Source: Rubrivivax sp. (GTDB lineage: Bacteria > Pseudomonadota > Gammaproteobacteria > Burkholderiales > Burkholderiaceae_C). Taken from it: DNA of 64,000 bases. Location: positions 80,557 to 144,556 of the forward strand of contig JAHBZS010000008.1 in the NCBI GenBank assembly GCA_019635285.1, given 5' to 3'. Both the position numbers and the translations under genes were made by a program. Under the pieces are notes generated by a model, which saw only the letters and a program-made list of their open reading frames with translations, was not told the origin of the DNA and made no database searches. Positions 1 through 64,000 of the stretch are shown here, piece by piece; position 1 is the first letter of the stretch; the number at the start of each line of letters is the position of its first letter.

Positions 1-739
1 GCGCCGCGTGCTGCTCACCGAGGCCGGCCGGGAGCTGCTGCCCTATGCGACGCGCGTGCTGGCCGACCTGGAGCAGGCGGCCAGCTCGGTGGCCGGGCTC
101 AGCGACAAGAGCCGCGGCTGGCTGCGGCTGGCCATGCCGCAGCTGATGGCGTCGACCCTGGGCGCGCGGGCCATCGCCGCCTTCCATCGGCAGCACCCAG
201 GCATCGCCATCGAGCTGCACGACACGCCGCCCGACCAGCTGGTGGCACAGGTGCTGTCGGGCGATGTGGAGCTGGCCATCGGCGTGGAGGTGCCGTCCAG
301 CGCCCACATCCAGCGCACGCTGCTGCTGCGCGACCGCCACTGGGTGGTGTGCCCGTCCACGCATGCGCTGGCTGCGCGCGCCCAGGTGCGCTGGAAGGAC
401 CTGGCGGGCGTGCCCTTCATTGCGCCGACGCGCGGCTTCCTGCGCTGGCTGGAGCCGCTGCTGGTGCCGCGTGGCCTGCTGCCGGCGCCGGCGCACACGG
501 TGGGCTATGCCAGCACGGCGCTGGGGCTGGTGGCCGCCGGCCTGGGCGTGACCATGGTGCCGACCTACGGCGGCCCGCTGGCACGCGCCTGGGGGCTGGT
601 GCTGCGCCCGCTGGTGGCGCCGGTGTTCGAGCGCGACGTGCAGATCTATTCGGCGCCGGGGCGCAGCCTGACCCCGGCGGCGCAGGCCTTCTGCGAGGTG
701 ATGGTGCAGCAGGCGGCAGCCGGCCCGAGGGCGGTGTAG
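1..739 (+). CDS. LysR-family transcriptional regulator (5' end lies before the window)
   Basis: Reads ..RRVLLTEAGRELL.. (end of LysR HTH/linker), then a substrate-binding domain (GWLRLAMPQ, GDVELAI, GLVAAGLGVTMVP). Confidence 0.9.
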   Translation, partial: RRVLLTEAGRELLPYATRVLADLEQAASSVAGLSDKSRGWLRLAMPQLMASTLGARAIAAFHRQHPGIAIELHDTPPDQLVAQVLSGDVELAIGVEVPSSAHIQRTLLLRDRHWVVCPSTHALAARAQVRWKDLAGVPFIAPTRGFLRWLEPLLVPRGLLPAPAHTVGYASTALGLVAAGLGVTMVPTYGGPLARAWGLVLRPLVAPVFERDVQIYSAPGRSLTPAAQAFCEVMVQQAAAGPRAV

Positions 740-774
740 TCTTGGCTGTTCCGTCCACCGTCTGCCCGCGTCCC

Positions 775-1326
775 ATGCCCCTGCCGCCCCCCGACTGCGC
801 CCGCCGAGCCTCGCACCGGCGCTCGATCACCATCGACGCCTACGCCCGCAGCGACGGGCTGTGGGACATCGAAGGCCACCTTACCGACGCCTGGACCCAG
901 CCGGTGCCGCGCGCCGGCGGCCTGCTGCCGCCCGGCGAGCCGATGCATTCGATGTGGCTGCGCCTGACGGTGGATGCCAGCGCCACCATCGTGGCGGTGC
1001 AGGCCGCCACCGACGCCGCGCCCTACGACGCGGCCTGCGGCGCCATCGCACCGGACTACGGGCAGCTGGTCGGCGTGCGCGTGGCGCGCGGCTACCGCGA
1101 CGCCATCCGCCGCCTGTTCGGCCGCACCGCGGGCTGCACCCACATGAGCGAGCTGGCCGGCGTGATGGGCAGCGCGGTGCTGCAGGCGATGTGGGAGGTG
1201 ATGACGCAGAACCCCGACGAGAAGCCTTTCAGCATCGACGGCTGCCACGCGCTGAAGTCGTCGGGGCCGCAGGTGGCCCAGTTCTTTCCGCGCTGGTACA
1301 AGCCGCAGACTCCGCCTCAGACCTGA
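775..1326 (+). CDS. DUF2889-family protein
   Basis: ATG at 775 within ORF 349..1326. Motifs HRRSITIDAYARSDGLWDIEGHLTD, MHSMWLRLTVD, GCTHMSEL and IDGCHAL are typical of DUF2889. Confidence 0.75.
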   Translation: MPLPPPDCARRASHRRSITIDAYARSDGLWDIEGHLTDAWTQPVPRAGGLLPPGEPMHSMWLRLTVDASATIVAVQAATDAAPYDAACGAIAPDYGQLVGVRVARGYRDAIRRLFGRTAGCTHMSELAGVMGSAVLQAMWEVMTQNPDEKPFSIDGCHALKSSGPQVAQFFPRWYKPQTPPQT

Positions 1327-1430
1327 GGCCGCGGCGGCGCGTCGCCCGGGCCCGTTGATCCAGGCAGGTCGCTCAAGCCGCTCAAACGAGATCTGATTCG
1401 ATCGAATGGATGTCGCGTTGCGGGCTGCCT

Positions 1431-1566
1431 TCGGCGCGTTGTTGTCGTTCGCGTCATCCAGCGCAAGCCGAGGGTGGCGGGTGAACGAATCCGCTCCTGT
1501 CCCCCGCCCGGTCTGCGACCGGGCTCCTCCTTTACCTCGCGGATTCGCTCACCCGCCACCCTCGGC
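1431..1566. ncRNA. Candidate structured RNA/repeat element, copy 1
   Basis: Perfect 18-bp stem 1467-1484/1549-1566 and 9-bp stem 1486-1494/1539-1547. Internal loop TCCTGTCCCCC (1495-1505) / TCCTCCTTTACCTC (1525-1538). Apical 8-bp hairpin 1506-1524. Homologous to the inverted copy at 1668-1803. Confidence 0.6.
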
Positions 1567-1667
1567 CGGGCAGCTGCGAGGCCTTCGATGCCGCGTGAAC
1601 AGCCCAAGCGACGCAGTGCCGCGTGGTTTGGCTGTTGGTGATGTCCCGAACCACGCCGTACTCACCC

Positions 1668-1803
1668 GCCGAGGACGGGGGATGCGAGTCCGCGAGGTAA
1701 AGGAGGAGGGGCGGGCGCCAGCCCGACCCGGGGGACAGGAGCGGATTCGCATCCCCCGTCCTCGGCTCGCGCTGGATTGAAGCGGACGACTGCAACGCGC
1801 CGA
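1668..1803. ncRNA. Candidate structured RNA/repeat element, copy 2 (inverted relative to copy 1)
   Basis: Perfect 20-bp stem 1668-1687/1747-1766 and 5-bp stem 1689-1693/1741-1745. Loop strands GAGGTAAAGGAGGA (1694-1707) and GGGGGACAGGA (1730-1740) are exact reverse complements of the copy-1 loops. Apical hairpin 1708-1729. Confidence 0.6.
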
Positions 1804-1852
1804 TTGGCGCCACCATCTTTATGCGCTTGATCGCAGCACGGTATCAGGCCGC

Positions 1853-2440
1853 TCAATCCGCTCCGGCCGTGACATTTCCGCGCACCGGCGAAATCGGCTC
1901 GTCGCTGGCCCGCACCAGGAAGTCGGCGGCCGGCGTGCCCGCGCGGCGGCGCGCCACCCAGTCGTCGGGGTCGTACTCCACGCCGATCGGGTTGGCGCTG
2001 AAATGCGGGCCGTGCATGTAGGCGTTGGTGGCGTCGTTGGACGCGAAGCAGTCGACCTGGAACTCCATCTGGTTGCCGTCGGGGTCGCGGTAGTACATCG
2101 ACACGGTGATGCCGTGGTGCACGCACCAGTAGGGCCGGATGCCCAGCGCCTTCAGCTGCTCGTAGCTGTCCAGTAGCTGGTCCAGCGAGTCGTAGGCATA
2201 GGCCACGTGGTCGACGCCGATCTGCCCCTTGCGGTCTACGTCGCTGCCCTGCGGATCCAGCACCGACAGGTTGACGAAGGCGAAGCGATGGTGCTCGTCG
2301 TCGTAGGTCAGGAAGGCCAGCACCGGGTTCTGGAACTGGGCGCGGGTGTCGAAGACGGCCTGGTACCACTGCAGCATCGGCTCGAAGCGGCGCGTGCGGT
2401 AGACGACGTGGCAGAAGCGGGTGGGCTTGGTGCGCTGCAT
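1853..2440 (-). CDS. VOC/glyoxalase-superfamily protein (extradiol-dioxygenase-like)
   Basis: FCHVVYRT, DDEHHRFAF, GVDHVAY, HHGITVSMYYRDPDGNQMEFQVD motifs. Confidence 0.85.
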   Translation of the reverse strand: MQRTKPTRFCHVVYRTRRFEPMLQWYQAVFDTRAQFQNPVLAFLTYDDEHHRFAFVNLSVLDPQGSDVDRKGQIGVDHVAYAYDSLDQLLDSYEQLKALGIRPYWCVHHGITVSMYYRDPDGNQMEFQVDCFASNDATNAYMHGPHFSANPIGVEYDPDDWVARRRAGTPAADFLVRASDEPISPVRGNVTAGAD

Positions 2441-2623
2441 GGAGCCTCCTTGGCGCGGCTTGCCGTGCCGGCGATGCTACGCCTGCCGCCCGACGGCCAG
2501 GTCGGTCCGCCGCCGCGCCCTGGGTTGGGAGGCTGAACTTCCGCGGCGCGGATTTGTCGGAGAATTTTGCGTCTGCAACTCCCCGAGCGCTGGGCTCGGC
2601 CCTTGCCTGGAAGGCTCCCCACC

Positions 2624-3736
2624 ATGAAGAAGCTTGTCTCCCGATGCCTGGCCGCGCTGGCGGCGACCCTGGGCCTGTGCGGCGCCGCGCTGGCGCAGAA
2701 CGCCGAGCCCAAGGTGCTGAACATCTACAACTGGTCGGACTACATCGCCGAAGACACCATCAAGAACTTCGAGAAGGAAACCGGCATCAAGGTCCGCTAC
2801 GACAACTACGACACCAACGAGATCCTTCACGCCAAGCTGGTGGCGGGCAAGAGCGGCTACGACATCGTCGTGCCGAGCGCGCAGTTCGCCAAGCAGCAGA
2901 TCGACGCCGGGTTGTTCCAGAAGCTCGACCGCTCGCAGCTCAGCAACTGGGGTAACCTGGACCCGGCGCTGCTGGAGCTGCTGGCCAAGGTGGACCCGGG
3001 CAACCAGTACGTGGTGGACTGGCTGTGGGGCTACATCACCGTGGGCATCAACGTGCCGCTGGTGAAGAAGGCGCTGGGCACCGAGCCGATGCCCGAGAAC
3101 CCCTGGTCGCTGATCTTCGACCCCAAGTACGCCAGCAAGCTCAAGTCCTGCGGCATCAGCCTGCTCGATTCGGCCTCCGAGGTCATGCCGGTGGCGATGT
3201 TCTACGTCGGTAAGCCCGGCTACAGCCGCAATGCCGCCGACTATGCGGCCGCGGCCGAGATGCTGAAGAAGATCCGCCCCTACGTGACGCGCTTCTCTTC
3301 GTCCGGCTACATCAACGACCTGGCGAGCGGCTCGCTGTGCGTGGTGATGGGCTATTCGGGCGACATCAACATCGCCCGCGCGCGGGCCATCGAGGCCGGC
3401 AAGGGCCCGGTGATCCAGGCGCTGGTGCCCAAGAGCGGCGCCACGCTGTTCTTCGACGTGATGGCCATTCCGGCCGATGCGCCGCACCCGAAGAACGCGC
3501 ACCTGTTCATCAACTACATCATGCGCCCCGAGGTGCATGCGTCGCTGACCAACAAGGTGTTCTATGCCAACCCGAACAAGGCGTCGCTGAAGTTCGTCAA
3601 GCCTGACGTAGCGACGAACCCGACCGTGTTCCTGGCGGACGAAGACAAGGCGCGCATGAACATGCCCGAGGCCCTGCCGCAGGACATCCGGCGCGTGCAG
3701 ACGCGGGCCTTCACCAACTTCAAGGCGGGTTCCTAG
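2624..3736 (+). CDS. Polyamine (putrescine/spermidine) ABC transporter substrate-binding protein, PotF/PotD-like
   Basis: Signal peptide, then VLNIYNWSDYI, GYDIVVPS, WLWGYITVGIN, GYSGDI. ATG at 2624. No permease or ATPase genes adjacent. Confidence 0.9.
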   Translation: MKKLVSRCLAALAATLGLCGAALAQNAEPKVLNIYNWSDYIAEDTIKNFEKETGIKVRYDNYDTNEILHAKLVAGKSGYDIVVPSAQFAKQQIDAGLFQKLDRSQLSNWGNLDPALLELLAKVDPGNQYVVDWLWGYITVGINVPLVKKALGTEPMPENPWSLIFDPKYASKLKSCGISLLDSASEVMPVAMFYVGKPGYSRNAADYAAAAEMLKKIRPYVTRFSSSGYINDLASGSLCVVMGYSGDINIARARAIEAGKGPVIQALVPKSGATLFFDVMAIPADAPHPKNAHLFINYIMRPEVHASLTNKVFYANPNKASLKFVKPDVATNPTVFLADEDKARMNMPEALPQDIRRVQTRAFTNFKAGS

Positions 3737-3745
3737 GGATGCGCC

Positions 3746-4909
3746 TTAGCGCACCGGCCCGGCGCTGGGGATGAGGAAGCGGCGGTCGATGTCCGCCACG
3801 CGCGCGGCGCCGGCGATCAGCATGTCGCGCGACAGCTCGGCGGCGATGCGTTCATAGGCGCTCCGCACGCCCATCCAGCCGCCGAGCGCCAGCGAGAAAA
3901 GCACCGGGCGACCGATGGCCACGGCGTTTGCGCCGCGCGCCAGCGCCTTGAAGACATCGCCGCCGCGCCGGATGCCGCTGTCCATGATGATCGGCACCCG
4001 GCCGCCCACGGCCTCGACCACGCCGGGCAGCGCGTCGAAAGCCGCGGCCACGCCGTCCAGCTGCCGGCCGCCGTGGTTGGACACCTGGATCGCCGCCACG
4101 CCCTGGTCGAGCGCCTGCTTGGCCGTCTCGGGCGTGAGCACGCCCTTGAGCACGACCGGCAGCTTGGTGCTGTCCTGGATGAACTTCAGGTCGTCCCAAC
4201 CCAGGCTCTTCTTCATCTGCGCCGGGTTGGCGTTGACGATCGGCAGGCTGGGCGGAAAGGTGAAGCCCATGCGGATGGTGGCGTCCGAAGACCCCGGCGC
4301 GAAGGCGTCGATGGAGAAGACGATGGCGGTGTAGCCGGCTGCCTCGGCACGGCGGATCAGCGCCAGCGACGCGGCGCGCTCCTGCAGCAGGTAGAGCTGG
4401 AACCACTTGGGGCCCTGCGTCGCCGCGGCGATGACCTCGATCGGCTGGTTGGCCATGGTCGAGACCGTCATCAGGGTGCCGGCCTCGCCGGTACCCCTGG
4501 CCGTGCCGCTCTCGGCAGACACGTGGGCCAAGCCATGCGTGCCCATGGGGGTGGTGATGATGGGCATGGACAGCGCGTGGCCCAGCAAGGTGGTGCGCAA
4601 CTCAGGCTGGGGCTGGCCGACCAGGTAGTGGGGCTTGAGCGTGACGCGCTGGAAAGCGCGCCGGTTCTCGTGCAGAGTCCACTGGCTGTCCGAGCCCGAA
4701 GCGATGAAGGCGAAGGCGCCCGGATCCATCACCTTCTGGGCCGCGGCGTCGAGGTCTTCCAGGTCGGCGATCTGCAGTGGGCCCACGCGCGTGGGCGCGA
4801 CAAAGGTGGCCTCGAGTGCGGGTTCCAGGCCGGCACCCACCGTCAACACGTCAGTGGTGGTGGCGGCCATGCCCACGGCAAAGCTGTCGGTGGGCTCGAG
4901 GGCAGCCAT
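3746..4909 (-). CDS. FMN-dependent alpha-hydroxy-acid oxidase/dehydrogenase family protein (start 4909 or 4870)
   Basis: ASGSDSQWTLHENRRAF, WFQLY, LPVVLKGV, SNHGGRQLDG, DSGIRRGGDVFKALARGA. Confidence 0.9.
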   Translation of the reverse strand: MAALEPTDSFAVGMAATTTDVLTVGAGLEPALEATFVAPTRVGPLQIADLEDLDAAAQKVMDPGAFAFIASGSDSQWTLHENRRAFQRVTLKPHYLVGQPQPELRTTLLGHALSMPIITTPMGTHGLAHVSAESGTARGTGEAGTLMTVSTMANQPIEVIAAATQGPKWFQLYLLQERAASLALIRRAEAAGYTAIVFSIDAFAPGSSDATIRMGFTFPPSLPIVNANPAQMKKSLGWDDLKFIQDSTKLPVVLKGVLTPETAKQALDQGVAAIQVSNHGGRQLDGVAAAFDALPGVVEAVGGRVPIIMDSGIRRGGDVFKALARGANAVAIGRPVLFSLALGGWMGVRSAYERIAAELSRDMLIAGAARVADIDRRFLIPSAGPVR

Positions 4910-4922
4910 GCTGCGGTGCGTC

Positions 4923-6389
4923 TCAGCACTCGACGATGTTGACGGCGAGCCCGCCACGCGCGGTTTCCTTGTATTTGGTCATCATGTCGGCGCCGGTCTC
5001 GCGCATCGTCTTGATGACCTTGTCCAGGCTCACGTGGTGCGTGCCGTCGCCGTGCAGCGCCATGCGCGCGGCATTGATGGCCTTGACCGAGGCGATCGCG
5101 TTGCGCTCGATGCAGGGGATCTGCACCAGGCCGCCCACCGGGTCGCAGGTCAGGCCCAGGTGGTGCTCCATGCCGATCTCGGCGGCGTTCTCCACCTGCG
5201 CCGGCGTGCCGCCGAGCACCGCGCACAGCGCGCCGGCAGCCATCGAACAAGCCACGCCGACCTCGCCCTGGCAGCCGACCTCGGCGCCGGAGATGCTGGC
5301 GTTTTCTTTGTAGAGCAAGCCGATGGCCGCCGCGGTGAGCAGGAAGTCGATGACCCCTCGATCGGTGGCGTCGGGTCCGGTGTCGGGCTGGTCCAAGCCG
5401 GCTGCGTCCCCGTCGGGGCGACCGACGCTTCGCGTCGCCGGGGGCGGGTTCACGAACCGGGTGTAGTAGTGCAGCACCGCCGGCACGATGCCGGCGGCCC
5501 CGTTGGTCGGCGCGGTGACGACGCGGCCGCCGGCGGCGTTTTCCTCGTTGACCGCCAGCGCGTACAGGTTCACCCAGTCCAGCACCTGCAGCGGGTCGCG
5601 CAGCGCCGCCTCGGGGTGGCGGATCAGGTCCTGGTACAGCGTCGGGGCGCGGCGCCGCACCTTGAAGCCCCCCGGCAGCGTGCCGCTGGCCGCGCAACCG
5701 CGCCGCACGCAGTCCTGCATGACGTGCCAGATCTGCAGCAGCCCGGCATCGATCTGCGCGTCGCTGCGCCAGTGGCGCTCGTTGACGCGCATCACGCCGG
5801 CGATGCTCAAGGACTCGCGCTGCGTCACCGCCAGCAGTTCGTCGCCGCTGCGGAAGGGCAGCGGCAGCACCGTGGGGTCGGGGGCGATGGCGGCGCGGCG
5901 GCTGCCGTCGGCCGCGGCCTCGTCGCTGAGCACGAAGCCGCCGCCCACCGAATAGAACACGCGCGCATCCAGCGTGTCGCCCGCGGCGTCGAAGGCCGCG
6001 AAACGCATGCCGTTGGCATGCAGCGGCAGCGACTCGCGGCGGTGGAACTTCAGGTCACGCTTCTCCGCGAAGTCCACCGCATGCACGCCGGCCAGCGGCA
6101 GCCGGCCGCTGTCGCGCAGCGCCTTCAGCAGCGCCGGGATGGTCTCGACCTCGATGGTGTCGGGCTCGTGGCCCAGCAGCCCCAGCAGCACCGCCTTGTC
6201 GCTGCCGTGGCCCTTGCCGGTGGCGCCGAGCGAGCCGTACAGATCGGCCTGCACGCGGTGCACGCGCGCCAGCAGCCCCTCGTGCTGCAGGCGCAGCGCG
6301 AAAAGCCGCGCCGCGCGCATCGGGCCGACCGTGTGGCTGCTGCTGGGGCCGATGCCGATCTTGAACAGGTCGAAGACGGAGACGGCCAT
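4923..6389 (-). CDS. sdaA: L-serine ammonia-lyase (Fe-S dependent)
   Basis: [63 protein letters not shown]. True start at 6389, not the ORF-track start. Confidence 0.95.
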
Positions 6390-6397
6390 GGCGCGAC

Positions 6398-9337
<2,940 letters not shown>

Positions 9338-9342
9338 GACGC

Positions 9343-9717
9343 TCAGAGGGTTTTCAGCAGCGCGTCGTAGCCGGGCGGGTCCATCAGCTGGTCGAACTCG
9401 GCCATGTCGGTGACGTGCACCTTGAAGAACCAGCCGTTGCCCATGGGGTCGCTGTTGGCCAGCGACGGGTCGGCGCGCAGCGCTTCGTTGACCTCGACCA
9501 CCTCGCCGGACACCGGCATGAAGATGTCGGCCGCGGCCTTCACCGATTCGACGACACCGGCCACCTCGCCCTTCTTGAAGCTCTTGCCCACCGGCGGCAG
9601 ATCGACGAAGACCACATCGCCCAGCGCGTCCTGCGCATGCAGCGTGATGCCGACGACCGCGGCCTCATGGTCTTCGATGTTGATCCATTCGTGGTCGGGC
9701 GTGAACATGGTGGTCAT
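9343..9717 (-). CDS. gcvH: Glycine cleavage system H protein
   Basis: [36 protein letters not shown] (lipoyl lysine). ATG at 9717. Confidence 0.97.
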
Positions 9718-9748
9718 CGGTGGTACTCCTCGTGGTTGGTGGAAAGGC

Positions 9749-10864
9749 TCAGCCGCGGTGGTAGCGGTGGGGGACGAAGGGCATCGGCGTGACGCGCATC
9801 GGCACGCGCTGGCCGCGCACCTCGGCATAGACCTCGTGCTGCGGCTGGGCATGCTCGGCGCTGAGGTAGGCCATGGCGATGGGCTTGTCGATGGTCGGTG
9901 CGATGGTGCCGCTGGTCACGGTGCCGAGCTTGTGGCCGCGCGCGTCGACCAGCCTGGCGCCTTCACGCACCGGCACGCGCTCCAGCGCCGTCAGCCCGAC
10001 CCGCTTGACGCTGACGCCGCTGGCCAGTTGCCCGGCGATGACATCGGCACCGGGGTAGTGGCCGGCGCGGTCGCCGCCGGGGCGGCGCACCTTCTGGATC
10101 GCCCAGCTCAGGCCGGCTTCGATCGGACTGGTCTGCGGGCCGATGTCGTGGCCGTACAGGCACAGGCCGGCCTCCAGGCGCAAGGTGTCGCGCGCACCCA
10201 ACCCGGCCGGCTTGACTTCGGGCAGGTTGATCAGCGCGCGCGCCAGGGCCACCGCGGCGTCGGCCGGCACCGAGATCTCGAAGCCGTCCTCGCCGGTATA
10301 GCCGGAGCGCGTCACGTAGCAGTCGTGGCCCCCCAGCTTGAAGGGCGCGCCGGTCATGAACACCAGCTTGGCGACCTCGGGATTCAGATGGCTGAGCGCG
10401 TCGACGGCATGCGGCCCCTGCAGCGCCAGCAGCGCACGCTCGGGCATCGGCAGCACCTGGCAGCGGTGGCCGATGTGGGTGATCAAGTGGCGGGTATCGG
10501 CGTCCTTGCAGCCGGCATTGACCACCAGCAGCAGGTCGTCGGCGCGGCGTGTGACCATCAGGTCGTCGAGCAGCCCGCCACTGGCGTCGGTGAAGAAGGC
10601 GTAGCGCTGCTGGCCGGCGGCCAGGCCGAGCACGTCCACCGGCACCAGCGTCTCCAGCGCCGCCGCGGCGTCGGCGCCCACCAGCCGCAGCTGCCCCATG
10701 TGGGAGACATCGAACAGCGCCGCCGACGCGCGGCACTGGCGGTGCTCGGCAAGGATGCCGCCGGGATAGTTGACCGGCATGTCGTAGCCGGCAAAGGGCA
10801 CCATGCGGGCGCCCAGCTCCAGGTGGAGCGCGTGCAGCGGGGTCTTCAGCAAGTCGGCGGACAT
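9749..10864 (-). CDS. gcvT: Glycine cleavage system aminomethyltransferase T
   Basis: KTPLHALH, FDVSHMGQ, RSGYTGEDGFEI, GLGARDTLRLEAGLCLYG. Confidence 0.97.
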   Translation of the reverse strand: MSADLLKTPLHALHLELGARMVPFAGYDMPVNYPGGILAEHRQCRASAALFDVSHMGQLRLVGADAAAALETLVPVDVLGLAAGQQRYAFFTDASGGLLDDLMVTRRADDLLLVVNAGCKDADTRHLITHIGHRCQVLPMPERALLALQGPHAVDALSHLNPEVAKLVFMTGAPFKLGGHDCYVTRSGYTGEDGFEISVPADAAVALARALINLPEVKPAGLGARDTLRLEAGLCLYGHDIGPQTSPIEAGLSWAIQKVRRPGGDRAGHYPGADVIAGQLASGVSVKRVGLTALERVPVREGARLVDARGHKLGTVTSGTIAPTIDKPIAMAYLSAEHAQPQHEVYAEVRGQRVPMRVTPMPFVPHRYHRG

Positions 10865-10911
10865 GGCAGCTTCCAAGGGCGAAGGAACAATCCCATTCTG
10901 GTTGTTCTTGG

Positions 10912-11121
10912 CCCCCGCTGTCCGCTTTACCTGAGAGATTGGCGTGGCTTGATGACCACGCTTGCCCCTTCGGTGGGCTGGCCCGAAACCAGCCTCTCTC
11001 CAGTGAGGATCACCCCGTTGCCGGGGCGCTTGCCAGTCCTTTTGCCTGAGCGTTCGGAACTTTCGTCCCTGCGCCTTCGGCGACCGCCGCCGTGTCCGGG
11101 CAGTGGCTCTCTCCTGACGCG
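10912..11121 (-). promoter_or_regulatory. Tandem glycine riboswitch (two aptamers) upstream of gcvT
   Basis: The minus strand reads GGAGAG..CGCCGAAGGCGCA..CTCAGGCAAAAGGAC (aptamer 1), then CTGGAGAGA..CACCGAAGGGGCAA..TCTCAGGTAAAGCGGACAG (aptamer 2). A TACACT -10 candidate lies at 11125-11130. Confidence 0.93.
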
Positions 11122-11137
11122 CGCAGTGTAGCCCAGG

Positions 11138-11154
11138 CTTAATGCAAGCTTAAG
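11138..11154 (+). promoter_or_regulatory. PmrA/BasR/QseB-type (OmpR-family) direct-repeat box upstream of eptA
   Basis: CTTAAT-GCAAG-CTTAAG matches the YTTAAK-N5-YTTAAK PmrA box. An extended -10 candidate TGtCACACT lies at 11162-11170. Confidence 0.7.
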
Positions 11155-11177
11155 ACCGAGCTGTCACACTGCGACCC

Positions 11178-12953
11178 ATGCAATCTTCGACAAGCGCCCC
11201 CGGCGCACCGCGCCGGGCAGAGTCGCGCGGCCGACCGTTGCATGTCGCCTCGGTAGTGATCGGTGCCAGCCTGTGGATGACCGTGGCCGGCAATGCCGCG
11301 CTGTGGCAGCGGCTGAACGCCTTGGGTCTGCTGCAGGGCCCTCGCGGCTGGGCCTTCGCGCTGTGCGCGGCGGTGGCCATCGCCGCCACGCTCGCGATCA
11401 TTCTGAGCCTGCTGGCCTGGCGCGCGACGCTCAAGCCCGCGGTCACGCTGCTCTTGCTGGCCACCGCCGTGGCCAGCCATTTCATGCTCAGCTACGGCGT
11501 GCTGATGGACTACGGCATGCTGCTCAACGCCTTCCAGACCGATCGCAGCGAGGCGGCGGCGCTGCTGAATCTCGGCCTGTTCGGCAGCGTGCTGCTGCTG
11601 GCCGCCTGGCCGGCGGCCTGGCTGTGGCGCCAGCCGGTGGCCTACGGCCGCCTGCGTCGGCAGCTATGGCGCAATCCGGCGCTGGCCGCCGGCGCGCTGG
11701 CCGTGCTGGCACTGGCCGTGCTGGCGATGTTCCAGCCGCTGGCGTCGACGATGCGCAACCACAAGGATCTGCGCTACATGATCAACCCGCTGGCCGGCGT
11801 GGTGTCGGCGGTGCGCGTGGCGGCGCGGCCGTTGCAGCGGCCCTCGCTGCCGATGGAGCCGCTGGGTCTGGATGCGCGCCTGCAGCCGGCGCCTGCGGGC
11901 GCACGGCCGCGGCTGCTGCTGCTGGTGCTGGGCGAGACCGCGCGCAGCGACCATTTCAGCCTGAACGGCTACGCGCGCCCCACCACGCCCCAGCTGCAGC
12001 AGCAGGCCGGCGTGCTGAGCTTCGTGAATGCCTGGTCCTGCGGCACCAGCACCGCCGAGTCGGTGCCCTGCATGTTCTCCGACCTGGGCCGCTCCCGGTA
12101 CAAGGCACGCAATCGCGACCGCGAGGGACTGCTCGACGTGCTGCAGCATGCCGGCCTGGCGGTGCTGTGGCTGGACAACCAGTCCGGCTGCAAGGGCGTG
12201 TGCGATCGGGTGCCGCATGCGGCGATGGACCAAGCCGCCTGCCCCGGCGGCGCCTGCCCGGATGAAGCCATGCTGGACACCTTGCAGGCGCGCATCGCCG
12301 CGCTCGACCCGGCGCGGCGCGCACGCGGCGTCGTGGTGGTGCTGCATCAGATGGGCAGCCACGGGCCGGCGTATTACCAGCGCTCGGCGCCGGGCCAGAA
12401 GCGGTTCCTTCCCGAATGCACGCGCAACGCGCTGCAGGACTGCAGCCGCGAGGAGGTGGTCAACGCCTACGACAACAGCATCGTCGCCACCGACCGCTTT
12501 CTCGGCCAGGCCATCGACTGGCTGCGGCGCAACCCCACCGGCACCGACAACACGCTGCTGTACGTGTCCGACCACGGCGAGTCGCTGGGCGAGAACAACC
12601 TGTACCTGCACGGCATGCCCTACGCCATCGCGCCGGACGCGCAGAAGCACGTGCCCTGGATCACCTGGCTGGCGCCCGGCTCCGCGCAGGCCGCGGTGCT
12701 GTCGCAGCCCTGCCTGCGCGCCCAGGCCGCGGCACCGGTCTCGCACGACCACTACTTCCACTCGGTGCTGGGGCTGATGGCGGTGTCGACCGAGGCCTAC
12801 AAGCCGGCGCTGGACGCCTATGCGGCGTGCCGCAGCGGCGACCCGGCGCTCAACGCGTCGGCGGCGCAGGCGCCGCCGCGATCCGCCGCCCCTGGCTCCA
12901 CCACACCGCCGCGATCAGCGCCAAAGCCGGCAGATAAAACCAGTGAGGGCTAG
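11178..12953 (+). CDS. eptA: Lipid A phosphoethanolamine transferase
   Basis: N-terminal TM helices. VLGETARSDH, SCGTSTAESVPCMFS (catalytic Thr), HQMGSHGPAYY, YDNS, SDHGESLGE, YLHG. Confidence 0.92.
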   Translation: MQSSTSAPGAPRRAESRGRPLHVASVVIGASLWMTVAGNAALWQRLNALGLLQGPRGWAFALCAAVAIAATLAIILSLLAWRATLKPAVTLLLLATAVASHFMLSYGVLMDYGMLLNAFQTDRSEAAALLNLGLFGSVLLLAAWPAAWLWRQPVAYGRLRRQLWRNPALAAGALAVLALAVLAMFQPLASTMRNHKDLRYMINPLAGVVSAVRVAARPLQRPSLPMEPLGLDARLQPAPAGARPRLLLLVLGETARSDHFSLNGYARPTTPQLQQQAGVLSFVNAWSCGTSTAESVPCMFSDLGRSRYKARNRDREGLLDVLQHAGLAVLWLDNQSGCKGVCDRVPHAAMDQAACPGGACPDEAMLDTLQARIAALDPARRARGVVVVLHQMGSHGPAYYQRSAPGQKRFLPECTRNALQDCSREEVVNAYDNSIVATDRFLGQAIDWLRRNPTGTDNTLLYVSDHGESLGENNLYLHGMPYAIAPDAQKHVPWITWLAPGSAQAAVLSQPCLRAQAAAPVSHDHYFHSVLGLMAVSTEAYKPALDAYAACRSGDPALNASAAQAPPRSAAPGSTTPPRSAPKPADKTSEG

Positions 12954-15432
12954 GCGCGTCGGTCGGCACGAGCACCGCGTCCACGTCCCAGCCGGGCTCG
13001 AAGCCGCCGCGCCTGGCGCGTGAGCCGAACTTCACGTTGCCGACCTGCATCTGCGCGCCCAGTGGCACCAGTTGCAGGCCGGCTTCGGCCAGGCGCTTGC
13101 GGCCGTCGGCACCGGCATCGCCCAGCTGCACGGCGACGGTCTTGGTGACGTCGTCGCCTTCCAGCGTGGTGCCCTTGATGCGCATCGCCAAGGTGGCGTC
13201 GTCGGGCGCGTTCCTGGCGATCTCGAAGACCTGCGCCGCCGGCGCCTCGCGCGTGGGCGCGACCAGCTGGTCCATGAAGAAGTCGGGCCGGAACAGCAGC
13301 AGCACGGCCAGGCCCAGCAGCGCCGTCTCCCACAGCCGGCTGCGGATGCGGAACCAGCCCATCGTCACCGCGGCGAACATCAGCGTGGCCGCGGTGCTGG
13401 CCACCACCACGCGCACCAGCTCGGCCGTGCTGTGCACGTCGATGAGCAGCAGCTGCGGGTTGAAGATCCAGATGAAGGGCAGGATCACCGTGCGCAGCGC
13501 GTAGATCGAGCCCTGGATGCCGGTGGCGATGGCGTCCTCGCCGCTGATCGCCGCCGCGGCGAAGGTGGCCAGGCCGACCGGCGGCGTGATGTCGCCCATG
13601 ATGCCGTAGTAGAAGACGAACAGGTGCACGGCGATCAGCGGGATGACCAGCCCGCTGCGCGCGCCCAGCTCCACCACCACCGGCGCCATCAGCGTGGCCA
13701 CCAGCACGTAGTTGGCGGTGGTCGGCACGCCCAGGCCCAGCACCAGGCAGACGAAGGCGATGAACAGCAGCATCGCCATGACGTTGCCCTGCGACACCAG
13801 CTCGACGAACTCGATCATGCGCAGGCCCACGCCGGTGAGCGTGATGCCGCCGACGATGATGCCGGCGGTGGCGGTGGCCACGCCGATGCCGATCATGTTG
13901 CGCGACCCGTCGTTCAAGCCGTGCACCATCTCGTCGAAGCCGCTGCGCAGCGTGCCGCGCGTGGGCTGACCGCGGAAGAACTCGGTCAGCCAGCGCTGCG
14001 ACAGCATCAGCAGCAGCAGCACGACCACGGCCCAGAACGCGGCCAGCGACGGCGACATCTCGTCGACCATCAGGCACCAGATGAGCGTGCCGATCGGCAG
14101 CAGGTAGTGCAGCCCGCCCTGCACCGTGGGCCAGATGTCCATCGCCTTCGGATGCTCGATGTCGATGTCCTGCGGCAGCTCGGGGCCGCGCGCCGCGGCA
14201 CGCACCGCTAGCAGGTACAGCACCGTCATGGCCGTGCCGATGGCATAGGGCGCCGCCGCGCCGAACAGCGCGCGGCAGGCGCTGAGCAGGTAGAACAGCG
14301 CGCACACCACGACGGTGCTGCCCGACATGCCCAGCCCGAAGCGCAGCGCCCGCTCGCGCAGCGGCCGCGGCGCGCGGCGCACGATGGGCTGCATGCGCAG
14401 CTTCAGCGCCTCCAGGTGCACGATGTAGAACAGGCCGATGTACGACAGCAGCGCCGGCAGCAGCGCGTGCTTGACGATGTCGCTGTAGGGGATGCCGACG
14501 TACTCGACCATCAGGAACGCGGCCGCGCCCATCACCGGCGGCATGATCTGGCCGTCCACCGACGACATGGTCTCGATCGCTCCGGCCTTGACGCCGCCGT
14601 AGCCCGAGCGCTTCATCAGCGGAATGGTGAAGATGCCGCCGCTGACGACGTTGCTCACCGAGCTGCCGCTGATCATGCCGTTCAGCGCCGACGACACCAC
14701 CGCCACCTTGGCCGGCCCGCCGCGCAGGTGGCCCAGCGCGGCGAAGCTGACCTGCATCATGTAGTTGCCGCCGCCGGCGCGGTCGAGCAGCGCGCCGAAG
14801 AGCACGTAGACGAAGATGGTGCTGGTGGACACACCCAGCGCGATGCCGAACACGCCCTCGGTGGTCAGCCACATGTGCGACAGCAGCCGGTTCAGGCTGG
14901 CGCCCTTGTGCGCCAGGACTTCGGGCATGTACGGCCCGAGCATGCTGTAGGCGATGAACAGGATGGCCAGCGCCGCCATCGGCCAGCCGACCGTGCGGCG
15001 CGTGGCCTCCAGCAGCAGCAGCAGGCCCGCGCTGGCGACGACGATGTCCATCGTCGTCGGCTGCCCCGGGCGCGTGGCCAGCTGCGCATAGAACAGCAGG
15101 AGGTAGCCGCCGGCAAAGGCGCCGGCCAGCGCCAACAGCAGGTCGAGCGCTGGGATGCGGTCGCGCGGCGAGCGCCGTGTCGCCGGCCAGGCCACGAAGG
15201 CCAGGAACAGCGCGAAGGCCAGGTGCAGCGAGCGCGCCTCGGTGTCGTTGAGCACGCCGACGCGCAGCACGAAGGGCAGCGGCGACGCGTACCACAGCTG
15301 GAACAGCGCCCAGGCCAGCGCCGTGCCGAAGATCAGCTGCTTGGCGAGGCCGGTGGGTTCGCGGCGGCCGGTGTCGGCTGCAGCGACCAGTTCCTGCAGT
15401 TCGGCGGAGGCCTTCTCGATCTCGGTGGCCAC
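12850..15432 (-). CDS. TRAP transporter 4TM/12TM fused permease (TAXI type)
   Basis: GTG start. RGGPAKVAVVSS, ISGSSVSNV, GQIMPPVMGAAAFLM, LGLGVPTTANY, ITPPVGLA. Confidence 0.92.
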   Translation of the reverse strand: MATEIEKASAELQELVAAADTGRREPTGLAKQLIFGTALAWALFQLWYASPLPFVLRVGVLNDTEARSLHLAFALFLAFVAWPATRRSPRDRIPALDLLLALAGAFAGGYLLLFYAQLATRPGQPTTMDIVVASAGLLLLLEATRRTVGWPMAALAILFIAYSMLGPYMPEVLAHKGASLNRLLSHMWLTTEGVFGIALGVSTSTIFVYVLFGALLDRAGGGNYMMQVSFAALGHLRGGPAKVAVVSSALNGMISGSSVSNVVSGGIFTIPLMKRSGYGGVKAGAIETMSSVDGQIMPPVMGAAAFLMVEYVGIPYSDIVKHALLPALLSYIGLFYIVHLEALKLRMQPIVRRAPRPLRERALRFGLGMSGSTVVVCALFYLLSACRALFGAAAPYAIGTAMTVLYLLAVRAAARGPELPQDIDIEHPKAMDIWPTVQGGLHYLLPIGTLIWCLMVDEMSPSLAAFWAVVVLLLLMLSQRWLTEFFRGQPTRGTLRSGFDEMVHGLNDGSRNMIGIGVATATAGIIVGGITLTGVGLRMIEFVELVSQGNVMAMLLFIAFVCLVLGLGVPTTANYVLVATLMAPVVVELGARSGLVIPLIAVHLFVFYYGIMGDITPPVGLATFAAAAISGEDAIATGIQGSIYALRTVILPFIWIFNPQLLLIDVHSTAELVRVVVASTAATLMFAAVTMGWFRIRSRLWETALLGLAVLLLFRPDFFMDQLVAPTREAPAAQVFEIARNAPDDATLAMRIKGTTLEGDDVTKTVAVQLGDAGADGRKRLAEAGLQLVPLGAQMQVGNVKFGSRARRGGFEPGWDVDAVLVPTDAPSPHWFYLPALALIAAVWWSQGRRIAAAPAPPTR

Positions 15433-15442
15433 GCGGCGACGG

Positions 15443-16411
15443 CTACTTGATCCAGCCCTTTTCCTTGTAGTAGCGCAGCGCGCCTTCGTGCAGCGGCGCC
15501 GACAGGCCGTCCTTGATCATCAGCTCGGGCTTCAGGTGGGCCAGTGCCGGATGCAGCTTCTTGAATTCCTCGAAGTTGTCGAACACCGCCTTGACCACCT
15601 GGTAGACGGTTTCGGCGGGCACCTTCACCGACGTCACCACCGTGGCCAGCACGCCGTAGGTTTCGGTGGCATTCGGGTTGTTGGGGTACAGCGCCGCCGG
15701 GATCACCGCCTTGGCGTAGTAGGGCTTGTCGGCCACCAGCTTGTCCACCGCCGGGCCGGTGAGCGCAATCAGCTGCGCGCCGCAGGTGGTGGTCGGGTCC
15801 TGGATGTTGGCCGACGGATGGCCCACGCCGTAGAAGAAGCCGTCGATCTTGCCGTCGCACAGCGCCGGGCCGTGCTCGTCGGCCTTCAGCTCCGAGGCCA
15901 GCGAGAAGTCGCTGAGCTTCCAGTTCAGTGCCGCCAGCAGTTCCTCCATCGACGCGCGCGTGCCCGAGCCCGGGTTGCCGACGTTGAAGCGCTTGCCCTT
16001 GAAGTCGGCGAAGGTCTTGATGCCGGCTTCCTTGCGCGCCAGCACCGTGAAGGGCTCGGGGTGCACCGAGAACACCGCGCGCTCGTCGGTCCACGGGCCG
16101 GCGTCCTTGAAGGCGCCCAGGCCCTTCAGCGCGTTGTACTGCACGTCGCTCTGCGCGAAGCCCAGGTCCAGCTCGCCGGACTTGATGGTGTTGACGTTGA
16201 ACACCGAGCCGCCGGTGGATTCGACCGAGCAGCGGATGCCGTGCTTGGCGCGGTCCTTGTTGACCAGCCGGCAGATGGCGCCGCCGGCGGCGTAGTACAC
16301 GCCGGTGACGCCGCCGGTGCCGATGGTCACGAACTTCTGCTGCGCGGCGGCCGGCGCCCAGGGCAGGGCCAGGGCGGAGGCGGCCAGCAAGGCGCTGATC
16401 TTCAGCTTCAT
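15443..16411 (-). CDS. TAXI-family TRAP solute-binding protein
   Basis: Signal peptide, then [46 protein letters not shown]. Confidence 0.92.
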
Positions 16412-16481
16412 CGGGGGCTCCAATCGAAAGTTGGGTGTCTGAAAGACGGCACGGCCGACGATAACGCAAGCCCCCCGGCCG

Positions 16482-17834
16482 TCAGCGCAGGGCTTCCGCC
16501 AATGCCGCGTCGACGGCCCGGGCCAGCCGCTGCACGATCTGGTCCAGCGCGTCGTCGTCGACGATGAAGGGCGGCGCCAGCAGCACGTGGTCGCCGTGGC
16601 GGCCGTCGATCGTGCCGCCCATCGGGTAAACCATCAGCCCTTCGGCCATGGCGCAGGCCTTGATGCGTGCGTGCAGCCTGAGCGCCGGGTCGAAGGGCTG
16701 CTTGCGCGCGCGGTCCTGCACCAGCTCGATGGCCTGGAACAGGCCCCGGCCGCGGATGTCGCCGACCTGCGGGTGCGCGCCGAATTTGGCCTGCAGGCGC
16801 TGGCGCAGGCCGTCGCCCTGGCGCTGCACGCGCGCCAGCAGGCCGTCGCGGCGGATCACCCGCTGCACCGCCAGCGCGGCGGCGCAGGCCATCGCATGGC
16901 CGATGTAGGTATGGCCGTGCTGGAAGGCCCCGCTGCCGCGGGTGATGGCGTCGACGATGTGCTGCTGGGCCAGCACCGCGCCGATCGGCTGGTAGCCGCC
17001 GCCCAGGCCCTTGGCGACGACCAGCAGGTCCGGCGTGACGCCCTCGGCCGTGCAGGCGTGCAGGCTGCCGCAGCGGCCCATGCCGCACATCACCTCGTCC
17101 AGGATGAGCAGGATGCCGTGCTGGCTGCACAGCTCGCGCACGCCGCGCAAATAGCCGGGCACGGGCACGGTCGCGCCCTGGGTGGCGCCGCCCACCGTCT
17201 CGGCGACGAAGGCGATGACCTGGTCGCCGCCCAGCCGGGCGATGGCCTCGGCCAGTTCGGCCACCAGGCGCTGGCCGTAGGCTGCGGCGCTTTCGTCGGG
17301 CTGGCGGTCGCGGTATTCGTAGCACGGGGCGACATGCGCCACGTCCACCAGCAGCGGCGCAAACTGTGCGCGGCGCAGCGCATTGCCGCCCACCGCCAGC
17401 GCGCCCAGCGTGTTGCCGTGGTAGCTCTGGCGCCGCGCGATGAAGTGGCGGCGCTGCGGCTGGCCGGTCTCGACGAAGTACTGGCGTGCCAGCTTCAGCG
17501 CCGCCTCCACGGCCTCGGAGCCGCCGGAGACGAAGTACGCATGGCTGGTGCCTGCGGGCGCGTCGCGCACCAGCGTCTCGGCCAGTGCCTCGGCCACCTC
17601 GGTGGTGAAGAAGCTGGTGTGCGCGTAGGCCAGCCGGTCCAGCTGGGCGTGCATTGCCGCCAGCACCTCGGGGTGGCCGTGGCCCAGGCAGGACACGGCC
17701 GCGCCGCCGGAGGCGTCGAGGTAGCGCCGGCCCTGCGCGTCGATCAGGTACAGGCCCTCGCCGCCGACGGCGACGGGCAGCGCGTGGGCCATCTGGCGGT
17801 GCAGGATGCGGCTGGGCGGGGTGGGGTTTGACAT
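16482..17834 (-). CDS. Class III PLP-dependent aminotransferase
   Basis: [50 protein letters not shown] (PLP lysine). Confidence 0.92.
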
Positions 17835-17894
17835 GGGCCGAGTGTTCCACAGCCGCGGTCAGAATCGTGGCTTCGTGGCATCGGGAGAGCGCCT

Positions 17895-18599
17895 ATGTGG
17901 AGTCGACGCCGCACGCTGCAGGGCATGGCCGCCATCGCCGGCATGGCCGCCGGCGCCGCGGCCCGGGCCAAGGACCGCTGCGTGGCGTTCACGCCGACGA
18001 TGCAGCAGGCCAAGACACCCGAAGCCGCGCTGCAGCGGCTGAAGGACGGCAACGCGCGTTTCGTCGCTGGCCGGGCGCTGCACTGCGACCTGCTGGAGCA
18101 GGTGCGCAGCACGGCGCGCCAGCAGGCGCCGTTTGCCGCGGTGCTGGGCTGCATCGACAGCCGGGTGCCGCCGGAGCTGGTCTTCGACCAGAACATCGGC
18201 GACATGTTCGTCGCGCGCATCGCCGGCAACATTGCCAGCGCCGACATCGTCGGCAGCCTGGAGTTCGCCACCGCGCTGGCGGGCGCCAAGCTGATCGTCG
18301 TGCTCGGTCACAGCGAATGCGGCGCCGTCAAGGGCGCCATCGACGATGCCAAGCTGGGCAGCCTGACCGGCGTGCTGCAGCAGATCCGCCCGGCGCTGGC
18401 CAGGCTGGACTACCAGGGCGTGCCGTCGTCCAAGGACAAGGCGCTGGTGCAGCGCGTGGCCGAGCAGAACGCCAGGGACGCCGCGGAGCAGCTGACCAGC
18501 CGCAGCGAGACCCTGGCCGCGCTGGTGCGCGAGGGCAAGCTGAAGATCGTCTATGCGATGCACGACGTGGCCACCGGGCGCGTCGCCTGGCACGGCTGA
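17895..18599 (+). CDS. Beta-class carbonic anhydrase with twin-arginine-like signal peptide
   Basis: GCIDSRVPPE and GHSECGAV Zn motifs. N-terminus SRRRTLQG..AARA. Confidence 0.9.
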   Translation: MWSRRRTLQGMAAIAGMAAGAAARAKDRCVAFTPTMQQAKTPEAALQRLKDGNARFVAGRALHCDLLEQVRSTARQQAPFAAVLGCIDSRVPPELVFDQNIGDMFVARIAGNIASADIVGSLEFATALAGAKLIVVLGHSECGAVKGAIDDAKLGSLTGVLQQIRPALARLDYQGVPSSKDKALVQRVAEQNARDAAEQLTSRSETLAALVREGKLKIVYAMHDVATGRVAWHG

Positions 18600-18608
18600 G
18601 GCCGGCGC

Positions 18609-20729
18609 TCAGCGCGCGGTCTGGGCGGGCGCCTGGTCGGCCGGATAGCGGATGTGCTGCACCAGCGCCTGCTGCGACGGCGCGGGCCGCGGGGTGAGCA
18701 GGCTGACGACGACGATCACGGCAAAGCCGACGGGCACGCCGAACACGCCGGCCGACATCGGCTGGATGCCCCACCACAGTTCGGCCGGCCCGCGGATGCC
18801 GAGCAGGCCGCGCACCCAGCCGTCGGTGGTGGCGATGTAGAACGCGGTGATGCCCAGGCCGGCCAGCATGCCCAGCGCGGCGCCCCAGCGGTTGGCGCGT
18901 TGCCAGAAGACACCCAGCACCAGCGCCGGGAAGAAGGTGGCGGCAGCCAGCGAGAAGGCCGCCGACACCAGCACCAGCAGGTCCGGCGGGCGCTGCGCGG
19001 TGACGGCCGCGGCGGCGACGGCGACCAGCAGCATCAGTGCCTTGGACAGCGTCACGCGGCGCGAGGTCGATACCCGCGGGTTGATCATCTTGTAGTACAG
19101 GTCGTGCCCCAGCGCGTTGGAGATGGTCAGCAGCAACCCGTCGGCGGTGGACAGCGCCGCGGCCAGCCCGCCGGCGGCGACCATCGCCGACACCACGTAG
19201 GGCAGGCCGGCGATCTCCGGCGTGGCCAGCACGATGATGTCGGCGCCGATGTGGATCTCGCCCAGCTGCAGCAGGCCGTCGCCGTTGATGTCGGTCACCG
19301 ACAGCAGGCCGGGGTCGACCTTGCTCCAGTTGGCGATCCAGGCGGGCAGGCGGTCGAAGGGCGTGCCGACCAGCGTGCTGAAGATCTCGTACTTGACCAG
19401 CACCGCCAGCGCCGGTGCCGTCAGGTACAGCAGCACGATGAACAGCAAAGACCAGGTGACCGATTCGCGCGCCTCGCGCACCGTCGGCGTGGTGTAGTAG
19501 CGCACCAGGATGTGCGGCAGCGCGGCCGTGCCCACCATCAGGCAGAACACCAGCGCCAGGAAGTTGCGCCGCGAATGGTCGAACTGCTGGCGCGCCGCCG
19601 GCGCGCCCTGCGGGTCGCCGGCGTAGGGCTGCGCGTGCGGCGGCATGCCGGCCAACGGCACGGCGCGGGCCTCGCTCTGCGCCTTGGCCGCCGTCCAGAC
19701 GCGCGTCGCCTCGGCCGTGTCCCTGGGCAGCGCGGCGAGCGCGCGGCTGGCGCGCTGCACCTCCAGCAGCGGCGCGTTGGCGGCGCTCAGGGCCTCCAGC
19801 TTGCGGCGGGCCTCGTCGCGGTCGGCGGCCAGCGCCGAGGGCACGTCGCGCAGCTTCTGCGCCAGCGCCTCGGCCCGGGCGTGGAAGGCGAGGATGACCT
19901 CGGCCTCGCGCGGATCGGCCAGCAGCTTGCGTTCCAGCTCGACGATCTTCTGCAGCTGCTGGCCGTACACCGCCTGCGGCAGCGGCACGCCGGTCTGCTT
20001 GATCGACAGCCAGACCACCGGCGCCAGGTAGGCGATGATGAGCACGATGTACTGAGCCACCTGCGTCCAGGTGACGGCGCGCATGCCGCCGAGGAAGGAG
20101 CACAGCAGGATGCTGCCCAGCGCGGCGAACACGCCGATCTCGAAGGGCAGGCCGGACAGCCGCGTGGTGATCAGCCCGACGCCGTAGATCTGCGCCACCA
20201 CGTAGGTGAAGGAGCACAGGATCGCGCCGAACACGGCGATGGCGCGGGTCAGGTCGCTGCCGTAGCGCTCGCCCAGGAAGTCGGGCACGGTGAACTGGCC
20301 GAACTTGCGCAGGTAGGGGGCGACGAACAGCGCCACCAGGCAGTAGCCGCCGGTCCAGCCGAGGATGAAGGCCAGCCCGCCGTAGCCGGCCAGGTACAGC
20401 GTGCCCGCCAGGCCGATGAACGACGCCGCGCTCATCCAGTCGGACGCCGTGGCCATGCCGTTGTACATCGCCGGCACGCGCCGGCCGGCCACGTAGTAGT
20501 CGACCGGCACCGTGGTGCGGCTGCCCATGCCGATGCCGGCATACACCGCCACGGTGGCCAGCAGGAAGCCCACGCCGATGGCCTTGCGCGGCAGGCCCAT
20601 CTGCTCGAACAGCGCCATCAGCAGCACGAACGCCAGGAAGCCCAGCGTGTACAGCGCGAAGTACTTGTCGAGCCGGCGCTTGTAGGCGCGGCGCGCGGTG
20701 GCGGGACGGGGCGGCGAGGCTGTGACCAT
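18609..20729 (-). CDS. Sodium:solute symporter, VC_2705/ActP-like
   Basis: YYVAGRRVPAMYNGMATASDWMSAASF, GTAALPHILVRYYT, AAALSTADGLLL, with a soluble insert in the middle. ATG at 20729. Confidence 0.88.
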   Translation of the reverse strand: MVTASPPRPATARRAYKRRLDKYFALYTLGFLAFVLLMALFEQMGLPRKAIGVGFLLATVAVYAGIGMGSRTTVPVDYYVAGRRVPAMYNGMATASDWMSAASFIGLAGTLYLAGYGGLAFILGWTGGYCLVALFVAPYLRKFGQFTVPDFLGERYGSDLTRAIAVFGAILCSFTYVVAQIYGVGLITTRLSGLPFEIGVFAALGSILLCSFLGGMRAVTWTQVAQYIVLIIAYLAPVVWLSIKQTGVPLPQAVYGQQLQKIVELERKLLADPREAEVILAFHARAEALAQKLRDVPSALAADRDEARRKLEALSAANAPLLEVQRASRALAALPRDTAEATRVWTAAKAQSEARAVPLAGMPPHAQPYAGDPQGAPAARQQFDHSRRNFLALVFCLMVGTAALPHILVRYYTTPTVREARESVTWSLLFIVLLYLTAPALAVLVKYEIFSTLVGTPFDRLPAWIANWSKVDPGLLSVTDINGDGLLQLGEIHIGADIIVLATPEIAGLPYVVSAMVAAGGLAAALSTADGLLLTISNALGHDLYYKMINPRVSTSRRVTLSKALMLLVAVAAAAVTAQRPPDLLVLVSAAFSLAAATFFPALVLGVFWQRANRWGAALGMLAGLGITAFYIATTDGWVRGLLGIRGPAELWWGIQPMSAGVFGVPVGFAVIVVVSLLTPRPAPSQQALVQHIRYPADQAPAQTAR

Positions 20730-20747
20730 GGGGGGCCCCGCCACGGA

Positions 20748-21197
20748 TCAGGCGTCGGTCGGCGGCGGGGGCGGGCGCCCGTAGGATAGCTGCTCCACGG
20801 CGTCGAGCACGCCGGCGTCGGCGCAGTAGAAGGTGCTGGTGCCCAGGCCGCGGGCGCGCACCACCAGCCGCGGCGTGACCAGCCATTCCAGGCCGCGCAG
20901 GCGCACCAGCTTCAGCTGGGCGATGTCGGCCAGCGCGACGCGGCGCGGCAGCAGGCCGATCTGCCGGATCTCGGCACCGTCGATGGCCGTGTGGCTGCGC
21001 AGCACCGACCAGTAGCCGGCGGCGACGATGGCCGCGGCCAGCAGCGCCAGCAGCAGCACCGGCGCCGACAGCTGGCGCAGCGCGGGGTGGTCGGCATTGC
21101 GCCAGGCCATCGCCGCCAGCAGCAGCATCAGCAGCGTGGCGGCAACCTTGGCGCCGGGGGCGAAGGACGGCCCTTGCCGGTAGGCGGCGGTGTTCAC
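20748..21197 (-). CDS. Small hypothetical membrane protein (two TM helices plus a beta-rich tail)
   Basis: The GTG at 21197 overlaps the dctM stop (GTGA). Typical GC3-rich codons, and it fills the gap before the symporter. Confidence 0.65.
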   Translation of the reverse strand: MNTAAYRQGPSFAPGAKVAATLLMLLLAAMAWRNADHPALRQLSAPVLLLALLAAAIVAAGYWSVLRSHTAIDGAEIRQIGLLPRRVALADIAQLKLVRLRGLEWLVTPRLVVRARGLGTSTFYCADAGVLDAVEQLSYGRPPPPPTDA

Positions 21198-22690
21198 CGC
21201 GGCGCGCTCGCGGCTTTGGCGGCGTCCCGGAGCATCTCCTGCAGCGCCGCCTGGTCGTTGTCGGTGCGGTCGTCGCGTTCGGTCATCGGGATCTCGACCT
21301 TGTCGAGGTCGATGGGTTTCTGCTTGTCCAGGAACACCGTCACCGACTGCGGCACGAAGATGACGATGACCACCAGCAGCAGCTGCAGCAGCACGAAGGG
21401 AATCGCGCCCATGTAGATGTCCTTGGACTCCACCTTGGTCGGCAGCGCGCCGTTCTTGTACAGCGTGTCCGAGATGCCCCGCAGGTAGAACAGCGCAAAG
21501 CCGAAGGGCGGATGCATGAAGCTGGTCTGCATGTTGACGCACAGCAGCACGCCGAACCAGATCAGGTCGATGCCCATCTTGTCGGCCACCGGCCCGAGCA
21601 GCGGCAGGATGATGAAGGCGATCTCGAAGAAGTCGAGGAAGAAGGCGAGGAAGAAGATGAAGATGTTGACGACGATGAGAAAGCCGATCTGCCCGCCCGG
21701 CAGCCCCGACAGCATGTGCTCGATCCACTTGCCGCCGTCCACGCCCTGGAACACCAGCGAAAACACGCGCGAGCCGATGAGGATGAACACCACCATCGCG
21801 GTGATGCGCATCGTGCCCGCCAGGCTGCCCACCAGCAGCGGCCAGGTCAGCCGGCGGTGCATGGCGGCCAGCACGAAGGCGCCGACCGCGCCCATCGCGC
21901 CGGCCTCGGTGGGCGTGCAGATGGCGGTGGTGATGCCGGGGATGCCGCCCATGCTGCCGAGCACGGCGAAGATCAGCACCGCCGAGGGGATGATGCCGCG
22001 CAGGCACTTGCGCCACAGCGCCCAGCCTTGCAGGGTGCGCGCCTCGGGCGGCAGCGCCGGCACGTGGGACGGCTTGAAGCGCGCGATCATGAAGGTGTAG
22101 ATCGCGAAGATCAGCACCTGCAGCACCGACGGGCCCCAGGCGCCCTTGTACATGTCGCCGACCGAGCGGCCGAGCTGGTCGGCCATGACCACCAGCACCA
22201 GCGACGGCGGCACCAGCTGCGTGATCGTGCCCGACGCCGCCAGGATGCCGGTGGCGTAGCGCATGTCGTAGCCGTAGCGCATCATCACCGGCAAGCTGAT
22301 CATCGCCATGGCGATCACCTGGCCGGCGACGGTGCCGGTGATCGCGCCGAGGATGAAGCCGACGACGATCACCGAATAGCCCAGGCCGCCGCGCATCGGG
22401 CCGAAGAGCTGGCCCATCGAATCGAGCAGGTCCTCGGCCAGCCCGCACTTCTCCAGGATGGCCCCCATCAGCGTGAAGAAGGGGATGGCCAGCAGCAGGT
22501 CGTTGGACAGGATGCCCAGCACGTTCAGCGGCAGGTTGCCCATGAACGCCGCCGGGAACAGGCCCATCTCGATGGCGATCAAGCCGCACAGCAGGCCCAG
22601 CGCCGACAGCGAGAAGGCCACCGGGAAGCCGATGAGCAGCGTCACCACCAGCCCGCCGAACATCAGCGGGGCAAAGGCCTCGGCGTTCAT
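21194..22690 (-). CDS. dctM: TRAP transporter large permease
   Basis: LLAIPFFTLMG, ASGTITQLVPPS, TPTEAGAMG, MHPPFGFALFYLRG. Confidence 0.92.
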   Translation of the reverse strand: MNAEAFAPLMFGGLVVTLLIGFPVAFSLSALGLLCGLIAIEMGLFPAAFMGNLPLNVLGILSNDLLLAIPFFTLMGAILEKCGLAEDLLDSMGQLFGPMRGGLGYSVIVVGFILGAITGTVAGQVIAMAMISLPVMMRYGYDMRYATGILAASGTITQLVPPSLVLVVMADQLGRSVGDMYKGAWGPSVLQVLIFAIYTFMIARFKPSHVPALPPEARTLQGWALWRKCLRGIIPSAVLIFAVLGSMGGIPGITTAICTPTEAGAMGAVGAFVLAAMHRRLTWPLLVGSLAGTMRITAMVVFILIGSRVFSLVFQGVDGGKWIEHMLSGLPGGQIGFLIVVNIFIFFLAFFLDFFEIAFIILPLLGPVADKMGIDLIWFGVLLCVNMQTSFMHPPFGFALFYLRGISDTLYKNGALPTKVESKDIYMGAIPFVLLQLLLVVIVIFVPQSVTVFLDKQKPIDLDKVEIPMTERDDRTDNDQAALQEMLRDAAKAASAPR

Positions 22691-22718
22691 CGCTGCCCCC
22701 GGGACGGCCACACGGCGC

Positions 22719-23258
22719 TCATTGCAGCGGCCTCTCGTAGTGGGTGTCCATGTCGTGGACGTGCATCAGCCAGCCGACGCGCTTGATGATCTCGGAGACG
22801 GCCTGCAGGATCAGCAGGCCCAGGCCCAGCGGGATGGTGGCCATCACCGGCCAGCGGATCAGCCCGCCGGCGTTGCTGGACATCTCGCCGCTGACATACA
22901 TCTTCACCAGGAACGGCACCGACAGCCAGGCGATGGTGCCCATCACCGGTAGCAGGAAGAAGATCAGGCCGAACAGGTCGACCAGCACCTTCATGCGCGT
23001 CGGGTACATGCCGTAGAGCACGTCGACGCGCACATGCTCGTTGACGCGCAGCACCTGCGCCGCACCGAACATCACGCAGCCGGCGAACAGGTACCACTGG
23101 ATCTCCAGCATGGCGTTCGAGCCGATGTTCAGCGCATAGCGCACGAAGGCATTGCCGGCGCTGATCAAACAGGCGGCCAGCACCGCCCACTTGGCCACGT
23201 CGCCGAACCGGTCGGACAGCCAGTCGATGCGGCGGGCCAGGTTGAGCAGGCTGTTCAT
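22719..23258 (-). CDS. dctQ: TRAP transporter small permease
   Basis: LEIQWYLFAG, NEHVRVDVLY, MSSNAGGLIRWP; four TM helices. Confidence 0.9.
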   Translation of the reverse strand: MNSLLNLARRIDWLSDRFGDVAKWAVLAACLISAGNAFVRYALNIGSNAMLEIQWYLFAGCVMFGAAQVLRVNEHVRVDVLYGMYPTRMKVLVDLFGLIFFLLPVMGTIAWLSVPFLVKMYVSGEMSSNAGGLIRWPVMATIPLGLGLLILQAVSEIIKRVGWLMHVHDMDTHYERPLQ

Positions 23259-23478
23259 CGGAGTGCGTCGGGAGTGCGGGCGGAGGGGTCAGCCGTGGCC
23301 GCCGGACGCCACGCGCCGGGCGCGAAGCCCAGCGAATCTGAACAGGGCGCAACTATGCCGTGGCGCCAGGGAAAAACCTTGGTGGAAAACCACTAGCAAT
23401 GGGATCCGGCGCCGCCGACGCAGGCCGGCGTTCGGCCGCCGCGCTGGGGCGCAGGTCTCAGGATGAGATAGTTGCGGC

Positions 23479-24840
23479 ATGCCCCCCGAGACCGCCCGCG
23501 CACCGGACCCGGTGCCCCGTGCCGAGGCCTTTCGCTTCTGGCTGAAGCTGGGCTTCATCAGCTTCGGCGGGCCGGCCGGGCAGATTGCCATCATGCACGA
23601 GGAGCTGGTCGAGCGGCGGCGCTGGATCTCCGAGAACCGCTTCCTGCACGCGCTCAACTACTGCATGGTGCTGCCGGGGCCCGAGGCGCAGCAGCTGGCC
23701 ACCTACATCGGCTGGCTGATGCACCGCAGCTGGGGCGGCATCGTCGCGGGGGGCTTGTTCGTGCTGCCGTCGCTGTTCATCCTGGTGGCGCTGTCCTGGG
23801 TGTACATGGCCTACGGCCACGTGCCGGTCATCGCCGGGGTGTTCTACGGCATCAAGCCGGCCGTGACCGCGCTGGTGGTGCACGCCGCCTATCGCGTGGG
23901 CTCCCGCACGCTGAAGAACGCCTGGCTGTGGGGCATCGCGGCCGGCGCCTTCCTGGCCATCTTTGCGCTCGGGCTGCCCTTTCCGCTGATCGTGCTGATC
24001 GCCGGCCTGCTCGGCTACGTCGGCGGCAAGATCGCGCCTGACCGGTTCAAGGCGGGCGGCGGGCACGGCGCCGCCAGCAAAGACTACGGCCCGGCGCTCA
24101 TCGGCGACCATACGCCGACGCCTGCGCACGCACGCTTCACCTGGGCCCGGTGCTGGGCCGTGCTGGGCTTCTGCACCGCGCTGTGGGCCGCGGCGCTGGG
24201 CGGCCTGGCCGCGCTCTACGGCTGGCAGGGTGTGCTCACGCAGATGGGCTGGTTCTTCACCAAGGCGGCGCTGCTCACCTTCGGCGGCGCCTATGCGGTG
24301 CTGCCCTACGTCTACCAGGGCGCGGTCGAGCAGCACCAGTGGCTCAGCGCGTCGCAGATGATCGACGGCCTGGCGCTCGGCGAAACCACGCCCGGGCCGC
24401 TGATCATGGTGGTGGCCTTCGTCGGCTTCGTCGGCGGCTGGACCCAAGCCCTCTTCGGCGGCGACGCGCTGTTCCTGGCCGGGGCGGCGGCGGCCACGGT
24501 GGTGACCTTCTTCACCTTTCTGCCGTCGTTCCTGTTCATCCTGCTGGGCGGCCCCTTCATCGAGTCGACGCACGGCAACCTGAGGTTCACTGCGCCGCTC
24601 ACCGGCATCACCGCGGCCGTGGTCGGCGTGATCGTCAACCTGGCGGTGTTCTTCGCCTACCACGTGCTCTGGCCGCAAGGGCTGGGCGGGCCCTTCGACG
24701 CCGCCAGCGCCGTCATCGGCCTGGCGGCGGCGTTGGCGCTGTTCCGCTTCAAATGGGGCGTGATCCCCCTCGTGCTCGGCTCGGGCGTCGCCGGTTTGGC
24801 CGTGCAACTCGGCCGGGCCGCGCTGCAGGCGGGTGGTTGA
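23479..24840 (+). CDS. chrA: Chromate ion transporter (long-chain CHR family)
   Basis: Two homologous halves: KLGFISFGGPAG..LPGPEAQQ and FGGAYAV..TTPGPLIM. Confidence 0.9.
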   Translation: MPPETARAPDPVPRAEAFRFWLKLGFISFGGPAGQIAIMHEELVERRRWISENRFLHALNYCMVLPGPEAQQLATYIGWLMHRSWGGIVAGGLFVLPSLFILVALSWVYMAYGHVPVIAGVFYGIKPAVTALVVHAAYRVGSRTLKNAWLWGIAAGAFLAIFALGLPFPLIVLIAGLLGYVGGKIAPDRFKAGGGHGAASKDYGPALIGDHTPTPAHARFTWARCWAVLGFCTALWAAALGGLAALYGWQGVLTQMGWFFTKAALLTFGGAYAVLPYVYQGAVEQHQWLSASQMIDGLALGETTPGPLIMVVAFVGFVGGWTQALFGGDALFLAGAAAATVVTFFTFLPSFLFILLGGPFIESTHGNLRFTAPLTGITAAVVGVIVNLAVFFAYHVLWPQGLGGPFDAASAVIGLAAALALFRFKWGVIPLVLGSGVAGLAVQLGRAALQAGG

Positions 24841-25003
24841 GGGTCGGCCATGCGCCGATGCGGCCGGCGCCGCCAGCGACGAACGCCAACATGCCATGCA
24901 CGCTGGGACGGCGTGCCGCCGCGGCAGTCGAGGCAGCGGTGGCTGGGCTGCGTGCGGTGAGCGCGGGCCCTGGGGCGGCGCATGCGCTATCGTAGACCGC
25001 ACG

Positions 25004-25465
25004 ATGAGCGACGACATCCACACGTTGCGCCGCATCCTGCGCGACTGCCGCACGATCGCCATCGTCGGCCTGTCCGCCGACTGGCACCGGCCCAGCAACT
25101 TCGTCGGCAAGTACCTGCAGCAGCACGGCTACCGCATCGTGCCGGTCAATCCACGCTACGAGCGCATCCTGGGCGAACGCAGCTATGCCAGGCTGCAGGA
25201 CATTCCGCACCCGGTGGACATGGTCGACGTGTTCCGCCGCACCGAGGACGTGCTGCCCTTCGCGCAGGGCGCCGTGGCCCTGGGCGCCAAATGTCTGTGG
25301 CAGCAGATCGGCGTGGTCAACCGCGAGGCCGACGCACTGGCACGTGCCGCCGGGCTGGACACGGTGATGGACCGCTGCGTGAAGATCGAACACGCGCGGC
25401 TGTTCGGCGGGCTGCACTGGGCGGGCGTGAACACGCGGGTCATCTCGGCGAGAAGGCCTCTCTGA
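25004..25465 (+). CDS. CoA-binding protein (YccU-like)
   Basis: TIAIVGLS..RPSNFVGKYLQQHGYRIVPVNP, DMVDVFRR, WQQIG, MDRCVKIEH. ATG at 25004. Confidence 0.88.
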   Translation: MSDDIHTLRRILRDCRTIAIVGLSADWHRPSNFVGKYLQQHGYRIVPVNPRYERILGERSYARLQDIPHPVDMVDVFRRTEDVLPFAQGAVALGAKCLWQQIGVVNREADALARAAGLDTVMDRCVKIEHARLFGGLHWAGVNTRVISARRPL

Positions 25466-25466
25466 C

Positions 25467-26768
25467 ATGGCGGACCGCCAATTCCAGCCCGAGACGCTGG
25501 CCATCCACGCGGGGCAGATTCCCGATGCGGCCACCGGCGCGCGCGCGCTGCCGATCTACCAGACCACCAGCTTCGTCTTCGACAGCGCCGACCATGCGGC
25601 CAGCCTGTTCAACCTGCAGACCTTCGGCAATGTCTACTCCAGGCTGAGCAACCCCACGGTCGCGGCGCTGGAGGAACGTGTCGCCGCGTTGGAAGGCGGC
25701 CGCGCGGCGCTGGCCAGCGCCAGCGGCATGGCCGCCGAGGCGATGGCGCTGATGACCATCCTGCAACACGGCGACCACGTGGTCGCGGCCGGTGCGCTGT
25801 ACGGCGGCTCGGTGTCGATGCTGTCGGTGAACCTGGCCAAGTTCGGCATCGAAACCAGCTTCGTCGATGCCACGCGGCCCGAGGCCTTTGCCGCCGCCAT
25901 CCGGCCGAACACGCGCGCGCTCTTCGCCGAAAGCCTGGGCAACCCCAGCATGCTGCTGCTGGACCTCGCCGCGGTGGCCGACGTGGCGCATGCGCACGGG
26001 CTGCCGCTGGTCATCGACAACACCGTGCCGTCGCCGTACTTGTGCAACCCCATCGCCTTCGGTGCCGACATCGTGGTGCATTCGGCCACCAAGTACCTGG
26101 CGGGCCACGGCACCACGCTGGGCGGCGTGATGGTCGAGAGCGGCAAGTTCCCCTGGGACAACGGCAAGTTCCCCGGCATGACCGAGCCGTCGCCGGGTTA
26201 CCACGGCGTCAAGTTCTACGAGACCTTCGGCGACTTCGGCTTCTGCATGCGCGCGCGCATGGAAACGCTGCGTGTCTACGGCGCGGCCCTGTCGCCGATG
26301 AGCGCCTGGCAGATCCTGCAGGGCGTGGAGACGCTGCCGCTGCGCATGGAGCGGCACAGCCGCAATGCGCTGGCCGTCGCGCGCTTTTTGCAGCGGCACC
26401 CGCGCGTCAGCTGGGTCAACTACCCCGGGCTGCCCGACCATCCGCAGCATGCGCTGCTGCGCAAGCAGATGCGTGCGCTGGACGGCGAGCCGATGGCCTC
26501 CGGCCTGCTGGCCTTCGGCGTGAAGGGCGGCGCGCCCGCCGGCGAGAGGTTCATCGAAGGCGCGCAGTTCATGAGCCACCTGGTGAACATCGGCGATACG
26601 CGCACGCTGATCAGCCACCCGGCCACCACCACGCACCGCCAGCTCGACGAGGCGCAACAGCGCGCGGCCGGCGTGCTGCCCGACATGGTGCGCATCTCGG
26701 TGGGGCTGGAGCACATCGACGACATCCTCTGGGACATCGACCAGGCGCTGGCCGGCGCGAGCCCCTAG
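25467..26768 (+). CDS. metY: O-acetylhomoserine aminocarboxypropyltransferase / cysteine synthase family protein
   Basis: PIYQTTSF, YSRLSNPT, HSATKYLAGHG (PLP lysine), NIGDTRTLISHPATTTH. Confidence 0.85.
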   Translation: MADRQFQPETLAIHAGQIPDAATGARALPIYQTTSFVFDSADHAASLFNLQTFGNVYSRLSNPTVAALEERVAALEGGRAALASASGMAAEAMALMTILQHGDHVVAAGALYGGSVSMLSVNLAKFGIETSFVDATRPEAFAAAIRPNTRALFAESLGNPSMLLLDLAAVADVAHAHGLPLVIDNTVPSPYLCNPIAFGADIVVHSATKYLAGHGTTLGGVMVESGKFPWDNGKFPGMTEPSPGYHGVKFYETFGDFGFCMRARMETLRVYGAALSPMSAWQILQGVETLPLRMERHSRNALAVARFLQRHPRVSWVNYPGLPDHPQHALLRKQMRALDGEPMASGLLAFGVKGGAPAGERFIEGAQFMSHLVNIGDTRTLISHPATTTHRQLDEAQQRAAGVLPDMVRISVGLEHIDDILWDIDQALAGASP

Positions 26769-26828
26769 TCCCCCGCGGGCGCGGCGGCGGGGTCGCGTGC
26801 GATGCCGCGTGCGGCGAGGGCCGATTTT

Positions 26829-26834
26829 TATACT
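26829..26834 (+). promoter_or_regulatory. Sigma70 -10 hexamer TATACT, 6 nt before the nnrS ATG (likely leaderless transcript)
   Basis: TATACT-gcgccg-ATG(26841) with no Shine-Dalgarno sequence. Confidence 0.5.
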
Positions 26835-26840
26835 GCGCCG

Positions 26841-28109
26841 ATGCGCCGCGCACCGACCGTCGAAGCGAGCCACGCCGGCGGACCTTGGCGCGCGTCGATG
26901 TTGCTGTCCGCACCGCATCGGCTGTGCTTCTTCTGGGCCGGCGTGCAGTGGGCGCTGTCGGCGCTGTGGTGGGCGGCGTTTGTGCTGGCGCAGGCGCTGG
27001 GCTTTGCCTGGCCCTGGCAGCTCAGCCCGTCGGTGGCGCACGGCCTGTGGTTCGGCCTGGGCGCGATGCCACTGTTCATCGCCGGGTTCTTTTTCACCGC
27101 CGGCCCGAAGTGGCTGCGCCGCCCGCCGGTGGACGCGCGCGGGCTGCGCGCCGCGGTGGCGTCGTTCACCTTGGGCTGGGTGCTGGCGGTGGCCGGCGTG
27201 CACGTCGACCTGCGGCTGGCGGCGGCCGGGCTGGGGCTGGCGGGCCTGGGTCTGGGCCTGCTGGCCGGGCGCGCGCTGCGACTGGTGGCCGGCCGCACGC
27301 AGCGCGAGCGGCTGCATGCCGGGGTGATTGCCGCCGCCCTCGTCGTGATGGCGGCGTGCCTCGCCGGGTCGTCGCTGGCGTTGGCATGGCAGCGACCGCA
27401 GGCGTTGCCGGTGCTGCTGCGGCTGGGCCTGTGGTGGGGCGTGGTTGTCGTGTTCCTGGCGGCGTCGCAGCGTTTGCTGCCGTTCTTCGGCGCCGGCGCC
27501 TGGGTCTGGCTGGACCGGCGCTGGCCCGACTGGCCGCTGTGGCTGCTGGCGTCGGTGCCGCTGGTGCACGGCGCCGTGGCCGCCTCGGGGGTCGGCGGCT
27601 CGCTGGCCGCACGCGCCTTGCTGGCCGCTCATCTGGCGCTGGTGGCGGCCGTCAGCCTGCGTCTGTCGCTGCGCTGGTGGGGCGAGCCTGCGCTGCGGCA
27701 AGGCCTCGTGCGCATGCTGTTCGTCGCGCTGCTGTGGTGGGACGCCGCGCTGTGCCTGGGCGCGGCCGCCTGGTGGCCCGGTCTGGCGCCGAGCATCGCG
27801 TCGCGCCTGGGCGCTGCCGCGCTGCATGCGCTGACGCTGGGCTACCTGGGCGGCACGATGCTGGCGATGGTCACGCGCGTCAGCGCCACGCACAGCGGCC
27901 GTGCGCGTGCCATCGACGGCGTGGCGCGCGTGCTGCACGCGCTGCTGCAGACCGCGGTGCTGGCGCGCGTCGCGGCGGCGCTGTGGCCCGCGTCGGCATG
28001 GCTGCTGCTGCCGCTGGCCGCGCTGGCCTGGCTGGCCGTGGCGCTGAGCTGGGCGTTGCGCCACGGCCGCTGGCTGGGGCAGCCCAGGGTGGACGGCCGC
28101 CCCGGCTGA
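26841..28109 (+). CDS. nnrS: NnrS-family membrane protein
   Basis: SAPHRLCFF near the N-terminus and ALHALTLGYLGGTMLAMVTRVSATHSGR; highly hydrophobic. Confidence 0.75.
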   Translation: MRRAPTVEASHAGGPWRASMLLSAPHRLCFFWAGVQWALSALWWAAFVLAQALGFAWPWQLSPSVAHGLWFGLGAMPLFIAGFFFTAGPKWLRRPPVDARGLRAAVASFTLGWVLAVAGVHVDLRLAAAGLGLAGLGLGLLAGRALRLVAGRTQRERLHAGVIAAALVVMAACLAGSSLALAWQRPQALPVLLRLGLWWGVVVVFLAASQRLLPFFGAGAWVWLDRRWPDWPLWLLASVPLVHGAVAASGVGGSLAARALLAAHLALVAAVSLRLSLRWWGEPALRQGLVRMLFVALLWWDAALCLGAAAWWPGLAPSIASRLGAAALHALTLGYLGGTMLAMVTRVSATHSGRARAIDGVARVLHALLQTAVLARVAAALWPASAWLLLPLAALAWLAVALSWALRHGRWLGQPRVDGRPG

Positions 28110-28192
28110 GTGCAGGCGGCTGAGCCGGCCCAGCAGCGGCGGGGCGCTTCCGCCAGAATCCCGCATCCGTGCCCGTCCCTGCAGGTGCCTCG

Positions 28193-29230
28193 ATGAGCTT
28201 CCTGTGGCCCCAGAACCTGTGGTTGCTGCTGGCGCTGCCGTGGCTGCCGCTGCTGTACCTGTGGCTGCTGCGCCGGCGCGGCAAGCCGGTGCTGCGGGTC
28301 AGCAGCGTGGGGCCGCTGCGTCGCGCGGCCAGCCGGCAGTGGCGGCGGCACGTGCCGCCGCTGCTGTACTTGCTGGCCTTCGCCGCGCTGCTGCTGGGCA
28401 TGGCGCGGCCGGTGGCGCCGGTGAAGCTGCCTTGGGCGCGGACCACCGTCCTGCTGGCCATGGACGTGTCGCTGAGCATGCGCGTGCGCGACGTGGAGCC
28501 GACGCGCATGGTGGCGGCGCAGGCGGCGGCGCACAGCTTCCTGAACGAGCTGCCCAAGAACATCGACGTCGGGCTGGTCACCTTTGCCGGCAGCGCCCAG
28601 GTGGCGCAGCAAGCGACGCTGGACCGGCTGTCGGTCACGGCGGCCATCGACGCCATCCAGATGCAGATGGGCACCGCCGTGGGCAGCGCCATCGTGCTGT
28701 GCCTGGCGGAGCTGTTCCCGGACCACGACATCGACCTGACCGAGATGAACTTCGGCCCGCGCAGCCAGGCGCGCAGCCTGGACGACAAGGACAAGCTGCC
28801 GCCGAAGCCCTTCACGCCGGTGGCGCCGGGTTCCTACGATGCGGCCGCGATCATCCTGCTGACCGACGGCCGCCGCACCACCGGCGTGGACACGCTGCAG
28901 GCCGCCAGGATGGCGGCCGAGCGCGGCGTGCGCATCCACGTCGTCGGCCTGGGCACCACCGACGGCCATCTGGCGCAGGGCGAGGGCGGCATGGCCATCT
29001 ACCTGCAGCTGGACGAACCGACACTGCGCGAAGTGGCGCGCTTGACTGGCGGCGAGTACCACCATGCCGCCACCGCAGAGGTGCTGCGCAGCGTCTATCA
29101 GTCGCTGGGCTCGCGCATGCAGGTGCAGACGCGCGATACCGAGCTGACGGCGCTGATGGCCGGTGTGGCGGCGCTGCTCATCGTGGCCGGGGCGTCGTTG
29201 TCGCTGCTCTGGTTCGGCCGCATCGGCTGA
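28193..29230 (+). CDS. VWA-domain membrane protein (BatA-like N-terminus)
   Basis: N-terminal FLWP..LWLLL helix, MIDAS motif DVSLSM..GTAVG..LLTDG, C-terminal TM helix. Confidence 0.88.
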   Translation: MSFLWPQNLWLLLALPWLPLLYLWLLRRRGKPVLRVSSVGPLRRAASRQWRRHVPPLLYLLAFAALLLGMARPVAPVKLPWARTTVLLAMDVSLSMRVRDVEPTRMVAAQAAAHSFLNELPKNIDVGLVTFAGSAQVAQQATLDRLSVTAAIDAIQMQMGTAVGSAIVLCLAELFPDHDIDLTEMNFGPRSQARSLDDKDKLPPKPFTPVAPGSYDAAAIILLTDGRRTTGVDTLQAARMAAERGVRIHVVGLGTTDGHLAQGEGGMAIYLQLDEPTLREVARLTGGEYHHAATAEVLRSVYQSLGSRMQVQTRDTELTALMAGVAALLIVAGASLSLLWFGRIG

Positions 29231-29295
29231 AGCCCAGGCCGCCGCCCCTGCGTGGGCTGGGGGCTAACATCGGCCGCCATCGGCAAGGAGCGACG

Positions 29296-30942
29296 ATGAA
29301 CATCTACGACCAGCATCTGGACAAGAACGCGGCCAACTTCGTGGCCCTGAGCCCGGTGAGCTTCGTCGAGCGCAGCGCCGAGGTCTTCGGCGACCTGCCG
29401 GCGGTGATCCACGGCGCGCGCCGCTACAGCTGGGCCACGGTGCGCGAACGGTCGGCGCGCCTGGCTGCGGCACTGCGGGCCCTGGGTGTGGCGCGCGGCA
29501 GCACGGTCAGCGCGATGCTGCCCAACACGCCGGAGATGGTCGAGGCGCACTATGCGGTGCCGGCGCTGAACGCGGTGCTGAACACGCTGAACACGCGGCT
29601 CGATGCCCCGCTGCTGGCCTGGCAGATGAACCACTGCGAAGCGGCGGTGCTGATCACCGACCGCGAATACGCGCCGGTGATGGCCGAGGCCCTGCGCATC
29701 CTGAAGCGCGAACACGGCCGCGAGCCGGTGGTCATCGATGTCTGCGACAGCGAATACAGCGGCCCGGGCGAGCGCCTGGGCGCCCACGAATACGAGGCGC
29801 TGCTGGCCGCGCACGAGCCGCTGGCCCGGCTGGAAGGCCCGGCCGACGAATGGGACGCCATTGCCGTGAGCTACACCAGCGGCACCACCGGCGACCCCAA
29901 AGGCGTGGTCACCCACCACCGCGGCGCGTACCTGAACGCGGTGAGCAACGCCGCCACCTGGACCATGCCGCACTTCCCGAAGTACCTGTGGACCTTGCCG
30001 ATGTTCCACTGCAACGGCTGGTGCTTCCCGTGGACGGTGGCCATGCTCGGCGGCACGCACATCTGCCTGCGCCGCGTGGAGGCGGCGCCGATCCTGGCGG
30101 CGATGCGCGAGCACGGGGCGGACCACTACTGTGCCGCGCCGATCGTGCACAACCTGCTGATCAATGCGCCGGCGCCCCTGCGCGAAGGCATCACGCAGCA
30201 GGTGCGCGGCATGGTGGCCGGCGCCGCGCCGCCGGCGGCGATGATCGAAGGCATGGCCCGGCTGGGCTTCGACATCACCCACGTCTACGGCCTGACCGAG
30301 GTCTATGGCCCGGCGTCGGTGGCGGTGAAGCGCCCGCACTGGGCCGCGCAGAGCCTGTCTGAGCAGGCGCGCCTGAACGGCCGCCAGGGCGTGCGCTACG
30401 CGCTGCAGGAAGGCATGACGGTGCTCGACCCCGAGACCCTGGTCGAGGTGTCGGCCGATGGCGAGACGATGGGCGAGATCATGTTCCGCGGCAACATCGT
30501 CATGAAGGGTTACCTGAAGAACCCGGCGTCCACCGACAAGGCCTTCGCCGGCGGCTGGTTCCATACCGGCGACCTGGCGGTGCTGGAGAGCGACCGCTAC
30601 GTGAAGATCAAGGACCGCAGCAAGGACATCATCATCAGCGGCGGCGAGAACATCAGCTCGATCGAGGTGGAGGACGCGCTGTACCGCCACCCGGCGGTGA
30701 TGGCCTGCGCGGTGGTGGCGCGGCCCGACCCGAAGTGGGGCGAGTCGCCGGTGGCCTATGTGGAGACCAAGGCCGATGCCACCGTGACGGCGGCCGAACT
30801 GATCGCCCACTGCAAGGGCCTGCTCGCCGGCTACAAGGTGCCCAAGGAGATCCGCTTCGAGCCGATCCCCAAGACCAGCACCGGCAAGATCCAGAAGTTC
30901 CAGCTGCGCGAGCGGGCGAAGAGCGCGAGCGCGATCGAGTAG
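29296..30942 (+). CDS. Acyl-CoA synthetase (AMP-forming)
   Basis: YTSGTTGDPKG, YGLTE, WFHTGDL, DRSKDIIISGGENISS, PKTSTGKIQK. Confidence 0.93.
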   Translation: MNIYDQHLDKNAANFVALSPVSFVERSAEVFGDLPAVIHGARRYSWATVRERSARLAAALRALGVARGSTVSAMLPNTPEMVEAHYAVPALNAVLNTLNTRLDAPLLAWQMNHCEAAVLITDREYAPVMAEALRILKREHGREPVVIDVCDSEYSGPGERLGAHEYEALLAAHEPLARLEGPADEWDAIAVSYTSGTTGDPKGVVTHHRGAYLNAVSNAATWTMPHFPKYLWTLPMFHCNGWCFPWTVAMLGGTHICLRRVEAAPILAAMREHGADHYCAAPIVHNLLINAPAPLREGITQQVRGMVAGAAPPAAMIEGMARLGFDITHVYGLTEVYGPASVAVKRPHWAAQSLSEQARLNGRQGVRYALQEGMTVLDPETLVEVSADGETMGEIMFRGNIVMKGYLKNPASTDKAFAGGWFHTGDLAVLESDRYVKIKDRSKDIIISGGENISSIEVEDALYRHPAVMACAVVARPDPKWGESPVAYVETKADATVTAAELIAHCKGLLAGYKVPKEIRFEPIPKTSTGKIQKFQLRERAKSASAIE

Positions 30943-30953
30943 GGAGACGACGT

Positions 30954-31739
30954 ATGAGCGAGGCGCCTCTGGTGCTGCCCACGCGCGACGCGCGCGGCGT
31001 GGTCACCTTGACCCTGAACCGGCCGATGGCCTTCAACGCGCTGTCCGAAGGCCTGCTCGAAGCGCTGCAGCGCGAGCTGGACCGCGTGGCCGCCGATACG
31101 TCGGCGCGCGTGGTGGTGATCGCCGCCGCCGGCCGCGCCTTCTGCGCCGGCCACGACCTGAAGGAGATGCGCGCCGAGCCGTCGCTGGGCTACTACGAGC
31201 GGCTCTTCGCGACCTGCGGCCGCATGATGATGAGCATCCAGAAGCTGCCGCAGCCGGTGATTGCGCGGGTGCACGGCATTGCCACCGCGGCCGGCTGCCA
31301 GCTGGTGGCGATGTGCGACCTGGCGGTCGCGGCGCGCGACGCGCGCTTCGCCGTCAGCGGCATCAACGTCGGGCTGTTCTGCTCGACGCCCAGCGTGGCC
31401 TTGAGCCGCAACCTGTCGCGCAAGGCCGCCTTCGAGATGCTGGTGACCGGTAAATTCATCTCCGCCGACGAGGCGCTGGCCCAGGGTCTGGTGAACCGCG
31501 TCGTCGAGACCGACCGGCTGGACGCCGAGGTCGAGGCGCTGGTCGCGAGCATCGTCGCCAAGCCGCGCGAGAGCCTTGCGCTCGGCAAGTCGCTGTTCTA
31601 TCGCCAGCTGGAAACCGGCATCGAGGCTGCCTATGCCGATGCCGAGAAGACCATGGCCTGCAACATGATGCAGCACGCAGCGTTGGAGGGCGTGCAGGCC
31701 TTCATCGACAAGCGGCCGCCGGACTGGTCCGGCGGCTAG
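30954..31739 (+). CDS. Enoyl-CoA hydratase/isomerase family protein
   Basis: AFCAGHDLKEM, ATAAGCQLVAMCDL, GLFCSTP. Confidence 0.92.
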   Translation: MSEAPLVLPTRDARGVVTLTLNRPMAFNALSEGLLEALQRELDRVAADTSARVVVIAAAGRAFCAGHDLKEMRAEPSLGYYERLFATCGRMMMSIQKLPQPVIARVHGIATAAGCQLVAMCDLAVAARDARFAVSGINVGLFCSTPSVALSRNLSRKAAFEMLVTGKFISADEALAQGLVNRVVETDRLDAEVEALVASIVAKPRESLALGKSLFYRQLETGIEAAYADAEKTMACNMMQHAALEGVQAFIDKRPPDWSGG

Positions 31740-31748
31740 GAGGCGGCT

Positions 31749-32447
31749 TCAGGCCTTGCGGGCGGCCTTGGCGGCCGGCTTCGGCTTGTCGGCTGCGGTG
31801 GCGCCGCCCAGGCCTTCGCTCATGCCGATGAGCACGCCGCTGACCATGGCCGCATAGCTGTCCATCAGCGCCTGGGTGGCACGCAGGCTGGTGGCGCGGC
31901 CCTTGCGCAGCGCGTCCTGCGTCTGGCTCATCAGCTGTTCCACCGTCTGCGCCGCGCCGGCGCCGGTGGCGGTGCCTTCGAGCTTCATCGACTTCAGCAC
32001 CTGCTGCCAGGGGCCCTGCAGCGGCGTGGCCACGCCTTGCACGGCCTTGCCGACGGTGCTGAAGAACAGGTCCTCCATCTTCTCGACGCCGTCCAGCGCG
32101 GCCTTGAGTTGCGTCTCGCGCAGGCCGGCGCCCTGGTCCACCAGCTGCTGCAGCGCCTTGCGGTTGGCTTCCACCGCCTTCAGCAGCGCCGCATCCATGC
32201 CGTCGAAGGCCTTGCGCAGCATGGCCTCCACGTCGACCGCCGGCGCCGGGTTCTTGGCCGCACCGGCCGAGGCCGCCTGAGTCACCGTCTTGATGACCTT
32301 GCGCACGTTGTCCAGCGTGAGTTCGCGGCCCTGCAGCGCCTTCAAGGTGGCGTCGGCCACCGCCTTGCGCAGCTTCTCGCCTTGTTTGGCCGAGGCTTCG
32401 GCGAACATGTCGATCAGGGCGTCCTGGTCTATTCCCGACTTGATCAT
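31749..32447 (-). CDS. Ala/Lys-rich helical hypothetical protein (possibly DUF6781/phasin-like)
   Basis: 232-aa ORF with strong codon bias and SD GAGAG upstream. C-terminal KPKPAAKAARKA. The family assignment is from recall only. Confidence 0.55.
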   Translation of the reverse strand: MIKSGIDQDALIDMFAEASAKQGEKLRKAVADATLKALQGRELTLDNVRKVIKTVTQAASAGAAKNPAPAVDVEAMLRKAFDGMDAALLKAVEANRKALQQLVDQGAGLRETQLKAALDGVEKMEDLFFSTVGKAVQGVATPLQGPWQQVLKSMKLEGTATGAGAAQTVEQLMSQTQDALRKGRATSLRATQALMDSYAAMVSGVLIGMSEGLGGATAADKPKPAAKAARKA

Positions 32448-32499
32448 GGAGCTCTCCTCTGTTGGGCGGCAAGCGCCGCGACGCGATTCTGGATCAGTT

Positions 32500-33471
<972 letters not shown>

Positions 33472-33544
33472 GCAAGCCCCCGTGCGCCCGCGGCCGCAGC
33501 GCCGCGCGAAGGAGCAGGGAGTCTGGGCGCGGCGCGGCGGTGTC

Positions 33545-34516
33545 TCATAGGTCCAGGATGCAGGCAACGCGGTGGCCCGGCGCCACCTCGCGCAGCGGCG
33601 GCGTGGCCAGCATGCAGGCGGGCTGCGCATGCTTGCAGCGCGCGGCGAAGCGGCAGCCCTCGGCCGGGTCGATGAGCTTGGGTACGGTGCCGGGAATGGC
33701 TTCCAGCCGCGTCTTGTGCGCCGCGTCCAGGTCGATGCGCGGGATCGAGCGGATCAGGCCCTGCGTGTAGGGGTGCCGCGGATGTGCGAACAGCTCGCGC
33801 ACCGGCGCTTCTTCGACCACCTTGCCGGCGTACATCACCACCACGCGCTGCGCCACTTCGGCGACCACGCCCATGGCATGCGTGATGAGCATCACCGCCA
33901 TGCCCATCTCGTCCTTCAGCCGCTGCAGCAGGTCGAGGATCTGCGCCTGGATGGTCACGTCCAGCGCGGTGGTGGGTTCATCGGCGATCACCAGCTGCGG
34001 CTTGCAGGCCAGCGCGATGGCGATCATCACCCGCTGGCGCATGCCGCCGGAGAACTGGTGCGGATAGTCCTTGATGCGCCGCTCGGGCGTGGGGATGCGC
34101 ACCAGCTTCAACATGTCGACGGCGCGGTCCAGCGCCTCGCGGCGCGACAGGCCTTCGTGCAGCCGCAGGCTCTCGGCAATCTGCTCGCCCACCGTGAACA
34201 CCGGGTTCAGGCTGGTCATCGGCTCCTGGAAGATGATCGAGATTTCCTTGGCGCGGATCTTCTGCATCGCCTCCGGCGGCAGCGGCACCAGGTCGCGGCC
34301 CTTCCACAGCACCTGGCCGGCGACGATCTTGCCCGGCGGCATGTCGATCAGCTTCATCACCGTCTTGGCGGTGACGCTCTTGCCGCAGCCCGATTCGCCG
34401 ACCACGCCGACGGTTTCGCCGCGGTCGATGGTGATGTCCACGCCGTCGACGGCATGCAGCCAGCCGTCGTCGGTCTTGAAGTGGGTCCTCAGGCCCTTGA
34501 TCTCGAGCAGCGCCAC
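33545..34516 (-). CDS. Oligopeptide/dipeptide ABC transporter ATPase (OppD/DppD-like)
   Basis: GTG start. [35 protein letters not shown]. Confidence 0.93.
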
Positions 34517-34525
34517 GACTAGGAC

Positions 34526-34616
34526 CCCCAAGACGTCTGCGGCGTTGGCCCCCACGGCCCGACAGGGGCCGCTTTGCGACCCGTGGGGCGCGATGCCAGC
34601 TTGGGGCGGCCCGGCG
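34526..34616. repeat. Intercistronic nested palindrome (REP/MITE-like)
   Basis: CCCCAAG(34526)/CTTGGGG(34600), CCCCACGG(34550)/CCGTGGGG(34581) and GGCCC/GGGCC stems, ending GCTTGGGGCGGCCCGGCGC. Confidence 0.5.
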
Positions 34617-34622
34617 CTTGCA

Positions 34623-35564
34623 TCACATCACCCTGCGCGGGTCGAGCGCATCGCGCAGGCCATCGCCGATGAAGCTGATCGACAGCACGGTGATGAAGAT
34701 CGCCAGCCCCGGGAACAGCGACCAGTGCATGGCGATGTCCAGGTAGTCCTTGGCGTCGAAGAGCAGCCGGCCCCAGGTGGGGATGTCGGGCGGGAAGCCC
34801 AGGCCGAGGAAGCTCAGGGTGCTTTCCAGGATGATCGCCGCAGCCACGTCGATGGTCGCCGCGACGATCACCGGGCCCAGCGAGTTGGGCAGGATGTGGC
34901 GCACCACCTGGCGCGGCGTGCTCGCGCCGAGTGCACGCGCGGCCTCGACGAACTCTTTCTCGCGCAGGCTGAAGAACTGTGCACGCACGACGCGCGCCGC
35001 CGGCATCCAGCGGAAGCCGCCGATGACCAGCACGATGAGCAGGAAGATGCCGACCTCCGGGCCGACCAGCGCCTTCAGGCCTTCGCGGAAGAAGAAGATC
35101 AGCACCAGCAGCATCGGCAGCTGCGGCAGGCTGAGAAACAGGTCGGTGACCCACATCAGCGCGGCGTCGACCCAGCCGCGCGAAATGCCGGCGATGGCGC
35201 CCACGGTGACGCCGACGACGATGGCCACGACCATCGACGCCAGGCCCACCGCCAGCGAGATGCGCCCGCCGTAGAGCACGCGCGCCAGCAGGTCGCGGCC
35301 CAGATCGTCGGTGCCCAGCGGGTGCTTCCACGACGGCGGCGCGAGCCGCGCCTGGAAGTCGATGTCGTTGATGCCGACCTTGTAGACCAGTGGGCCGACC
35401 AGCACCGCCAGCACCAGCAGGCCCAGCATCCACAGGCTCCAGTAGGCCAGCCGGTGGCGCTTGAAGCGCCGCCAGGCCTCGGCCCACAGCGACGCGCCGG
35501 CAGGCTGCCGGCCGAGCTCGCGTCCGGGCTCAGCGATAGCTGATGCGGGGGTCGAGCCAGCCAT
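34623..35564 (-). CDS. Peptide ABC transporter permease (OppC/DppC-like)
   Basis: HPLGTDDLGRDLLARVLYGGRISL, EAARALGA loop, ESTLSFLGLG. Confidence 0.92.
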   Translation of the reverse strand: MAGSTPASAIAEPGRELGRQPAGASLWAEAWRRFKRHRLAYWSLWMLGLLVLAVLVGPLVYKVGINDIDFQARLAPPSWKHPLGTDDLGRDLLARVLYGGRISLAVGLASMVVAIVVGVTVGAIAGISRGWVDAALMWVTDLFLSLPQLPMLLVLIFFFREGLKALVGPEVGIFLLIVLVIGGFRWMPAARVVRAQFFSLREKEFVEAARALGASTPRQVVRHILPNSLGPVIVAATIDVAAAIILESTLSFLGLGFPPDIPTWGRLLFDAKDYLDIAMHWSLFPGLAIFITVLSISFIGDGLRDALDPRRVM

Positions 35565-36489
35565 AGAGCACGTCGGCCAAGAGGTTGAACAGGATCACCA
35601 GCGCACTGAGCACGAAGGTCACCGCCATGATCACCGGCGTGTCGTTGCGCAGGATGGCGTCGATGAGCAGCGAGCCGATGCCGGGGATGCGGAAGATCTG
35701 CTCGGTGACGATGGCGCCGCCGAAGAGCTGCGGCAGCTGCAGCGCCACCAAGGTGACCACCGGGATCAGCGCGTTGCGCACCGCATGCTTCAGGATGACC
35801 ACGCGTTCCGACAGCCCCTTGCTGCGCGCCGTCGACACGTAGTCGAGGCGGATCACGTCCAGCACCGACGAGCGCACATAGCGCATCCAGCTGGCCGCCA
35901 GCGCCAGCCCCAGCACCGACACCGGCATGATCGACTGCTTGAAGTGCTCCCACCACCAGGCCCAGCCGGTTTCCTGCAGGTCGGCGCGAAAGACGAAGGG
36001 CAGCCAGTCGAGCTTGATCGAGAACAGCAGGATGAACAGCAGGCCGATGAAGAAGGTGGGCAGCGAGAAGCCGATGAAGGCCAGCGTGCTGGCGATGCGG
36101 TCGAACCACGAATAGGGCTTGACGGCGGCCAGCACGCCCACCGGCAGCGCCACCACCAGCGCCAGCACCAGCGACGCGCCGACGATGGCCGCGGTCACCG
36201 GCAGGCGCTGCCAGATCAAGGTGTCGACGTCGATGCGGCTGACGAAGGAGAAGCCCCAGTGGCCCTGCAGCATCGAGCCCAGCCAGTGCACGTAGCGCTG
36301 CCATACCGGGTCGTCCAGGCCCAGCTGCGCGCGCAGCGCCAGCCGCACCTCGGCCGGGACGTTGGGGTTGGTGGCCAGTTCCTCGAAAGGATCGCCGGGC
36401 GCCAGGGCCAGCACCGTGAACAGCACCAGGCTGATGCCGAGCAGGCTCGGCAGCGCGATCAGCAGCCGGCGCAGCAGGTAGTTGCCCAA
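35530..36489 (-). CDS. Peptide ABC transporter permease (OppB/DppB-like)
   Basis: TTG start. YLLRRLL, APGDP, ARSKGLSE, HAVRNALIP, EQIFRIPGIG. Confidence 0.92.
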   Translation of the reverse strand: MGNYLLRRLLIALPSLLGISLVLFTVLALAPGDPFEELATNPNVPAEVRLALRAQLGLDDPVWQRYVHWLGSMLQGHWGFSFVSRIDVDTLIWQRLPVTAAIVGASLVLALVVALPVGVLAAVKPYSWFDRIASTLAFIGFSLPTFFIGLLFILLFSIKLDWLPFVFRADLQETGWAWWWEHFKQSIMPVSVLGLALAASWMRYVRSSVLDVIRLDYVSTARSKGLSERVVILKHAVRNALIPVVTLVALQLPQLFGGAIVTEQIFRIPGIGSLLIDAILRNDTPVIMAVTFVLSALVILFNLLADVLYGWLDPRISYR

Positions 36490-36508
36490 GGGCGCGTCCG
36501 GCGGGGCG

Positions 36509-38302
36509 TCAGGCTTCCTTGTACCAGTGGGGCAGGGCCCACAGGTCGTTGTCCCAGCCGGACAGCGGCGCCACCAGCTTCAGCGCGGCCGCCGACGGCC
36601 GCGGCCTGAACACCACCGGGATGATGTTGCCGTCGCCGACGACCATCTCGTTGAGCTTGATGTACATCGCCGCGCGCTTGACCGGGTCCATCTCCGACTG
36701 CGACGCGGTGTGCAGCTTGTCGTACTCGTCGCTGCGCCAGCGCGAGATGTTGCGCTTGGCCCACTTGTTCTCCTTCTGCGCCAGCTCCCACGAGCAGTAC
36801 TGCTCCATGAAGGTCTGGGGGTCGGGCTGGGTCATCGTGGTGGTGTACATCTGCATGTCGCACCAGAACTTCTGGTAGGTGTCCGGGTTGGCGAAGTCGC
36901 CGCCGAAGAACACCGCCGCCGTGACGCTCTTCAATTCCAGCTCGATGCCGGCCTTGGCGCAGGCGTCCTTGACGATGGCCTGGGTCTTCTGCCGCGGCTG
37001 GTTCACCGAGGTCTGGTAGACGAATTTCAGCTTCACGTTGCCCTTGGCGCGGATGCCGTCCGCACCCTTCTTCCAGCCGGCGGCCTCGAGCACCTGGTTG
37101 GCCTTGTCGACGTTGAACTCGAACTTGGTGTTCTTGCTGCGGAAGCGCTCGGGGTTGTTCAGGAAGTTGGCGGTGGCCACGCCGGTGCGTCCGTAGATGA
37201 ACTCCTGCACCGACTTGCGGTCGACCAGCAGGCCCATGGCGTCGCGCACGGCCTTGTCCTGGAAGGCCGGGTGCTTGCTCTTGATGCTGGAACGTTCGCC
37301 GTCGACCTCGTTCCAGGGGTCGGTGGGGTTGAGCAGGATGAACTCGATGTTGCCGCCGGCGACGATCGCCACCTTGCCCTTGCCGCTGGCCTCCAGGCGC
37401 TTGAGGATCTCGTCCTCGACCTGCAGGTTCCAGGCGTAGTCGTATTCGCCGGTCTGCAGCACCGCTCGCGCCGCGCCGACGGCGTCGCCGCCGCCCTTCA
37501 TCTCGATGGCGTCGAAATACGGGCGGTTCGGCTGGTGGTAGTTGGGGTTGAGCGTGCCGCGCACCATGTCGCCGGGCTTGAAGTCGACGAACTTGTACGG
37601 CCCGGTGCCCACCGGCGCCATGTTCATCGGCGCCTCGCGCGACTTGGCGCCCATGTAGGGCGCAAACAGGTGCTTGGGGATGATCATGCCGTTGGTGCCG
37701 ACGAAGGGCTCGGCCCAGAACGGCGTCGGCTTCGGATAGAAGACCCGCACGGTGTGCGCGTCGATCTTCACGACTTCGATGTCCTTGTAGACGGAGATCA
37801 GCGCCGAGGCCGTGGCCGGATCCTTGATGAACTGCCAGTTGAAGACCACGTCGTCGGCGGTGAAGGGCTTGCCGTCGTGCCAGGTGACGCCCTGCTTGAG
37901 CTTCCAGGTGACGGCCTTGCCGTCGGCCGACAGCGTGCCCTTGTCGACGGAGGGGATCTCCGCCGCCAGCACCGGGAACAGGTTGCCGTCGTTGTCCCAC
38001 GCCGCCAGCGGCTCGTAGAACATGCGCGAGCCTTCCTGCTCCTTGGTGCCGGTGGCCCATTGCGGGTTCAGGTGCACCGGGCCTTGCCACCACAGCAGCC
38101 GCAGCGTGCCGCCGCCGCCGCGCTTGGTGGGCTTGTAGGGCGGCAGCACGGTCTGCGCCTGCGCCACGCCGGCCTGCAGCAACAGCATCGACGCCATCGG
38201 CGCCGTCAGGCCCAGGCCCACCATGCCCTGAATGAAGTCGCGGCGCGGCAGCTTGCCGGTCTTGACGTCCCTGATCAGGCCTCTGAGGCTACGCTCGTTC
38301 AT
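36509..38302 (-). CDS. Peptide ABC transporter substrate-binding protein (family 5), Tat signal
   Basis: PRRDFIQG twin-arginine motif, TWHDGKPFTADDV, PVGTGPYK. Confidence 0.9.
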   Translation of the reverse strand: MNERSLRGLIRDVKTGKLPRRDFIQGMVGLGLTAPMASMLLLQAGVAQAQTVLPPYKPTKRGGGGTLRLLWWQGPVHLNPQWATGTKEQEGSRMFYEPLAAWDNDGNLFPVLAAEIPSVDKGTLSADGKAVTWKLKQGVTWHDGKPFTADDVVFNWQFIKDPATASALISVYKDIEVVKIDAHTVRVFYPKPTPFWAEPFVGTNGMIIPKHLFAPYMGAKSREAPMNMAPVGTGPYKFVDFKPGDMVRGTLNPNYHQPNRPYFDAIEMKGGGDAVGAARAVLQTGEYDYAWNLQVEDEILKRLEASGKGKVAIVAGGNIEFILLNPTDPWNEVDGERSSIKSKHPAFQDKAVRDAMGLLVDRKSVQEFIYGRTGVATANFLNNPERFRSKNTKFEFNVDKANQVLEAAGWKKGADGIRAKGNVKLKFVYQTSVNQPRQKTQAIVKDACAKAGIELELKSVTAAVFFGGDFANPDTYQKFWCDMQMYTTTMTQPDPQTFMEQYCSWELAQKENKWAKRNISRWRSDEYDKLHTASQSEMDPVKRAAMYIKLNEMVVGDGNIIPVVFRPRPSAAALKLVAPLSGWDNDLWALPHWYKEA

Positions 38303-38492
38303 GTGCAAACTCCTGGAGACGGGTCAAAGTTCGCCGCCCACGGACGAAGCTGGGCGGGTCCGGTAGCGGCGAAGTAAAGCCCATGCGGGTGCACGAAGCC
38401 ATCCCCCCAAACCCTAGAGCGGCAAGCGGGCATTGCGGACGCGCTCCATGCAAATTCGGGGCCATGCGGGCATCCGATACAGTGGCGCCGCC

Positions 38493-39032
38493 ATGACCCA
38501 CCGCCTGCGCCTGCGTCCGACGATGCTGTCCGACCTGGACTTCGTCACCACCGTGGAGCGCGACAGCCGCAACCTGCCCTTCATCACCCCCTGGGAGCGC
38601 ACCCAGCACGAGGGGGCGGTGCGCTTCCCGGACTTCCGCCACTTCATCGTCGAGGGCGGGGAGGACTTCGCCGCCATCGGCTTCGTCATCCTGCAGGGCT
38701 GCCGCAACCCGCACGGCAGCGTGGAGCTGAAGCGGCTGGTGCTGCAGACCAAGGGCCAGGGCTACGGCCGCGCGTGCGTGCGGCTGCTCAAGCGGATGGC
38801 CTTCCGCGACCTGCACGCGCACCGCTTCTGGCTCGACGTGAAGCAGCTCAACGTGCGCGCGCTGGTGCTGTACGCCAGCGAGGGCTTCGTCGAGGAAGGA
38901 CGGCTGCGCGAAAGCGTGCGCGTGTCCATCGACGGGGCCGACGGCTACGATTCGCTGGTGGTCATGAGCATGCTCGACCGTGAATACCAGGCCCGGCTGG
39001 CGCTGGGCCAGGAAGATGGAGAAGTCAAATGA
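38493..39032 (+). CDS. GNAT-family N-acetyltransferase
   Basis: KGQGYGRACV acetyl-CoA motif; RFWLDV..N..A..LYASEGFVEEG. Confidence 0.85.
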   Translation: MTHRLRLRPTMLSDLDFVTTVERDSRNLPFITPWERTQHEGAVRFPDFRHFIVEGGEDFAAIGFVILQGCRNPHGSVELKRLVLQTKGQGYGRACVRLLKRMAFRDLHAHRFWLDVKQLNVRALVLYASEGFVEEGRLRESVRVSIDGADGYDSLVVMSMLDREYQARLALGQEDGEVK

Positions 39033-40651
39033 TCGCCACGATGATGGACGTGCCGCTGTCGCTGAACCACCTGCTGGACCGCGCCGGAAAGATCTTCTCC
39101 AACAATCTCATCGTCTCGCGGCTGCCGGACAAGTCGCTGGTGCGGCACAGCTACGGCCAGTACCACCGGCGCACGCGCGCGCTGGCCTCGGCGCTGCAGC
39201 AGCTTGGCCTAAAGAAGGGCGACCGCGTCGCCACGCTGTGCTGGAACCACCATGCGCACCTGGAGGCCTATTTCGGCATCCCGGCGGCCGGCGGCGTGAT
39301 GCACACGCTGAACCTGCGGCTGGCGGCCGACGAGATCGGCTGGATTGCCGCCGACGCGAAGGACCGCTTCCTGATCGTCGACGACATCCTGCTGCCGCTG
39401 TACCGGCAGTTCGCCGGGCTGCATGCCTTCGAGAAGGTCATCGTCTTCCCGTTCTCCGGCGCGCCGGTGCCCGACGGCTTCGTGGACTACGAGGCGCTGC
39501 TGGCCGGCGCCGACCCCGACGGCTTGCAGTACGCGGCGCACGACGAACGCGACCCCACGTCGATGTGCTACACCTCCGGCACCACCGGGCGGCCCAAGGG
39601 CGTGGTCTATTCGCACCGCTCCACCGTGCTGCACTCGCTGGTCGGCTGCCTGGGCGACGTGTGGGACCTGAAGGGCACCGACTGCCTGATGCCGGTGACG
39701 CCGATGTTCCATGCCAACTGCTGGGGCATGCCCTACGGCGCGGTGATGATGGGCGCGAAGATGGTCTTCCCCGGCCCGCACCTGCATGCCGACGACCTGC
39801 TCGACCTGATGCAGCTCGAGCCGCCGACGCTGAGCCTGGGCGTGCCGACCATCTGGATGAGCCTGATCCAGACCTTCGAGGCGGCGCAGACCGGCCAGCC
39901 CGGCCGCTGGAAGATGCCCGCCGGCATGCGCTCGATGGTCGGCGGCTCGGCGGTGCCCGAATCGCTGATCCGCGCCTTCGCCAAACACGGCATTGCCTTG
40001 CAGCAGGGCTGGGGCATGACCGAGACCTCGCCGCTGGCCACCGTGTCCTATCCGCGCGCCGAACTGCGCGACGCCGGCGCGGATGAGGCCTTCCGCCGCG
40101 CCGCGATGGCCGGCACGCCGGTGCCGCTGGTCGACGTGCGCATCTGCGGCGAGGACGGCCGCGAGGCGGCGCACGACGGCAAGTCGCCGGGCGAGGTGCA
40201 GGTGCGCGGCCCGTACATCACCGGCAGCTACCACGAGGTGCCGGTGAGCCCCGAGAAGTTCACCGCCGACGGCTGGCTGCGCACCGGCGACGTGGCGACG
40301 ATGGACGAACTGGCCATCATGCGCATCACCGACCGCACCAAGGACCTGATCAAGTCCGGCGGCGAATGGATCAGCTCGGTGGACCTGGAGAACGCGCTGA
40401 TGGCGCACCCCGCCGTGGCCGAGGCCGCGGTGGTGGCGATCCCCGACCCGAAGTGGAGCGAACGGCCGCTGGCCTGCCTGGTGTTGAAGCCCGGGCAGAC
40501 GCTGGACCGCGACGACCTGGCCGCGCACCTCACCCGGCACGGCTTCGCCAAGTGGCAGCTGCCGGAGCGCTACGAGGTCATCGCCGCGATCCCGCGCACC
40601 TCCACCGGCAAGTTCTGGAAGCTGAAGCTGCGCGAGATGTTTCCGCGCTGA
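39029..40651 (+). CDS. Long-chain-fatty-acid--CoA ligase (FadD/AlkK-like)
   Basis: [49 protein letters not shown]. Confidence 0.93.
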
Positions 40652-40663
40652 AGCACGCTGCGG

Positions 40664-40705
40664 TTGATGTGCCTCAAGGGCGCGCCTACAGCGACTCCAT
40701 ACCAT
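40664..40705 (+). promoter_or_regulatory. Class II FNR/ANR/DNR-type promoter
   Basis: TTGAT-GTGC-CTCAA (40664-40677) has one mismatch to TTGAT-N4-ATCAA. TACCAT -10 at 40700-40705 puts the box at about -41.5. Confidence 0.75.
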
Positions 40706-40748
40706 GGGTCGCAGCCTGTGGCGGCGCGCACTGCGCAGAGGATCCAGC

Positions 40749-41864
40749 ATGTACAAGCATCTGCTCGTCCCGGTGGACGAAAGCGAACTCTCGGTGGCCA
40801 ACGTCGGCGAGGCGGTGAAGCTGGCGCGCAGCTTCGCCGTGCCGGCGCGCGTGACCTTCTTTCACGCCACCGCCGACTACGGCGCGTCCGTCGAAGGCTC
40901 GCGGGCGAGGGCGCAGATGCGCGATCGACGCCCACCCTTGTTCACCGAAGGCACCACGATGCGCGTGCCCGAGCTGACGCCTTCGGAGTACAGTGAACGG
41001 GTCATCGGTTCGAGCCGCGCGCTGCTGGCCAAGGCCTGCGCCGCCGCGGCCGCGGCAGGGGTCGGCTACGACACGCACAGCGTCATCAGCGACCAGCCCG
41101 CGGAGGCCATCGTCCAGGCCGGCCGCGATTGCGGCTGCGACCTGATCGTCATGGCCTCGCACGGCAGCACCGGGCTGCGTGCGCTGCTGTCGCCGTCGGT
41201 GGCGGCGAAGGTGATGCGCCAGGCCGGCATGCCGGTGCTGGTGACGCGCAGCGAGGGCACCGATACGCAGGTCGAGGCCAGCCGTGCGATCGCGTTGATC
41301 CAGGACGAGCACCGCTCGCTGGCGGCGGCGATCTACGGCATGCGGCGGCGCCTGAGCCAAGCCATCGACGGCAGTGCAGGTCTGGACCGGGAGTTCTTCG
41401 GCCGGCTGGTGAGCTACCTGCAGAACTTCCCGGAGCGGCGCCACCACGTGAAGGAGGAGGAAAGCCTGCACCGCCTGCTGCGCGAGCACGGCGACCAGGG
41501 CCGCGATGTGATGCATCAGCTCGAAGCGCAGCATTTGGAAGAGTACCGGCTGGCGGACGCCCTGCACACGGCCTGGTTGGCCTGTGGCGAGGGCGCGGTC
41601 GGCGCCGACCCGGGGCTGGCGGCCTTGCAGCAGGCCGTCGAGGCGCTGGCGGCGCACGTCTGGCAGCACATGGCGCTGGAGGAAGAGTCGCTGCTGCCGC
41701 TGGCGAAGCAGGTGCTCGACCGCGCCGACTGGCGCGAAGTCGCCGAGACCTTCGAAGGCCACCGCGACCCCGGTTTCGGCGAGTGGTCCGACGAGGACTT
41801 CCGCAGCTATTTCACCCGCGTCGCCAACGAGGCGCAGCTGCCGCAGGCCCCGCTGGTGCGCTGA
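40749..41864 (+). CDS. Universal stress protein fused to a hemerythrin-like (HHE) domain
   Basis: N-terminal MYKHLLVPVD..DLIVMASHG..VLV (USP). C-terminal EH..HHVKEE..QH..HMALEE (hemerythrin metal ligands). Confidence 0.85.
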   Translation: MYKHLLVPVDESELSVANVGEAVKLARSFAVPARVTFFHATADYGASVEGSRARAQMRDRRPPLFTEGTTMRVPELTPSEYSERVIGSSRALLAKACAAAAAAGVGYDTHSVISDQPAEAIVQAGRDCGCDLIVMASHGSTGLRALLSPSVAAKVMRQAGMPVLVTRSEGTDTQVEASRAIALIQDEHRSLAAAIYGMRRRLSQAIDGSAGLDREFFGRLVSYLQNFPERRHHVKEEESLHRLLREHGDQGRDVMHQLEAQHLEEYRLADALHTAWLACGEGAVGADPGLAALQQAVEALAAHVWQHMALEEESLLPLAKQVLDRADWREVAETFEGHRDPGFGEWSDEDFRSYFTRVANEAQLPQAPLVR

Positions 41865-41875
41865 TCGCCGCAGGC

Positions 41876-41908
41876 GCCTGGATATACAATCCAGGCCTGT
41901 GTATCCAG
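41876..41908 (+). promoter_or_regulatory. Inverted-repeat operator overlapping the TA promoter
   Basis: GCCTGGAT-ataca-ATCCAGGC, plus a second CTGGATA/TATCCAG pairing. Contains the -10 candidate TACAAT (41885-41890). Confidence 0.7.
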
Positions 41909-41924
41909 CGACGGGAGGCGCGAG

Positions 41925-42161
41925 ATGCAGGTCTCGAAGTGGGGCAACAGCTTGGCGATCCGGCTGCCCGCTGCGGTGGTCGAAGTGCTGGGCCTGAAGG
42001 CGGGCGATGATATCGAGGTCGTCGTGGCCGACAGCGACCGTCTCGCAGTGAAGCGATCGCCGAGCAACCGCGAGATCCTGGAGCGCTTGCGCAAGTACCG
42101 CGGCCGGATTCCCAGGGACTTCAAGTTCGATCGTCTGGAGGCCTACGGGGACCGCGGGTGA
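41925..42161 (+). CDS. vapB: AbrB/MazE/SpoVT-family antitoxin
   Basis: MQVSKWGNSLAIRLP..LGLKAGDDIEV. Confidence 0.88.
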   Translation: MQVSKWGNSLAIRLPAAVVEVLGLKAGDDIEVVVADSDRLAVKRSPSNREILERLRKYRGRIPRDFKFDRLEAYGDRG

Positions 42162-42556
42162 GCGGCGGTGCGTTCTTCGACACCAGCGTCCCGCTCTACC
42201 TGCTCTCGGCCGATCCTGCGCGCTGCACCCGGGCCGAGGCGCTTCTGGCCGAAGGCGGCACCCTCAGCGTACAGGTGCTGAATGAGTTCGCCGCCGTGGC
42301 CCGGCGAAAGCCCGCGCTGGCCTGGCCTGCCGTCGAGGACCTGCTGGCCGGCCTGAAGCAGATGTGCCATGTCGTGCCCCTGACGGCGTCGATGCATGAA
42401 CGCGCGATCGGCATCGCCAGCCGCTTCGGTCTGCATGTCTACGACTCGACCGTCATTGCCAGCGCGCTCGAAGCCGGTTGCACCACCCTGTACACGCAAG
42501 TCCTGCAGCACGGTCAAAGGCTGGACGGTCTGACCGTGCGTGACCCCTTCAGATAA
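42158..42556 (+). CDS. vapC: PIN-domain (VapC-like) toxin
   Basis: GTGA overlap with the antitoxin. [32 protein letters not shown]. Confidence 0.85.
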
Positions 42557-42563
42557 GAGACCG

Positions 42564-44876
<2,313 letters not shown>

Positions 44877-44917
44877 GCGCGCGGAATCCGCACATTCGTT
44901 GAGGCAGCGCAAGGGGC

Positions 44918-44941
44918 GCGGCTGCGGCGCGCCGCAGCCGC
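44918..44941. terminator. Perfect 24-bp GC palindrome downstream of parC (no U-tract)
   Basis: GCGGCTGCGGCGCGCCGCAGCCGC. Confidence 0.35.
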
Positions 44942-44968
44942 AGGCCCGGCAAGCGACACACTAGGCCG

Positions 44969-45694
44969 ATGCCGAATCGTCTACCGTCTCCTGTGAGTAC
45001 CCCCACGCTGCCGGGGCTGGATACCCCGATCGACGACCCGTCGCGGCCGCGCGCCGCGGCGGAGCGCGCGCAGAGCTGGGGCGAGGAAGTCGCCAACAGC
45101 CTGAGCCACGGCATCGGCTGCCTGCTGGCCGTGGCCTCGCTGCCGATCCTGGTGCATTTCTCGGCGCAGCGCGGCGGCGCCGTCGGCGTGGTCGGTGCCA
45201 GCGTGTTCAGCGCCACGATGATCCTGTTGTACCTGGTGTCCACGCTGTACCACGCGCTGCCCGCCGGCTGCATCAAACGCTGGTTCAACCGGCTGGACCA
45301 TGCGGCGATCTACCTGTTCATCGCCGGCAGCTACATGCCCTATCTGCTGGGCGTGCTGCGCGGCCCCTGGGGCTGGACGCTGTTCTGCATCGTCTGGGGC
45401 ACGGCGGCCCTGGGTGCGCTGGCGAAACTCTTCGACCGGCCGCGCCGCCCGCTGTGGTCCACCGGGCTGTACCTGGCGCTCGGCTGGGTGGCGCTGCTCG
45501 CCGCGGTGCCGCTGTTCGAGCGGCTGCCCGCCGCCGAACTGGGCTGGCTGCTGGCCGGCGGACTGGCCTACAGCGCGGGCGCCGTGGTCTTCCACTTCGA
45601 TGGCCGGCTGCGCTACGGGCACTTCGTCTGGCACCTGTTCGTGCTGGCAGGCACCGGCTGCCATTTCGTCGCGGTGCTGCTGCAGGTGCTCTGA
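44969..45694 (+). CDS. Hemolysin III / PAQR-family membrane protein
   Basis: EEVANSLSHG, STLYH, RLDHAAIYLFIAGSY, HFVWHLFVLAG. The start could also be GTG 44993. Confidence 0.9.
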   Translation: MPNRLPSPVSTPTLPGLDTPIDDPSRPRAAAERAQSWGEEVANSLSHGIGCLLAVASLPILVHFSAQRGGAVGVVGASVFSATMILLYLVSTLYHALPAGCIKRWFNRLDHAAIYLFIAGSYMPYLLGVLRGPWGWTLFCIVWGTAALGALAKLFDRPRRPLWSTGLYLALGWVALLAAVPLFERLPAAELGWLLAGGLAYSAGAVVFHFDGRLRYGHFVWHLFVLAGTGCHFVAVLLQVL

Positions 45695-45710
45695 ACGCCC
45701 GGCCGCCCGA

Positions 45711-46694
45711 TCAGGCGGCCGGGCAGCGCTGGATCTCGATGGTCGAATGCACGATCTCCTCGTGCACCGACAGCCATTCGCGCACGCGGGCCGGCGTCAG
45801 CGCCGCGTCGTGGGTGACCAGGCTCAGCGCGCAGGAGTAGGTGGCCTTGCCCACGCGCCAGACATGCAGGTCGGCGATGGCGGTCTCGCTGTCGGCACCG
45901 CGCTCGGCGATGAGGTCGCGGATCTCCTCGACCACCGGATGGTCCATTTCCCGGTCCAGCAGCACCTTGGCGGTGTCGGCGAGCAGCCCCTTGGCCCACA
46001 GCGCCACCAGCACCGCGCCGGCGATGCCCATCAGCGGGTCGAGCCACGACCAGCCGAACCACCAGCCGCCGGCCAGCGCGACGATGGCCGCCACCGACGT
46101 CGCCGCGTCGGCGACGACGTGCAGATAGGCCGATTGCAGGTTCAGGTCCTGGCCGTGGGCATGGCCATGGCAATGGCCGGGACCGTGGTCGTGGCTGTGT
46201 CCATGGCCGTGATCGTGGCCGTGCCCGTGGGAGGCATGCCGCGCGCCCCCCAGGATCCAGGCCGACACCAGGTTCACGCCCAGGCCCAGGCCAGCGACCA
46301 GCAGGGCCTGCGGGTAGTGGATGGTCTCGGGCCGGAACAGCCGCTCGAGCGAGCCGTAGAGCATCAGCGCCACCACCATCAGCAGGAACACGGCGCTGGC
46401 AAAGCCGCCCAGCACCTCGATCTTCCAGGTGCCGAAGGCGAAGCGCGGGTCGCGGGCCAGCCGGCGCGCCGCCGCGTAGGCGAAGGCGCTGAGCCCGATG
46501 GCCACCGCATGGCTGCTCATGTGCAGGCCGTCGGCCAGCAGTGCCATGGAGTTGGTGAGCCATCCGGCGGCGACCTCGACGACCATCATCGTGGCCGTGA
46601 TCCACATCACCAGGCGCGTGCCGCGTTCGCCGGCGGTGTTGCCGGTGTCGAAGACATGCTCGTGGCGCCATGCGCCCAGATCCTGGGTGTGCAT
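45711..46694 (-). CDS. dmeF: CDF-family Co(II)/Ni(II) efflux transporter
   Basis: HEHVF, SMALLADGLHMSSH, His-rich loop, NLQSAYLHVVADA, DLHVWRVG. ATG at 46694. Confidence 0.85.
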   Translation of the reverse strand: MHTQDLGAWRHEHVFDTGNTAGERGTRLVMWITATMMVVEVAAGWLTNSMALLADGLHMSSHAVAIGLSAFAYAAARRLARDPRFAFGTWKIEVLGGFASAVFLLMVVALMLYGSLERLFRPETIHYPQALLVAGLGLGVNLVSAWILGGARHASHGHGHDHGHGHSHDHGPGHCHGHAHGQDLNLQSAYLHVVADAATSVAAIVALAGGWWFGWSWLDPLMGIAGAVLVALWAKGLLADTAKVLLDREMDHPVVEEIRDLIAERGADSETAIADLHVWRVGKATYSCALSLVTHDAALTPARVREWLSVHEEIVHSTIEIQRCPAA

Positions 46695-46779
46695 CAGGCA
46701 TTGTGAGCCCGTCGCGCGCGCGCCCTGACGGATGCGCAGGAATCCCGGGAACGCGGGGGTGTCAAGGCCGGTTGCGGGT

Positions 46780-46807
46780 TTGTACGGGTCCGGTGCAGGC
46801 GTAGACT
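46780..46807 (+). promoter_or_regulatory. Sigma70-like promoter for the oxidoreductase operon
   Basis: TTGTAC-N16-TAGACT. SD GGAGA lies 6 nt before TTG 46884. Confidence 0.5.
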
Positions 46808-46883
46808 TTGTGGCCACAGCAAGCCAACGAGCAGGGGCCGCAGCGGTGCGAAGGGTGCGCCGGGCTCCGCCAGGAGACATGAA

Positions 46884-48713
46884 TTGCGCCCCACCGACGT
46901 GAGCGATCCGGCCTACTTCCACAAGGTCGTCGATTGCCAATGGGCCTGTCCCGCCCATACGCCCGTCCCCGAATACATCCGCTTGATCTCGCAGGGCCGC
47001 TACGCCGACGCGTACATGGTCAACTGGGTGTCGAACGTCTTTCCGGGCATCCTCGGTCGCACCTGCGACCGGCCCTGCGAGCCCGCCTGCCGGCGCGGCC
47101 GCGTCGAGGAAGAGAACCTGGCCAAGCCCGAGCCGGTGGCCATCTGCCGCCTCAAGCGCGTGGCCGCCGACCACAAGGGCGACGTCAGCGCGCGCATGCC
47201 GAAATCGGCCGCGCGCAACGGCAAGCGCGTGGCCTGCGTCGGCGCCGGCCCGGCGTCGCTGACGGTGGCCCGCGACCTGGCGCCGCTGGGCTACCACGTG
47301 ACGGTGTTCGACGGCGAGGCCAAGGCCGGCGGCTTCATGTGGACGCAGATCCCGCGCTTTCGCCTGCCGGAGAGCGTGATCGACGAGGAGACCGGCTACA
47401 TCACCGGCATGCCGCACGTGCAGTTCGTGGCTGGCAAGCGCATCGAATCGCTGAAGGCGCTGCTTGCCGAGGACTTCGACGCGGTCTTCGTTGGCTGCGG
47501 TGCGCCGCGCGGGCGCGACCTGGACATCCCGGGCCGCCAGGAGGCGGCGGAGCACATCCACATCGGCATCGACTGGCTGGCCTCGGTGTCCTTCGGGCAC
47601 ATCAAGAGCGTCCAGCCGCGCGTCATCGTGCTGGGCGGCGGCAACACCGCGATGGACTGCTGCCGCTCGGCGCGGCGCCTGGGCTCCAGCGACGTCAAGG
47701 TGATCGTGCGCAGCGGCTTCGACGAGATGAAGGCGTCTCCGTGGGAAAAGGAGGACGCCATGCACGAGGGCATCCCGATCATCAACAACCACGTGCCCAA
47801 GGCCTTTTTGCACCGCGGCGGCAAGCTGGTGGGCATGAGCTTCGAGGTGGTCGAGGCGGTGTACGACGACACCGGGCGGCGCACCTTGAAGCCCACCGGC
47901 CAGCCCGACGTGGTGTTCGACTGCGACGAGGTGCTGGTGGCGGTGGGCCAGGAGAACGCCTTCCCATGGATCGAGCGCGATGCCGGCATCGACTTCGACA
48001 AGTGGGGCCTGCCGGTGCTGGACGGGAAGACGCTGCAGTCGACGCGCGCCGAGGTCTTCTTCGGCGGCGATGCGGCCTTCGGCCCGAAGAACATCATCAC
48101 CGCGGTGGCCCAGGGCCACGAGGCCGCGGTGTCGATCGACCGCTTCCTGCAAGGCGAGGACGTGGGCGAACGGCCGCCGCCGCAGACCACGCTGGTGTCG
48201 CAGAAGATGGGCATCCACGAGTGGAGCTACGACAACGCGGTGTCGGACGACGCGCGCTTCAAGGTGCCGTGGGCCAAGGCCGAAGCGGCGCTGGCCAGCA
48301 TCAAGGTCGAGGTCGAACTGGGCTTCGATGCGGCCACGGCCTTCAAGGAGACGCAGCGCTGCCTGAACTGCGACGTGCAGACCAACTTCACGCAGAAGCT
48401 GTGCATCGAATGCGACGCCTGCGTCGACATCTGCCCGACCGACTGCATCACCTTCACCGCCAACGGCGACGAGGCCGAGCTGCGCACGCGGCTGAAGGCG
48501 CCGTCGACCAACCCGGCCCAGGCGCTCTACGTGAGCAGCGAGCTGAAGACCGGGCGGGTGATGGTCAAGGACGAAGACGTCTGCCTGCACTGCGGCCTGT
48601 GCGCCGAGCGCTGTCCGACCGGGGCCTGGGACATGCAGAAGTTCTTGCTGCAGATGACATATGCGGGGCCGTCGTGCCGCGACGTCGAGCCGGCGGTGGA
48701 GGTGCTGGCATGA
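46884..48713 (+). CDS. GltD-like FAD/NAD(P) oxidoreductase with C-terminal 2x[4Fe-4S] domain (KorC-like)
   Basis: DCQWACP..TCDRPCEPAC, GAGPAS, GGGNTAMD, CIECDACVDIC, CLHCGLCAERCP. Confidence 0.88.
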   Translation: MRPTDVSDPAYFHKVVDCQWACPAHTPVPEYIRLISQGRYADAYMVNWVSNVFPGILGRTCDRPCEPACRRGRVEEENLAKPEPVAICRLKRVAADHKGDVSARMPKSAARNGKRVACVGAGPASLTVARDLAPLGYHVTVFDGEAKAGGFMWTQIPRFRLPESVIDEETGYITGMPHVQFVAGKRIESLKALLAEDFDAVFVGCGAPRGRDLDIPGRQEAAEHIHIGIDWLASVSFGHIKSVQPRVIVLGGGNTAMDCCRSARRLGSSDVKVIVRSGFDEMKASPWEKEDAMHEGIPIINNHVPKAFLHRGGKLVGMSFEVVEAVYDDTGRRTLKPTGQPDVVFDCDEVLVAVGQENAFPWIERDAGIDFDKWGLPVLDGKTLQSTRAEVFFGGDAAFGPKNIITAVAQGHEAAVSIDRFLQGEDVGERPPPQTTLVSQKMGIHEWSYDNAVSDDARFKVPWAKAEAALASIKVEVELGFDAATAFKETQRCLNCDVQTNFTQKLCIECDACVDICPTDCITFTANGDEAELRTRLKAPSTNPAQALYVSSELKTGRVMVKDEDVCLHCGLCAERCPTGAWDMQKFLLQMTYAGPSCRDVEPAVEVLA

Positions 48714-48775
48714 GCGCACCTAGTTGTTCACAAGCGCTCTTTGCGCAGCGCGCCGCGCGGAGGGTTGCCCCATGA
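48710..48775 (+). CDS. Possible 21-aa coupling mini-ORF (MSAPSCSQALFAQRAARRVAP)
   Basis: SD GGAGGT at 48698-48703. ATGA overlap with the upstream stop and ATGA overlap with the downstream start. Confidence 0.35.
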   Translation: MSAPSCSQALFAQRAARRVAP

Positions 48776-50622
48776 GCATGAAGCGCATCCAGGCGGTCAA
48801 CGACTTCGTCGTCAAGTTCGCCAACGTCAACGGCTCGGGCTCGGCCTCGGCCAACGAGCTGTTCGCCAAGTCGATCATCCGCATGGGCGTGCCGGTCAGC
48901 CCGCGCAACATCTTCCCCAGCAACATCCAGGGGCTGCCCACCTGGTACGAGGCGCGCATCAGCGAGGCCGGCTGGCTGGGCCGGCGCGGCGGCATCGACA
49001 TGATGGTGGCGATGAACCCGCAGACCTGGGCGCAGGACGTGCGCGAGGTGGAAAGCGGCGGCTACCTGTTCTACGACTCCACCCGGCCGCTGCCGCCCAG
49101 CGCCTTCCGCGACGACCTGGTGACCATCGGCATGCCGATCACCGAGATCTGCAACGCCACCTATGCCGACCCGCGGCAGCGCCAGCTGTTCAAGAACATC
49201 CTGTACGTGGGCGCGCTGGCGCAGCTGCTGGGCATCGACCTGGCGGTCATCGAGGCGCTGTTCGGCGAGCAGTTCCGCGGCAAGGAGAAGCTGCTGGCGT
49301 CGAACGTGCGCGCGCTGCACCTGGGGCGCGACTTCGCGGCCGAGCATCTGCGCGGCATCGAGATGGGCCTGCGCGTGGAGAAGCGCGACGGCGTCGGCGA
49401 GCGCATCCTCGTCGACGGCAATACCGCCGCCGCGCTGGGCTGTGTGTACGGCGGCGCGACGGTCTGCGCCTGGTATCCGATCACGCCGTCGTCGTCGGTG
49501 GCCGAGGCCTTCGAGAAGTACGCCTCCAAGCTGCGCACCGACCCGACCACCGGCGAGCGCAGCTACGCCATCGTGCAGGCCGAGGACGAGATCGCCTCCA
49601 TCGGCATGGTCACCGGCGCCGGCTGGAACGGGGCACGTGCCTTCACCGCCACCTCCGGCCCCGGCGTCAGCCTGATGACCGAATTCATCGGGCTGGCCTA
49701 CTTCGCCGAGATCCCGGTGACCATCATCGACGTGCAGCGCGGCGGGCCGTCCACCGGCATGCCCACGCGCACGCAGCAGGCCGACATCCTGAGCAGCGCC
49801 TATGCCTCGCACGGCGACACCAAGCACGTGCTGCTGTTTCCGCAGGACCCGCATGAATGTTTCGAGCATGCGGCCGCCGCGCTGGACCTGGCCGACCGGC
49901 TGCAGACGCCGGTGTTCGTCATGACCGACCTGGACATCGGCATGAACCAGCGCCTGAGCGAGCCCTTCGCCTGGGACGACCAGCGGCGCTACGACCGCGG
50001 CAAGATCATGACCGCCGAGATGCTGGAGGCCGGCCGCGACTTCGGCCGCTACAAGGACGTCGACGGCGACGGCATCCCGTGGCGCACCTTGCCCGGCACG
50101 CACCCCACCAAGGGCAGCTTCTTCACCCGCGGCACCACGCGCGACGAATACGCGCGCTATTCCGAGACCGGGCCGGACTACATGCGCAACGTGCAGCGCC
50201 TGGCCGCCAAGTTCCGCACCGCGGCCACCTTGGTGCCGCAGCCGGTGCCGCGTGCCGCGGCGCAGAAGACGCGCTACGGCGTCATCTACTTCGGCAGCAC
50301 CAGCCCGGCGATGGACGAGGCGCTGCACAGCCTGGCCGAGTCAGGCATCCACGTGGACGCGCTGCGGCTGCGCGCCTTCCCGTTCCCGGCCAGCGTGCTG
50401 GAGTTCATCGAGGCGCACGACGAGGTCTTCGTCGTCGAGCAGAACCGCGATGCGCAGATGCGCAGCCTGCTGATTAACGAGCTGGCGGTGGCGCCGGCCA
50501 AGCTCTTCGCCGTGCTGCACTACGACGGCACGCCGATCACCGCGCGCTTCATCGCGCAGGCCGTGCAGCGCCACATGGAGGCGCGCCAGAACGACATCGT
50601 CCGCCGCGCCCGAAGCACCTAG
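48772..50622 (+). CDS. korA: 2-oxoacid:acceptor oxidoreductase alpha subunit (gamma-alpha fusion)
   Basis: ANVNGSGS, WYPITPSS, QAEDEIAS, TATSGPG, QRGGPSTGMPT. Substrate specificity is not established. Confidence 0.88.
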   Translation: MSMKRIQAVNDFVVKFANVNGSGSASANELFAKSIIRMGVPVSPRNIFPSNIQGLPTWYEARISEAGWLGRRGGIDMMVAMNPQTWAQDVREVESGGYLFYDSTRPLPPSAFRDDLVTIGMPITEICNATYADPRQRQLFKNILYVGALAQLLGIDLAVIEALFGEQFRGKEKLLASNVRALHLGRDFAAEHLRGIEMGLRVEKRDGVGERILVDGNTAAALGCVYGGATVCAWYPITPSSSVAEAFEKYASKLRTDPTTGERSYAIVQAEDEIASIGMVTGAGWNGARAFTATSGPGVSLMTEFIGLAYFAEIPVTIIDVQRGGPSTGMPTRTQQADILSSAYASHGDTKHVLLFPQDPHECFEHAAAALDLADRLQTPVFVMTDLDIGMNQRLSEPFAWDDQRRYDRGKIMTAEMLEAGRDFGRYKDVDGDGIPWRTLPGTHPTKGSFFTRGTTRDEYARYSETGPDYMRNVQRLAAKFRTAATLVPQPVPRAAAQKTRYGVIYFGSTSPAMDEALHSLAESGIHVDALRLRAFPFPASVLEFIEAHDEVFVVEQNRDAQMRSLLINELAVAPAKLFAVLHYDGTPITARFIAQAVQRHMEARQNDIVRRARST

Positions 50623-50632
50623 AAGACCGCAC

Positions 50633-51688
50633 ATGACCTACATCGCCAAGCCCAAGCTGCACCACCCGACCCTGGCCGCCAACAAGGTCGGCTACACGCG
50701 GCGCGACTACGAAGGCAAGATCAGCACGCTGTGCGCCGGCTGCGGCCACGACAGCATCAGCGCCGCCATCATCCAGGCCTGCTGGGAGCTCGACATCGAG
50801 CCGCACCGCGTGGCCAAGCTGTCGGGCATCGGCTGCAGCAGCAAGACGCCGGACTACTTCCTGGGCGCGAGCCACGGTTTCAACACCGTGCACGGCCGCA
50901 TGCCCAGCGTGCTGACCGGCGCCAACCTGGCCAACCGCGAGCTGCTGTACCTGGGCGTGTCCGGCGACGGCGACAGCGCCAGCATCGGCCTGGGCCAGTT
51001 TGCCCATGCCATGCGGCGCGGCGTGCGCATGGTCTACATCGTCGAGAACAACGGCGTCTACGGCCTGACCAAGGGCCAGTTCAGCGCCACCGCCGACCGC
51101 GGCTCCAAGTCGAAGAAGGGCGTGCTCAACCCGGACTCGCCGGTGGACCTGGTGGGCATGGCGCTGCAGCTGGGCGCCAGCTACGTCGCGCGCGGCTTCA
51201 GCGGCGACAAGGGACAGCTGGTGCCGCTGATCCAGGGCGCCATCCGCCACGGCGGCGCGGCCTTCATCGACGTCATCAGCCCCTGCGTGGCCTTCAACAA
51301 CCACGACGGCAGCACGCGCAGCTACGACTACGTGCGCGAGCACAACGACGCGGTCAGCCGCATCGACTTCATCGACCTGGCCAAGGAAGTGACCGCCGAG
51401 CCGGCGCCGGGCGAGGTGATCACCTTGCCGCAGCCCGACGGCAGCGTGATGCGCCTGCGCAAGCTGCACGCCGGCTACGACCCGACCGACCGCGTCGCGG
51501 CCATGAACCAGGTGCAGGCGCTGCAGGCCAGCGGCGAGGTGGTCACCGGGCTGCTCTACGTGGACCCGGATGCCAGCGATCTGCATGCCGCGCTGCGCAC
51601 CAGCGCCACGCCGCTGAACAAGCTGGACGAAACCGCGCTGTGCCCCGGCACGGCGGCGCTGGCGAAGATCAACGCGTCGTTCCGCTAG
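50633..51688 (+). CDS. korB: 2-oxoacid:ferredoxin oxidoreductase beta subunit
   Basis: LCAGCGH, SGIGCSS, HGR, SGDGD..NNGVYGLTKGQ (TPP motif), SPC. Confidence 0.9.
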   Translation: MTYIAKPKLHHPTLAANKVGYTRRDYEGKISTLCAGCGHDSISAAIIQACWELDIEPHRVAKLSGIGCSSKTPDYFLGASHGFNTVHGRMPSVLTGANLANRELLYLGVSGDGDSASIGLGQFAHAMRRGVRMVYIVENNGVYGLTKGQFSATADRGSKSKKGVLNPDSPVDLVGMALQLGASYVARGFSGDKGQLVPLIQGAIRHGGAAFIDVISPCVAFNNHDGSTRSYDYVREHNDAVSRIDFIDLAKEVTAEPAPGEVITLPQPDGSVMRLRKLHAGYDPTDRVAAMNQVQALQASGEVVTGLLYVDPDASDLHAALRTSATPLNKLDETALCPGTAALAKINASFR

Positions 51689-51707
51689 CGGCGGCGTACG
51701 CCGCCGC
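51688..51707. terminator. Perfect 20-bp palindrome between convergent korB and dctM
   Basis: GCGGCGGCGTACGCCGCCGC; no U-tract. Confidence 0.35.
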
Positions 51708-51742
51708 GGGGCGCTCGCTGTGCCCGCGTGCCGGCGACCGGC

Positions 51743-53014
51743 TCAGGGGAACTGGCCGTTCACCAGGTACATCGCGATCCACGGTTGCCACACCACCAGC
51801 GCCAAGCAGCCGAGCATCAGCACGATGTAGGGCAGGGCGGAGCGCACCAGCAGCCCGAAAGGCTGCTTGAAGGCCGACATGGCGACGATCAGGTTCAGGC
51901 CGACCGGCGGCGTCAGGAAGCCGATCTCCAGGTTGAGGATCATGATGATCCCGAACACCACCTTGTTGTAGCCGTAGGCCTCGGCCACCGGCATCAGCAG
52001 CGGCGCCAGGATCAGGATCGCCTCGCCGGTGGTCATCAGGCAGCCGACGATGAGCAGCAGCACGTTGACCAGCAGCATGAACATCAGCGGGCTGCTGATG
52101 AAGCCCTGCATGAACTCCACCATCTGCCCGGGCACGCGGTGCTCGACGAGCACGATGTTCAGGCTCAGCGCCACCGCCAGCACCGGGAACAGCGAGCCGC
52201 CCAGCTTCGACTGGTCGAGCACGACCTGGTAGAAGTCGCGCAGCTTCATTTCCTTGTGCACCCAGATCTCGATGATCAGCGCATAGAGCAGGGCCACGGC
52301 GGCCGCTTCGGTGGCGGTGAAGTAGCCGCTGTAGATGCCGCCCAGCAGGATCACCGGCAGCATGGCGGCCCAGACGCCTTCGCGGCAGGCCACGCTGAAC
52401 TCTTCGACATCGAAGGGGCGCGACGGCATACGGCGGTTGAACCACAGGCCGTAGATCGAGAACACCACCAGCATCAGGATGCCCGGGCCGACGCCGGCGG
52501 TGAATAGGTCCACCACCGAGGCCTCGGTGACCAGCCCGTAGATGATCATCGGGATCGACGGCGGGATGACGATGCCCAGCGTGCCGCCGGACATGATGGT
52601 GCCTAGCGCGTACTTGTTGTCGTACTGGGCGGCGCGCATGGCCGGGTACATCACCGTACCGATGGCCAGCATGGTGACGATGCTGGAGCCCGAAATCGCT
52701 GCGAAGATGCCGCAGCTGAGCACCGCTGCGATGCCCAGCCCGCCTGGCAGCACCTGCGTCACCGAAGCCATGATGCGGATCAGCCGCTTCGCGGTGGACC
52801 CCATGGTCATGACGTTGCCGCAGAGGATGAACAGCGGGATCGACAGGATCAGCTCCTTGTCCAGCGCGACCCACATGTCCTCCAGGATGTAGTCCAGCTG
52901 GCCACGGCCCCAGGCCAGCTGCACGTAGGCGGCGACCGCCAGCAGGATGACGACCAGCGGCTGGCGCAGCAGCAGCATCGCCAGCACCAGCGCGACGAGC
53001 AGCGCCGCCGTCAT
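51743..53014 (-). CDS. dctM: TRAP transporter large permease
   Basis: SIPLFILCG, ISGSSIVT, GTLGIVIPPSIPMIIYG, LTPPVGLNL. ATGA overlap with dctQ. Confidence 0.9.
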   Translation of the reverse strand: MTAALLVALVLAMLLLRQPLVVILLAVAAYVQLAWGRGQLDYILEDMWVALDKELILSIPLFILCGNVMTMGSTAKRLIRIMASVTQVLPGGLGIAAVLSCGIFAAISGSSIVTMLAIGTVMYPAMRAAQYDNKYALGTIMSGGTLGIVIPPSIPMIIYGLVTEASVVDLFTAGVGPGILMLVVFSIYGLWFNRRMPSRPFDVEEFSVACREGVWAAMLPVILLGGIYSGYFTATEAAAVALLYALIIEIWVHKEMKLRDFYQVVLDQSKLGGSLFPVLAVALSLNIVLVEHRVPGQMVEFMQGFISSPLMFMLLVNVLLLIVGCLMTTGEAILILAPLLMPVAEAYGYNKVVFGIIMILNLEIGFLTPPVGLNLIVAMSAFKQPFGLLVRSALPYIVLMLGCLALVVWQPWIAMYLVNGQFP

Positions 53015-53568
53015 TCCTGGAACTCCGGCGGCAGCGGGCGCAGCGCCGGCCAGGCGGCAAAGAAGAAGTAGCGCAGCCCGGCGGACAGGAAGCCCACCGG
53101 AATGGCCAGCTGGATCGGCCAGATCGGCATGTCGAAGGCCTGCGCGCGCAGCCCCGCCTGCATCGACGACTGCACGTAGACCCAGCCGTACCAGGCCACG
53201 CCGCAGAAGAACAGGCCGGTGACGACGTCGGCGATGCGGTTCATCGTCGGGCCGAAGGCGGCCGGCACCCAGCCGAAGCCCAGCCGCGGCAGCAGGTGGC
53301 TGCCGGTGGCGGTGGCCACGCCGACGCCGCAGAAGCTGCCGATCACCAGCGCATAGACGCACATCTTCTGCGCCGCGAAGATGCCCGGCGAGCCTTTCAG
53401 GTCGAAAGCCTTGTAGATCGGGCCCAGCAGCTCACGACCGGCCACGTCGAGGATCAGCACGACGGCGATGAAGCCGAAGGCGGCGACCGCGATCAGGCAC
53501 TCGACGCGGTGCCAGCCGTCGACCAGGCGCCGCGCGCCGGCCGGGGCCGGCGCGGCCACCGAACTCAT
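53011..53568 (-). CDS. dctQ: TRAP transporter small permease
   Basis: Four TM helices, between dctP and dctM, with overlaps at both ends. Confidence 0.82.
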   Translation of the reverse strand: MSSVAAPAPAGARRLVDGWHRVECLIAVAAFGFIAVVLILDVAGRELLGPIYKAFDLKGSPGIFAAQKMCVYALVIGSFCGVGVATATGSHLLPRLGFGWVPAAFGPTMNRIADVVTGLFFCGVAWYGWVYVQSSMQAGLRAQAFDMPIWPIQLAIPVGFLSAGLRYFFFAAWPALRPLPPEFQE

Positions 53569-54587
53569 TTGGTGCAGGCCTTGCGTCCGGCTTCCATGGC
53601 CGCGTAGAAGGCCGCCGAGTCACCGCCGGTTTCCTTGACGATCTGCGGATACACCGGCTCCATGGCCTTGCGCCAGGCGTCGCGCTGCTCCTGCGTGGCC
53701 ACCGGGGCCTGGCCGCCGGCCTGCGTCATCATGCCCCACAGCGTGTCCTCGAAGCCGCGCACCTCGGCGCGCATCTTCGGCGCCGGGTTGCGCTCGGCGG
53801 TACGGTCGAGTGCCTCGCGAAGCTCCTTGGGCAGCTTGTCGTAGGTGGCCTTGTTCATCAGGGTCAGGGCCGGCGAGTCGTAGGCCTTGACGCGCGAGCC
53901 CACCGTGGCCACTTTCGTCAGGCCCGACGGCAGGGCATAGGTGATGGTCGTCAGCACCACGTCGGCCATGCCGGTCTGGAAGGCCGGGATCCATTCCGGC
54001 AGGCCCAGCGGGTTGACGCTGGCGCCCATCGAGGTGAAGAACAGCGCCTGCGTCTTGTTGGCATAGATGGCGGCCTTGGCGCCCTTCAGGTCGGCGGGCG
54101 CCATGAACGGCTTCTTGCCGAACATGTCGATCGAGCCGACCTCGGTCCAGCCCAGGAACTGCACGCCCTTCTTGGCAAAAGCCTCGGCCACCGGCTTGGC
54201 CATGTGGTTGTCGAGCACGCAGTCGAATTCCGCGGTGTTGCGGAAGTAGAAGGGCATCAGCAGCAGCGCCACTTCGGGCACCACCAGCGCCGCCGAGCCG
54301 GCCGAGAAGCCGCCCAGGTCGATGCGGCCGCGAGCCACCTGCTGCACGGTGTCCTGCTCGCTGCCCAGCTGCGAGGCGAAGAAGGTCTGGATCTTCAGCG
54401 CGCCCTTGCTTTCTTCGTCGACGTCCTTGGCGAAGCGCTCGATCTGCATCACCCACGGGTTGCCCTTGGGCGGCGCGCCGCTGGTGTAGCGCAGCTCGAT
54501 CGGCTTGGGTTGCGCCAGTGCAGGCGCTTGCAGGAGCAGCAGCGATGCGCCCAGGGCCAGCGCGGACAGGATGGGGTTGGGTTTCAT
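53565..54587 (-). CDS. dctP: TRAP solute-binding protein, DctP family
   Basis: Signal peptide; SQLGSEQDTVQQVARGRID, LLMPFYF, DLKG, AFQTGMAD. ATG at 54587. Confidence 0.88.
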   Translation of the reverse strand: MKPNPILSALALGASLLLLQAPALAQPKPIELRYTSGAPPKGNPWVMQIERFAKDVDEESKGALKIQTFFASQLGSEQDTVQQVARGRIDLGGFSAGSAALVVPEVALLLMPFYFRNTAEFDCVLDNHMAKPVAEAFAKKGVQFLGWTEVGSIDMFGKKPFMAPADLKGAKAAIYANKTQALFFTSMGASVNPLGLPEWIPAFQTGMADVVLTTITYALPSGLTKVATVGSRVKAYDSPALTLMNKATYDKLPKELREALDRTAERNPAPKMRAEVRGFEDTLWGMMTQAGGQAPVATQEQRDAWRKAMEPVYPQIVKETGGDSAAFYAAMEAGRKACTK

Positions 54588-54730
54588 GCAACGGCCTCCG
54601 GCAACGTGAACAAGGGCAGCGCGTAATGCGTTGCCCTCGTACCGATGATGGGGTGGCGGCATGGGGGCGACCATCCAGATTGGCCCTAGTGCGTGCACTC
54701 CTGCACGGGCCGGCCTGATACCGTCGCGGC

Positions 54731-56020
54731 ATGACCCACCCAGACCTCGTCGACCCCTGGATCGGCGGCCCCGGCGCCAAGGGCTACCCGCATGCCGCCG
54801 CGCCGCTGCGCCGCTCGTCGATCGCCGCGCAGCACTGGAACGTGCTGCGCGGCGACCTGCCGCTGCCTGCGGCGGTGATCCGCCGGCGCGCGCTGCAGGG
54901 CAACCTGCAGTGGATGCAGCAGTACGCGCGCGCACAGGGCGTGGAGCTGGCGCCGCACGGCAAGACGCCGATGTCGCCGCAGATCTTCGCCGCGCAGCTG
55001 GCTGCCGGCGCCTGGGGCATCACCTTTGCCAACGTCACGCAGGCGCGGCTCGGCCTGCTGGCCGGCGTGTCGCGCGGCCTCATCGCCAACCAGGTGCTGG
55101 CTGCGGACGACCTGACGGCGATCGCCGCGCTGTTGCGCGAGCAGGCCGGCGCGCGGCTGTTGTTCCTGGTCGACTCGGAGGCGCAGCTCGAGCTGATCGA
55201 GGCCTGGTGGCGCGCCCAGCCGCAGCCGCCCGCGGCCTTCGAAGTGCTGCTGGAGCTGGGCCTGGACGGCGGCCGCACCGGCTGCCGCGGCCACGAGCCG
55301 GCGCTGGCGCTGGCGCGGGGCCTGCACGCCAGCCCGGCGGTGCAGCTGGCCGGCATCGAATGCTACGAAGGCCTGTGGGCCAAGGGCGACAGCGAGGCCG
55401 ACCGTGCCCTGGCGCAAAGGCTGATGCAGCGCGTGCAGGCGCTGGCGCAGCAGTGCGAGCGCGAGCAGCTCTTCGACACCGACGAGCTGTTGTTCAGCGC
55501 CGGCGGCTCGGCGATCTTCGACCTGGTGGCGCCCGGGCTCAAGCCGGCCCTGGCGCGGCCGACGCGCGGCCTGCTGCGCTCGGGTTGTTATGTCACGCAC
55601 GACCATGGCAGCTACAAGCGCTACATGGCGGCGATGGATGGGCGCCTGTCCTGCAGCCATGGACTGCAGGCCGCGCTGGAGGTCTGGACGCGGGTGCAGT
55701 CCTGCCCCGAGCCCGGCCTGGCCTTGCTGACGGCGGGCAAGCGCGACGTGTCCTACGACATCGAGATGCCGATCCCCGCGTGGTGGTTTGCGCCGGGGCA
55801 GGCTGCACCCGAGCCGGCGCCCGCCGACTGGAAGGTCAGCGCGATGAACGACCAGCATGCCTACCTGCGCTTCGACGCCGCGGCAGCACGCACGCCGCAG
55901 GTGGGCGAGCTGGTCGGGCTGGGCATCTCGCACCCATGCACCACCTTCGACAAGTGGCGCTGGATGGCCATCGTCGACGACGACTACGACGTGGTCGACG
56001 CCATCGTCACCTACTTCTGA
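54731..56020 (+). CDS. PLP fold-type III D-amino-acid deaminase/aldolase (DSD1/D-serine dehydratase-like)
   Basis: LAPHGKTPM (PLP lysine), GGRTGCR, LRSGCYVTHD, MNDQH, ISHPCTTFDKW. Confidence 0.85.
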   Translation: MTHPDLVDPWIGGPGAKGYPHAAAPLRRSSIAAQHWNVLRGDLPLPAAVIRRRALQGNLQWMQQYARAQGVELAPHGKTPMSPQIFAAQLAAGAWGITFANVTQARLGLLAGVSRGLIANQVLAADDLTAIAALLREQAGARLLFLVDSEAQLELIEAWWRAQPQPPAAFEVLLELGLDGGRTGCRGHEPALALARGLHASPAVQLAGIECYEGLWAKGDSEADRALAQRLMQRVQALAQQCEREQLFDTDELLFSAGGSAIFDLVAPGLKPALARPTRGLLRSGCYVTHDHGSYKRYMAAMDGRLSCSHGLQAALEVWTRVQSCPEPGLALLTAGKRDVSYDIEMPIPAWWFAPGQAAPEPAPADWKVSAMNDQHAYLRFDAAAARTPQVGELVGLGISHPCTTFDKWRWMAIVDDDYDVVDAIVTYF

Positions 56021-56026
56021 GCGCGC

Positions 56027-57016
56027 CTACATCTGCAGCACGATCTTGCCGGCGACCTGGCGCGCGGCCAGCGCACGGTAGGCCTCCCGGGCCTGCTCGA
56101 AGGCGAAGCGCGCGCCGATGGTCGGCCGGAACAGGCCCTGCGCGGCCAGCGCCTCGACCGCGCGGCGGTTCTCCTCGCCGCGTGCCGGGTCGCGGCGGCC
56201 GTATTCGCCGGCGCGCACGCCCACCACCGAGAAGCCCTTGATCAGCGCCAGGTTGCTGGGCAAGGTGGCGATGCGCCCGCCGGCAAAGCCGATGACCAGC
56301 AGGCGGCCGCCCCAGGCCATGCAGTGCACCGAGGCGTCGAACAGGTCGCCGCCCACGGGGTCGAAGACCACATCGGCGCCACGCCCGTCGGTCAGCCGCT
56401 TGACCTCGCCCGCCAGCCCGGCCGCACCCTCGTGCACCTGCAGCAAGTGGTCGGCACCGGCCGCATGCGCCGCCTGCAGCTTGTGCAGCGAGCTGGCGGT
56501 GGCGATGACGGTCGCGCCCAGGTGGTGGCCGAGCTGCACCGCGGCCACGCCGGTGCCGCCGCTGGCGCCGTGCACCAGCAGCGTCTCGCCGCGCTGCAGC
56601 GCGCCGCGCCGCACCAGCGCCACCCAGGCGGTCATCGCGGTGACGCCGTAGGCCGCGCCTTCGGCGTAGTCGAAGCCCGGCGGCACCGGGCGCAGCGCCG
56701 ACTCCGGGGCCACCAGATGCTCGGTGAAGGCGCCGCCATGGGCGTTGAAGCAGACGCGGTCGCCGGGCCGCCAGCGGCTGACCTGCGCGCCGACGGACTG
56801 CACCTCGCCGGCGCACTCCATGCCGGCGACAAAAGGCAACGGCGGCCTGTGCTGGTACTTGCCCTGGGTCATCAGCAGGTCGGGAAAGTTCAGCGCGGCG
56901 GCGCGCACGCGCAGCTGCACGTCCTGCGGGCCGAGCGCCGGCAGCGGCCAGTCGACCCGTTGCAGGCCCGACAGGTCGTCGCTCAGTTCGACGCAGGCCC
57001 AGGCTCGGTTCTTCAT
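56027..57016 (-). CDS. NADPH:quinone oxidoreductase (MDR/zeta-crystallin family)
   Basis: ALNFPDLL, VHGASGGTG, FDPVGG, IGFAGG, GKIVL. Confidence 0.9.
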   Translation of the reverse strand: MKNRAWACVELSDDLSGLQRVDWPLPALGPQDVQLRVRAAALNFPDLLMTQGKYQHRPPLPFVAGMECAGEVQSVGAQVSRWRPGDRVCFNAHGGAFTEHLVAPESALRPVPPGFDYAEGAAYGVTAMTAWVALVRRGALQRGETLLVHGASGGTGVAAVQLGHHLGATVIATASSLHKLQAAHAAGADHLLQVHEGAAGLAGEVKRLTDGRGADVVFDPVGGDLFDASVHCMAWGGRLLVIGFAGGRIATLPSNLALIKGFSVVGVRAGEYGRRDPARGEENRRAVEALAAQGLFRPTIGARFAFEQAREAYRALAARQVAGKIVLQM

Positions 57017-57063
57017 GCGCGCATTGGAACATCGGCAGTCGCTCTGCTAGGCTGCGCGCCGCA

Positions 57064-58506
57064 ATGACCCCGCAAACGCCCCGTTCCGCCCTGCCCGAAC
57101 AGGGTCGCGCCACCGCGGAGGTGCTGCAGCAACTGCGCGGCTACGACCGCGACGACCCGGCCTACAAGGACGGCCGGCTGTGGAGCCTGGTGTATTACCT
57201 CGACCCGGCGCACGACGACTTCCTGGCGCAGGCCTACCAGGCCTATGCCTCGGCCAACGGCCTGAACCCCGGCGCCTTCAAGAGCCTGAAGCGCTTCGAG
57301 AGCGAAATCATCGCCGCGGCTGCCCGGCTGCAGCATGGCGGGCCCGAGACCTGCGGCGTCGTCACCTCCGGCGGCACCGAAAGCTGCCTGCTGGCGGTGA
57401 AGACCTACCGCGACCTGGCCCGCGCCACGCGGCGCGTGCGCAGTCCGGAGATGATCGTGCCGGCCACCGCGCACGTCGCCTGGTTCAAGGCCAGCGAATA
57501 TTTCGGCGTCCGGCTGCGCCAGCTGCCGCTGGACGACCGGCTGCATGCCGATGTGTCCAAGCTGGAGGCGATGATCAACCGCCGCACGGTGATGATCCTG
57601 GGCTCGGCGCCCGAGTATCCGCACGGCAGCATCGACCCGATCGCGGCGATGGGCGAGATCGCGCAGCGCCATGGCGTGCCGCTGCACGTGGACGCCTGCG
57701 TCGGCGGCTTCATCCTGCCCTTCATGGAAATGAACGGCATCGCGCTGCCGACCTGGGACTACCGCGTGCCGGGGGTCACGTCGATCTCGGCCGACCTGCA
57801 CAAGTACGGCTTCGCGGCCAAAGGCGCGTCGACCCTCACCTACCGCCACCTGGAGCTGATGAAGCACCAGATGTTCGTGCAGGCCGACTGGCCCGGCGGC
57901 GTGTTCGCGTCGCCGGCGCTGCTGGGCACGCGGCCCGGCGGCGCCTATGCGGCGGCCTGGGCGGCGCTGCAGCATTTCGGCGTCGACGGCTACCGCGAGC
58001 TGGCGTCGCGCACCAGCCAGGCCTTCGAGCGCATGCGTGACGGCATCGAGCGCATGCCCGAGCTGCGCGTGCTGGGCGAGCCGCTCGGCCCGCTGCTGGC
58101 CTACGGCTCGGCGACGCCGGCCGTCAACATCTTCGCCGTCGGCGACCAGATGGATGCGCGGGGCTGGCTGGTCAACCGGCTGCAGTTCCCCGACGGGCTG
58201 CACGCGATGATCACCGCGCAGCACCTGCCGGTGGTCGACGACTACCTGCGCGACCTGCGCGACGCGGTGGCCACGGTGAAGGCCGACCCGAGCCTGGCCG
58301 ACAAGGGCCATGCCGCCACCTACGGCATGATGGCCCACCTGCCGCTGCGCGGCATGGTCCGACACAAGGTGCTGCAGCTGTTTGCCGACAGCTACCGCGC
58401 CGGCGCCGCGCCGCTGAGCCTGGACGCGCCGGACGGTGCGCACGCGCCGAAGCCGCTGCTCGAGCGTGTCGCCGCGCGCTACGTGGCTTGGCGCCAGCGG
58501 CGCTAG
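57064..58506 (+). CDS. Group II PLP enzyme, sphingosine-1-phosphate lyase-like
   Basis: GRLWSLVY, TSGGTES, PATAHVAW.KA, HVDACVGGF, SADLHKYG.A.KG.S, GTRPGG. Confidence 0.78.
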   Translation: MTPQTPRSALPEQGRATAEVLQQLRGYDRDDPAYKDGRLWSLVYYLDPAHDDFLAQAYQAYASANGLNPGAFKSLKRFESEIIAAAARLQHGGPETCGVVTSGGTESCLLAVKTYRDLARATRRVRSPEMIVPATAHVAWFKASEYFGVRLRQLPLDDRLHADVSKLEAMINRRTVMILGSAPEYPHGSIDPIAAMGEIAQRHGVPLHVDACVGGFILPFMEMNGIALPTWDYRVPGVTSISADLHKYGFAAKGASTLTYRHLELMKHQMFVQADWPGGVFASPALLGTRPGGAYAAAWAALQHFGVDGYRELASRTSQAFERMRDGIERMPELRVLGEPLGPLLAYGSATPAVNIFAVGDQMDARGWLVNRLQFPDGLHAMITAQHLPVVDDYLRDLRDAVATVKADPSLADKGHAATYGMMAHLPLRGMVRHKVLQLFADSYRAGAAPLSLDAPDGAHAPKPLLERVAARYVAWRQRR

Positions 58507-58510
58507 GGTC

Positions 58511-59239
58511 TCAGCCGCTGCACGTCTGCAGCGCACCGTCTGCATAGCGCGCCAGCTCGAACACCTCGGCATAGGGCGCGTCCAGCTCCAGCGCCGCGGC
58601 CGCGTCGCGGTTCAACTGCAGCACACGCGCATCGAAGCCGTGGCCGCGCGTGCGCAGGTTGCGCTGCTGCTGCGAGCGGTGATGGCGCAGCAGTTGGCCC
58701 TTCCAGCGCGCCAGCTCGTCGTCGAAGGCGGTGTACAGGTCGCGGCGCATCTGCAGCGTCTTGGCGTCCTGGTTCAGGCACGCCCACAGCGTCAGCCGTT
58801 CGCGGGCGGCCAGCGCATGGAAGCGCTCGTGCGTGCGGCGGTGCGTGGCATTGCTGTCGTTGCCGTGCGGCAGGAACACCAGCTGCGGTTGCACCGCCCG
58901 CAGGTGCGCGCGCAACCGCTCGTCGTCCTGGGCGGCGTCGGCGGCGTGCTGCCACAGGCGCAGGAACCGGCAGCGCTCGGCGGGCAGGCCGAAGAAGGCG
59001 CAGCTGGCCCGCTGCTCGGCTTCGCGCAGCGCCACCTTCTGCTCGGTGCCGGTCGCCCCCTCGAAGCCGTCGTCGACGCCGTTGGCCCCGCCGGTGAGCA
59101 CGGCCAGATGAAGTGCATGGCCCTGTTGCTGCAACTGCCGCAAGCTCACGCCGATGGCATCGAAGTCGTCCGGGTGGGGCGCCAGCACCAGCACCCGCAG
59201 GTGCTGCGGCCAAGGCGGATCGAGCAGCGACCGGGCCAT
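58511..59239 (-). CDS. PIG-L/LmbE-family deacetylase
   Basis: VLAPHPDD motif, R.AEQRASC..G. ATG at 59239. Confidence 0.8.
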   Translation of the reverse strand: MARSLLDPPWPQHLRVLVLAPHPDDFDAIGVSLRQLQQQGHALHLAVLTGGANGVDDGFEGATGTEQKVALREAEQRASCAFFGLPAERCRFLRLWQHAADAAQDDERLRAHLRAVQPQLVFLPHGNDSNATHRRTHERFHALAARERLTLWACLNQDAKTLQMRRDLYTAFDDELARWKGQLLRHHRSQQQRNLRTRGHGFDARVLQLNRDAAAALELDAPYAEVFELARYADGALQTCSG

Positions 59240-59302
59240 CGGGGTCAGGAGGCGGCGCGGCGCCGGCCGCGCCGCGCCCACGGTTTGGCCGGGCCGATCG
59301 AA

Positions 59303-59326
59303 GATAATGCCGAGCAAGCGCTTGCC
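59303..59326 (+). promoter_or_regulatory. TetR-type operator (KstR2-like) just downstream of a -10 candidate
   Basis: GATAAT at 59303-59308. AGCAAGCGCTTGCC (59313-59326) contains a perfect 12-bp palindrome and resembles AnCAAGnnCTTGnT. Confidence 0.6.
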
Positions 59327-59350
59327 AAAATTCAACCGGAGCCTGTGACC

Positions 59351-60514
59351 ATGATCGAACGCACGCTGTTCAATGCCGACCACGAAGCCTTCCGCGACAG
59401 CTTCGCGCGCTTCATCGACAAGGAGATCGCACCCTACCACGCCGAGTGGGAAGAGCAGGGCTACGTAGCCCGCGAGGTCTGGCGCAAGGCCGGCGCCAAC
59501 GGCTTCCTGTGCATGACCATGCCCGAGGCCTACGGCGGCGCCGCTGCCGACAAGCTGTATTCGGTGGCGCAGATGGAGCTGCTCAGCGCCGGCAGCTACA
59601 GCGGCATCGGCTTCGGCCTGCACAACGAGATCGTCGCGCCCTACATCCTGCATTACGGCACCGAGGCGCAGAAGCAGAAGTACCTGCCCAAGCTGGCCAG
59701 CGGCGAGATGGTCGGCGCGATCGCCATGAGCGAGCCCGCCGCCGGCTCCGACCTGCAAGGCGTGAAGAGCACGGCGATCCTCAAGGGCGACCACTACCTG
59801 CTCAACGGCAGCAAGACCTTCATCACCAACGGCTGGCATGCCGACCTGGTGATCGTGGTGGCCAAGACCAACCCCGACGCCGGCGCCAAGGGCACCAGCC
59901 TGCTGCTGGTGGAGCGCGGCATGCCCGGCTTCGAGCGCGGCAAGCGGCTGAAGAAGGTGGGGCTGAAGGCGCAGGACACCTCGGAGCTGTTCTTCGACGG
60001 CGTCAAGGTGCCGGCCGAGAACCTGCTGGGCGGTGCCGACCAGCTGAACCGAGGCTTCATCTGCCTGATGGAGCAGCTGCCGTGGGAGCGCATGCAGATC
60101 GCCATCGGCGCGGTGGCCAGCATGCAGGCGACGATCGAGCAGACCATCGCCTACGTCAACGAGCGCAAGGTCTTCGGCCAGGCCGTGGCCGCCTACCAGA
60201 ACACGCGCTGGAAGCTGGCCGAATTGCAGACCGAGGCGCAGGTGGCGCGCGTCTTCGTCGACAAGTGCCTGGAGCTGCTGCTGCAGGACAAGCTGGACAC
60301 GGCCACCGCGTCGATGGCCAAGTACTGGTGCTCGGACCTGCAGAACAAGGTCATCGACGAATGCGTGCAGCTGTTCGGCGGCTACGGCTACATGTGGGAG
60401 TACCCGGTGGCGCGCGCCTGGGCGGATGCGCGCGTGCAGCGCATCTACGGCGGCACCAACGAGATCATGAAGGAAGTCATCAGCCGCTCGCTCGGGCTGG
60501 GCGCGCGCAAGTGA
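59351..60514 (+). CDS. Acyl-CoA dehydrogenase (long-chain-like)
   Basis: AMSEPAAGSD, NGSKTFITNG, QLFGGYGY, IYGGTNEIMK. Confidence 0.95.
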   Translation: MIERTLFNADHEAFRDSFARFIDKEIAPYHAEWEEQGYVAREVWRKAGANGFLCMTMPEAYGGAAADKLYSVAQMELLSAGSYSGIGFGLHNEIVAPYILHYGTEAQKQKYLPKLASGEMVGAIAMSEPAAGSDLQGVKSTAILKGDHYLLNGSKTFITNGWHADLVIVVAKTNPDAGAKGTSLLLVERGMPGFERGKRLKKVGLKAQDTSELFFDGVKVPAENLLGGADQLNRGFICLMEQLPWERMQIAIGAVASMQATIEQTIAYVNERKVFGQAVAAYQNTRWKLAELQTEAQVARVFVDKCLELLLQDKLDTATASMAKYWCSDLQNKVIDECVQLFGGYGYMWEYPVARAWADARVQRIYGGTNEIMKEVISRSLGLGARK

Positions 60515-61164
60515 CCGAGGCCGCCGCGGCGGTACCGGCGCGGCGCCCGCGCGGCCGCCCGCGCAAGCCGCCCGAGGCGCAGGACGAGGGCAACCGCCGG
60601 CAGGAGCTGCTGCATGCCGCGGCGCGGCTGTTTCGCCAGAAGGGCTTTGCCGCCACCACCACGCGCGACATCGCCGCCGCGGCGGGCATGCGCTCGGGCT
60701 CGCCCTTCTATCACTTCGAGAACAAGGCGGCGCTGTTGTTCGCGGTGATGGAGCAGGGCATGCGCGCCGCGCTGCAGATCCAGGCCACCGCGCTGCAGGC
60801 CGTGCCGCCCGAAGCCGCGCCCGACGCGCGGCTGCGCACGCTGGTGCGCGCGCATTTCGACGTGCTGCTCGGCGCCGGCAGCGACTTCATTCCGGTGATG
60901 CTCTATGAATGGCGCTCGCTCAGCGCGGCACAGCGCGCCGGCATCGCCAGGCTGCAGCGCCAATACGAAGACGCCTGGGCCGACACGCTGCAGGCGCTGG
61001 CCGCTGCGGGGCGGGTGCAGGCCGACGCGCACATCGCGCGGCTGATGATGCTGGGTGCGCTGAACTGGTCGGTGCAGTGGTACAAGCCGAAGAAGGGCGC
61101 GTCGCTGGACGACTTGTGCGACCAGGCGATGCAGCTCTTCGCACCGCAAAGGAGACCTCGATGA
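60511..61164 (+). CDS. TetR-family regulator (KstR2/PaaR-like C-terminal domain)
   Basis: GTG start overlapping the ACAD stop. HTH LLHAAARLFRQKGFAATTTRDIAAAAGM..YHF; GALNW..QWY. Confidence 0.9.
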   Translation: MTEAAAAVPARRPRGRPRKPPEAQDEGNRRQELLHAAARLFRQKGFAATTTRDIAAAAGMRSGSPFYHFENKAALLFAVMEQGMRAALQIQATALQAVPPEAAPDARLRTLVRAHFDVLLGAGSDFIPVMLYEWRSLSAAQRAGIARLQRQYEDAWADTLQALAAAGRVQADAHIARLMMLGALNWSVQWYKPKKGASLDDLCDQAMQLFAPQRRPR

Positions 61165-61754
61165 ACGACCGTGCCACTTTCACCCGCATGGACCAGAGCA
61201 CCGCGCAGGACTGGGCGCTGATCGCCGGCGAGTTCCGGCCCTACAGCCAGCAGCTGCCGGACCGCATCCTGGCGCACCTGAAGCTGCTGGATGGCGACTA
61301 CGGCGGCTTCCCCATCGACCGCTACAGCCACTGCCTGCAGACCGCGACGCTGGCGCTGCGCGACGGCCGCGACGAGGAGTACGTGGTCTGCGCGCTGCTG
61401 CACGACATCGGCGACACGCTGGGCTGCTACAACCATCCGGACATCGCCGCGGCGATCCTCAAGCCCTTCGTCAGCGAAGACAACCTGTGGATGGTGCAGA
61501 ACCACGGCATCTTCCAGGGCTACAACTTTTTCCACCACCTGGGCATGAACCGCGACATGCGCGACATGTTCAAGGGCCACGCCTGCTACGCGCGCACCGA
61601 GGAATTCATCGCGCTGTACGACAACCCGGCCTTCGACGCCAAGGCCGAGACGCTGCCCATCGGCGAGTTCGAGCCGATGCTGCGGCGCGTGTTCGCGCAG
61701 CCGCGCAACACCATCTACAAGGCCGTGCTGGAAGAAGCGGGCGACGCCGTCTGA
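61161..61754 (+). CDS. HD-domain protein, PhnZ/TmpB-like metal-ligand pattern
   Basis: SHCLQTA, LLHDIG, YNHPD, QNHG, LYDNP. ATGA overlap with tetR. Confidence 0.8.
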   Translation: MNDRATFTRMDQSTAQDWALIAGEFRPYSQQLPDRILAHLKLLDGDYGGFPIDRYSHCLQTATLALRDGRDEEYVVCALLHDIGDTLGCYNHPDIAAAILKPFVSEDNLWMVQNHGIFQGYNFFHHLGMNRDMRDMFKGHACYARTEEFIALYDNPAFDAKAETLPIGEFEPMLRRVFAQPRNTIYKAVLEEAGDAV

Positions 61755-61770
61755 GCCGGGAACAACTTCT

Positions 61771-62607
61771 TCAGCCCAGGCGGATAGCCGCCGTGCCGGC
61801 GGTGGCCAGCGCCACCGCCGCCAGCACGCGGCGGTCCAGCGGCTCGCGCAGCACGAACACGGCGATCAGGGTGGCGAAGATGGCGCTGGTGTCGCGCAGC
61901 GCCGAGGCCAGCGCGATGGGCGCGCGCGACCAGACCCACAGGATCAGCCAGTACGACAGCAGCGCCATCGACGCCAGCAGCAGCGAACGCGGCCAGCGCG
62001 GCAGCAGCTCGGCCAGGCGCAGCCCGCCGCGGCGCTGCCAGGCGGTCCACAGCAAGGCGTTGGCTATGGCCAGTACGCAGCCGTAGGCCAGCGGTGAGCC
62101 CGAGCGGCGCACGCCCTGCGCGTCGCTGACCACGTATCCGGCGGTGAAGGCGGCACTGGCCAGGATCCAGCCCAGCGCCGCGCGCGACAGCGGGCGCGAC
62201 GTGCCTTGGCCCAGCGCCAGCATCAGCACCGCCGCGCTGACCAGCGCCACGCCCAGCAGCCCCAGCGGGCGCGGCCACTCGCCGGCCACGACGGCGGCCA
62301 GCGGCAGCACCAGCAGCACCGACGAAGCACGCGCCATCGGATAGACCGTGCCGAAGCCGCCGTGCTGGTAGGCGCGCAGCAGCGTGGCCACCGCGCCCAT
62401 GCTGAGCAGGCAGGACAGCGCCAGCCAGGGCCAGGCGGCGGCGGCCGGCAGGCCGGTCCACGCCAGCAAGGGAAGGGCCAGCAGCGCCGAGACCCCCATC
62501 TGCGCCGTCATGGCCAGCGGCGGGCGCGCGCTGGCCTTGACCGCGGCGTTCCAGCCGGCGTGCAGCGCCGCGCTGAGCAGTGCCGCCAGGACCGACAGGC
62601 CGTCCAT
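61771..62607 (-). CDS. DMT/EamA-family transporter
   Basis: ALHAGWNAAVK, VYPMARA, ASALRDTS; about 10 TM helices. Confidence 0.88.
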   Translation of the reverse strand: MDGLSVLAALLSAALHAGWNAAVKASARPPLAMTAQMGVSALLALPLLAWTGLPAAAAWPWLALSCLLSMGAVATLLRAYQHGGFGTVYPMARASSVLLVLPLAAVVAGEWPRPLGLLGVALVSAAVLMLALGQGTSRPLSRAALGWILASAAFTAGYVVSDAQGVRRSGSPLAYGCVLAIANALLWTAWQRRGGLRLAELLPRWPRSLLLASMALLSYWLILWVWSRAPIALASALRDTSAIFATLIAVFVLREPLDRRVLAAVALATAGTAAIRLG

Positions 62608-62616
62608 GCGCGCGGC

Positions 62617-63129
62617 TCAGCGCAGCTCGCGGTAGAAGAAGGTGGTGGCGCACAGCCCGCCTTGCGGCAGCAGCGCGTAGCCCGGCACCGTGCCGCAGCG
62701 CTGCCAGCCGCCGCGCGCGTACAGCCGCTCGGCCTCGGCGCTGGCGGTGTCCAGCACCAGCAAGGTCCTGCCACATTCGCGCCCCAGCTGCTCGGCGGCG
62801 GCCAGCAGCGCCGCCCCGACGCCACGGCCGCGCGCGCGCCGGTGCACCAGCATCTTCGCCAGGTCGGCGCGGTGCGGCTGGTTCTCGGGCTGGTCCAGCA
62901 CCAGTTGCACGGTGCCCACCAGGCCGCGCTCGTCTTCGGCGACGAGCAGCGCGCGCGCGCCGCGCGCTACGTCCTGCGCCACCTGCTGCCAGAAGGCGCG
63001 CGCCTTGGCCGGCGACAGCGGGTGCATGAAGCTCACCGACGCGCCGCCTTCGACGCAGTCGATGAGCACGGCCAAGAGCCTGTCGATCTCGGTGTCACTG
63101 GGTTGGGTCAGTCGGCGGATGGGCAGCAT
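62617..63129 (-). CDS. GNAT N-acetyltransferase (TTR-like)
   Basis: DCVEGGASVSFM, GTVQL..PENQPHRADLAKMLVHRRARGRG, LLVLDT. ATG at 63129. Confidence 0.85.
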   Translation of the reverse strand: MLPIRRLTQPSDTEIDRLLAVLIDCVEGGASVSFMHPLSPAKARAFWQQVAQDVARGARALLVAEDERGLVGTVQLVLDQPENQPHRADLAKMLVHRRARGRGVGAALLAAAEQLGRECGRTLLVLDTASAEAERLYARGGWQRCGTVPGYALLPQGGLCATTFFYRELR

Positions 63130-63130
63130 G

Positions 63131-63730
63131 TCATCTCCAGGGGCCGGCCTCGCGGTACAGCACCACGGCATAACGCGCGGGCTCGGGCGTGGGGTTGTGG
63201 TACGTGATCGGCCGGTCCAGCACCATCGCCAGGCAGTCGCCCGTCTCCAGGCGGTGGTGCTCCGGCCCCAAGCTGAGTTCGATGCAGCCTTGCAGCACCC
63301 ACACCTGCTGCCACTGGCGCGGCTGCCGCGGGCCGGTGTCGTAGGCCACGCGCGCGCCGGCCGGGAACTCCACTTCGACGATGTGCAGCGGCGAGTCGGC
63401 CCCGCCGGGCGAGACGTTGCGGCGCAGGTAGCCGGAGGCCGGGTCGCGCCACTGCAACTGGTCGGCGCGGCGCGACAGCGGGCTGGCGCTGCCGCTGGGC
63501 GGGTCGAACAGCGAGGCCAGCGACACGTTCAGACCGACCGCCAGCTTCTCCAGCAACACCGCCGTCGGGCTGCTGCGGCCACGCTCGATCAGCGAGATCA
63601 TCGAACGGCTGACGCCGCAGCGGCTGGCCAGTTCGTCCAGCGACAGGCCCAGGCCGGCGCGCAGCTCCCGCACGCGGCCGGCGATGCGCTCGGTCAACGG
63701 GGATGTAGGGGGCGATCCGTCTTCTTCCAT
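63131..63730 (-). CDS. XRE-family HTH regulator with cupin sensor domain
   Basis: LSLDELASRCGVSRSMISLIERGRSSPT; C-terminal cupin (WVLQG..LETGDCL). Confidence 0.9.
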   Translation of the reverse strand: MEEDGSPPTSPLTERIAGRVRELRAGLGLSLDELASRCGVSRSMISLIERGRSSPTAVLLEKLAVGLNVSLASLFDPPSGSASPLSRRADQLQWRDPASGYLRRNVSPGGADSPLHIVEVEFPAGARVAYDTGPRQPRQWQQVWVLQGCIELSLGPEHHRLETGDCLAMVLDRPITYHNPTPEPARYAVVLYREAGPWR

Positions 63731-63779
63731 GATGGAGTATTGTTCTACGATATTGGAGGAAGCGGCTGCGCCCGCCTCG

Positions 63780-63806
63780 ACGGTAGCGCTGCCATGTGAC
63801 TACAAT
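63780..63806 (+). promoter_or_regulatory. LacI-type operator plus -10 hexamer
   Basis: ACGGTAGCGCTGCCAT (63780-63795) is an imperfect palindrome with a central AGCGCT. TACAAT at 63801-63806 lies 6 nt before ATG 63813. Confidence 0.55.
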
Positions 63807-63812
63807 GCAACG

Positions 63813-64000
63813 ATGGCCGGTGGTGATGCCCAACCCGTAAGGCGCAGCCGCCGAGGCAGCGGTGCCGTGACGCTGCACGACGTGGCCAAGCTGGCCGGCG
63901 TCGCGCCGATCACCGCGTCGCGCGCGCTGAACACGCCGCAGCAGGTTTCGGCCGAGGTGCTGCGCAAGGTCAGCGAGGCGGTCACCCGCACCGGCTACGT
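63813..64000 (+). CDS. LacI-family regulator (GntR-like; runs off the window end)
   Basis: VTLHDVAKLAGVAPITASRALN..VS..TGY HTH, read manually because it is absent from the ORF track. Confidence 0.88.
   Translation, partial: MAGGDAQPVRRSRRGSGAVTLHDVAKLAGVAPITASRALNTPQQVSAEVLRKVSEAVTRTGY

Follow-up and report, generated by a model that had tools for sequence, protein, structure and literature searches.

An apparently undescribed palindromic repeat of Burkholderiales with a hairpin under selection to fold on one strand

Bacterial palindromic repeats known to fold in transcripts are, for example, the Correia/NEMIS elements of Neisseria, the ERIC sequences of enterobacteria and the RUP/BOX elements of pneumococci. 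These are non-coding elements of 100-400 bp with terminal inverted repeats (TIRs), which lie adjacent to genes, are co-transcribed and form long hairpins; they have defined target duplications (e.g. TA) and/or a parent insertion sequence (IS), and they are conserved in sequence over their whole length. Elsewhere among mobile elements a folded single strand is recognised in a strand-specific manner, as at the ends of IS200/IS605 elements, which both lie on the same strand and are not inverted, and at integron attC sites, which stand in arrays behind cassettes, contain R/L boxes and carry conserved unpaired bases on a variable stem. The closest described systems are the REPINs and REP-BIME elements mobilised by RAYT (TnpA_REP) transposases (Bertels & Rainey 2011, PMC3116915, PMC3337134; Bertels et al. 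2017, PMC5581495). In the case of REPINs and RAYTs, an unlinked factor has been proposed to recognise the repeat hairpin (PMC3337134).

The Rubrivivax DNA that we analysed (64,000 nucleotides, hereafter the window) contains, between two convergent genes, an element in which a terminal inverted repeat, a hairpin of ~100 nt, a spacer, an inverted hairpin of ~100 nt and a second terminal inverted repeat follow one another. The features of the element and its flanks are listed below, with the evidence for each in parentheses.

778..1326, plus strand: gene for a DUF2889 protein, left flank (Pfam PF11136; homologues of 179-200 aa)
1431..1803, 373 bp, no strand assigned: whole repeat unit, palindromic, non-coding, MITE/REPIN-like (inverted repeats I4-I6; contig divergence points)
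1431..1456, plus strand: left terminal inverted repeat, TCGGCGCGTTGTTGTCGTTCGCGTCA (inverted repeat I5, 26 nt, 85% complementary to 1778-1803)
1467..1566, folding strand minus: hairpin A, with an outer stem, an asymmetric purine-rich internal loop and an apical hairpin (inverted repeat I1; covariance model R1 match 1572-1460 on the minus strand, 105.9 bits)
1495..1505, minus strand: hairpin A, 3' internal-loop strand GGGGGACAGGA, read as TCCTGTCCCCC on the plus strand (sequence, alignment)
1525..1538, minus strand: hairpin A, 5' internal-loop strand GAGGTAAAGGAGGA, read as TCCTCCTTTACCTC on the plus strand (sequence, alignment)
1567..1667, no strand assigned: central spacer separating hairpins A and B, subfamily-specific and far less repeated than the hairpins (drop in DNA depth)
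1668..1766, folding strand plus: hairpin B, an inverted version of the hairpin A module (inverted repeat I2; covariance model R1 match 1662-1773 on the plus strand, 97.7 bits)
1694..1707, plus strand: hairpin B, 5' loop strand GAGGTAAAGGAGGA (sequence)
1730..1740, plus strand: hairpin B, 3' loop strand GGGGGACAGGA (sequence)
1778..1803, minus strand: right terminal inverted repeat, TCGGCGCGTTGCAGTCGTCCGCTTCA in the minus-strand reading (inverted repeat I5; loose ends at 1803)
1853..2440, minus strand: gene for a glyoxalase-family protein, right flank, convergent with the DUF2889 gene (Pfam PF00903; gene call in L092/L093)

The arms of hairpin A (1467-1494/1539-1566, 28 nt) and of hairpin B (1668-1693/1741-1766, 26 nt) were each 96% complementary. 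The original prediction had described two inverted elements with identical loop strands, in which the middle of the stem and the apical hairpin differ from one copy to the other yet stay paired, and both descriptions were confirmed in the sequence at 1467-1566 and 1668-1766. The loop motifs TCCTGTCCCCC and (C)TCCTCCTTTACCTC each occurred exactly twice in the 64-kb window, once per strand, with a chance expectation of 0.04 and 0.00, respectively, and the matches of covariance model R1 in the window were hairpins A and B only. Compared with shuffled sequences, folding gave z scores of -8.4/-9.3 for hairpin A and -5.0/-5.0 for hairpin B. Hairpin A folded better as the minus strand (-91.2 versus -83.3 kcal/mol for the plus strand) and hairpin B as the plus strand (-78.1 versus -74.7 kcal/mol for the minus strand), and the whole element, taken as a single strand, formed one long hairpin (-280.8/-275.2 kcal/mol). 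The inverted homology of the two hairpins extended outward as far as 1431 and 1803. These limits, drawn in the same place by the original prediction, are the ends of the 26-nt inverted repeat and also the points (1431/1432 and 1803) at which metagenome and metatranscriptome contigs of other copies diverge from the window. On both sides the terminus of the window copy reads TCGGCGCGTTG(T/C)..., and neither a sigma-70-like promoter nor an intrinsic terminator was predicted in the element.

The neighbourhood of the element was compared with related loci. The open reading frame containing the DUF2889 gene runs from 349 to 1326 (325 aa), of which homologues span 52-56%; their length of 179-200 aa indicates a true product of ~182 aa and a gene at roughly 778-1326. 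At orthologous DUF2889 loci (protein 83-92% identical) the element was absent beside the gene. Relative to the closest locus (L094), the window differs by a 1.34-kb indel consisting of the element and the glyoxalase gene, and since the gene is included, the indel provides no clean insertion footprint. No joint skipping 1431-1803 was present in four DNA runs. There was no target-site duplication at the window copy, and a consistent one was not found among six copies with clean termini, where a flanking direct repeat occurred in one (AACTC, L037). Because no clean empty site was recovered, we infer transposition from the identity of copies rather than from a visible event.

A search pattern that comprised the loops only (CCTGTCCCCC N10-40 CTCCTTTACCTC) was run against one genome per species for 185,579 species. 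It returned 91 stretches, 87 of which were in Rubrivivax/Roseateles-type Burkholderiales; the other four (Acetatifactor, NPL-UPA2 and two others) were chance matches without stems. The carriers were Roseateles, Paucibacter, Rubrivivax, Ideonella, Methylibium, Ramlibacter, Rhodoferax, Ottowia and related MAGs, with as many as 20 pattern loci in Roseateles microcysteis MS17 and 17 in Paucibacter sp. Y2R2-4. Almost every 'single' pattern match had an inverted partner 20-180 nt away, and the spacer in other copies was 20-180 nt long (median 35). A covariance model (R1), the type of search proposed by the original prediction, found 151 hairpins in the pattern loci (about 20 genomes).

Four 334-bp copies in R. 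microcysteis, each at a different locus and with flanks unrelated to those of the others, were 99.4-100% identical; they start CGGCACGTTGCGGAC... and finish ...ATGTGCCG. Paucibacter copies measured 317-385 bp and ended in GGCACTTTGCGGAC on both sides, and the Roseateles and Paucibacter copies share the terminus type GGC(A/G)C(G/T)TTGC(G/A)G(A/T)C with the left end of the window copy. A 530-bp variant in Rubrivivax albus and HK-STAS MAGs had perfect 19-bp termini (GACCCGGAGCGGACGTTGG) and one hairpin, its other arm being a different long palindrome. At one locus (L059), two solitary hairpins without such termini, the only hairpin pair 2 kb apart, lay on either side of an acyl-CoA synthetase gene. 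In R. albus the pattern matches were located at contig ends, and contigs that end within the repeat are the signature of a repeat that breaks assemblies. DNA contig depth in run X13 was 22-29 in the flanks, about 1,300-1,480 (~50x) in hairpin A and 62-82 in the spacer, a profile that identifies the hairpin as the shared core and the spacers and termini as subfamily-specific.

Gene context could be assigned for 34 doublets with callable genes on both sides. All were intergenic and none interrupted a gene; the flanking genes were convergent in 12 cases, tandem in 21 and divergent in 1. Neighbours of the copies included ABC transporters, dehydrogenases and flagellar genes. No match to the repeat was found in a collection of 72,556 plasmids or in viral contigs. 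The folding strands faced outward in 45 of 47 doublets (alignment A3 subset) and inward in two, which represent one orthologous locus in two Paucibacter species; these two inward doublets run counter to the explanation that we favour below.

The element is a discrete, multi-copy, recently copied, non-coding palindromic repeat. An inverted doublet of the REPIN/MITE type, which the original prediction had offered as an alternative, is what the dispersed copies, the identical copies at different loci and the ~50x DNA depth revealed. The prediction had named hundreds of near-identical copies with no expression as the mark of a REP/MITE; many dispersed copies were indeed present, in tens rather than hundreds, which largely agrees with that mark. 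Its other alternative, paralogous small RNAs, gave way to one member of a dispersed family, with TIRs, sharp ends and 17-20+ loci per genome.

We next consider the hairpin itself. For alignment A2, 81 distinct hairpins were aligned with MAFFT without an imposed structure and then analysed with RNAalifold and explicit pair counting. Three parts made up the hairpin core: an outer stem of 26-28 bp, free in sequence apart from a conserved GGG:CCC block; a purine-rich internal loop of 14 x 11 nt (GAGGUAAAGGAGGA / GGGGGACAGGA); and an apical stem, which is short and closed by a G...A loop. Stems were near-perfect across 26-28 bp. Paired cells made up 94.4% of the total in the 81 hairpins, versus 62.8% after shuffling and ~38% after sliding, and the covariation score was 0.794 versus 0.205 shuffled and ~0.1 slid. 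Double (compensatory) changes were present at 29 of the 30 stem pairs. The search pattern itself dictated invariant loops in this set; invariance counts as independent evidence only for the window pair and for 38 partner copies that the model detected, and in those partners most loop positions were still 85-100% conserved. Within the element, conservation and repetition are both highest in the hairpin rather than in the terminus.

The two strands of the hairpin were not equivalent. Non-Watson-Crick stem cells, read on the purine-loop strand (GAGGTAAAGGAGGA / GGGGGACAGGA), comprised 213 G·U and 11 A·C (~19:1), or 73-91 G·U versus 10 A·C when counted once per subfamily; G·U accounted for 8% of stem pairs. 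The apical loop had the form G...A on the purine-loop strand in 60 of 82 distinct hairpins and on the opposite strand in one. Triloops made up 49 of the 82 apical loops, the commonest form being C(GNA)G, and true GNRA loops were few. The purine-loop (G) strand folded better in 81 of 81 copies with both RNA and DNA parameters. At both ends of the element this strand runs 5'->3' toward the terminus, that is, on the minus strand for hairpin A and on the plus strand for hairpin B. As strand-symmetric mutation is expected to yield equal numbers of G·U and A·C, the asymmetry indicates that selection acts on the folding of this strand alone. The covariation that the original prediction had named as a test among homologues was present, and its view that invariant loops and compensatory stems reflect selection on a folded single strand was upheld by the 29 of 30 pairs, the G·U/A·C ratio and the loop asymmetries. 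The strand had to be exchanged: the C-rich-loop strand, as first drawn, folds worse in every one of the 81 copies, and its complement is supported.

These observations bear on the idea that the locus is a pair of paralogous small-RNA genes, or else a chance or purely double-stranded palindrome without selection for folding. The window does hold two copies with good folds, and quasipalindrome correction can yield complementary arms without selection. We nevertheless regard this idea as extremely improbable, given 151 hairpins in about 20 genomes arranged in transposon-like units, asymmetries of 19:1 (G·U:A·C) and 60:1 (apical loop) that exclude strand-symmetric DNA processes, and a chance expectation of 0.04 or less for the loop motifs.

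Variation within the internal loop was also informative. A second loop set was frequent in the partner arms, combining GAAGUAAAG(G/A)(G/A)GGAG with GG(A/G)(G/U)GACAUGAGC or with ...ACACGAGC. At position 42/90, 85 copies had G·G, 18 had A-U and 8 had G-C; position 49/85 was G·G or A-U, and position 50/84 was A·G or G·A. The antiparallel register of these changes suggests, from sequence, that the internal 'loop' may be a structured, non-canonical purine-rich motif, although the variants look like old arm types and the independent loop-change events are thus probably few. In 8-9 hairpins a 68-nt module with two small hairpins was found inside the 3' loop, always at the same position (GGGGGAC^AGGAGC); it had two sequence types that differ in a compensatory fashion, and it was absent outside the hairpins. 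Several specific readings of the loop were rejected. Loop-loop kissing between arms is a weak explanation of loop invariance, as many doublets combine the canonical and the variant loop set; the 3'-loop GGA of a CsrA/Rsm-type site is missing in variant copies (CAUGAGC, CACGAGC); and K-turn, G-quadruplex and attC readings, judged by eye, did not match the register of the correlated changes.

An alternative possibility is that the hairpin works as RNA in 3' untranslated or intercistronic regions, where the purine-loop strand in read-through transcripts would be a structured module. Such a module could serve as a protein- or ribosome-binding platform, as a processing or stability element, or as a sponge; the host or the element would keep the hairpin for its RNA role, and mobility would account only for its spread. 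Strong covariation with abundant G·U pairs is in keeping with this possibility, as are the correlated changes across the loop (42/90, 49/85, 50/84), which point to a structured non-canonical motif, and the fixed 68-nt two-hairpin expansion with compensatory changes between its two types. The AGUA/GAC arrangement of the loop resembles, in our reading by eye, a bulged-G (sarcin-ricin-like) RNA motif, and the loop stretch AAAGGAGG is complementary to the 3' end of 16S rRNA. Depletion of the element from divergent promoter regions (1 of 34 doublets) and its coverage by metatranscriptome contigs also agree with a function in RNA.

Expression was assessed in contigs from four activated-sludge metatranscriptomes, which are unstranded and may include DNA. 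The depth of the element was approximately that of the neighbouring genes, and further RNA runs contained related copies at low depth. Contigs from two of the four RNA runs skipped hairpin A (1451->1554), and a single contig skipped hairpin B (1676-1778) as well; the joints listed for the four DNA runs included none of this type. The joint may come from a reverse transcriptase that jumped across a stable hairpin in the RNA, which is what an RNA function would lead one to expect, or from a copy with a real deletion. Against RNA, depth remained neighbour-like despite the multi-copy DNA, so that an over-representation matching DNA copy number was absent; neither promoter nor terminator was predicted, and spacers of 20-40 nt are too short for outward promoters. 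The first hairpin in any read-through transcript would be the poorly folding C-loop strand. Triloops dominate over true GNRA loops, perfect 26-28-bp stems would be substrates of RNase III, the two solitary hairpins at L059 are inconsistently oriented to the mRNA of the adjacent gene, and Rfam gave no match. On balance we consider an RNA function somewhat doubtful, yet a serious competitor of the explanation favoured below. The original prediction of a selected RNA (or single-stranded DNA) structure consequently stands as to the folding; as to RNA as such it is unproven, given the lack of a predicted promoter or terminator and the neighbour-like RNA depth.

The surroundings of the copies were searched for a mobilising enzyme. 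No transposase lay beside the copies at ~90 loci, and an expression for RAYT-like HUH/Y-motif open reading frames (HxH...YxxNP) had 0 matches in ~730 kb around the 151 hairpins. Pfam searches of 145 neighbouring open reading frames, covering families with at least two members, and of 10 frames interior to solitary hairpins found housekeeping genes only and no Y1_Tnp domain. Recurrent clusters of open reading frames near copies were either spurious frames through the repeat or housekeeping families. Among all loci, pairs of terminal inverted repeats 0.15-6 kb apart enclosed no gene and were only the MITEs themselves, and no autonomous element or IS with the same ends was present in the loci searched.

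An ordinary MITE would be mobilised by the DDE transposase of an IS that recognises the terminal inverted repeats as double-stranded DNA, and the hairpins would then be passengers or relics. The element does have MITE-type features: it is small (317-385 bp in other copies), lacks an open reading frame and has sharp ends, with a 26-nt terminal inverted repeat in the window and clear termini of the form GGCAC(T/G)TTGCGGAC common to several genera. These termini appear to resemble IS6/IS26-type ends such as the IS26 end GGCACTGTTGCAAA, a likeness that we take as a lead only. This origin is nonetheless very unlikely, since it is the hairpin and not the terminus that is most conserved and most repeated, and strand-specific G·U and G...A asymmetries are impossible under recognition of double-stranded DNA. 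Moreover, target-site duplication was inconsistent, no IS with such ends occurred in any locus, the repeat had no match among the 72,556 plasmids, and the solitary hairpins at L059 lack such termini.

Comparison with described families placed the repeat near REPINs. The shared features are inverted palindromic units arranged as a doublet with a variable spacer, the whole of which folds as one single-strand hairpin; tens of strictly extragenic copies per genome; non-autonomy, the element itself encoding no transposase; subfamilies within one genome; and one preferred doublet configuration, the opposite one being rare. A REPIN unit is an imperfect palindrome of 20-35 nt, whereas the unit described here measures ~100 nt and has both an apical hairpin and a large, conserved internal loop. 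It also differs in having no conserved GTAG-type 5' tetranucleotide at the hairpin foot (alignment A2), in its distinct 14-26-bp terminal inverted repeats outside the hairpins, and in a loop sequence that is kept across genera while the stems are free. Unlike REP-RAYT systems, no flanking RAYT (HUH/Y1) gene was found around copies, and unlike MITEs there was no fixed-length target duplication.

The repeat resembles Correia/NEMIS, ERIC and RUP/BOX elements in size, terminal repeats, gene-adjacent position, co-transcription and long hairpins. Those families are set apart by their defined target duplications and/or known parent ISs, and the repeat has invariant loops on hypervariable, compensated stems instead of whole-length conservation; sequence similarity was not evident, and no such family was matched in Rfam. 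With IS200/IS605 ends and attC it shares a strand-specific folded single strand, and with attC also conserved unpaired bases on a variable stem; its hairpins are inverted, unlike IS200/IS605 ends, and neither motif set is found in it. Betaproteobacteria toxic sRNA, cuckoo/CcsR and RsmY/Z share CCUCC-type loops with the strand drawn first. They are set apart by the lack of an Rfam match, the disfavoured C-rich strand, the copy number and the transposon-like ends.

At gathering thresholds, Rfam 15 identified only glycine riboswitches elsewhere in the window and nothing at the elements of eight other loci; at E <= 10 the locus itself gave only sub-threshold miRNA-hairpin noise. The absence of an assignable known family, noted in the original prediction, was thus borne out. 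The literature yielded nothing specific on the loop sequences, on REP/MITE elements in these genera or on RAYT/REPIN systems in Burkholderiales. The repeat is apparently undescribed and belongs with the palindromic non-autonomous repeats of bacteria rather than to a new RNA family. By analogy, it would function like a REPIN/BIME or a foldback MITE, although it fails two REPIN features and one MITE feature.

We favour, with modest confidence, the explanation that 1431-1803 is a copy of a non-autonomous REPIN/MITE-type repeat whose hairpin is a cis-acting single-strand module, probably of single-stranded DNA, served by an unlinked enzyme. The hairpin with its invariant loop would be the recognition module of the element, read folded and single-stranded in a DNA form exposed during replication or transposition. 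An enzyme specific for both structure and loop, with its gene at another place in the genome, would read the hairpin and copy the element into further intergenic positions. A copy whose fold or loops are lost would cease to spread, which would account for loops that stay invariant while the stems covary freely. After insertion downstream of genes, the element would also be co-transcribed, so secondary effects on mRNA are possible.

Our lean toward single-stranded DNA rather than RNA comes from the dominance of C(GNA)G triloops, the long perfect stems, the lack of predicted promoters, the absence of over-representation in RNA, and the two-fold symmetric ends with a folding strand ending at each terminus. 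The C(GNA)G sequence is a classic extra-stable DNA minihairpin, and its dominance fits DNA hairpins at least as well as RNA. The lean toward a trans-acting enzyme reflects the lack of a transposase beside any of the ~90 loci.

Some observations are at odds with this explanation. A mobilising enzyme was not found near the copies and target-site duplication was inconsistent, and the G·U tolerance, the AGUA/GAC loop, the 68-nt expansion and the RNA-only skipping joints would fit RNA equally well or better.

A bolder proposal is that the hairpin represents a new functional class of structured nucleic acid at both transposon ends, either an element-encoded RNA whose sarcin-ricin-like purine motif brings in a host factor or the ribosome, or a large single-stranded DNA 'aptamer' for a novel kind of structure-specific transposase unrelated to RAYT/IS200. 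We consider this unlikely; if true, it would imply a new mechanism of transposition or domestication in Burkholderiales.

Positions 1431-1803 should be annotated and masked as a repeat rather than as two small-RNA genes, and the repeat breaks short-read assemblies, with contigs ending within it. The finding adds an apparently undescribed repeat family to the environmentally abundant Burkholderiales of wastewater and freshwater. Although the class of element is ordinary, it is unusually clear that, across genera, covariation specific to one strand surrounds a purine loop of 25 invariant nucleotides. Dozens of subfamilies that keep 25 loop nucleotides while ~60 stem nucleotides are rewritten in a compensatory manner constitute a natural experiment, in which two independent markers, stem mismatches and apical loops, reveal the folding strand. 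The REPIN-type question is thereby made testable in these bacteria: what reads the hairpins, in DNA or RNA form, and who benefits.

When the window was compared with its closest related contig (L094, at about 89-91% nucleotide identity), a 1.34-kb indel was observed between the DUF2889 and solute-binding-protein genes, at window positions 1300-2642 versus L094:3026-3142. As the additional segment in the window consists of the repeat element and the glyoxalase-family gene, the element lies at the edge of a difference in gene content. The element is also bracketed by a 19-nt direct repeat with 89% identity between its copies, CAGGTCGCTCAAGCCGCTC (1365-1383) and CAGGCCGCTCAATCCGCTC (1845-1863). 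Both copies are outside the element, 48 nt and 42 nt from its two ends, and the glyoxalase gene extends with its 3' end into the second; this repeat is possibly due to chance.

Structured RNAs were also identified in the window and close to a Paucibacter copy of the element (contig L008):

10908-11126 of the window, minus strand: two glycine riboswitch aptamers in tandem (RF00504; 60.8 and 45.2 bits)
L008:6087-6328: cobalamin riboswitch
L008:2507-2580: tRNA

The glycine aptamers are an ordinary, already-known element, presumably with a glycine-cleavage gene downstream, and both L008 features are likewise ordinary.

A 530-bp variant of the element with perfect 19-bp termini (GACCCGGAGCGGACGTTGG), in which a different long palindrome of ~330 nt replaces one arm, was found at L001:~2880-3460 and also in L003, L010, L091, L057 and L086. 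Contigs of Rubrivivax albus ICH-3 terminate within this variant repeat. In a Rhodoferax MAG (L059), two shorter, solitary hairpins without the usual termini (3349-3450 and 5415-5511) are located one at either end of an acyl-CoA synthetase gene. The Roseateles cavernae scaffold (L042:~5700-5722) carries at least 17 consecutive G residues immediately before the hairpin; this run probably arose as an artefact when the repeat was assembled or scaffolded.

The opposite hairpin arrangement, an inward-facing pair spaced 30 nt apart, was present at L029:3442-3700 and L082:3454-3712, the orthologous copies of a single locus in two species of Paucibacter. Between these species an A-U pair is changed to G·U, with pairing retained on the purine-loop strand.

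Metatranscriptome contigs from two sequencing runs (X26 and X28) contained joints, 1451->1554 and 1676->1778, that span both window hairpins and give a form of the element lacking them. No such joint was present among those listed for four DNA runs. These joints reflect either reverse transcriptase jumping across stable RNA hairpins or a true deleted copy.

Some hairpins contain a 68-nt module, itself composed of two small hairpins, at a single fixed insertion position in the 3' loop (GGGGGAC^AGGAGC):

68-nt module copies: L067:4620-4687, L014, L050, L013, L075, L008; L031:2236-2303, L051:5943-6010

The module was never found outside the hairpins. It occurs as two sequence types whose differences are compensatory, and may represent a structural expansion or a mini-insertion that targets the loop.

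Follow-up and report, generated by a model that had tools for sequence, protein, structure and literature searches.

What could bring an acyl-CoA dehydrogenase (ACAD), a TetR-family repressor and an HD-domain protein together in one operon, and what would the HD protein do there? The question is raised by a locus of Rubrivivax sp. lying within the window, that is, the whole stretch of 64,000 nucleotides that was analysed. A preliminary description, made from the sequence alone, had read this locus as a translationally coupled operon under a KstR2-like operator and as a possible new diiron oxygenase pathway. The account that we favour, with moderate confidence, is that of an operon for the catabolism of fatty acids that is lineage-specific and self-repressed, and in which the HD protein would act as an O2-dependent diiron oxygenase.

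Translation of the stretch gives three intact open reading frames on the + strand, in the order ACAD, TetR and HD. The first (59351-60514, + strand; 387 aa; P0003) encodes an LCAD-like acyl-CoA dehydrogenase, and a GGAG read from the sequence as its ribosome-binding site lies 9 nt upstream of the start codon (59338-59341, + strand). The second (60511-61164, + strand; 217 aa; P0001) has a GTG start and encodes an AtuR-like repressor, while the third (61161-61754, + strand; 197 aa; P0002) encodes a PhnZ/TmpB-like HD protein, a probable diiron oxygenase. The stop codon of ACAD shares a GTGA with the start of TetR at 60511-60514, and that of TetR shares an ATGA with the start of HD at 61161-61164. 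These overlaps had been proposed to couple the three genes, which translation bears out, and the junctions are kept in sister genomes: the first appears as TGATG in G014, G185 and G189, and the second as ATGA, as here, in G014 and G185. One translationally coupled unit is thus supported. Nevertheless, four-base gene overlaps are frequent in bacterial operons, and for this reason the junctions show little beyond co-transcription.

The sequence in front of the ACAD gene can be read as a promoter that carries an operator. A GATAAT at 59303-59308 (+ strand) is the -10-like hexamer of the putative operon promoter, and hexamers resembling TAAACT or TAGACT are found in the same region of sister operons. 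A promoter scanner returned no full sigma-70 match on the + strand of this region, because the -35 is poor; its sole match is on the - strand and belongs to the divergent gene. The CAAG-cg-CTTG palindrome noted earlier is indeed present at 59315-59324 (CAAGCGCTTG), inside a longer perfect palindrome of 12 bp, GCAAGCGCTTGC, at 59314-59325, 26 nt upstream of the ACAD start. It had also been said to cover the predicted transcription start site; the palindrome does come directly after the -10-like hexamer, and the position of the start site itself is plausible, as a prediction. The bare pattern CAAGNNCTTG is not rare, with one found against 0.61 expected per window, but the 12-mer AGCAAGCGCTTG occurs a single time in 4.9 Mb, inside this promoter region of about 110 bp and directly 3′ of the GATAAT hexamer.

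The palindrome GCAAGCGCTTGC is contained in a putative AtuR-type operator, GCCGAGCAAGCGCTTGCC (59309-59326, no strand assigned), which agrees with the pattern ACCAAGC-N4-GCTTGGT at a regulated promoter. This sequence is identical at 14 of 18 positions, including a contiguous 12-mer, to the site ACCAAGCAAGCGCTTGGT that lies beside atuA/atuR in three Pseudomonas genomes and that has been validated by EMSA in strain OST1909 (bioRxiv 10.1101/2025.09.24.678253). As a scan of the genome itself with the AtuR 18-mer at 14 or more matches found 26 sites against 33 expected, which is chance level, the weight of the match comes from its position and its conservation. In effect, AAGC-N4-GCTT is kept in the sister operons of G014, G185 and G189, is absent in G016, whose operon is without TetR, and is also found upstream of the TetR orthologues in G082 and G085; in G082, AAGCAAGTGCTTG lies 72 nt upstream of the cluster that the orthologue heads. 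The four central bases differ in G014 and G189, which leaves the exact binding register uncertain. The regulon scan that had been suggested was of little help, since CAAGNNCTTG is too degenerate (79 sites in this genome) and the 18-mer stays at chance level; neither gave a second convincing site in the genome, and regulation therefore looks local. Overall, the palindrome is a credible TetR operator.

To which type do the regulator and its operator belong? The idea of a TetR operator at the promoter stands, but homology and the site itself place both in the AtuR type and not, as had been thought, in the KstR2 type. The protein consists of the Pfam domains TetR_N and TetR_C_24, as expected of an AtuR-type regulator. 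In G082, an orthologue of it with 63% identity stands at the head of an atu/liu-like carboxylase cluster with genes for an SDR, a carboxyltransferase, an ACAD, an enoyl-CoA hydratase and a biotin carboxylase. In each of three Pseudomonas genomes, the best homologue (35-38% identity, E 1e-33 to 1e-37, an identity low enough to allow paralogy as well as orthology with Pseudomonas AtuR) is divergent to atuA (PF07287), with ACCAAGCAAGCGCTTGGT between the genes. Among PDB matches, 'I2' scores E 6e-36 and 5k7f E 4e-20, as against E 5e-13 for KstR2 (4w97). The KstR2 assignment was rejected on this weak match and on the lack of any steroid catabolic gene near the operon, as the AtuR operator and the atuA context fit better. 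Control of an atu cluster is not indicated at this locus either, which holds no atuA or geranyl-CoA carboxylase genes and where only ACAD and HD accompany TetR in the operon. AtuR of strain OST1909 also controls a lone ACAD gene, which is induced by citronellic and decanoic acid (bioRxiv 10.1101/2025.09.24.678253).

The ACAD is, to judge from its domains and homologues, an ordinary LCAD-like enzyme. It contains all three Pfam ACAD domains (N-terminal, middle and C-terminal) at full length, among solved structures human long-chain ACAD is the closest to it (E 1.5e-121), and it reaches no NCBIfam equivalog cut-off. Both the ACAD and the AtuR-like regulator are ordinary; their chief use lies in predicting the inducing conditions, namely medium-chain or branched fatty acids.

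The HD protein carries the H..HD..H..H..D pattern that had been ascribed to it, with H57, H81/D82, H92, H115 and D154/D159 as putative metal ligands; D154 and D159 are both candidates for the last one. In two alignments, of 22 and 42 sequences that are 34-89% identical to this protein, H57, H81, H92, H115 and D154 are invariant, D159 is invariant in the smaller and nearly so in the larger, and D82 is nearly invariant. Profile alignment with PhnZ (E 5e-15) matches the first four motifs to PhnZ H34, H58/D59, H80 and H104. An AlphaFold2 model (pLDDT 95.6) shows a PhnZ/TmpB-like fold: TmpB and PhnZ chains take the first ten places in a Foldseek search (E 5e-6 to 5e-5, TM 0.59-0.70), nothing else is found at E < 1e-4, and the next match is at E 0.03. 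The TMq is 0.52 against MIOX and about 0.14-0.36 for the HD hydrolases listed. Ligands and modelled fold, together with homologues that are fused to Fe/2OG dioxygenases (see below), suggest that the protein is most likely a diiron oxygenase that depends on O2, of the kind represented by PhnZ, TmpB and MIOX.

The phosphatase YqeK is reportedly similar in its ligand set to the six-ligand HD pattern. It is also listed as a dinuclear iron HD enzyme (PMC8177086), and the pattern alone thus does not mark an oxygenase, contrary to what had been maintained. Perhaps the HD protein is not an oxygenase but a metal-dependent phosphohydrolase, acting for instance on a CoA-derived or nucleotide phosphoester. 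Such an enzyme would suit an acyl-CoA operon if its substrate were CoA-related, hydrolases make up the majority of characterised HD proteins, and dinuclear sites with six ligands may exist among HD phosphohydrolases as well. The family is even called 'predicted HD phosphohydrolase' in databases, although this name is an automatic COG label. We consider this reading unlikely, as the only close relatives of known function are the oxygenases TmpB and PhnZ and, more distantly, MIOX, and HD hydrolases score at least 1000-fold worse.

An oxygenase of this kind could still be a true phosphonate C-P oxygenase, equivalent to PhnZ, TmpB or PhoF, that scavenges phosphorus and is loosely tied to the ACAD. 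The best family matches are in fact the PhnZ and TmpB models, but they are weak: PhnZ (TIGR03276) gives 33.8 bits against a cut-off of 214.6 and TmpB (NF049941) 29.8 bits against 300, with matches that span only residues 45-86. In the HD family, the position four residues after the fourth His is almost invariably Gln, whereas PhnZ and TmpB carry a Lys there (PhnZ Lys108), which we take to serve in phosphonate binding. Compared with PhnZ, the stretch from the HD dyad to the third His is shorter by a deletion of 11 residues. The YxxE substrate and gating loop of PhnZ, with Y24 and E27 (PMC8177086), is missing: the aligned segment is Y47-G-G-F50, in a column that is not conserved across the family. 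With the cut-offs missed, the loop missing and Lys changed to Gln, equivalence was rejected; the protein is not a PhnZ or TmpB equivalent, and an aminophosphonate substrate is unlikely.

The genomic surroundings bear on the same point. PhoF is a known fungal enzyme in which PhnY and PhnZ are fused (PMC10574752), and protist relatives of the HD protein (42-46% identity), which share its FQGY and YDxxAFD motifs, are likewise fused to GBBH/TmpA-like Fe/2OG dioxygenases with TauD-family domains. The lack of such a partner had been remarked on for this locus and is borne out: no Fe/2OG hydroxylase gene is found in the window, the genome has two TauD-family genes that lie elsewhere, on contigs C23 and C1, and no such hydroxylase is among the recurrent neighbours of HD in about 95 loci. 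A hydroxylase, phosphonate transporter or Pho-type context accompanies HD in 0 of these loci. On all these counts, a role in C-P cleavage seems very improbable.

How tightly HD is bound to fatty-acid metabolism is best judged from its distribution. The ACAD-TetR-HD trio occurs in 3 of the 61 sampled genomes of the genus (G000, G014 and G185) and in 0 of 80 orthologous loci elsewhere, and the orthologous ACAD/TetR pair adjoins HD just in a small clade of this genus. Related operons exist: G189 has ACAD-TetR-PhaJ-PhaC-PhaZ-HD, with a MaoC dehydratase in the slot after TetR, and G016 has ACAD-PhaC-hydrolase-HD, without TetR. The order FadB-HD-FadA-FadE is found in 10 loci of Sphaerotilaceae, where HD is separated from the preceding fadB by 14-96 nt and from the following fadA by 29-180 nt. 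In a quick IQ-TREE tree, the HD genes of the ACAD/PHA-type and FadB-HD-FadA architectures form separate clades. The context met with most widely consists of a divergent Crp/FNR regulator and a class II aldolase-like gene and shows no obvious connection with lipids, and about 38 of the 80 orthologous loci show none of the recurrent contexts.

These data allow another view, in which HD is a passenger: a mobile single-copy gene with an unrelated housekeeping or repair role that landed at the end of the ACAD-TetR operon, in which case co-transcription would be silent on a shared pathway. HD orthologues that are 60-80% identical across alpha-, beta- and gammaproteobacteria do sit in very different neighbourhoods, clustering of the ORFs within 5 kb in 80 loci revealed no universal neighbour, one genus holds HD genes of three clades in three contexts with one copy per genome, and the post-TetR slot of G189 is occupied by another gene. 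By contrast, a chance insertion fits less well with the finding that HD genes of two lineages, separate in the phylogeny, lie within acyl-CoA operons, where they closely adjoin fadB and fadA in one case and overlap TetR through the ATGA in the other. Run-on or fused gene calls elsewhere join HD with a thiolase, TetR or ACAD, and in Pseudomonadaceae the neighbour of HD encodes an Mpo1-like protein, whose Pfam family takes its name from a 2-hydroxy fatty acid dioxygenase. Distant ACADs near HD were discounted as stand-alone evidence, since with about 39 ACAD homologues per genome one is expected within 4 kb by chance in about 6% of cases. The passenger view is thus a serious minority possibility. 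The linkage of ACAD and HD, taken as a measure of the proposed pathway, is mixed, poor for the trio itself and better for HD lineages inside other acyl-CoA operons; a link of HD to fatty-acid metabolism is plausible but unproven. Consequently, of the possible new diiron oxygenase pathway, the six-ligand, PhnZ/TmpB-like protein stands, whereas the pathway is still a hypothesis.

Under the favoured account of a self-repressed catabolic operon, we infer the following sequence of events. The AtuR-like TetR, encoded by the middle gene, would most likely bind AAGC-N4-GCTT, the operator that follows closely on the -10 box, until fatty acids of medium chain length or with branches, or the CoA esters of these, probably release it; the LCAD-type ACAD, TetR and HD would then be expressed as a translationally coupled unit. 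The HD protein would then most likely use O2 to cleave a bond next to a hydroxylated carbon. The three-gene operon may be a trimmed form of ACAD-TetR-PhaJ-PhaC-PhaZ-HD, or the longer sister form may be an expansion. A more specific and rather speculative proposal, which we hold to be improbable as it stands, would make the HD family a new diiron oxygenase class whose members break a C-C bond beside a hydroxyl group in molecules derived from fatty acids; 2-hydroxy acids or the corresponding CoA esters, for example, might undergo oxidative decarboxylation. If true, this would provide bacteria with an alpha-oxidation shunt, dependent on O2, for chains that beta-oxidation cannot process because they are branched or hydroxylated, and it would explain the repeated capture of HD by fadBA, ACAD/AtuR, PHA and Mpo1-like operons.

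In papers of 2020 and 2025, three HD-domain diiron oxygenases have known substrates (MIOX, PhnZ and TmpB), to which the mononuclear SmaX is added (PMC8177086, PMC12186529); phosphonates are also the substrates of the PhnZ of G. maris and of the fused PhoF variants (PMC10574752). No assigned substrate was found for the HD clade, which comprises over 8000 sequences when clustered at 90% and 165 clusters when the threshold is 50% identity (E < 1e-30). The HD protein thus appears as an uncharacterised PhnZ/TmpB relative from a large orphan family that recurs inside fatty-acid operons, retaining the metal site while dropping the phosphonate-specific features. Its presence in beta-oxidation and PHA operons and the GBBH-like fusions of protists offer concrete substrate panels, and if it is an oxygenase that acts on lipids, an O2-dependent step would be added to bacterial fatty-acid catabolism.

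Compared with known systems, the regulatory part is nearest to AtuR, with which it shares the TetR_N and TetR_C_24 pair, the operator core AAGC-AAGC-GCTT at the promoter and, with the AtuR of OST1909, a stand-alone acyl-CoA dehydrogenase as the regulated gene, here a predicted one. It differs in that the TetR gene lies inside its own operon, after and overlapping ACAD, whereas Pseudomonas AtuR is divergent, as well as in the missing atuA and geranyl-CoA carboxylase genes and the identity of 35-38%. With KstR2, an actinobacterial regulator that responds to the steroid HIP-CoA, it has in common the TetR family and a detectable homology. The KstR2 operator is said to have the CAAG-NN-CTTG core in common, and KstR2 reportedly senses a CoA thioester. 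Nevertheless, 'I2', 5k7f and others score better against this TetR, and the conserved dyad of the orthologous operons, AAGC-N4-GCTT, is in the AtuR register. The ACAD shares its three-domain architecture with LCAD/ACADL, human LCAD being the best solved match, but it has no equivalog assignment and is one of about 39 homologues in the genome.

The HD protein resembles PhnZ and TmpB in its length of about 190-200 aa, its all-helical fold (TM 0.6-0.7 over about 180 residues), its ligand set and the fusion of its relatives to a TmpA/GBBH-type Fe/2OG hydroxylase. It differs from them in being only 20-25% identical and far under the family cut-offs, in lacking YxxE, in the Gln after the fourth His and the 11-residue deletion, and in being found in acyl-CoA, beta-oxidation or PHA operons instead of near hydroxylase or phosphonate genes. 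SmaO/SmaX and Mpo1 are iron enzymes that cleave alpha-hydroxy-carboxylates with O2. SmaX carries out a four-electron C-C cleavage next to a hydroxyl on an HD scaffold (PMC12186529), but it is mononuclear and without Asp ligands, whereas the HD protein described here has the full six-ligand set. In Pseudomonadaceae, an Mpo1-like gene lies directly 5′ of the HD orthologue.

The three genes stand head-to-tail on the + strand of a window of about 70% G+C: an acyl-CoA dehydrogenase (ACAD; 59351-60514, 387 aa), a TetR-family protein (60511-61164, 217 aa, GTG start) and an HD-domain protein (61161-61754, 197 aa). The ACAD/TetR junction is GTGA and the TetR/HD junction is ATGA; four-base overlaps of this type are commonplace within operons. 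As the reading frames, the overlaps and an upstream palindrome are all found as claimed, the preliminary description of the three-gene unit is accurate. The sequence GGAG can be read 9 nt 5′ of the ACAD start, and downstream the HD stop codon faces a convergent gene for an EamA-family transporter. On the other side, a promoter region of about 110 bp separates ACAD from a divergent gene (58503-59240, - strand). Its 245-aa product has the N-terminal motif LAPHPDDFD, reminiscent of PIG-L/LmbE deacetylases, with no Pfam match at E ≤0.01 and no NCBIfam match at E ≤1e-5. Further upstream are genes for a PLP-dependent decarboxylase-like protein (57064-58506, +), a zinc-type alcohol dehydrogenase (56027-57016, -) and a TRAP DctP solute-binding protein (53565-54935, -), none of which is common to the HD contexts seen elsewhere.

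Two of the three products are of known kinds. The ACAD is an ordinary one: it contains all three ACAD domains of Pfam, its closest solved relative is the human long-chain enzyme (1.5e-121), and it is among about 39 ACAD homologues in the genome. The regulator (Pfam TetR_N and TetR_C_24) was previously taken, with its operator, to be KstR2-like. This is not borne out, since KstR2 is a weak match in the PDB (5e-13) behind 'I2' (6e-36) and 5k7f (4e-20), while the atuA context and an AtuR-type site do fit. The best homologue in each of three Pseudomonas genomes (35-38% identity) is divergent to atuA, and ACCAAGCAAGCGCTTGGT lies between the two genes. AtuR, the repressor of the acyclic terpene utilisation (atu) cluster, binds ACCAAGCAAGCGCTTGGT in EMSA, is released by fatty acids, and regulates a solitary acyl-CoA dehydrogenase gene, for which citronellic and decanoic acid are inducers (2025 preprint, 10.1101/2025.09.24.678253). 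Judged by homology and site, the regulator is thus AtuR-like rather than KstR2-like. An orthologue in another family of the order (63% identical) heads an atu/liu-type cluster of SDR, carboxyltransferase, ACAD, enoyl-CoA hydratase and biotin carboxylase genes. Two further observations concern such sites. In Pseudomonas nitroreducens, the atuR/atuA intergenic region carries two of them 58 nt apart (L165, 2220 and 2278), and a single one is present in the other two Pseudomonas genomes. Locus L128 (G085:C176) has two copies of AGCAAGCGCTTGG, at 1255 and 7006, one on either side of a gene cluster for SDR, the Rieske oxygenase alpha subunit, carboxyltransferase and ACAD. A TetR orthologue is divergent to the cluster, and the whole is a possible atu-like regulon with a Rieske oxygenase among its members.

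The putative operator, GCCGAGCAAGCGCTTGCC (59309-59326), directly follows a GATAAT (59303-59308, +) in the promoter region, and its inner 12 bases form a perfect palindrome. It is identical to the AtuR site at 14 of 18 positions, a score no better than chance across the genome when taken by itself (26 seen against 33 expected). Nor is the bare motif CAAGNNCTTG rare (1 seen against 0.61 expected in the window; 79 in the genome). The 12-mer AGCAAGCGCTTG, however, occurs only once in the 4.9-Mb genome, exactly at the ACAD promoter. AAGC-N4-GCTT is kept at the same place in the aligned promoter regions of three sister operons (G014, G185 and G189), and in two other families of the order it precedes TetR orthologues by 72 and 34 nt. 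It is lost from the G016 operon, which has no TetR gene. The case for an AtuR operator is made by position, the contiguous 12-mer and conservation, not by the 14/18 score. The regulon scan that had been proposed, run on the genome at 14/18 or better, gave no second credible AtuR-type site, so regulation looks local.

The linkage between ACAD and HD is not conserved in the simple sense. No orthologue of the window ACAD or TetR lies near HD at any of 80 orthologous loci (HD 60-81% identical) from Comamonadaceae, Burkholderiaceae, Pseudomonas, Alcanivorax, Marinobacter, Sphingomonas and others. Among 61 genomes of the genus, the HD gene is present in 15 and the TetR orthologue in only 4, and the trio is limited to this genome, G014 and G185. 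HD lineages do lie, nevertheless, within other acyl-CoA operons. For instance, the six-gene operon of G189 (L159:2574-8358, G189:C19) runs, with tight junctions, through an LCAD-like ACAD, an AtuR-like TetR, a MaoC/PhaJ-like dehydratase, a class II PHA synthase-like protein (741 bits, cut-off 855), a PHA depolymerase (TIGR02240, above cut-off) and HD; its gene content indicates a route that starts with the ACAD and leads from fatty acids to medium-chain PHA, controlled by an AtuR-type repressor. The G016 operon is ACAD-PhaC-hydrolase-HD. At 10 Sphaerotilaceae loci (3 in this genus), HD is inserted between fadB, 14-96 nt upstream of it, and fadA, 29-180 nt downstream, and a long FadE-type ACAD comes next (among them L162:3918-9776 in G192, L163, L124, L019, L026, L029, L039, L040 and L041). 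Neighbourhood analysis gave no universal HD neighbour, but did give recurrent contexts, which also include an Mpo1-like gene immediately 5′ of HD in Pseudomonadaceae and, at about 18 loci in several families, pairing with a class II aldolase-like gene, where a Crp/FNR regulator usually lies divergent. Other assemblies contain run-on or fused gene calls in which HD is combined with thiolase, TetR, ACAD or aldolase II.

There is one HD copy per genome. In a quick tree, HDs of the ACAD operons (SH-aLRT 97) and of the fadBA loci fall in separate clades, and the genus has a third clade elsewhere in the tree. Together with the differing contexts, this makes HD a mobile gene that has entered acyl-CoA operons more than once. 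The pattern is suggestive and not proof, because ACADs are numerous (for a random gene, the chance of one within 4 kb is about 6%) and the recurrent contexts are absent from nearly half of the loci. A real functional tie of HD to fatty-acid or PHA metabolism is close to an even chance, and a specific role in alpha-oxidation is improbable.

The HD protein belongs to a family of >8000 proteins at 90% clustering (at 50%, 165 clusters <1e-30 and 1088 <1e-10). Most members are labelled 'predicted HD phosphohydrolase', and a hydrolase would fit that label; yet in a Foldseek search with a confident AlphaFold2 model (pLDDT 95.6), the HD hydrolases listed reach a TMq of only about 0.14-0.36, and this reading is unlikely. 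The protein is probably an oxygenase. Below 1e-4, that search returned TmpB and PhnZ chains only (TM 0.59-0.70; the next match is at E 0.03), with MIOX at a TMq of 0.52. The Pfam HD match is weak, and the best NCBIfam matches, PhnZ (33.8 bits, cut-off 214.6) and TmpB (29.8, cut-off 300), cover residues 45-86 only. A profile alignment to PhnZ (5e-15) makes the first four metal motifs coincide. In two alignments, one of 22 family members and one of 42 (34-89% identity to the window protein), H57, H81, H92, H115 and D154 are invariant, D159 is invariant in the smaller and nearly so in the larger, and D82, W110, F118 and Q119 are nearly invariant. Of the earlier interpretation, then, the kinship of HD with PhnZ and TmpB is supported by ligands and fold, while the KstR2 type is not.

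In the most likely mechanism, fatty acids or their CoA esters would release the AtuR-like repressor from an operator overlapping the promoter, and the LCAD-type dehydrogenase, the repressor and the HD protein would be made from one coupled message. HD, most likely through a diiron site, would use O2 to cleave a bond adjoining a hydroxylated carbon in a non-phosphonate substrate. New here are the assignment of the regulator to the AtuR type, the longer sister operon with PHA genes, the placement of HD between fadB and fadA, and the fusions to GBBH-like domains.

Compared with PhnZ, the HD protein has an 11-residue deletion, and four residues after the fourth His it carries Gln in place of the Lys of PhnZ and TmpB. 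That Lys has a role in phosphonate binding. In place of YxxE, the loop in PhnZ and TmpB (PMC8177086), the HD protein has Y47-G-G-F50, which is not conserved across the HD family. As of 2025, the HD oxygenases in the literature are only MIOX, PhnZ, TmpB and the mononuclear SmaX (PMC12186529), and PhoF is a fused fungal PhnY-PhnZ (PMC10574752). Among genes of the PhnZ/TmpB kind, HD is an uncharacterised variant. Its relatives at 42-46% identity share the FQGY and YDxxAFD motifs and are C-terminal domains behind a TauD-family dioxygenase of the GBBH/TmpA type. Fusions of a GBBH/TmpA-like Fe/2OG dioxygenase with HD include P0146, P0215, P0229 and P0273, and two fusion clusters include protist sequences (Dracoamoeba, Eutreptiella). 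The best argument for oxygenase chemistry is that such fusions repeat the hydroxylate-then-cleave logic of PhnY/PhnZ and TmpA/TmpB.
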